Shown piece by piece: positions 1-21,101 of a DNA stretch of 21,101 nucleotides. Every line of letters begins with the position of its first letter. Position 1 is the stretch's first letter. Position numbers and translations under genes: made by a program. Source of the DNA: Fidelibacterota bacterium (GTDB lineage Bacteria > Fidelibacterota > UBA2242); assembly GCA_049975265.1 (NCBI GenBank), contig JBNGDF010000002.1, positions 109,205-130,305 of the forward strand, written 5' to 3'. Below the pieces are notes generated by a model that made no database searches, was not told the origin of the DNA, and saw only the letters and a list, made by a program, of their open reading frames with translations.

Positions 1-24
1 GGGGAGGGATATCGCTCCCTCCCC
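1..24 (+). repeat. GC-rich perfect hairpin upstream of the minor pilin genes
   Basis: GGGGAGGGA (1-9), loop TATCGC, TCCCTCCCC (16-24): a perfect 9-bp stem with no U-tract after it. It may extend beyond the window edge. Confidence 0.75.
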
Positions 25-42
25 ACTGCCCGGACAGGTAAT

Positions 43-492
43 ATGAAATCCAGCATATCTCAGATCATCCATGACGAAAGCGGCGTGACGCTGGTGGAGG
101 TGCTGATCGCTATCGTGATCATGACGATTCTTCTGGTCGGCGGTCTGCAGTTCGTCTCCGTGGGGCGGGAAGCCGTCACCGTGGAGCGCTACCACCGGCT
201 GGCACTGCTGGTCGCCGAGAGTCGGCTGGAAGAAGCCCGGCGCTATGCCTATCATTCCCTCGCCACGAGTCTCTCCGAAACAAACACACCAGTCACATTG
301 GGGAATGTTACCGGCACACGCACAACCGTCGTCGCGGACATCGATGACCCTTTCGACGGCACCGGCGCCGGCGACGCCGACAGCAACAGCGTGGATTATA
401 AAAAAATCACCGTCACAGTGAACTGGGCATCAAAGCACTCGCTTAGTCTCGAAACCTACGTGAGCAGGTATTATTATGCCGTATCTCCCTGA
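43..492 (+). CDS. Prepilin-type N-terminal cleavage/methylation protein (PilV/GspI-like minor pilin)
   Basis: Class III signal peptide ESG|VTLVEVLIAIVIMTILLVG with Glu5. The ALLVAESRLEE helix and C-terminal KKITVTVNW strand are typical of PilV-like minor pilins. Confidence 0.88.
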   Translation: MKSSISQIIHDESGVTLVEVLIAIVIMTILLVGGLQFVSVGREAVTVERYHRLALLVAESRLEEARRYAYHSLATSLSETNTPVTLGNVTGTRTTVVADIDDPFDGTGAGDADSNSVDYKKITVTVNWASKHSLSLETYVSRYYYAVSP

Positions 493-988
493 AGAAGGAA
501 TCGCCATCACCAATGGATTTACGCTGGTGGAGCTGAGCATTACTATCGTCGTTACGTCGATTGTCCTGCTCTCCGCCGCCAGCCTGGTGCTGGTCTCCAA
601 CGAACAGTTCATTCAATCCCAGCGGGAAGTAGAGATGATTCGGGACCATAATCTGATCACCAGTATCCTGTCAAGCCGGATAAAAGAGGGGCTGAGCAGT
701 GATTCCCATATTTATTCGGATGCCACAAAAACAACCCTCAGCACCTCAGGTCCCTGTCTCTGCGTCATGACGGCGGACTCGGCTACGGTCACATTTTACC
801 TGAATACTAACGATTTCGTCATGAGTGATCAAGGTGGACAGACACGGGTTGTGACCGGTTTGGTCACCAATCTGACATTTACGGAGCAGTACTCAGCCGA
901 CTCCAGCAAATTCATTCAGGTCGCCCTCAGCACGACCCGGGACGGGCAGACGCTGAATACCAACCATATCTTTTCATATCGGAATTAA
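476..988 (+). CDS. Prepilin-type N-terminal cleavage/methylation protein (PilW/GspJ-like minor pilin)
   Basis: NG|FTLVELSITIVVTSIVLLSA class III signal peptide; overlaps the previous gene by 17 nt. Confidence 0.87.
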   Translation: MPYLPEEGIAITNGFTLVELSITIVVTSIVLLSAASLVLVSNEQFIQSQREVEMIRDHNLITSILSSRIKEGLSSDSHIYSDATKTTLSTSGPCLCVMTADSATVTFYLNTNDFVMSDQGGQTRVVTGLVTNLTFTEQYSADSSKFIQVALSTTRDGQTLNTNHIFSYRN

Positions 989-991
989 ACA

Positions 992-1765
992 ATGCAGCAG
1001 ATATTGACGATCATCGGACTTTTTTCACTGGGAGCCGTTTTCGGCAGCTTTCTCAACGTTCTGATCTACCGACTCCCGATGAAGCAGTCGATTATAACTC
1101 CCGGCTCTTATTGCCCATCGTGTCGCAAGCCGTTGCGGGCGGTGGATAATATTCCCATTCTCAGTTTCATTCTGCTCGGCGGTCGCTGCCGCTACTGTCG
1201 CTGGGCGATTCCCTATCGTTACATTCTAGTGGAAACCCTCAGCGGACTGCTCTGGGTGGCGCTCTATCATCAATTCGGAATCAGTACTGAATTTGTGCTC
1301 TATACCGTTCTGTTTTCAATTCTGCTCGTCTGTGCCTATACCGACCTGGATCACTATCGCATTTTGAATTCCGTTGTCTTCGCCGGCTTTCTGATTGCCC
1401 TGTTTCTGATCCTTTTACTGAATCTGGACCATCTAAAGAGCTCCGTTGCAGGTATGCTGGTCGGTACACTGTTCATGCTATTCTGGGCAGCGGTAGGCAA
1501 ACTGCTTTTCAACAAAACCGCCCTAGGAATGGGCGATGTAAAATTGACGGCTCTGATCGGACTATTCACCGGTCCCCAGAACATTCTCCTGATCTTGTTT
1601 CTGGCTTTCCTGCTGGCGGCTCTGATCGGCAGCATTCATGCGGCGATCAACCGGCGACTGCGGGATCAGCGTCTGCCCCTGGCGCCCTTCATCGCCGTCG
1701 CCAGTATTATCATTACTCTCTACGGTAATCAGCTGGTTCAAAGATACCTGGAACTTTTATCATGA
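992..1765 (+). CDS. pilD: Prepilin peptidase / N-methyltransferase (A24 family)
   Basis: GSFLNVLIYRLP motif, CPSC and CRYC Zn-binding pairs, catalytic Asp motifs AYTDLDHY and GMGDVKL, multiple hydrophobic helices. Confidence 0.96.
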   Translation: MQQILTIIGLFSLGAVFGSFLNVLIYRLPMKQSIITPGSYCPSCRKPLRAVDNIPILSFILLGGRCRYCRWAIPYRYILVETLSGLLWVALYHQFGISTEFVLYTVLFSILLVCAYTDLDHYRILNSVVFAGFLIALFLILLLNLDHLKSSVAGMLVGTLFMLFWAAVGKLLFNKTALGMGDVKLTALIGLFTGPQNILLILFLAFLLAALIGSIHAAINRRLRDQRLPLAPFIAVASIIITLYGNQLVQRYLELLS

Positions 1766-2721
1766 TAAAAAATCAGTGTCAGTATCTGATCAAATCCGAA
1801 GCCGGCAGCGCTCTTGCATCCGTTTTGATTTTCTTTTTCATCGTCACCATCATCGGCAGCAGTCTGTTGTCCATGGCGACCCAGGAAATCACTTTCAGTC
1901 GACAGAGCATCCAAAAAACACAAGCCCAATATTTCGCCGAAAGCGGTCTCAGTATCGCCATCTGGCGCATGAATCAGGGCGCCGATTATTTAGCCGCTTT
2001 CACCACCAGTTTTGCATCCGTTGCGATAGACACCAATAATTTTATCCTGACCGCCACTGGCACTGCCGGCAGTCAAACCGCCACCATCGCCTGGCAATAT
2101 TTCGAAGATCACCCTTTCAACCATATTCTTACTTATGGTAATTCACTGGACACTACCAATTTTACAATCGCCTCAATGGGAGCCCATGGGATTACTCAAT
2201 TCTCTGAATTACCAAATGTGGATTTAGCCTATTATTACAGCATTGCGAATTATCACTATACCGGCGATCAAAAATTCAATTCCGTGTTGTCCCCTGGAAT
2301 TCACTACGTCGCCGGTCATATTGACGCGGGTAACGGAACCTACCTGGATGGCACGCTGCTTGCCACCGACGGGATTAAATTCACCGGGCATGTCACCATC
2401 AACGCCCAGATGATCCCGGATACGAATATCTATTATCCGGCGCTGATCGCCACCGATACCACCATTGCTGAAAATGACGAAATTCTGGGTAATCCCAATC
2501 TCAACGTCAATGGCGCTATTTATTCCACCGGTTATGTCAGGTTTATGGGAAAAATGCTGACCGGTCCGATTATCGCACCAAATATAGAACTGAAAGCCGG
2601 AGTCGTCGTCGATGATCTGGGAAATCCTCAGTACTACACCCTGCCACCCGGTTTCGGCACCACGGAGGAAAAAGACTTTGAGAAATTTTTTAAATACGGG
2701 ACCTGGACGAGAGTAAATTGA
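1762..2721 (+). CDS. PilX/GspK-like minor pilin with extended beta-rich C-terminal domain
   Basis: EAG|SALASVLIFFFIVTIIG (no Glu5, as in PilX/GspK) and QAQYFAESGL, typical of the PilX N-terminal domain. ATGA overlap with pilD. Confidence 0.82.
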   Translation: MIKNQCQYLIKSEAGSALASVLIFFFIVTIIGSSLLSMATQEITFSRQSIQKTQAQYFAESGLSIAIWRMNQGADYLAAFTTSFASVAIDTNNFILTATGTAGSQTATIAWQYFEDHPFNHILTYGNSLDTTNFTIASMGAHGITQFSELPNVDLAYYYSIANYHYTGDQKFNSVLSPGIHYVAGHIDAGNGTYLDGTLLATDGIKFTGHVTINAQMIPDTNIYYPALIATDTTIAENDEILGNPNLNVNGAIYSTGYVRFMGKMLTGPIIAPNIELKAGVVVDDLGNPQYYTLPPGFGTTEEKDFEKFFKYGTWTRVN

Positions 2722-2723
2722 CT

Positions 2724-3782
2724 ATGCTCTTCCGCGAAGCATTATCAATCGGTTTGGATATCGGCAACAATGCAATTAAAATTGCCGGCATTCGCAAACA
2801 GCGTATTCCCAAGATAGAATTCCTCCGCCACTTCGATTTTTTTCTATCGAGAAAAGTCAAACATTTTGAAGACCTGACCGATACCATCATTGTTCAGGTA
2901 CTGCGCGACCTGGTGCAGACGATTCCCGGCACCATTCACAGAGTCCACACTACATTATCCACAAATGACACGGCAATCCGGACTCTGGAAATACCGACCA
3001 TCGGACAGGATGAAATCAAACCCGCGCTGCGCTGGAATCTTGCCAGCATGATAACAACTCCCATCGAACATATGGAATACGATTATCACGTGTTGAATCG
3101 TAACAGATCCAATAATATGATGAGTGTGGTTGTCGGCATCGCCTCTCAGGAAAGCCTGAATAAACACATCAGTATGCTCCAACGGGCAAAGTTGGAACCG
3201 ATCAGCGTTGATATTGATTCCCTGGCGGTGTACAATGCCTTTATTGCACTGTACACGTTTGAGGAGGAAAAACCGATCATCCTGCTGAATATCGGTGCGG
3301 AAAAGACCAGTCTGATCATCGCTCACCCGGAGCTGGACCCGCTGATTGCCTCTTACCCCTTTGGCGGCAATCAATTGACGCGGCAGATCGAAGCACATCT
3401 GCATGTCTCGTTCTGTGATGCCGACGAAGAAAAAATCAAACTGGGTACTGAGGTGGAATCCGGCAGCCTGCCCGGCTTCACCGACAAAAAAAACCAGGAA
3501 CTGCTTTTCCAGTTTACCGATTCGCTATATGAAATCGTCAACTACAACAACATCTACTATCAAATCCAGCACGGAGCGGACCCGGCGGGAAAAATTTTTA
3601 TCACCGGCGGCGGCGCCAATCTGCACAAACTGGATTTCCTGCTGGCTCAAAAAACCAGAATCCCCGTGTTCCGCTGGAATCCGCTGGAAAGCGAAAATCT
3701 GAATTTCAATTCCGACGATATGAATGCAAAGACCAGCGGGCTGTTCTACACCACGGCAATCGGATTGGCATTAAGGGAGTAA
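2724..3782 (+). CDS. pilM: Type IV pilus assembly protein PilM (actin-like fold)
   Basis: IGLDIGNNAIK, LLNIGAEKT, PFGGNQLT, ITGGGANL and C-terminal TAIGLALR. ATG at 2724 chosen over the in-frame TTG at 2718. Confidence 0.93.
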   Translation: MLFREALSIGLDIGNNAIKIAGIRKQRIPKIEFLRHFDFFLSRKVKHFEDLTDTIIVQVLRDLVQTIPGTIHRVHTTLSTNDTAIRTLEIPTIGQDEIKPALRWNLASMITTPIEHMEYDYHVLNRNRSNNMMSVVVGIASQESLNKHISMLQRAKLEPISVDIDSLAVYNAFIALYTFEEEKPIILLNIGAEKTSLIIAHPELDPLIASYPFGGNQLTRQIEAHLHVSFCDADEEKIKLGTEVESGSLPGFTDKKNQELLFQFTDSLYEIVNYNNIYYQIQHGADPAGKIFITGGGANLHKLDFLLAQKTRIPVFRWNPLESENLNFNSDDMNAKTSGLFYTTAIGLALRE

Positions 3783-3783
3783 A

Positions 3784-4380
3784 ATGCAAGCCATTACCAT
3801 CAATCTGCTTGGCAATGCGAATCTCCTGAGAAAGCAGAAACGGATCAAGTTTTTCCTGTCATCGGCATACATCTTTCTCTGGCTTTTCTCCGCCTTTACA
3901 CTCTATCATATCTATCGCACAAATCTTTATATTTCATCCATTTATCTGAAAGAAATCCAGAAAATCAAAACAGAAATCAACCGCCAAAGCCCCGTTTTCG
4001 AGCGCATCCGGATTCTGAATCAGCAAAACCGGCAGGTGATCAACCAACAGGAGGAATACCGGCAGACGTTGCACCGTCCTTCGCTCTGGCTTTCGAAAAT
4101 GCTGCTCCTTTCGGAGATCATCCCGGAAGATATCCGCCTGAACAAAATGCAGGTCAAGACCCAAAATATCCAGAAACAGAATAGCGAACTGATCCACATA
4201 AGAGGCGTTGCGGATATCAACTCAAAAAATTCGAGCCACGACCTGTTGAACAATTTCAAACGATCACTGGAGAACAATCCGGAATTCATGCACGGCTTTA
4301 AAAAAATCTCCATTCTGGAGACCAGAATCGAAAGCAATCAGAATCAACCGGTCATGTCTTTTAGTATGGCGATTTATTAA
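3784..4380 (+). CDS. pilN: PilN-like alignment-complex protein
   Basis: N-terminal INLL PilM-binding motif, one TM helix, coiled coil, LSEIIPEDIRL and IRGVA motifs; directly follows pilM. Confidence 0.83.
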   Translation: MQAITINLLGNANLLRKQKRIKFFLSSAYIFLWLFSAFTLYHIYRTNLYISSIYLKEIQKIKTEINRQSPVFERIRILNQQNRQVINQQEEYRQTLHRPSLWLSKMLLLSEIIPEDIRLNKMQVKTQNIQKQNSELIHIRGVADINSKNSSHDLLNNFKRSLENNPEFMHGFKKISILETRIESNQNQPVMSFSMAIY

Positions 4381-4381
4381 C

Positions 4382-4954
4382 ATGGATAACTATTTCAGCA
4401 ACAACACACTCTTTCGTGATATGTTCAAACCGGTCTGGCTGCTGGCTGCCATTTTCCTCTATACGGCGACCATTGTCCTGAGCAACTGCCTTTTCATCAA
4501 GCCGCAGTTGCGGGAGTTTGAAATTCTAAATGAAAAAAAGAACCAAATCGAAGCCGTCTATCATAAAATTGACATCGACGATGTCGAAAAAAAGATCAAT
4601 ATTTTGGAGCAACAGCTCCGGAAGCATGCGGATCAGCAACAGCACTTTAACGCTAAGATAATGAGTCGGCAGGACCTTCCGCTGGTTTTAGGCGAATTGA
4701 ATCGCATTGTGGAAACCGCCGGTTTGACGTTGAACTATATCGATCCTTTGCCGCCATCTTCCAAAATCCTGAAAAAATACCAAAAGCTGCCCATCGCCCT
4801 GAGATTGAACGGCAGCTACGCCGATTTTCTCGAATTTCTGCAAAGACTCGAAGATGCCAGCTATTGGCTGCTGGTAGACAATTACGAGATTACACCGTCC
4901 AAAAATGTCGGTGACCATAGCTTTGCTCTAACCGTTTTTACCATCATCAAGTAA
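4382..4954 (+). CDS. pilO: PilO-like alignment-complex protein
   Basis: One TM helix, coiled coil, DLPLVLGEL..AGL and LPIALRLNGSYADFLEFLQRLE, the characteristic PilO C-terminal pattern. Confidence 0.88.
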   Translation: MDNYFSNNTLFRDMFKPVWLLAAIFLYTATIVLSNCLFIKPQLREFEILNEKKNQIEAVYHKIDIDDVEKKINILEQQLRKHADQQQHFNAKIMSRQDLPLVLGELNRIVETAGLTLNYIDPLPPSSKILKKYQKLPIALRLNGSYADFLEFLQRLEDASYWLLVDNYEITPSKNVGDHSFALTVFTIIK

Positions 4955-4955
4955 T

Positions 4956-5510
4956 GTGAATCGCATCAAACGAAATATCATCATACTGATTGGATTGCTA
5001 CTGCTAATGCTCAGTTTGCTTGCCTTTCAGTTAACCCGTCAGACCAGAGTCGACAATCGGCACGCCATGACGATAAACATGCAAAACCTGGATGAAGAAA
5101 TCAAACTCATAGAACAGGTCAGCCGGGAAGTTTTGACCCACCTTCAGATTGATACCAGTATCGTCGGTAATCCACTTCCTGCACCGGTCAGCGCACTGCC
5201 GCAACGGTTGCGTGATCCCTTCATCTTCCCCTGCGAACTGATTACCGCAAAAAAGCCGGCAGTTTCCAAAAAAACGGTCTCTCCCGTCTCCCCCCGAAAA
5301 AGCAATAAAAAACCGCCGGAACCGAAACAAGAGATCAAATTGTCCGGTATCATCTACGATACATTGAATCCCATGGCGATCATCAACGGAAATATATACC
5401 GGACGTCCGATAAAATAAATGAGTATACCATAACATCGATCAGCCTTCAGGGAGTGCGGCTAGTATCACCCAAAGAGCGCCTCTTCCTGCCTGCTCCGGT
5501 GATTGAATAA
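4956..5510 (+). CDS. PilP/GspC/GspB-like protein, N-terminally membrane anchored
   Basis: GTG start, N-terminal TM helix, LRDPF motif, Pro/Lys-rich linker and C-terminal LSGIIYD..PMAIING beta domain. Lies between pilO and the secretin. Confidence 0.72.
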   Translation: MNRIKRNIIILIGLLLLMLSLLAFQLTRQTRVDNRHAMTINMQNLDEEIKLIEQVSREVLTHLQIDTSIVGNPLPAPVSALPQRLRDPFIFPCELITAKKPAVSKKTVSPVSPRKSNKKPPEPKQEIKLSGIIYDTLNPMAIINGNIYRTSDKINEYTITSISLQGVRLVSPKERLFLPAPVIE

Positions 5511-5524
5511 AAAATGAAGAGAAA

Positions 5525-6904
5525 ATGCCCATGTCAACACGTACCTACCTAATCTTCAGTCTCTCTTTTTTTCTGATTGTATCAATAACTCTCGGACAGA
5601 CAAAATTGCCGTCGGAATCAAAAATTTCCATGAATGTCAAAGACGCTTCTATTTATAACGTACTGAAAATTCTGGAATCGAAAACAGGGCTCAAATTCGT
5701 CGTTGATCCCGCCATTCAGGACCGCCGAATGACGGTGAATTTACAGGATGTCTATCCCGATGAAGCCATCTCGGTCATCATGGAATCCAACGACCTGGGC
5801 TTCCGGCGTGTGGAAGGCGTCGATGTTTATATTGTCAGTGATAAGCACCGCATCATGCGGGAAACAAAAATACAACGCTTCACCTGCCATTTTTCCGACG
5901 CCATGCAGATGCAGAAAATGTTGGCGAATATCCTGACTCCCGGTGTCGGTGCCGTCATTGCCGACGAACGTACCAATACCCTCATTATCCGGGACAATCC
6001 GGAAATACTGGAGCTCCTGGAAGTCTTGCTGGAAGAGCTGGACCAACCGACTCCGCAAATCTACATCGAAGCCGCCATTGCAGAAATTGCCCTGACTAAA
6101 AACAATGAGATGGGGATCGAATGGCTCTGGAAAGACCCCAACCTTGTCAGCACCTCTGATGCCGTCGGTACCCGCTTCGATCTGCGCCGCACCTCCTCTG
6201 CCTCAACCACCGGGGGTACGGGAACCGGCGGTCGGACTCAATACCTCGATGGCGAAGGCAATCTTTGGGGACCCGGTCTGCCCATCGGGCAGGGGCTCGG
6301 CATCGGCATTCTCAACACCCACCTCGACGTGGTCATGCACGCCATTCAGACCAATTACGATCTCAACATTCTCTCGAAACCGTACCTGGTGACTCTGGAT
6401 AATGAGGAAGCAATCATCGAAGTCGGTGACCAGATACCCTACAAAGTTCTGAATCAATACGGTATCACCTCCTATGAGTTCAAATCAGCCTCGGTTAAAC
6501 TCTCCGTCCGACCGCATGTCAACGACGATAATACGATCACCATTAACATCAAACCCAATGCCGACTTCCAGAACGGGCAAACCACAGATGGTATTCCCAT
6601 CATCGCTACCCGCAAAGCCGATACCCGCATCACCGTCCAAAACGGAAAGACCGTCGTCATCGGCGGTCTTATGCGGGAGTCCACTACGGAAACGGTCAGT
6701 AAAGTTCCGCTGCTCGGTTCAATCCCGTTGCTCGGACGTCTGTTTCGCAGCAATATCAAGGCATCTACAAAAACCGAATTGATTGTCTTTTTAACACCGA
6801 AAATCATCACTCCCGATATTACCAATACCGAATTGAAACCAGCGGATCGTCTTTCCGACGATGCCCTGAAAAAACTGGAAAAGTTTGAAACACTAACCCA
6901 GTAA
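5525..6904 (+). CDS. pilQ: Secretin (PilQ/GspD family), short form
   Basis: Signal peptide; STN/N0-like ISMNVKDASIYNVL; N3-like ADERTNTLIIRD..LDQPTPQIYIEAAI; secretin core LSKPYLVTLDNEEAII, VVIGGL, KVPLLGSIPLLGRLFR, TELIVFLTPKII. The symbol rests on the pilMNO context. Confidence 0.93.
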   Translation: MPMSTRTYLIFSLSFFLIVSITLGQTKLPSESKISMNVKDASIYNVLKILESKTGLKFVVDPAIQDRRMTVNLQDVYPDEAISVIMESNDLGFRRVEGVDVYIVSDKHRIMRETKIQRFTCHFSDAMQMQKMLANILTPGVGAVIADERTNTLIIRDNPEILELLEVLLEELDQPTPQIYIEAAIAEIALTKNNEMGIEWLWKDPNLVSTSDAVGTRFDLRRTSSASTTGGTGTGGRTQYLDGEGNLWGPGLPIGQGLGIGILNTHLDVVMHAIQTNYDLNILSKPYLVTLDNEEAIIEVGDQIPYKVLNQYGITSYEFKSASVKLSVRPHVNDDNTITINIKPNADFQNGQTTDGIPIIATRKADTRITVQNGKTVVIGGLMRESTTETVSKVPLLGSIPLLGRLFRSNIKASTKTELIVFLTPKIITPDITNTELKPADRLSDDALKKLEKFETLTQ

Positions 6905-6924
6905 ATGGCTGAAGGAATAAAATA

Positions 6925-7302
6925 ATGGAAGCAAAAAATCAGCTGAAAATCATGGTTATTGACGATGATCCTGAGATTCTCGAATCCTTTAAATCGATTT
7001 TCCACGGCTCCGGCGCCCATCTGTTCCTGTCGGGTAGCGCCGTTTCGGCAATTGAAGAGTTGAAACAACAGAGTTACCATATTGCGTTTATCGATCTCTA
7101 CATGCCGGTTATAAACGGGATCGAAACCCTGACACGGATGAAGGAGATCTGCCCGAATATTGTCGCCATTATGATCTCCGGTTTTCGGAATCCCCAGGTG
7201 CTGGAAGCGGCAAAACGCAGCGGCGCTACGGATTACCTTTTCAAACCGCTGGATATTAATAAAGTGCTTCTGAGTACCGTTGTCCCGTTGAAAGCCAATT
7301 GA
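6925..7302 (+). CDS. Single-domain response regulator (receiver only)
   Basis: VIDDD acidic pocket, phosphoacceptor FIDLYMP, ISG, FKPLD. RBS-like AAGGA upstream. Confidence 0.93.
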   Translation: MEAKNQLKIMVIDDDPEILESFKSIFHGSGAHLFLSGSAVSAIEELKQQSYHIAFIDLYMPVINGIETLTRMKEICPNIVAIMISGFRNPQVLEAAKRSGATDYLFKPLDINKVLLSTVVPLKAN

Positions 7303-7328
7303 GCATTCGCAATAGAGGAGGAATCAAT

Positions 7329-7739
7329 ATGTCGCAACCCCCAACATTAAATATCATGGTAGTAGATGACGATCCCGAAATGCTGATCTCCTTCAAGACT
7401 ATTTTTGAGAACAGCGGCTTCCGTCTGGTAACAGCCGACAGCGGTCCGAAAGCACTTGAAATTGCCTGGAAGCAGGAATTTCATATCGCTTTTATCGATC
7501 TTTTCATGCCTGCAATGGACGGCTTGGAAACTCTGAAACGGCTGAAGGAGCTGAATCCCGATCTGATCGCTGTCATGATTTCCGGTTTTCGTAACGAAGA
7601 TATGCTGGAAAAAGCTCTCCAAATGGGTGCCTACAACTATCTCTACAAACCTCTGGATGTTCAGGATGTCTTCGGGATCACTCTGAAACTGGCACGGCGA
7701 CTCGGCATTGACAACGATCTCGAGTTGCTGCTGAGCTGA
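7329..7739 (+). CDS. Single-domain response regulator (receiver only), paralog of the previous gene
   Basis: VVDDD, FIDLFMP, ISG, YKPLD. ATG at 7329 follows a strong AGAGGAGG RBS and is preferred over the TTG at 7299. Confidence 0.93.
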   Translation: MSQPPTLNIMVVDDDPEMLISFKTIFENSGFRLVTADSGPKALEIAWKQEFHIAFIDLFMPAMDGLETLKRLKELNPDLIAVMISGFRNEDMLEKALQMGAYNYLYKPLDVQDVFGITLKLARRLGIDNDLELLLS

Positions 7740-7952
7740 ATCTTCAATTATCTTCCCCGTCACAAAATTTGCAGTCGGCTGGAACCCGCCGGAATCAATT
7801 CTATCCGCCGAATCACCTTTCCCTCAACATATCTGCCGAAACTGTGATCTTCGCCATCGTTCAATAAAATCCATACCGATCCATATTTAGGATTGAAAAT
7901 CCGCTCAGGGATGGCGAAATTGCAGCTAAATCAGTCATAGAGGAGATCATAT

Positions 7953-9359
7953 ATGAAAAGATGGAAAAAACGGACACTGTGGGCACTCGGCTTGCTCCTT
8001 TTGTTGCTGATCGTCGCCTTTGCCTATGTTATTACCACCATCGGTCCCGTGGCGACCGGCTACACCGCCAAAATGGTCGCCTCGGGCGTCTTTGTCATGG
8101 GGCAAACTCCCGCCGAAGCCTGGCGGGATTTTCCGGATAATCCGCTAAAGGGTCTTCTGATATACAAAATTGACGACGAACACAAAACCGTCACTGCCTC
8201 TCTGGCGGGTTTTGCACGGCGCAAAGCTGTCTTCCGCGACAACTACGGCGTCACACTGATTCCCCGCGACGGTGAATTAACACCGCTCCCTGCAATTCCG
8301 AAAGCACCCGAATCCGCAGAAGTACAGACACTTCCCTGGCCTGACGGCGAATTCGTTGATCCAAACGCCATTCCGGAAAAAATCAACCCTGCCCTGCTAC
8401 AGCAAGCCGTGGAAAATGCCTTCACCGAAACAGACCCGGACAATCCCAAACGCACCCGCGCAGTAGTGATTGCTTATCGGGGACGCATCATCGCCGAGCG
8501 CTATGCGCCCGGTTACGACCGGCACACCAAATTTCTGGGCTGGTCCATGAGTAAAAGCGTCATCAATGCCCTCATCGGCATTCTGATGCGGGATGGTCAA
8601 TTATCCATTTACGAGCCCGCTTTTGTGCCGGAATGGCAGGAACCCGGCGATCCGCGGCAGGCGATTACCGTGGATCAACTCCTCCGCATGAGCAGCGGTC
8701 TGCACTTCGTGGAAGAGTACGAACTCAAATACGGTGTCACAAAAATGCTCTACGATACACGCAATATGGCTGCTTTTGCCGCCAACGAACCGTTGATTGC
8801 TGAACCCGACAGCGTCTGGTACTATTCCAGCGGGACTGCCAATATCCTTTCGCGCCTGATTCTGCATCATCTGGACAACTCACTGGAAAAATATCACCGT
8901 TTTTACCGGGAAGAACTCTTTCTACCCCTGAATATGCACAGCGTGCTCTTCGAGCCTGACGCCACCGGCGTGCTGGTGGGTTCCTCCTTCATGTTTGCCA
9001 CCGCCCGGGACTGGGCTCGCTTCGGGCAATTGTATCTTCAGGACGGCGTCTGGAACGGTAGGCGGATTCTGCCGGAAGGCTGGGTGGATTATACCGTCAC
9101 ACCGACACCGCAAGCGCCCCAGGGCAAATACGGCGCCCATTTCTGGCTCAATGCCGGCTGCCCGCGCCGTTCCGAAAACCGGGAATACCCCAATCTGCCC
9201 GACGATCTGTTTTATGCCAATGGTCACGACGGACAACGCGTGATCATCATTCCTTCTTACGAACTGGTCATCGTCCGGCTCGGTCTGTCCCGCAACCGGG
9301 CTGCCTGGGACCTGGACGAGCTGGTATCCGACGTGCTGAAAGCTGTTCAGAAAAAATGA
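7953..9359 (+). CDS. Serine hydrolase, beta-lactamase class C-related family, N-terminal membrane anchor/signal
   Basis: SxxK motif (WSMSKS), QLLRMSSGL, YYSSG, TARDWARFGQLYL, NGHDGQ..IIPSYELVIVRLG. RBS GAGGAG. Confidence 0.92.
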   Translation: MKRWKKRTLWALGLLLLLLIVAFAYVITTIGPVATGYTAKMVASGVFVMGQTPAEAWRDFPDNPLKGLLIYKIDDEHKTVTASLAGFARRKAVFRDNYGVTLIPRDGELTPLPAIPKAPESAEVQTLPWPDGEFVDPNAIPEKINPALLQQAVENAFTETDPDNPKRTRAVVIAYRGRIIAERYAPGYDRHTKFLGWSMSKSVINALIGILMRDGQLSIYEPAFVPEWQEPGDPRQAITVDQLLRMSSGLHFVEEYELKYGVTKMLYDTRNMAAFAANEPLIAEPDSVWYYSSGTANILSRLILHHLDNSLEKYHRFYREELFLPLNMHSVLFEPDATGVLVGSSFMFATARDWARFGQLYLQDGVWNGRRILPEGWVDYTVTPTPQAPQGKYGAHFWLNAGCPRRSENREYPNLPDDLFYANGHDGQRVIIIPSYELVIVRLGLSRNRAAWDLDELVSDVLKAVQKK

Positions 9360-9379
9360 ATGTAAACCGCAATTGAATC

Positions 9380-10366
9380 ATGCCGGCGAACTTACCTCCC
9401 GAATATTACGCTGCCGAAGAAAAATTCCGATCCGCCGAATCCATCCCGGCGAAAATTCACTGTCTCGAAGAGCTCATCAGCACCGTCCCCAAGCATAAGG
9501 GTACCGACCATCTGCGGGCAGAGCTGCGCCGGAAATTGTCCCGCCTGAAATCCGACCAGCACAGAAAAAAAAATGTCGGACGCCACGAATCCGATTTTCA
9601 CATTGAAAAAGAGGGCGCAGCCCGAATTGTAATGATTGGACCAACCAACGTAGGCAAATCGTCGCTGGTGGCAACACTAACTCACGCCACCCCCAAAATC
9701 TCTGATTCCCCCTACACAACCTGGAGTCCCCTGCCCGGTATGCTGAACATCCGGGATGTACAACTCCAGCTGATCGACACGCCTCCGCTGAATCCGGACT
9801 TCTCTCAGCCAGAACTGTTTGACCTGATCCGGACCGCCGACCTCATTCTGCTCATGCTGGATATCCAGGACTTCCCGATTCAGCAACTGGACGATTCGAT
9901 AGCGTTGCTGAAAAAGCATCACATGGTTCCCGAGTTTCTTAAATATCAGTCGGAAAATCCTGAAGCCGCCCTCTTCATTCCAACATTGGTTGTCATCAAT
10001 AAAGTTGATAACCAACCGTTTATGCAGGATTTCAATGCCTTCTGCGAACTTGAAGGCAGCATAGCACCGATTCTGCCGGTCTCCGGGCAGTCACGGTACA
10101 ATCTGGACTCTCTGGGTCAGCGCTGCCTGGAGATGCTGCACCTGATTCGGATATTCTCCAAACCGCCGGGCAAGGAGCCCGATCTGACCCAACCTTACGT
10201 ATTGAAAAGCGGAGCAACTGTCGCCGACTTTGCCGAAAAGGTTCATCGCGACTTTGTTCAGAACCTGAAAACCGCACGGGTCTGGGGCAAAAGTGTTTAC
10301 GATGGTCAAATGGTGGGGCGTGATCATCTCCTGAACGACGGGGACATTGTCGAACTGCATATCTGA
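9380..10366 (+). CDS. DRG/OBG-family GTPase with C-terminal TGS domain
   Basis: N-terminal PKHKGTDHLRAELRRKLSRL helix of DRG-like proteins; G1 GPTNVGKS, G2 PYTT, G3 DTPP, G4 NKVD; TGS domain GATVADFAEKVH..ARVWGKS..GQMVGRDHLLNDGDIVELH. Confidence 0.92.
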   Translation: MPANLPPEYYAAEEKFRSAESIPAKIHCLEELISTVPKHKGTDHLRAELRRKLSRLKSDQHRKKNVGRHESDFHIEKEGAARIVMIGPTNVGKSSLVATLTHATPKISDSPYTTWSPLPGMLNIRDVQLQLIDTPPLNPDFSQPELFDLIRTADLILLMLDIQDFPIQQLDDSIALLKKHHMVPEFLKYQSENPEAALFIPTLVVINKVDNQPFMQDFNAFCELEGSIAPILPVSGQSRYNLDSLGQRCLEMLHLIRIFSKPPGKEPDLTQPYVLKSGATVADFAEKVHRDFVQNLKTARVWGKSVYDGQMVGRDHLLNDGDIVELHI

Positions 10367-10373
10367 CGCCGCC

Positions 10374-10440
10374 GACCTTCGGAAGATTCTACCATTCGTC
10401 TTATCCTGTCTACAGTTTTTTTTAGAACCTACCGAAGGTT
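10374..10440. repeat. Degenerate REP/REPIN-like inverted repeat pair
   Basis: GACCTTCGGAAGATTCTA (10374-10391) and TAGAACCTACCGAAGGTT (10423-10440) are reverse complements at 15/18 positions. Each arm is itself a decayed AACCTTC-N-GAAGGTT palindrome. Confidence 0.6.
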
Positions 10441-10470
10441 AACGAAAAGCCTGCTTCACAAATAAATCCG

Positions 10471-10499
10471 TTGAAAATGAATGCCGGTTTCCTTAACAT
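10471..10499 (+). promoter_or_regulatory. Candidate sigma70-type promoter
   Basis: TTGAAA (10471-10476), 17-nt spacer, TAACAT (10494-10499), about 80 nt upstream of the decarboxylase start. Confidence 0.45.
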
Positions 10500-10578
10500 C
10501 AGATCAGAATGACTGACTCCAGAATAGAAAATGCAGAACCCACTTATTGAAACATCCAAAATTTCAGGAGCCAATATC

Positions 10579-11355
10579 GTGAAAACCCTTTGCTTTCACC
10601 TGGTCGTTCTGCTTGTGTTGGTATCGGCGATCCAATGCCCTCAACACCATGATCCCGAAGCGAAAACCAGCGACACCATCTTCCAGCTCTCTGTTCTTGA
10701 TGCTCTCATGGCGGGAATTTACAACGGTGCAATGTCCTTCGGTGAATTAAGACAATATGGTAATTTCGGACTGGGCACTTTCAATGCACTGGACGGCGAA
10801 ATGGTTACTGTCAATGATACCGTTTACCAGATTCGTGCCGATGGTACAGTATGCCGAATCGGAAACAGCGATCAGACACCCTTTGCGGTGATCACCTTTT
10901 TTACCCCAGATACAGTGATCAGGGTCGGCACGACACTGATCCGCGAGCAGATCGAAGCCTGCATTGACAAAGCGCTAATCAGCCCCAATATCCCCGTCGC
11001 AATCAAAATTACCGGCTTTTTTGAGAACGTCCGGACCCGCAGCGTGCCGCGTCAGCAGCGCCCCTATCCTCCGCTGTCCGACGTGCTGAAGACGCAACCC
11101 GAATTCGACATTCATAGTGTTTACGGTACGGTTGTCGGCTTTCGGCTGCCGCTCTATATGAAAAACATGAATGCTCCGTTGTACCATTTTCATTTTTTAA
11201 CGGCAGATCGCAGTGCGGGTGGTCATTTGCTGAACTGCAACGGAAGCGACCTCCGTATAGAACTCGACTATAAACACCATTTATCCCTGCAATTGCCCCG
11301 GGATGAGGATTTTCGCAATGTCAATTTTCAAGAAATTCCAGGCATATATCACTAA
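10579..11355 (+). CDS. budA: Alpha-acetolactate decarboxylase with signal-peptide-like N-terminus
   Basis: FQLSVLDALMAGIYNG, GNFGLGTFNALDGEM, TPFAV, RTRSVP and Zn-binding YHFHF..GGH. GTG at 10579 follows a CAGGAG RBS and is preferred over the ATG at 10531. Confidence 0.94.
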   Translation: MKTLCFHLVVLLVLVSAIQCPQHHDPEAKTSDTIFQLSVLDALMAGIYNGAMSFGELRQYGNFGLGTFNALDGEMVTVNDTVYQIRADGTVCRIGNSDQTPFAVITFFTPDTVIRVGTTLIREQIEACIDKALISPNIPVAIKITGFFENVRTRSVPRQQRPYPPLSDVLKTQPEFDIHSVYGTVVGFRLPLYMKNMNAPLYHFHFLTADRSAGGHLLNCNGSDLRIELDYKHHLSLQLPRDEDFRNVNFQEIPGIYH

Positions 11356-12748
11356 ACTGCCGTTTTTCAACCGGCTGGCCTGGAAACTGGCACTTTTCAC
11401 CGGGTTGCTTGTCATTTTGATCGTGCTGGCACTGTCGCTGCCGGTCTACTGGCTGACCCGCAATACCCTGGAAGATCAGTTGACCGATCATCTGGCGGTG
11501 AACATTACCAATTTCTCCGAGACACTCGATAAACACCTCGTGGATATTGTTATCCGGTATCCCGAACTGCAGACCATGCAGGATTCTCTGGACTATTTTC
11601 TCCGGCAAAGTCTGCAGCGCTATCCGGTCAGCGCTATTTATATTCTCGATGATCAGAATATCCTGAAAGCAGGTGCAGGCAACCGCATTCAAACGATTCA
11701 GTCTATTCTTACTCATTCAGGGGATATCAACAAAGCCCGTCGTAACGGAATCGGCTTTGCGCCGCTTTATAAAGACGATTCGGGAAAAAGTGTTAAGTCG
11801 GTGTACAAACTGTTTCAGACGGCAAACTGCTTCGGACTGATCATCGGGATGGACGCAGACGCCCAATTTTTGAAGTACACCGAGCAACTACGCCGCCGGA
11901 TCGTTGTGATTGGATTATTTGTGCTGGCGGTCTCCGTCATCGCCGTATTGATCCTGTCACAAACCCTGACCAAACCACTGCGTAATCTGACGGAATTCGC
12001 CCGTAAAATCGGTCGCGGACATGCCGATCCGTCGATACTGCGCGCCCGGCAGGACGAAATCGGCTTCCTCGGCAAAACCATGCTGGAGATGCAGCATAAA
12101 ATCCACAAACGGGAGAATGAAAACAAGGAGCTGATCGCCTCCGTCGCCCATGAAATCCGTAACCCCCTCGCCGGCATGCAGGTCAACACCGAGCTGCTTC
12201 TGGAGGCAACCAGCCGCGCGGCTGAACTTCATGCCTATGCCAAAGCCGTCGCTGCGGAAATCGAGAACCTAAGCACCATTGTCGAAAATTTTCTCGCCTA
12301 TGCGCGCCCCCTGGACACCACCCTGGAGCATCATTCACTGCGTAGCCTGATTGAGGAAAGTATCGGTGCAACCCGGCATAATTTCCCGGATAGCAATATT
12401 AAAATACACGGCGATGCAACAGCCAGAGTCAACGCACAGAAAATCAGACACGTCTTTTTCAATCTGTTGAAAAACGCCTGCGAAGCCGCCCCGGCAGCTG
12501 GTCCCATCACCGTGCGGATCAGTAAGCAGAACGATCTCATCGCCGTTGCCATTGAAAATCCGGGCGACCCGATTCCGGAAACGCACCAGTCTCAAATTTT
12601 TGAGGCTTTTTTCAGCTCCAAAGCAACCGGCGTTGGACTGGGGCTCTCCATCGCCAAATCCATCATAGAACAGCATGGCGGAACCATCCGGCTGGCGCAT
12701 TCAGATAATCGTGGCACGGAGTTTGTCATAGAATTACCTGCAGGTTAA
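11318..12748 (+). CDS. Membrane sensor histidine kinase (2 TM, periplasmic sensor, HAMP, HisKA, HATPase)
   Basis: Two TM helices flanking a periplasmic region; HAMP (KPLRNL..RQDEIGFL); H-box AHEIRNPLAG, N-box NLLKNA, F-box IFEAFF, G2 GVGLGL. Start is uncertain (11303 or 11318; GAGG precedes 11318). Confidence 0.95.
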   Translation: MSIFKKFQAYITKLPFFNRLAWKLALFTGLLVILIVLALSLPVYWLTRNTLEDQLTDHLAVNITNFSETLDKHLVDIVIRYPELQTMQDSLDYFLRQSLQRYPVSAIYILDDQNILKAGAGNRIQTIQSILTHSGDINKARRNGIGFAPLYKDDSGKSVKSVYKLFQTANCFGLIIGMDADAQFLKYTEQLRRRIVVIGLFVLAVSVIAVLILSQTLTKPLRNLTEFARKIGRGHADPSILRARQDEIGFLGKTMLEMQHKIHKRENENKELIASVAHEIRNPLAGMQVNTELLLEATSRAAELHAYAKAVAAEIENLSTIVENFLAYARPLDTTLEHHSLRSLIEESIGATRHNFPDSNIKIHGDATARVNAQKIRHVFFNLLKNACEAAPAAGPITVRISKQNDLIAVAIENPGDPIPETHQSQIFEAFFSSKATGVGLGLSIAKSIIEQHGGTIRLAHSDNRGTEFVIELPAG

Positions 12749-12749
12749 T

Positions 12750-14120
12750 ATGAACATAAGTCGCAAACAATACAGAATTCTTGTCGTGGAAGATAGCGTC
12801 TCCCTGCGGGAGGGCATCGTTGCCACCCTTCGCAAAGAGGGCTTCGCCGTTGGAGCAGCGTCAGACGGTCAGGATGGGCTGGAACAGGCGCAGTCCGGGC
12901 ACTGGCATCTGATGATTACCGACATTAAAATGCCGAAAATTGACGGCATTACTCTTTTCAAAAAAATCAAAGCCAAATTTCCGGCAACTGATGTCATCAT
13001 CATTACCGCTTACGCCACTGTCGATATTGCCGTGGATGCCATCAAATGCGGCGCTGAGGATTTTATCACCAAACCCTTTCCCCTGGCAGAACTGCGCAGC
13101 AAGGTAAACAGTCTCTATGAGCGCTGGCAGAGTCAACAGGAATCCACCCTTGAACCGTCCGGCGGGAAGCGGCTTATCGGAAGTTCCGCTGCCATAAAAA
13201 AAATCCGCAGCCTGATCCAAAAAGTCGCCGACTCCGATAGCCCCGTCCTGATTACCGGTGAAAGCGGCACGGGTAAAGAGCTGATTGCTCACACCATTCA
13301 CGATTCCAGTCAGCGTCAAAACCAGCCTTTTATCGCTGTCAATTGCGGCGCCCTGACCGAAACCCTGCTGGAGAGTGAACTCTTCGGACATGAAAAGGGC
13401 GCCTTTACCGGTGCCGTCCGCACCCATGCGGGCAAACTGGAACAGGCTTCCGGCGGAACCCTTTTTCTTGATGAAATCGGCGATATGCCCGCCTCATTAC
13501 AGGTGAAACTGCTGCGCGCCCTGCAGACCAAACAATTTCAGAGGGTCGGTGGTGAAAAGTACATTCACAGCGATTTCCGCCTGATCTCGGCGACCAACCA
13601 GCACCTCGAAGAATCCGTCAGGGAGCAGACCTTTCGCTCCGATCTCTATTACCGCATCAATGTTATCCCGATTCATGTGCCACCGCTGCGGCAGCGCAGG
13701 GAGGATATTCCCCTGCTGATCGACCATATTCTGCGGCAGCGCGCGAAAAAACTGAATCGCAGCATCCCCCGGATTCAGACCAGTGTCCTGCACAAGCTGC
13801 AGGCTTATGCCTGGCCGGGCAATATCCGCGAACTGGAAAATTTCATCGAGCGTGCCCTGGTATTTATCGAGGATAATATTTTCAGCGACGAGCTTTTTTC
13901 CTTTGATAAACAGCTGAAAAATGAAACCGCCGAGCCGCCACTCCCCAACCGGGATATGGCTGAATATATCAGCAAAATCGAACGGGAAATGATTATCAGC
14001 GCTCTGCGGGACAATCACGGCGTAAAACAGCGCGCCGCCGATCAGCTGAACATCAAGCCCGGGACACTTTACTACAAAATGGAAAAATACGGCATTGAGG
14101 AACACGAATATGAGACCTAA
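12750..14120 (+). CDS. Sigma54-dependent response regulator, NtrC/AtoC family (receiver, AAA+, Fis-type HTH)
   Basis: Receiver [15 protein letters not shown], Walker A GESGTGKE, intact GAFTGA, Walker [30 protein letters not shown]-terminal [24 protein letters not shown]. Confidence 0.97.
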
Positions 14121-15087
14121 ACGACAATTTATCCCGATTCTGATAACGCTCGCTCTGTTAGTCAGTCTGACGGCTGCCGATAACTCCCTGAAGGTGCAGC
14201 AGCAGGAGCTGGCGAATGTCCTGAGAACAATTAAAACCACCGAACAGCTGATTAGCGAACAGGACAGCGTCATTCATAAAATCGACCGAAAAATTGCAGA
14301 GTTGGAACAAACGGACAATCCCGGCTGGCTGGAACGCCGCCGAATCGTCAAACTGACCGAGGAGAAAGCAGCACTGAATGCCAAACGGCTGCGCTGTTTT
14401 GAGCAGCTGCTGGACTGGCAAAACCAGGCGCGTGACCTCTCCGCGACCATTCTGACTGAGCTAACGCAGTCCATCGATTCACTCATCGGAGCTATTAACA
14501 CCGCCGATTCCGGACAACAGCGTCAGGCAGACCTGGCAGCCCTGATCAAAGTCATCGAAATCCGCAACTGGATCATTACCACCAGACCATACTATACCCG
14601 TGTGGAAAATGAGCCGATTCCGCCGAAATTGGACATTCAGGAATTCCTCTCCCTTACACTGACAAATTCAGGCGTTAAGACCGACCTGCTCAAACTACTG
14701 AACGAAAAAATTGATGAATTGACCCTGATGATCCAATCAGCCAGAGAGGAGGAAATTCTGCGTCAGCGGCTGGAACAATTTAGTTATGAAATGGCTTCCA
14801 TCGGCGGCGAAATCGGTGAACAGACGCTGCACCCCCGACAGATCAGCAGCTCCAAAGAGACCGATGCACCCACCGGCTGGGATAATTACAGCGAAAACCG
14901 GATAAGCCCGGATTTTACAAACTGGGTACTCACCACACAAACCGAACCACTTTCCTCACTGACTGCCTACGATTACCTACCCATCATCGAATCGCTGGAT
15001 CCGGCGGAATTATCTGATTATATCTTTACGCTCGATTCACTGCGCAATTATTATATCAGCGAAAAACAGAAGATTTTAAAACCCTAA
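14110..15087 (+). CDS. Exported coiled-coil hypothetical protein
   Basis: ATG at 14110 after a GAGGA RBS, overlapping the regulator's 3' end. Sec-type signal [23 protein letters not shown]; long Leu/Ile/Glu/Gln-rich heptad helices. Confidence 0.8.
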   Translation: MRPKRQFIPILITLALLVSLTAADNSLKVQQQELANVLRTIKTTEQLISEQDSVIHKIDRKIAELEQTDNPGWLERRRIVKLTEEKAALNAKRLRCFEQLLDWQNQARDLSATILTELTQSIDSLIGAINTADSGQQRQADLAALIKVIEIRNWIITTRPYYTRVENEPIPPKLDIQEFLSLTLTNSGVKTDLLKLLNEKIDELTLMIQSAREEEILRQRLEQFSYEMASIGGEIGEQTLHPRQISSSKETDAPTGWDNYSENRISPDFTNWVLTTQTEPLSSLTAYDYLPIIESLDPAELSDYIFTLDSLRNYYISEKQKILKP

Positions 15088-15116
15088 ACATATCGGTACT
15101 TTTCCACCATTATGGA

Positions 15117-16184
15117 ATGATATTTTTACGTCAAAATTCCAGGCTTTTACAGTTTGTTTATACCACAGAGATGCTGTTGCTGTTTTCCCTGCCCCTGACA
15201 TCCCGGACAACCAGCGACTCTTCATTTTATATTAAAAATGAATATCTGATTGAATCAAATATCTTCGAAGACTCTACGGAAGCGCAGGCGCTGGGCAGTC
15301 AACTCTGGTTCGGGTTATCCCACAATTACCGTGCCAACCGGCAAACTCTCAGTCTCAAACTTGTCTCCAATCTGGTCTATTACAATCAGCACCCGGTCGA
15401 AAATAAATCGGTGAACATGCTGACCGTCCAGCACCATTACTCTCTTCTGAAACGACTGGCTTTTCAAACGGCACTGGATTTTTACAACAAGCAGTGGTAT
15501 CGAAACAATCACGGATACACCAGCAGCCGCTGTCATTCCGGATTGAGCTATGCGGGACGGAAAAATACCCTTTTCATCGGTGGCGAATACCAATATCACC
15601 GCTTTCCCCAATTCGAATCTTTTACCTCCGATTACAGTGGTCCGATTGTCCGGTTTCAGCATGCCTCCCCCGGTTCGTACATCATCACCCTGAAAACCTC
15701 CAGCCATTTCGTCCGCTATGCAGCCCGTTCAATCGCCAGTACAGCGGGCACCGATTCAGTCAACCTGCCTCTCCAGAAAGACCGGCTAACCACCTATCAG
15801 ATCGGCATTGAAAAACGGAAAAACCCGATTTTCGGGTTGCGGCTGCGCTATATCCTCGATCATTCCAACAGTCCGGGCTCCTCTTTTCAGGCAGGCGCCT
15901 GCCGCTTTTTTACTTCTCGGAAAATTCTGGGAATTTATACCCACCTGATCGTTGATCTGCAACTAAAAAAATACACGGAAAAACCTGAGCGGATGGTCAT
16001 TCTTACAAATCCCGACCCGGAGCAGAATATCCAGAATCAGGTCCTGCTCGGCTGGGACAAACCGCTGACCACGAATCTCTCCATCCAGGGCAAAGTGGCT
16101 TACATTCACAACGAAACCGTCTACAGCCGCATTTTTTACGATAAATTCCTCGCCGCCGTCGGACTGTTGTATACCATCCAATAA
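15117..16184 (+). CDS. Probable outer-membrane beta-barrel protein of unknown function
   Basis: Alternating hydrophobic/polar strands rich in Tyr, Phe and Gly (LWFGLSHNY, FIGGEYQY, YQIGIEK, VLLGWDK, IQGKVAYIHN) and terminal strand FLAAVGLLYTIQ. The signal peptide is weak and the start uncertain. Confidence 0.65.
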   Translation: MIFLRQNSRLLQFVYTTEMLLLFSLPLTSRTTSDSSFYIKNEYLIESNIFEDSTEAQALGSQLWFGLSHNYRANRQTLSLKLVSNLVYYNQHPVENKSVNMLTVQHHYSLLKRLAFQTALDFYNKQWYRNNHGYTSSRCHSGLSYAGRKNTLFIGGEYQYHRFPQFESFTSDYSGPIVRFQHASPGSYIITLKTSSHFVRYAARSIASTAGTDSVNLPLQKDRLTTYQIGIEKRKNPIFGLRLRYILDHSNSPGSSFQAGACRFFTSRKILGIYTHLIVDLQLKKYTEKPERMVILTNPDPEQNIQNQVLLGWDKPLTTNLSIQGKVAYIHNETVYSRIFYDKFLAAVGLLYTIQ

Positions 16185-16194
16185 TCCGGTAAAC

Positions 16195-16230
16195 TCTCGA
16201 TTTTCTGAGAAAATCTTCAAATATCTGAGG
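16195..16230. promoter_or_regulatory. Candidate tandem upstream activator (enhancer) sites
   Basis: TCTCGATTTTCTGAGA (16195-16210, TCTC-N8-GAGA dyad) and the related CTTCAAATATCTGAGG (16215-16230) are 20 bp apart. They overlap the dyad GATTTTCT-G-AGAAAATC (16199-16215). Confidence 0.5.
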
Positions 16231-16270
16231 GTTTTACGACATATCCATCTAAATTATCTTCACGAAAAAA

Positions 16271-16287
16271 CTGGAACGGTATTTGTC
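16271..16287 (+). promoter_or_regulatory. Candidate sigma54 (-24/-12) promoter
   Basis: CTGGAACGGTATTTGTC versus consensus YTGGCACGRNNNTTGCW: correct GG-N10-G spacing, with TTGT instead of TTGC. It is intergenic and adjacent to a sigma54 activator operon. Confidence 0.62.
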
Positions 16288-16492
16288 ATTTGTACTATGT
16301 CATGTCATTGAAGAAAACCAAGATGCTCAAAACAAAGACACGGATAATAACCCTGCATATCACGGGCAGACTGTTTGTCCCGTCTGGTCTTGTTCGGAAC
16401 CCGCTAATTTCCGTCAATTCTGATGTGCAACCGGACACCATTTCATCTCATTATGACAATCCTATTCATTTCCAATATGACAGGAGCAAACT

Positions 16493-17596
16493 ATGTTAAC
16501 CAACAGAATGTTATTGCTCGGTGTCATTCTGACGCTGAGTATAGTCGCTTTACCTGCGCAGGATCTGATTTGCAGCAGCTGTAAACAGGTGAACGATATC
16601 AACAGCAAGTTCTGCAGCAATTGCGGCGAACCGCTGGAGGATGAATACAATGCCTGGATAGTTGAGCGCAATGAACGACAGATTTATGACCACAAATTCA
16701 TTACCGGACGCGTCGATCCGCCCCGGCTGTTTACAATCCCCACCGCCGGCGTACTCGGTTCAAAAGATATCAGCCTGATGGGCGGTGGCGCCTTCGGTGT
16801 GGCAGTTCAGCAATCCTTTCTCGGGACAATCGGCATGGGCTTGGGGAATATCGCCGAAGTGGAATTCAGTACTGTCGGGCTGATCAACAATATCTCCCAC
16901 GGTTCACCCTCCGTCTCGACATCCGCATTCAAAATCCAGCTTATCCCGGAAAACCTTTTCGGCTGGCGCTTCTCTCCCCAATTGGCTGTCGCCATTCGCA
17001 GCTCCGCCGACTGGAAAAGCGTCACGAGCGATTCCAAAGCGCTGAGCGCCAATAGCGATTTTTACGTCTATAACGAGTTTACCCAGCGCAAAGAATGCGC
17101 CGTGAATGCCATCGGGTACAGCACCCGCTTCACTATTATGTACGGCGTGGCAACGCTGCCGCTGGGACCGCTGCGGATTCATAGCGGTCTGACGCTGACC
17201 GACATCCGCATTAAGGATATGAACGTCGATTACATCTGGCTGGAGGATAACAATGCTCCGAAAGAAAAGCAGAAAAACCTGATCGGTGGATTCGCCGGTT
17301 TCGAAATCGAATACAATCCCCAGACCAAGCTGATGGTGGAAGTGAAAACCGATTCCAAACATGAATATAATCTGGAAACAAAAGAGATCGAACTATCCCA
17401 CACCTATGTCGCCATAGGCGGAGTCCGGTTTTTCTTCACCAAATGGCTCTCCATTGACACCGGCGTCCTCTATCAGAGCAATTATACCGGGATTGCCGAT
17501 TCCCAGATCAAACTGGGACTGAATCTTTTCCTGCCCACCGGCAGCCTGCCGGACTACATTAAATCAACCGTTAAATCAAAAAATCGGGAGTCCTGA
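16493..17596 (+). CDS. Exported protein with N-terminal zinc-ribbon motif and YjbH-like probable beta-barrel domain
   Basis: CAGGAG RBS; signal peptide; C-x2-C-x10-C-x2-C (CSSC..CSNCG); LFTIPTAGVL resembling the YjbH-type barrel start; amphipathic strands IGGFAGFEIEY, IGGVRFFFTKWLSIDTGVLY, IKLGLNLFL. Confidence 0.7.
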   Translation: MLTNRMLLLGVILTLSIVALPAQDLICSSCKQVNDINSKFCSNCGEPLEDEYNAWIVERNERQIYDHKFITGRVDPPRLFTIPTAGVLGSKDISLMGGGAFGVAVQQSFLGTIGMGLGNIAEVEFSTVGLINNISHGSPSVSTSAFKIQLIPENLFGWRFSPQLAVAIRSSADWKSVTSDSKALSANSDFYVYNEFTQRKECAVNAIGYSTRFTIMYGVATLPLGPLRIHSGLTLTDIRIKDMNVDYIWLEDNNAPKEKQKNLIGGFAGFEIEYNPQTKLMVEVKTDSKHEYNLETKEIELSHTYVAIGGVRFFFTKWLSIDTGVLYQSNYTGIADSQIKLGLNLFLPTGSLPDYIKSTVKSKNRES

Positions 17597-17598
17597 CC

Positions 17599-18843
17599 AT
17601 GCGTAAATCAATTCTTCTGGCAACACTTACAATTGCCTTCAGCTGCATCGCCTGTTCGAATATCTTCAACAATCATGATGATGAATCAAAAAACCTTCGC
17701 GATTTGACTCCCTCCGAGATACTGCTCAAAGAATCGAGCAATGAATTCGGGCTAACGCTATTTCAGAAAATTGCGGCAACCGAAACGGATCAAAACCTCT
17801 TCATTTCACCACTCAGCGTCTCACTGGCACTGGGAATGACCGTTAACGGTGCCGCCGGTACAACCCTGAGTGCTATGCATACGACCCTGGGATTCGGCGA
17901 TTTGACCCGGCAGAAAATCAACCAATCCTACCGCAGTCTGATGGCACTATTGACAGGCATTGACTCAAAAGTGATTTTCGAAATCGCCAACTCCATCTGG
18001 TGCCGGGAGGGATTCGCGGTGCAGGACTCTTTTATCAATATAAATGAATATTATTTCGATGCCCTGGTGCGTAGTCTGGATTTCAGTCGTTCGGACGCCG
18101 CCGATATCATCAATGCCTGGGTGAAGGAGAATACAAAGAATAAAATCGAGAAAATTGTTGATGCACCGATACCCGCTGATCTGGTAATGTTTCTGATCAA
18201 TGCCATCTATTTCAAGGGCAGCTGGAAGTACGAATTCGATCCGGCACATACGGAAACAGCCCCATTTTACCAGACCAGCGAAAGAACCAGTGACTGTCAG
18301 CTGATGACCTATCGGTGCAAATTGCCCTATTTCAGCACCGATCAATTCCAGGCGGTTAACCTGCCCTATGGTGACGGCGCCTTTCGAATGATAGTAATTC
18401 TACCCGCCTACGACCATGATATTGACGAATTCATTGCCGATCTCGACTATGCCACCTGGAAGGCCTGGCTGGATCAGCTGGAGCCCACGGAAATCAATCT
18501 TTATCTGCCCAAATTCAAACTGGAATATGAAAATGAACTAAAGGACGATCTCAGCGCTTTGGGCATGGCGGTTGCCTTCGATCCCAATGTCGCTGACTTC
18601 ACCGGAATCAACCCCGAAGTGCAGCTCTACATCAGCAAGGTCAAACACAAAACCTTCGTTGATGTCAATGAAGAGGGCACCGAAGCCGCAGCGGTGACTT
18701 CCGTGGAAGTGGTGCTCACCTCCGGGGGTGATTCGGGACCAACCATGCGGATTGACCGCCCGTTCGTTTTTGCGATACATGAAATCAACAGCGGCACGAT
18801 TCTGTTTATGGGAAAAATCGTGAAACCGGAATACGAAGAGTAA
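17599..18843 (+). CDS. Serpin (serine protease inhibitor), predicted lipoprotein
   Basis: NLFISPLSVSLALGM, INAWVKENTKNKI, LINAIYFKGSW, LPKFKL, hinge EEGTEAAAVT, IDRPFVFAI, LFMGKI. The signal peptide ends in AFSC/IAC lipobox-like motifs. Confidence 0.97.
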   Translation: MRKSILLATLTIAFSCIACSNIFNNHDDESKNLRDLTPSEILLKESSNEFGLTLFQKIAATETDQNLFISPLSVSLALGMTVNGAAGTTLSAMHTTLGFGDLTRQKINQSYRSLMALLTGIDSKVIFEIANSIWCREGFAVQDSFININEYYFDALVRSLDFSRSDAADIINAWVKENTKNKIEKIVDAPIPADLVMFLINAIYFKGSWKYEFDPAHTETAPFYQTSERTSDCQLMTYRCKLPYFSTDQFQAVNLPYGDGAFRMIVILPAYDHDIDEFIADLDYATWKAWLDQLEPTEINLYLPKFKLEYENELKDDLSALGMAVAFDPNVADFTGINPEVQLYISKVKHKTFVDVNEEGTEAAAVTSVEVVLTSGGDSGPTMRIDRPFVFAIHEINSGTILFMGKIVKPEYEE

Positions 18844-18859
18844 ATCAAGGAGCAAAACG

Positions 18860-20626
18860 ATGCAAAAAGCAGCTATTCTTTTTACAATAATCATGCTTAC
18901 GTCAGTACTTTACGCCGATGTACCAACGACGCTGACCCGTCAACCCGGTGTTCCCTATTTTCTGGAGCCTTATCTCTTTAAAACCATCGAGATGAATCTT
19001 TTCACCAGCGATGTGAGCGGTATGCTGATTGACGATTACGGCGATCTGGCTTGGAATCCCGCCTTTCTGGGACACCTGCAAAACCGCAAAATCTACCTTG
19101 ATCTGGATTTCGGGAATCTTGCTCAATCCAGCCAACATTACTCCTATTACACCAGCGCCGATTATCGCGTCTATCCCGCCTGGTATCAGCAGACCTACAT
19201 TTCCGGCATCCAGACCACGCCGCTTTACAATCTTGCTTTGCTTTTGCCCGTTTCAAAGCGATTGAAAATCGGACTCATCAACCGGTCAAATTTTGACTAC
19301 GGTCCTTTTCGGGAAACCTATTACTGGGATTACCGGGCAATCGAGGACAATTCCTATATGGATTACGCCAGGATTATGAACGACCTGGAGCCGCAACGGC
19401 TGGAGGTTGATGAGAACCAGCAGACTGTGTACAGCCTACAGACCGATCTGATGCTCGCTTACCAATGGACCTACCGTTTGTATCTGGGACTCAAAATCGG
19501 CAATTATCTCTTTCGACGGGACGGTGAACTCTACGACTCCAAATGGGGCATCTATCCCCACTCGGAATTCGCCGACCTGAACGACGAGGAGCTCTTTATC
19601 AGCGGCGATCAATATACGCTGGGGTTCGGACTCATCTTCCAGGCAAATGAGAAGACCAGCTGGGGCGCCTATGGCGAGCTGATCACCGGTCAGTCCAGCG
19701 AAGAATCTTCGTCCCTGGACACCTCCTACTCCTGGTCGGAGCGGGATACCGATCCCGATTATTTCAGCTATTATGATTATGACATGACGATGAATCAGAC
19801 CTGTGACGCCGATGCAAATCGCAAAACGCTGACATTGACTTATCAGAAAAAAATCTCCGGACGGCTGACCCTCCGCTCTTTTCTGAAATACTCCACCTTG
19901 AAATCCGATCTCGGATTGGTCTCTGCCAGCGAAGATACCACCTTCCGGGACAGAACCTACGACACGTACGATGACGGCAACTACTATTTTCAGAGATATA
20001 TCTATCATGCCGCCCGCCGGCAGAACTTCGACGGTACGGGCACCAAAAACAGCGACTCCTGGCACTGGTTCATTTCTCTGGTCTATCATCCTGAAGACGA
20101 CTGGTCGCTGTTTAGCGGAATGCAGCTCACCCGGCAGCATAACAAGACGGAAACCAGAGATGAATCGAACTACTATTCGGCGTCGGACAATACCTATCAA
20201 CATTATGATCCCCACACCTTCGCCTATCTGGATACCCATGACAAATATTACGAGTACACCGCCGAATCCGAGCAGTTCTCGGTTCATATTCCCCTTGGAC
20301 TAAAAATACAGGTTGTCAGCGGATTCCACCTGATTTTCGCCGGCGAAATGCACTACTATCTGACCGACAGCCGGCAGAAGGGTCGCCTGTTGTATCCGGA
20401 AATCGTTTCAAAGACCTGGCAAAACGGCAGTCTCGTCGTGGATGATCTCGAGGAGAATCGCTACGAGGAGTATTCCTCGCAGCCGGCGAAAGATTTCCAG
20501 CGCAGTTCAAATATCAATATCGGCTTCGCCTACCGGCATTCTTCGGGAATTGATTTGTATGTGCGCTCGGTGGGCAACCTGCTGGACACTGCCGGTTGGG
20601 ATATAGGCATTGAATACAGTTTTTAA
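18860..20626 (+). CDS. Probable outer-membrane beta-barrel protein (FadL/PorV-like NPA motif), Tyr/Asp-rich
   Basis: AAGGAG RBS; signal MQKAAILFTIIMLTSVLYA; DLAWNPAFLG near the N-terminus; many amphipathic strands; C-terminal beta-signal WDIGIEYSF ending in Phe. Confidence 0.72.
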   Translation: MQKAAILFTIIMLTSVLYADVPTTLTRQPGVPYFLEPYLFKTIEMNLFTSDVSGMLIDDYGDLAWNPAFLGHLQNRKIYLDLDFGNLAQSSQHYSYYTSADYRVYPAWYQQTYISGIQTTPLYNLALLLPVSKRLKIGLINRSNFDYGPFRETYYWDYRAIEDNSYMDYARIMNDLEPQRLEVDENQQTVYSLQTDLMLAYQWTYRLYLGLKIGNYLFRRDGELYDSKWGIYPHSEFADLNDEELFISGDQYTLGFGLIFQANEKTSWGAYGELITGQSSEESSSLDTSYSWSERDTDPDYFSYYDYDMTMNQTCDADANRKTLTLTYQKKISGRLTLRSFLKYSTLKSDLGLVSASEDTTFRDRTYDTYDDGNYYFQRYIYHAARRQNFDGTGTKNSDSWHWFISLVYHPEDDWSLFSGMQLTRQHNKTETRDESNYYSASDNTYQHYDPHTFAYLDTHDKYYEYTAESEQFSVHIPLGLKIQVVSGFHLIFAGEMHYYLTDSRQKGRLLYPEIVSKTWQNGSLVVDDLEENRYEEYSSQPAKDFQRSSNINIGFAYRHSSGIDLYVRSVGNLLDTAGWDIGIEYSF

Positions 20627-20639
20627 TATTCAGCTGAAA

Positions 20640-20668
20640 TTGATTTTATTATTAAAAACATGTAATAT
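20640..20668 (+). promoter_or_regulatory. Candidate sigma70-type promoter
   Basis: TTGATT (20640-20645), 17-nt AT-rich spacer, TAATAT (20663-20668), 53 nt before the next ATG. Confidence 0.5.
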
Positions 20669-20677
20669 GATAGTAAG

Positions 20678-20693
20678 CCGATCTGCAGATCGG
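20678..20693. promoter_or_regulatory. Perfect 16-bp palindrome (operator or 5' leader hairpin)
   Basis: CCGATCTGCAGATCGG, immediately downstream of the predicted transcription start. Confidence 0.5.
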
Positions 20694-20721
20694 AAAAAGG
20701 TTGGAAAAAGGAGACAAGGAT

Positions 20722-21101
20722 ATGAATAATAAGAGATGTCCGGTTGTACTTATTTTCGTTACCGTTGTTTTTCAATTTTCCTTCGCAGCCGCGCAAATGA
20801 TCGCCGATATCACTGCCGACATCGAAACCGAATTTGGAACCTATTATCCCTATCCGGTCGAATTTACGCAGGCAGTGCCCTCTTTCACCGTCGAACCCGA
20901 CTTCAGTAATGTCGAAAACTGGTCAGTCACCTACGGATTCAGCGCCGTCGATTCCATGCTGCTGCAACAAAACCATTTCACTGTGAGAAAAAGCCGGTTC
21001 ACCCAGATGTACGATATCTACAATGATTGCACCTGGGGCGGAACACCGATTTTCGTGACCACCGATGCGGTTTTACATATCTATCACCTGCTGTTCGATC
21101 A
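20722..21101 (+). CDS. DUF3160-like exported protein, 5' part only (runs off the window; absent from the ORF track)
   Basis: AAGGAG RBS, ATG at 20722, frame open to the window end: MNNKRCPVVLIFVTVVFQFSFAAAQ (signal)..LLQQNHFTV..MYDIY..TPIFVTTDAVLHIYHLLFD, matching the PxF[IV]TxDxxLHxYHxxFD pattern I associate with DUF3160. Confidence 0.82.
   Translation, partial: MNNKRCPVVLIFVTVVFQFSFAAAQMIADITADIETEFGTYYPYPVEFTQAVPSFTVEPDFSNVENWSVTYGFSAVDSMLLQQNHFTVRKSRFTQMYDIYNDCTWGGTPIFVTTDAVLHIYHLLFD

What the first reader, a model, noticed from the sequence alone, without database searches (positions are those of the whole stretch)
11318..20626. Candidate undescribed sigma54-dependent envelope/protease-defence module: kinase, enhancer-binding protein, coiled coil and barrel driving a serpin operon
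Seen: a tightly packed operon of HAMP kinase, GAFTGA activator, exported coiled-coil protein and probable OM barrel, with gaps of 1 nt, an 11-nt overlap and 29 nt. It is followed by an intergenic region with tandem dyads and a -24/-12 motif, then a zinc-ribbon/YjbH-like barrel, a lipoprotein serpin and an NPA-motif barrel, with gaps of 2 and 16 nt. Established: NtrC-family activators often control a sigma54 promoter next to their own genes, and serpins are suicide inhibitors of proteases. Inference: the block senses an envelope or extracellular cue, possibly proteolytic attack, and induces a surface-anchored protease inhibitor plus OM partners. I know of no described system with this composition.
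Basis: partly seen in the sequence, partly recalled or inferred. Interest (0 to 1): 0.8.

Follow-up and report, generated by a model that had tools for sequence, protein, structure and literature searches.

The report
Barrel-plugged protease sensor driving serpin genes
This conserved four-gene sensor is likely the counterpart of the Myxococcus A-signal system (SasS, SasR, SasN); its accessory protein is predicted to plug an outer-membrane barrel and may display a cuttable loop, so that outside proteases would switch on a protease inhibitor and other surface proteins.

Summary
In this Marinisomatota genome a HAMP kinase, a GAFTGA activator, an exported helical protein (CC) and a predicted 16-strand barrel (B1) precede two 12-bp dyads and a -24/-12 motif, then a serpin operon. 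Core order, dyads and motif recur across the phylum, and the motif pair is the best match in the genome. The -12 T is normal for this class (27 of 30 groES regions). The serpin is common but not obligatory: targets are a varying set of surface proteins. 'Undescribed' is probably wrong. CC is homologous to myxobacterial proteins mis-named 'TetR', most likely SasN, which lies after sasR and before a barrel-sized gene; the A-signal reporter spiA is a serpin. I never saw the SasN sequence itself. New here: the system occurs far outside myxobacteria, and a complex model puts CC's conserved helix inside the barrel (0.76 vs best control 0.00; mark met by 116 of 157 solved and 2 of 215 mismatched pairs), next to a disordered, variable loop. 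Best model (inferred): a protease-bait sensor spanning the envelope. This would make the A-signal receptor question directly testable.

The parts
11318..12748 (+). Sensor histidine kinase (likely SasS counterpart): two TM segments, about 150-aa periplasmic domain, HAMP, HisKA, HATPase; start codon uncertain (frame open from 11303)
12750..14120 (+). Sigma54 enhancer-binding response regulator with GAFTGA (likely SasR counterpart)
14110..15087 (+). CC: exported all-helical protein, likely SasN homolog; no Pfam or NCBIfam family
14746..14817 (+). CC residues 213-236, conserved helix predicted to sit in the lumen of barrel B1
14818..14964 (+). CC residues 237-285, disordered and variable loop; proposed protease bait (inferred)
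15117..16184 (+). B1: predicted 16-stranded outer-membrane barrel with no plug of its own
16197..16208 (.). Distal 12-bp dyad (consensus TCAGA-NN-TCTGA), likely activator site
16217..16228 (.). Proximal 12-bp dyad, 20 bp after the first
16272..16286 (+). -24/-12 sigma54-type motif with T at -12; start site expected near 16298, not mapped
16493..17596 (+). ZnB: exported protein with N-terminal four-Cys ribbon and a beta-rich body; optional target
17599..18843 (+). Lipoprotein serpin with an inhibitory-type hinge; the closest solved structures are miropin entries
18860..20626 (+). B3: NPA-motif exported protein, probable barrel (not folded here); frequent target
20722..21101 (+). DUF3160 protein with type IX sorting tail, runs off the window; likely the next gene of the operon

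Best explanation
The block is likely a homolog of the Myxococcus SasS-SasR-SasN system, in which the SasN-like protein CC is predicted to plug barrel B1, likely holds the kinase off while intact, and would release it when outside proteases cut its exposed loop, so that the activator would induce the serpin operon from the conserved enhancer and sigma54-type promoter. Shown: gene content and order, the conserved dyads and -24/-12 motif, and homology of CC to 342-357 aa myxobacterial 'TetR' proteins. Predicted: the 16-strand barrel, CC helix 213-236 in its lumen, disorder of loop 237-285. Inferred: that those myxobacterial proteins are SasN (about 0.85); that the helix points outward so the loop reaches the outer face; that the long N-terminal hairpin contacts the kinase; that cleavage is the signal (about 0.5). 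The output is a varying set of surface proteins (serpins, YfbK-type VWA lipoprotein, ZnB, B3, DUF3160), of which the serpin would shut off the inducing protease.
For: Core conserved in the order: activator and CC in 20 of 20 loci, B1 in 19, kinase ORF recovered in 18, serpin downstream in 15. Outside the class, kinase and activator lie upstream of B1 in 19 of 20 loci. Tandem dyads score at least 16 of 20 in 19 of those 20, and the best pair is spaced 20 bp in all 20. A metagenome locus has kinase-activator-serpin-CC behind the same dyads. Tandem dyads precede serpin loci in 3 of 9 barrel-bearing genomes, two of them on another contig than the barrel, against 0 of 11 genomes without a barrel match. 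CC profile against the myxobacterial profile: probability 97.3%, E 1.9e-11; through an intermediate group 99.3% and 99.7%; reversed controls 3.3% at most. In M. xanthus, sasN is MXAN_1244, 'TetR family', 1047 bp, next to sasR and followed on the same strand by a 373-aa hypothetical gene; spiA is a serpin (PMC6791715 supplements). It is the only one of 31 'TetR' genes near that size. sasN and spiA rise about 10-fold and 70-fold at 6 h. Complex model of B1 with CC: 0.76 against best control 0.00; the mark was met by 116 of 157 solved and 2 of 215 mismatched pairs (counts only rough with my alignments); runs agree in at least 67% of contacts; partner pLDDT at least 63. The loop has pLDDT under 50, column conservation 0.26 against 0.50 at the interface, and is 37-55 aa here and 49-95 aa in myxobacteria. 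Precedent: a protease-induced two-component system controls the B. breve serpin (PMC8012564).
Against: The SasN, SasS and SasR sequences were not seen; the identification rests on name, size, position and target. A second annotation gives MXAN_RS06010 as 1092 bp. Nothing here tests CC-kinase contact, cleavage, RpoN dependence or expression. Barrel residues at the predicted interface are hardly more conserved than the rest (0.45 against 0.42). The loop's position was read from strand order, not from coordinates. Family f7 has the barrel in 13 of 26 genomes and no serpin in 26; family f8 has serpins in 26 of 33 and no barrel match in 33. Outside the class a serpin was among the genes shown after B1 in only 2 of 20 loci. 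Six of 9 serpin loci in barrel-bearing genomes lack a clear tandem site (one borderline, one truncated). A review says SasS detects amino acids and peptides (PMC4880591), which a pure cleavage model does not explain.
Confidence: 0.5

Rival explanations
1. Envelope-integrity monitor, like Rcs: the same parts, but the signal is failed assembly or displacement of the CC-barrel complex when the outer membrane is damaged. The serpin is one of several protective outputs.
For: Targets are mostly outer-membrane and surface proteins, and f7 genomes carry the barrel with no serpin. The predicted CC-in-barrel arrangement resembles RcsF threaded in porins (recalled). O-antigen mutants of M. xanthus raise spi expression (recalled, paper not read).
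Against: It does not explain a long loop kept disordered and variable in three lineages, nor the repeated choice of serpins, up to three tandem copies with different reactive loops.
Confidence: 0.25
2. Peptide or amino-acid sensing: the kinase's periplasmic domain binds small products of proteolysis, B1 is their gated channel, and CC is only a brake or plug.
For: A-signal is described as amino acids and peptides detected by SasS (PMC4880591). B1's fold matches are general porins and Omp85-type barrels. The kinase has a conserved periplasmic domain.
Against: In the model the lumen is occupied by the CC helix. Among the Pfam-scanned downstream genes none is a peptide transporter or peptidase.
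Confidence: 0.15
3. B1 is a Slam-like translocon that exports the lipoprotein serpin and other cargo, with CC as its periplasmic partner; it is not part of sensing.
For: Atlas look-alikes include a cluster with SlipAM in 32% of members, at rank 16. Many targets look like lipoproteins.
Against: The model has 16 strands, whereas Slam has 14 (recalled). B1 has no Pfam SlipAM match. B1 stays with the kinase and activator upstream of the promoter, not with the cargo. MXAN_1242 expression is flat while spiA is induced.
Confidence: 0.07
4. The genes are neighbours by descent only and the promoter motif is incidental.
For: Kin share gene order, and serpin and barrel distributions differ across the phylum.
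Against: The same dyads and motif recur in other classes and in metagenome loci, and stay with the serpin operon when it is separated from the core.
Confidence: 0.03

Closest known systems
Myxococcus xanthus SasS (MXAN_1249) - SasR (MXAN_1245) - SasN (MXAN_1244) with target spiA (MXAN_4276, serpin)
   Same: Kinase (497 aa there, 476 here), sigma54 activator (469, 456), an accessory protein of about 350 aa directly after the activator, a downstream gene of about 370 aa, and a serpin as output. CC is homologous to the myxobacterial 'TetR' proteins of that size.
   Different: Here the four genes are contiguous and the serpin operon is adjacent; there sasS is three genes away and spiA is unlinked. 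These bacteria are not known to form fruiting bodies. I found no paper giving the barrel a role or placing SasN in a barrel (searches; primary sas papers not held).
Bifidobacterium breve protease-inducible two-component system next to its serpin operon (SerRK, name recalled)
   Same: A two-component system beside a serpin operon, induced by proteases (PMC8012564 passages).
   Different: Monoderm host with no outer membrane; no sigma54 activator, barrel or SasN-like protein is mentioned in the passages read. An analogy, not tested as homology.
Miropin, lipoprotein serpin of Tannerella forsythia
   Same: Top solved-structure matches to the serpin profile (E 6e-124 to 1e-109); lipoprotein; surface-exposed and broad in range (10.1101/2025.09.05.674453 passages).
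   Different: No such regulatory module is described for it in the passages read; several relatives here carry two or three serpins with different reactive loops.
RcsF-porin complexes, QseEGF, ZraP-ZraSR, CpxP (all recalled)
   Same: An envelope accessory protein controls a kinase; RcsF sits in a barrel; QseF and ZraR are sigma54 activators.
   Different: CC has no Pfam or NCBIfam match to any of them, and a dedicated barrel is encoded in the operon.

Membership tests
NtrC-family sigma54 two-component system | Receiver, AAA+ domain with GAFTGA, and Fis-type HTH, next to a HisKA kinase | tested here: met
NtrC-family sigma54 two-component system | rpoN in the genome and a -24/-12 motif with upstream dyad sites | tested here: met
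   -12 is T, as in 27 of 30 groES regions of the class
NtrC-family sigma54 two-component system | Transcription depends on RpoN and on this activator | not testable with these tools
   no expression data obtained
Sas system (SasS-SasR-SasN-spiA) | Accessory protein homologous to SasN | tested here: inconclusive
   Homology to myxobacterial 342-357 aa 'TetR' proteins shown; their identity with MXAN_1244 rests on name, size and position; sequence not seen
Sas system (SasS-SasR-SasN-spiA) | Gene order activator then accessory protein, with a kinase nearby | tested here: met
Sas system (SasS-SasR-SasN-spiA) | Kinase and activator orthologous to SasS and SasR | not tested
   no myxobacterial locus could be fetched (searches found none)
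Sas system (SasS-SasR-SasN-spiA) | A serpin gene as target | tested here: met
   Serpin behind the promoter here and in 15 of 20 order loci; not universal
Sas system (SasS-SasR-SasN-spiA) | Accessory protein acts as a negative regulator | not testable with these tools
   for SasN only the paper title was seen
Inhibitory serpin | Full serpin domain with small-residue hinge before the reactive loop | tested here: met
   PF00079 positions 2-370; hinge columns E358, G360, E362, A363-A365 invariant in 22 sequences
Slam / SlipAM translocon | 14-stranded barrel with TPR domain (recalled) | tested here: not met
   16 strands in a model of pLDDT 87 and no TPR part; no Pfam match
TetR regulators (database name of the myxobacterial homologs) | N-terminal TetR helix-turn-helix, about 200 aa, cytoplasmic | tested here: not met
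   No precomputed Pfam domain, no TetR model in NCBIfam, signal-peptide-like N-termini
YjbH-like (ZnB) and FadL/TodX-like (B3) barrels | Sequence or fold match to those families | tested here: inconclusive
   No Pfam or PDB sequence match; not folded

The most novel reading that the evidence does not exclude
A widespread envelope-spanning protease alarm: a SasN-family helical protein plugs its own 16-strand barrel, shows a disordered bait loop at the surface and holds a kinase off until an outside protease cuts the loop. Myxobacteria co-opted this alarm as their A-signal receiver, so SasN with MXAN_1242 is the missing receptor for the protease component of A-signal.
Probability: 0.4. Interest if true: 0.92.

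Novelty: new variant of a known kind. Interest (0 to 1): 0.78.

Why it matters
[quoted passage not shown] This locus suggests that the Sas genes are part of a four-gene module shared with Marinisomatota and KSB1-related bacteria. It names a fourth component (the barrel, likely MXAN_1242) and recasts SasN, listed as a TetR one-component regulator, as an exported protein. It also gives the likely activator site and a concrete, cheap test in a tractable organism. If the bait model is right, it is a new way for a diderm cell to sense proteases that cannot cross its outer membrane.

Tried and rejected
Pfam and NCBIfam name neither CC, B1 nor B3. Foldseek gave CC no match at E 0.001. B1 matched 16-strand barrels only generically (best Z 18.7, rmsd 4.9, 279 aligned, CdiB; DcaP and porins close behind), so no family was assigned. 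The Slam reading was rejected on strand number. The barrel after another kinase-activator pair on contig C26 did not align to B1 (probability 1.5%). No paralog of CC, B1, ZnB, serpin or B3 was found in the genome, and no second strong enhancer-promoter composite. No dyad pair with a -24/-12 motif was found upstream of the kinase in the window or 16 relatives, so autoregulation is not supported in this order. No myxobacterial locus could be fetched (plasmids, viral contigs). The primary sas, spi and A-signal papers were not held; what I say of their content is recalled or from titles. Supplements of PMC3222651 could not be read and may list MXAN_1242 as a barrel. Three supplement files of PMC8561891 were not searched. 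No RNA data were obtained, so the start site and expression stay open. CC-kinase binding was not modelled because the one complex job went to CC with B1. Earlier findings of the scan: nothing.
Full report
Setting. The window is G000:C2:109205-130305. Close homologs are labelled Marinimicrobia or Neomarinimicrobiota. The genome is 95% complete and has one rpoN match.

Observation. I call the 14110 protein CC, the 15117 protein B1, the 16493 protein ZnB and the 18860 protein B3. None of the four reaches a Pfam or NCBIfam cut-off for its main body. A DUF3160 protein with a type IX tail follows B3 after 95 nt.

Conservation in the order. CC was found in 32 of 301 phylum genomes with the single protein, all in this order. 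I fetched 20 of the 33 matches outside this genome. Activator and CC are in 20 of 20, B1 in 19, and a kinase ORF was recovered in 18. A serpin follows on the same stretch in 15; three stretches end at a contig edge first; two have other genes. Serpins occur in 38 of 42 order genomes and ZnB in 20 of 42. The first gene after the promoter may be a serpin, a small Cys-rich lipoprotein or ZnB.

The promoter. Behind B1, 16 of 18 relatives examined have TGG(A/C)A-N6-TTG within 900 nt (one locus ending 27 nt after B1 was left out). A seventeenth has it further on, past an insertion. Two 12-bp dyads, 20-21 bp apart, sit upstream. The composite is the top site in the genome, 55.3 against 29.1, and arose in 0 of 10,000 shuffles. 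The T at -12 departs from the recalled consensus TTGC but is the norm here: 27 of 30 groES upstream regions carry the motif, all with T. In two genomes where the serpin operon is on another contig than the core, dyads and motif stay in front of it.

Beyond the order. A B1 profile hits 63 of 301 phylum genomes. Of 33 outside the class I fetched 20. Kinase and activator lie upstream in 19; CC was scored in 16; in three more my ORF picker chose other frames in a CC-sized gap; one has other genes. The best dyad pair after B1 is spaced exactly 20 bp in all 20, scores at least 16 of 20 in 19, and is followed by a -24/-12 motif in 13. The targets vary: a YfbK-type VWA protein is the first same-strand gene in 9, B3 and ZnB recur, and a serpin is among the genes shown in 2. 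Family f7 has B1 in 13 of 26 genomes and no serpin; f8 has serpins in 26 of 33 and no B1 match. Tandem dyads precede 3 of 9 serpin loci from B1-bearing genomes and 0 of 11 from genomes without a B1 match; the numbers are small and kin are not independent. Seven metagenome loci from a distant CC group show CC then B1 in six (two nearly identical). The seventh reads kinase-activator-serpin-CC. The same dyads with a -24/-12 motif lie before the kinase in two of them, read by eye.

The Sas link. A CC profile found 70 proteins among 1.84 billion, including one from KSB1 and a group that led to 35 proteins. Six of these, from Myxococcus, Corallococcus and relatives, are named 'TetR family transcriptional regulator' at 342-357 aa. 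They have signal-like N-termini and no TetR model. Profile comparison links them to CC (97.3%, E 1.9e-11; 99.3% and 99.7% through the intermediate group; reversed controls 3.3% at most). In supplement tables of PMC6791715, SasN is MXAN_1244, 'TetR family', 1047 bp. It follows sasR, and a 373-aa hypothetical gene, MXAN_1242, comes next on that strand. sasS is MXAN_1249 and spiA is annotated serpin. Of 31 genes so named, 29 are 513-780 bp, one is 1893 bp, and only SasN fits. B1's nearest Atlas clusters are mostly Myxococcota, 347-365 aa. The SasN sequence itself was not seen, so this is a strong inference, not a direct match.

Structure. B1 folds as a 16-stranded barrel, pLDDT 87, with generic matches only. 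CC is all-helical with residues 233-282 unresolved, pTM 0.50. The B1-CC complex scored 0.76 against a best control of 0.00. The mark was met by 116 of 157 solved and 2 of 215 mismatched pairs, counts that hold only roughly with my own alignments. The runs agree in at least 67% of contacts and the partner's pLDDT is at least 63. CC 213-236 and 298-303 touch alternate residues on most strands, which points to the lumen. Reading contacts against strand order, the helix runs from the periplasmic rim outward, so the loop would lie toward the outer face; this is my inference. That helix's pattern is kept in the myxobacterial proteins. CC's interface is more conserved than the rest (0.50 against 0.37); B1's barely is (0.45 against 0.42).

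Mechanism. Most likely CC spans the envelope: one helix in the barrel, the long hairpin with its conserved tip toward the kinase, and the loop exposed as bait. Cutting it would free the kinase, and the activator would induce serpins and other surface proteins. This fits the title-level claim that SasN prevents developmental expression during growth. It also fits the co-induction of sasN with spiA, which would replace a consumed sensor, and the B. breve precedent. I give the bait model 0.5, an envelope-integrity monitor 0.25, peptide sensing 0.15 and lipoprotein export 0.07.

What I read. PMC6791715: passages and supplement rows. PMC8561891: supplement rows. PMC4880591, PMC8012564, PMC3162934, PMC8570273, PMC11980068, 10.64898/2026.08.28.747804 and 10.1101/2025.09.05.674453: passages. 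PMC3222651: one term search, nothing relevant. The original sas and spi papers: titles only; the sigma54 nature of the spi promoter and the O-antigen effect are recalled. Searches found no paper describing the barrel, the wider distribution or the dyad; most subscription journals were not covered.

Verdict. A real, widely conserved module; a new variant of a known but mechanistically unresolved system. Interest 0.78.

Noticed in passing
G000:C10:33476, C2:83239; loci L083-L112: A sigma54-type motif with T at -12 lies before groES in 27 of 30 class genomes examined and before dnaK in this genome. This suggests chaperone operons under sigma54 and a lineage-specific -12 preference; RpoN's first helix-turn-helix reads DISTISR.
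   Followed up: partly
G000:C4:150149, C2:186988, C1:51130: Further intergenic TTGT-type -24/-12 motifs: before a gene that looks like methylmalonyl-CoA mutase (by eye), before a 689-aa oxidoreductase-like gene, and before an operon ending in a kinase-activator pair.
   Followed up: no
L113:1260-6389 (G000:C26): A second module of similar layout: kinase, sigma54 activator, -24/-12 motif, a 188-aa exported protein (weak LTXXQ and DUF3106 hits) and a 381-aa probable barrel that did not align to B1.
   Followed up: partly
window:16359-16472: Weak match (41% over 39 aa, E 0.03) to the small Cys-rich lipoprotein that relatives carry between promoter and ZnB; possibly a relic of the lost gene. That lipoprotein family has no Pfam match.
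   Followed up: partly
window:10531-11355: Acetolactate decarboxylase homolog with a signal-like N-terminus overlapping the kinase start by 38 nt; near the kinase in three same-genus relatives only.
   Followed up: no
window:1-6904: Type IV pilus minor-pilin, prepilin peptidase, PilM-N-O and secretin cluster, followed by two stand-alone receiver proteins; not part of the module.
   Followed up: no
L042 and L037 (G138); L124, L125, L151 (G022): G138 has two copies of the core, one without promoter or serpin behind it; in G022 the core and the serpin operon are on different contigs.
   Followed up: partly
M. xanthus MXAN_4277 (PMC6791715 supplement): An S1 peptidase gene follows spiA and is induced about 10-fold with it: a candidate protease for positive feedback or for the serpin's target.
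   Followed up: no
L169-L188: YfbK-type VWA lipoproteins are the commonest first target outside the class (9 of 20), tying this family of unknown function to the same regulon as serpins.
   Followed up: partly
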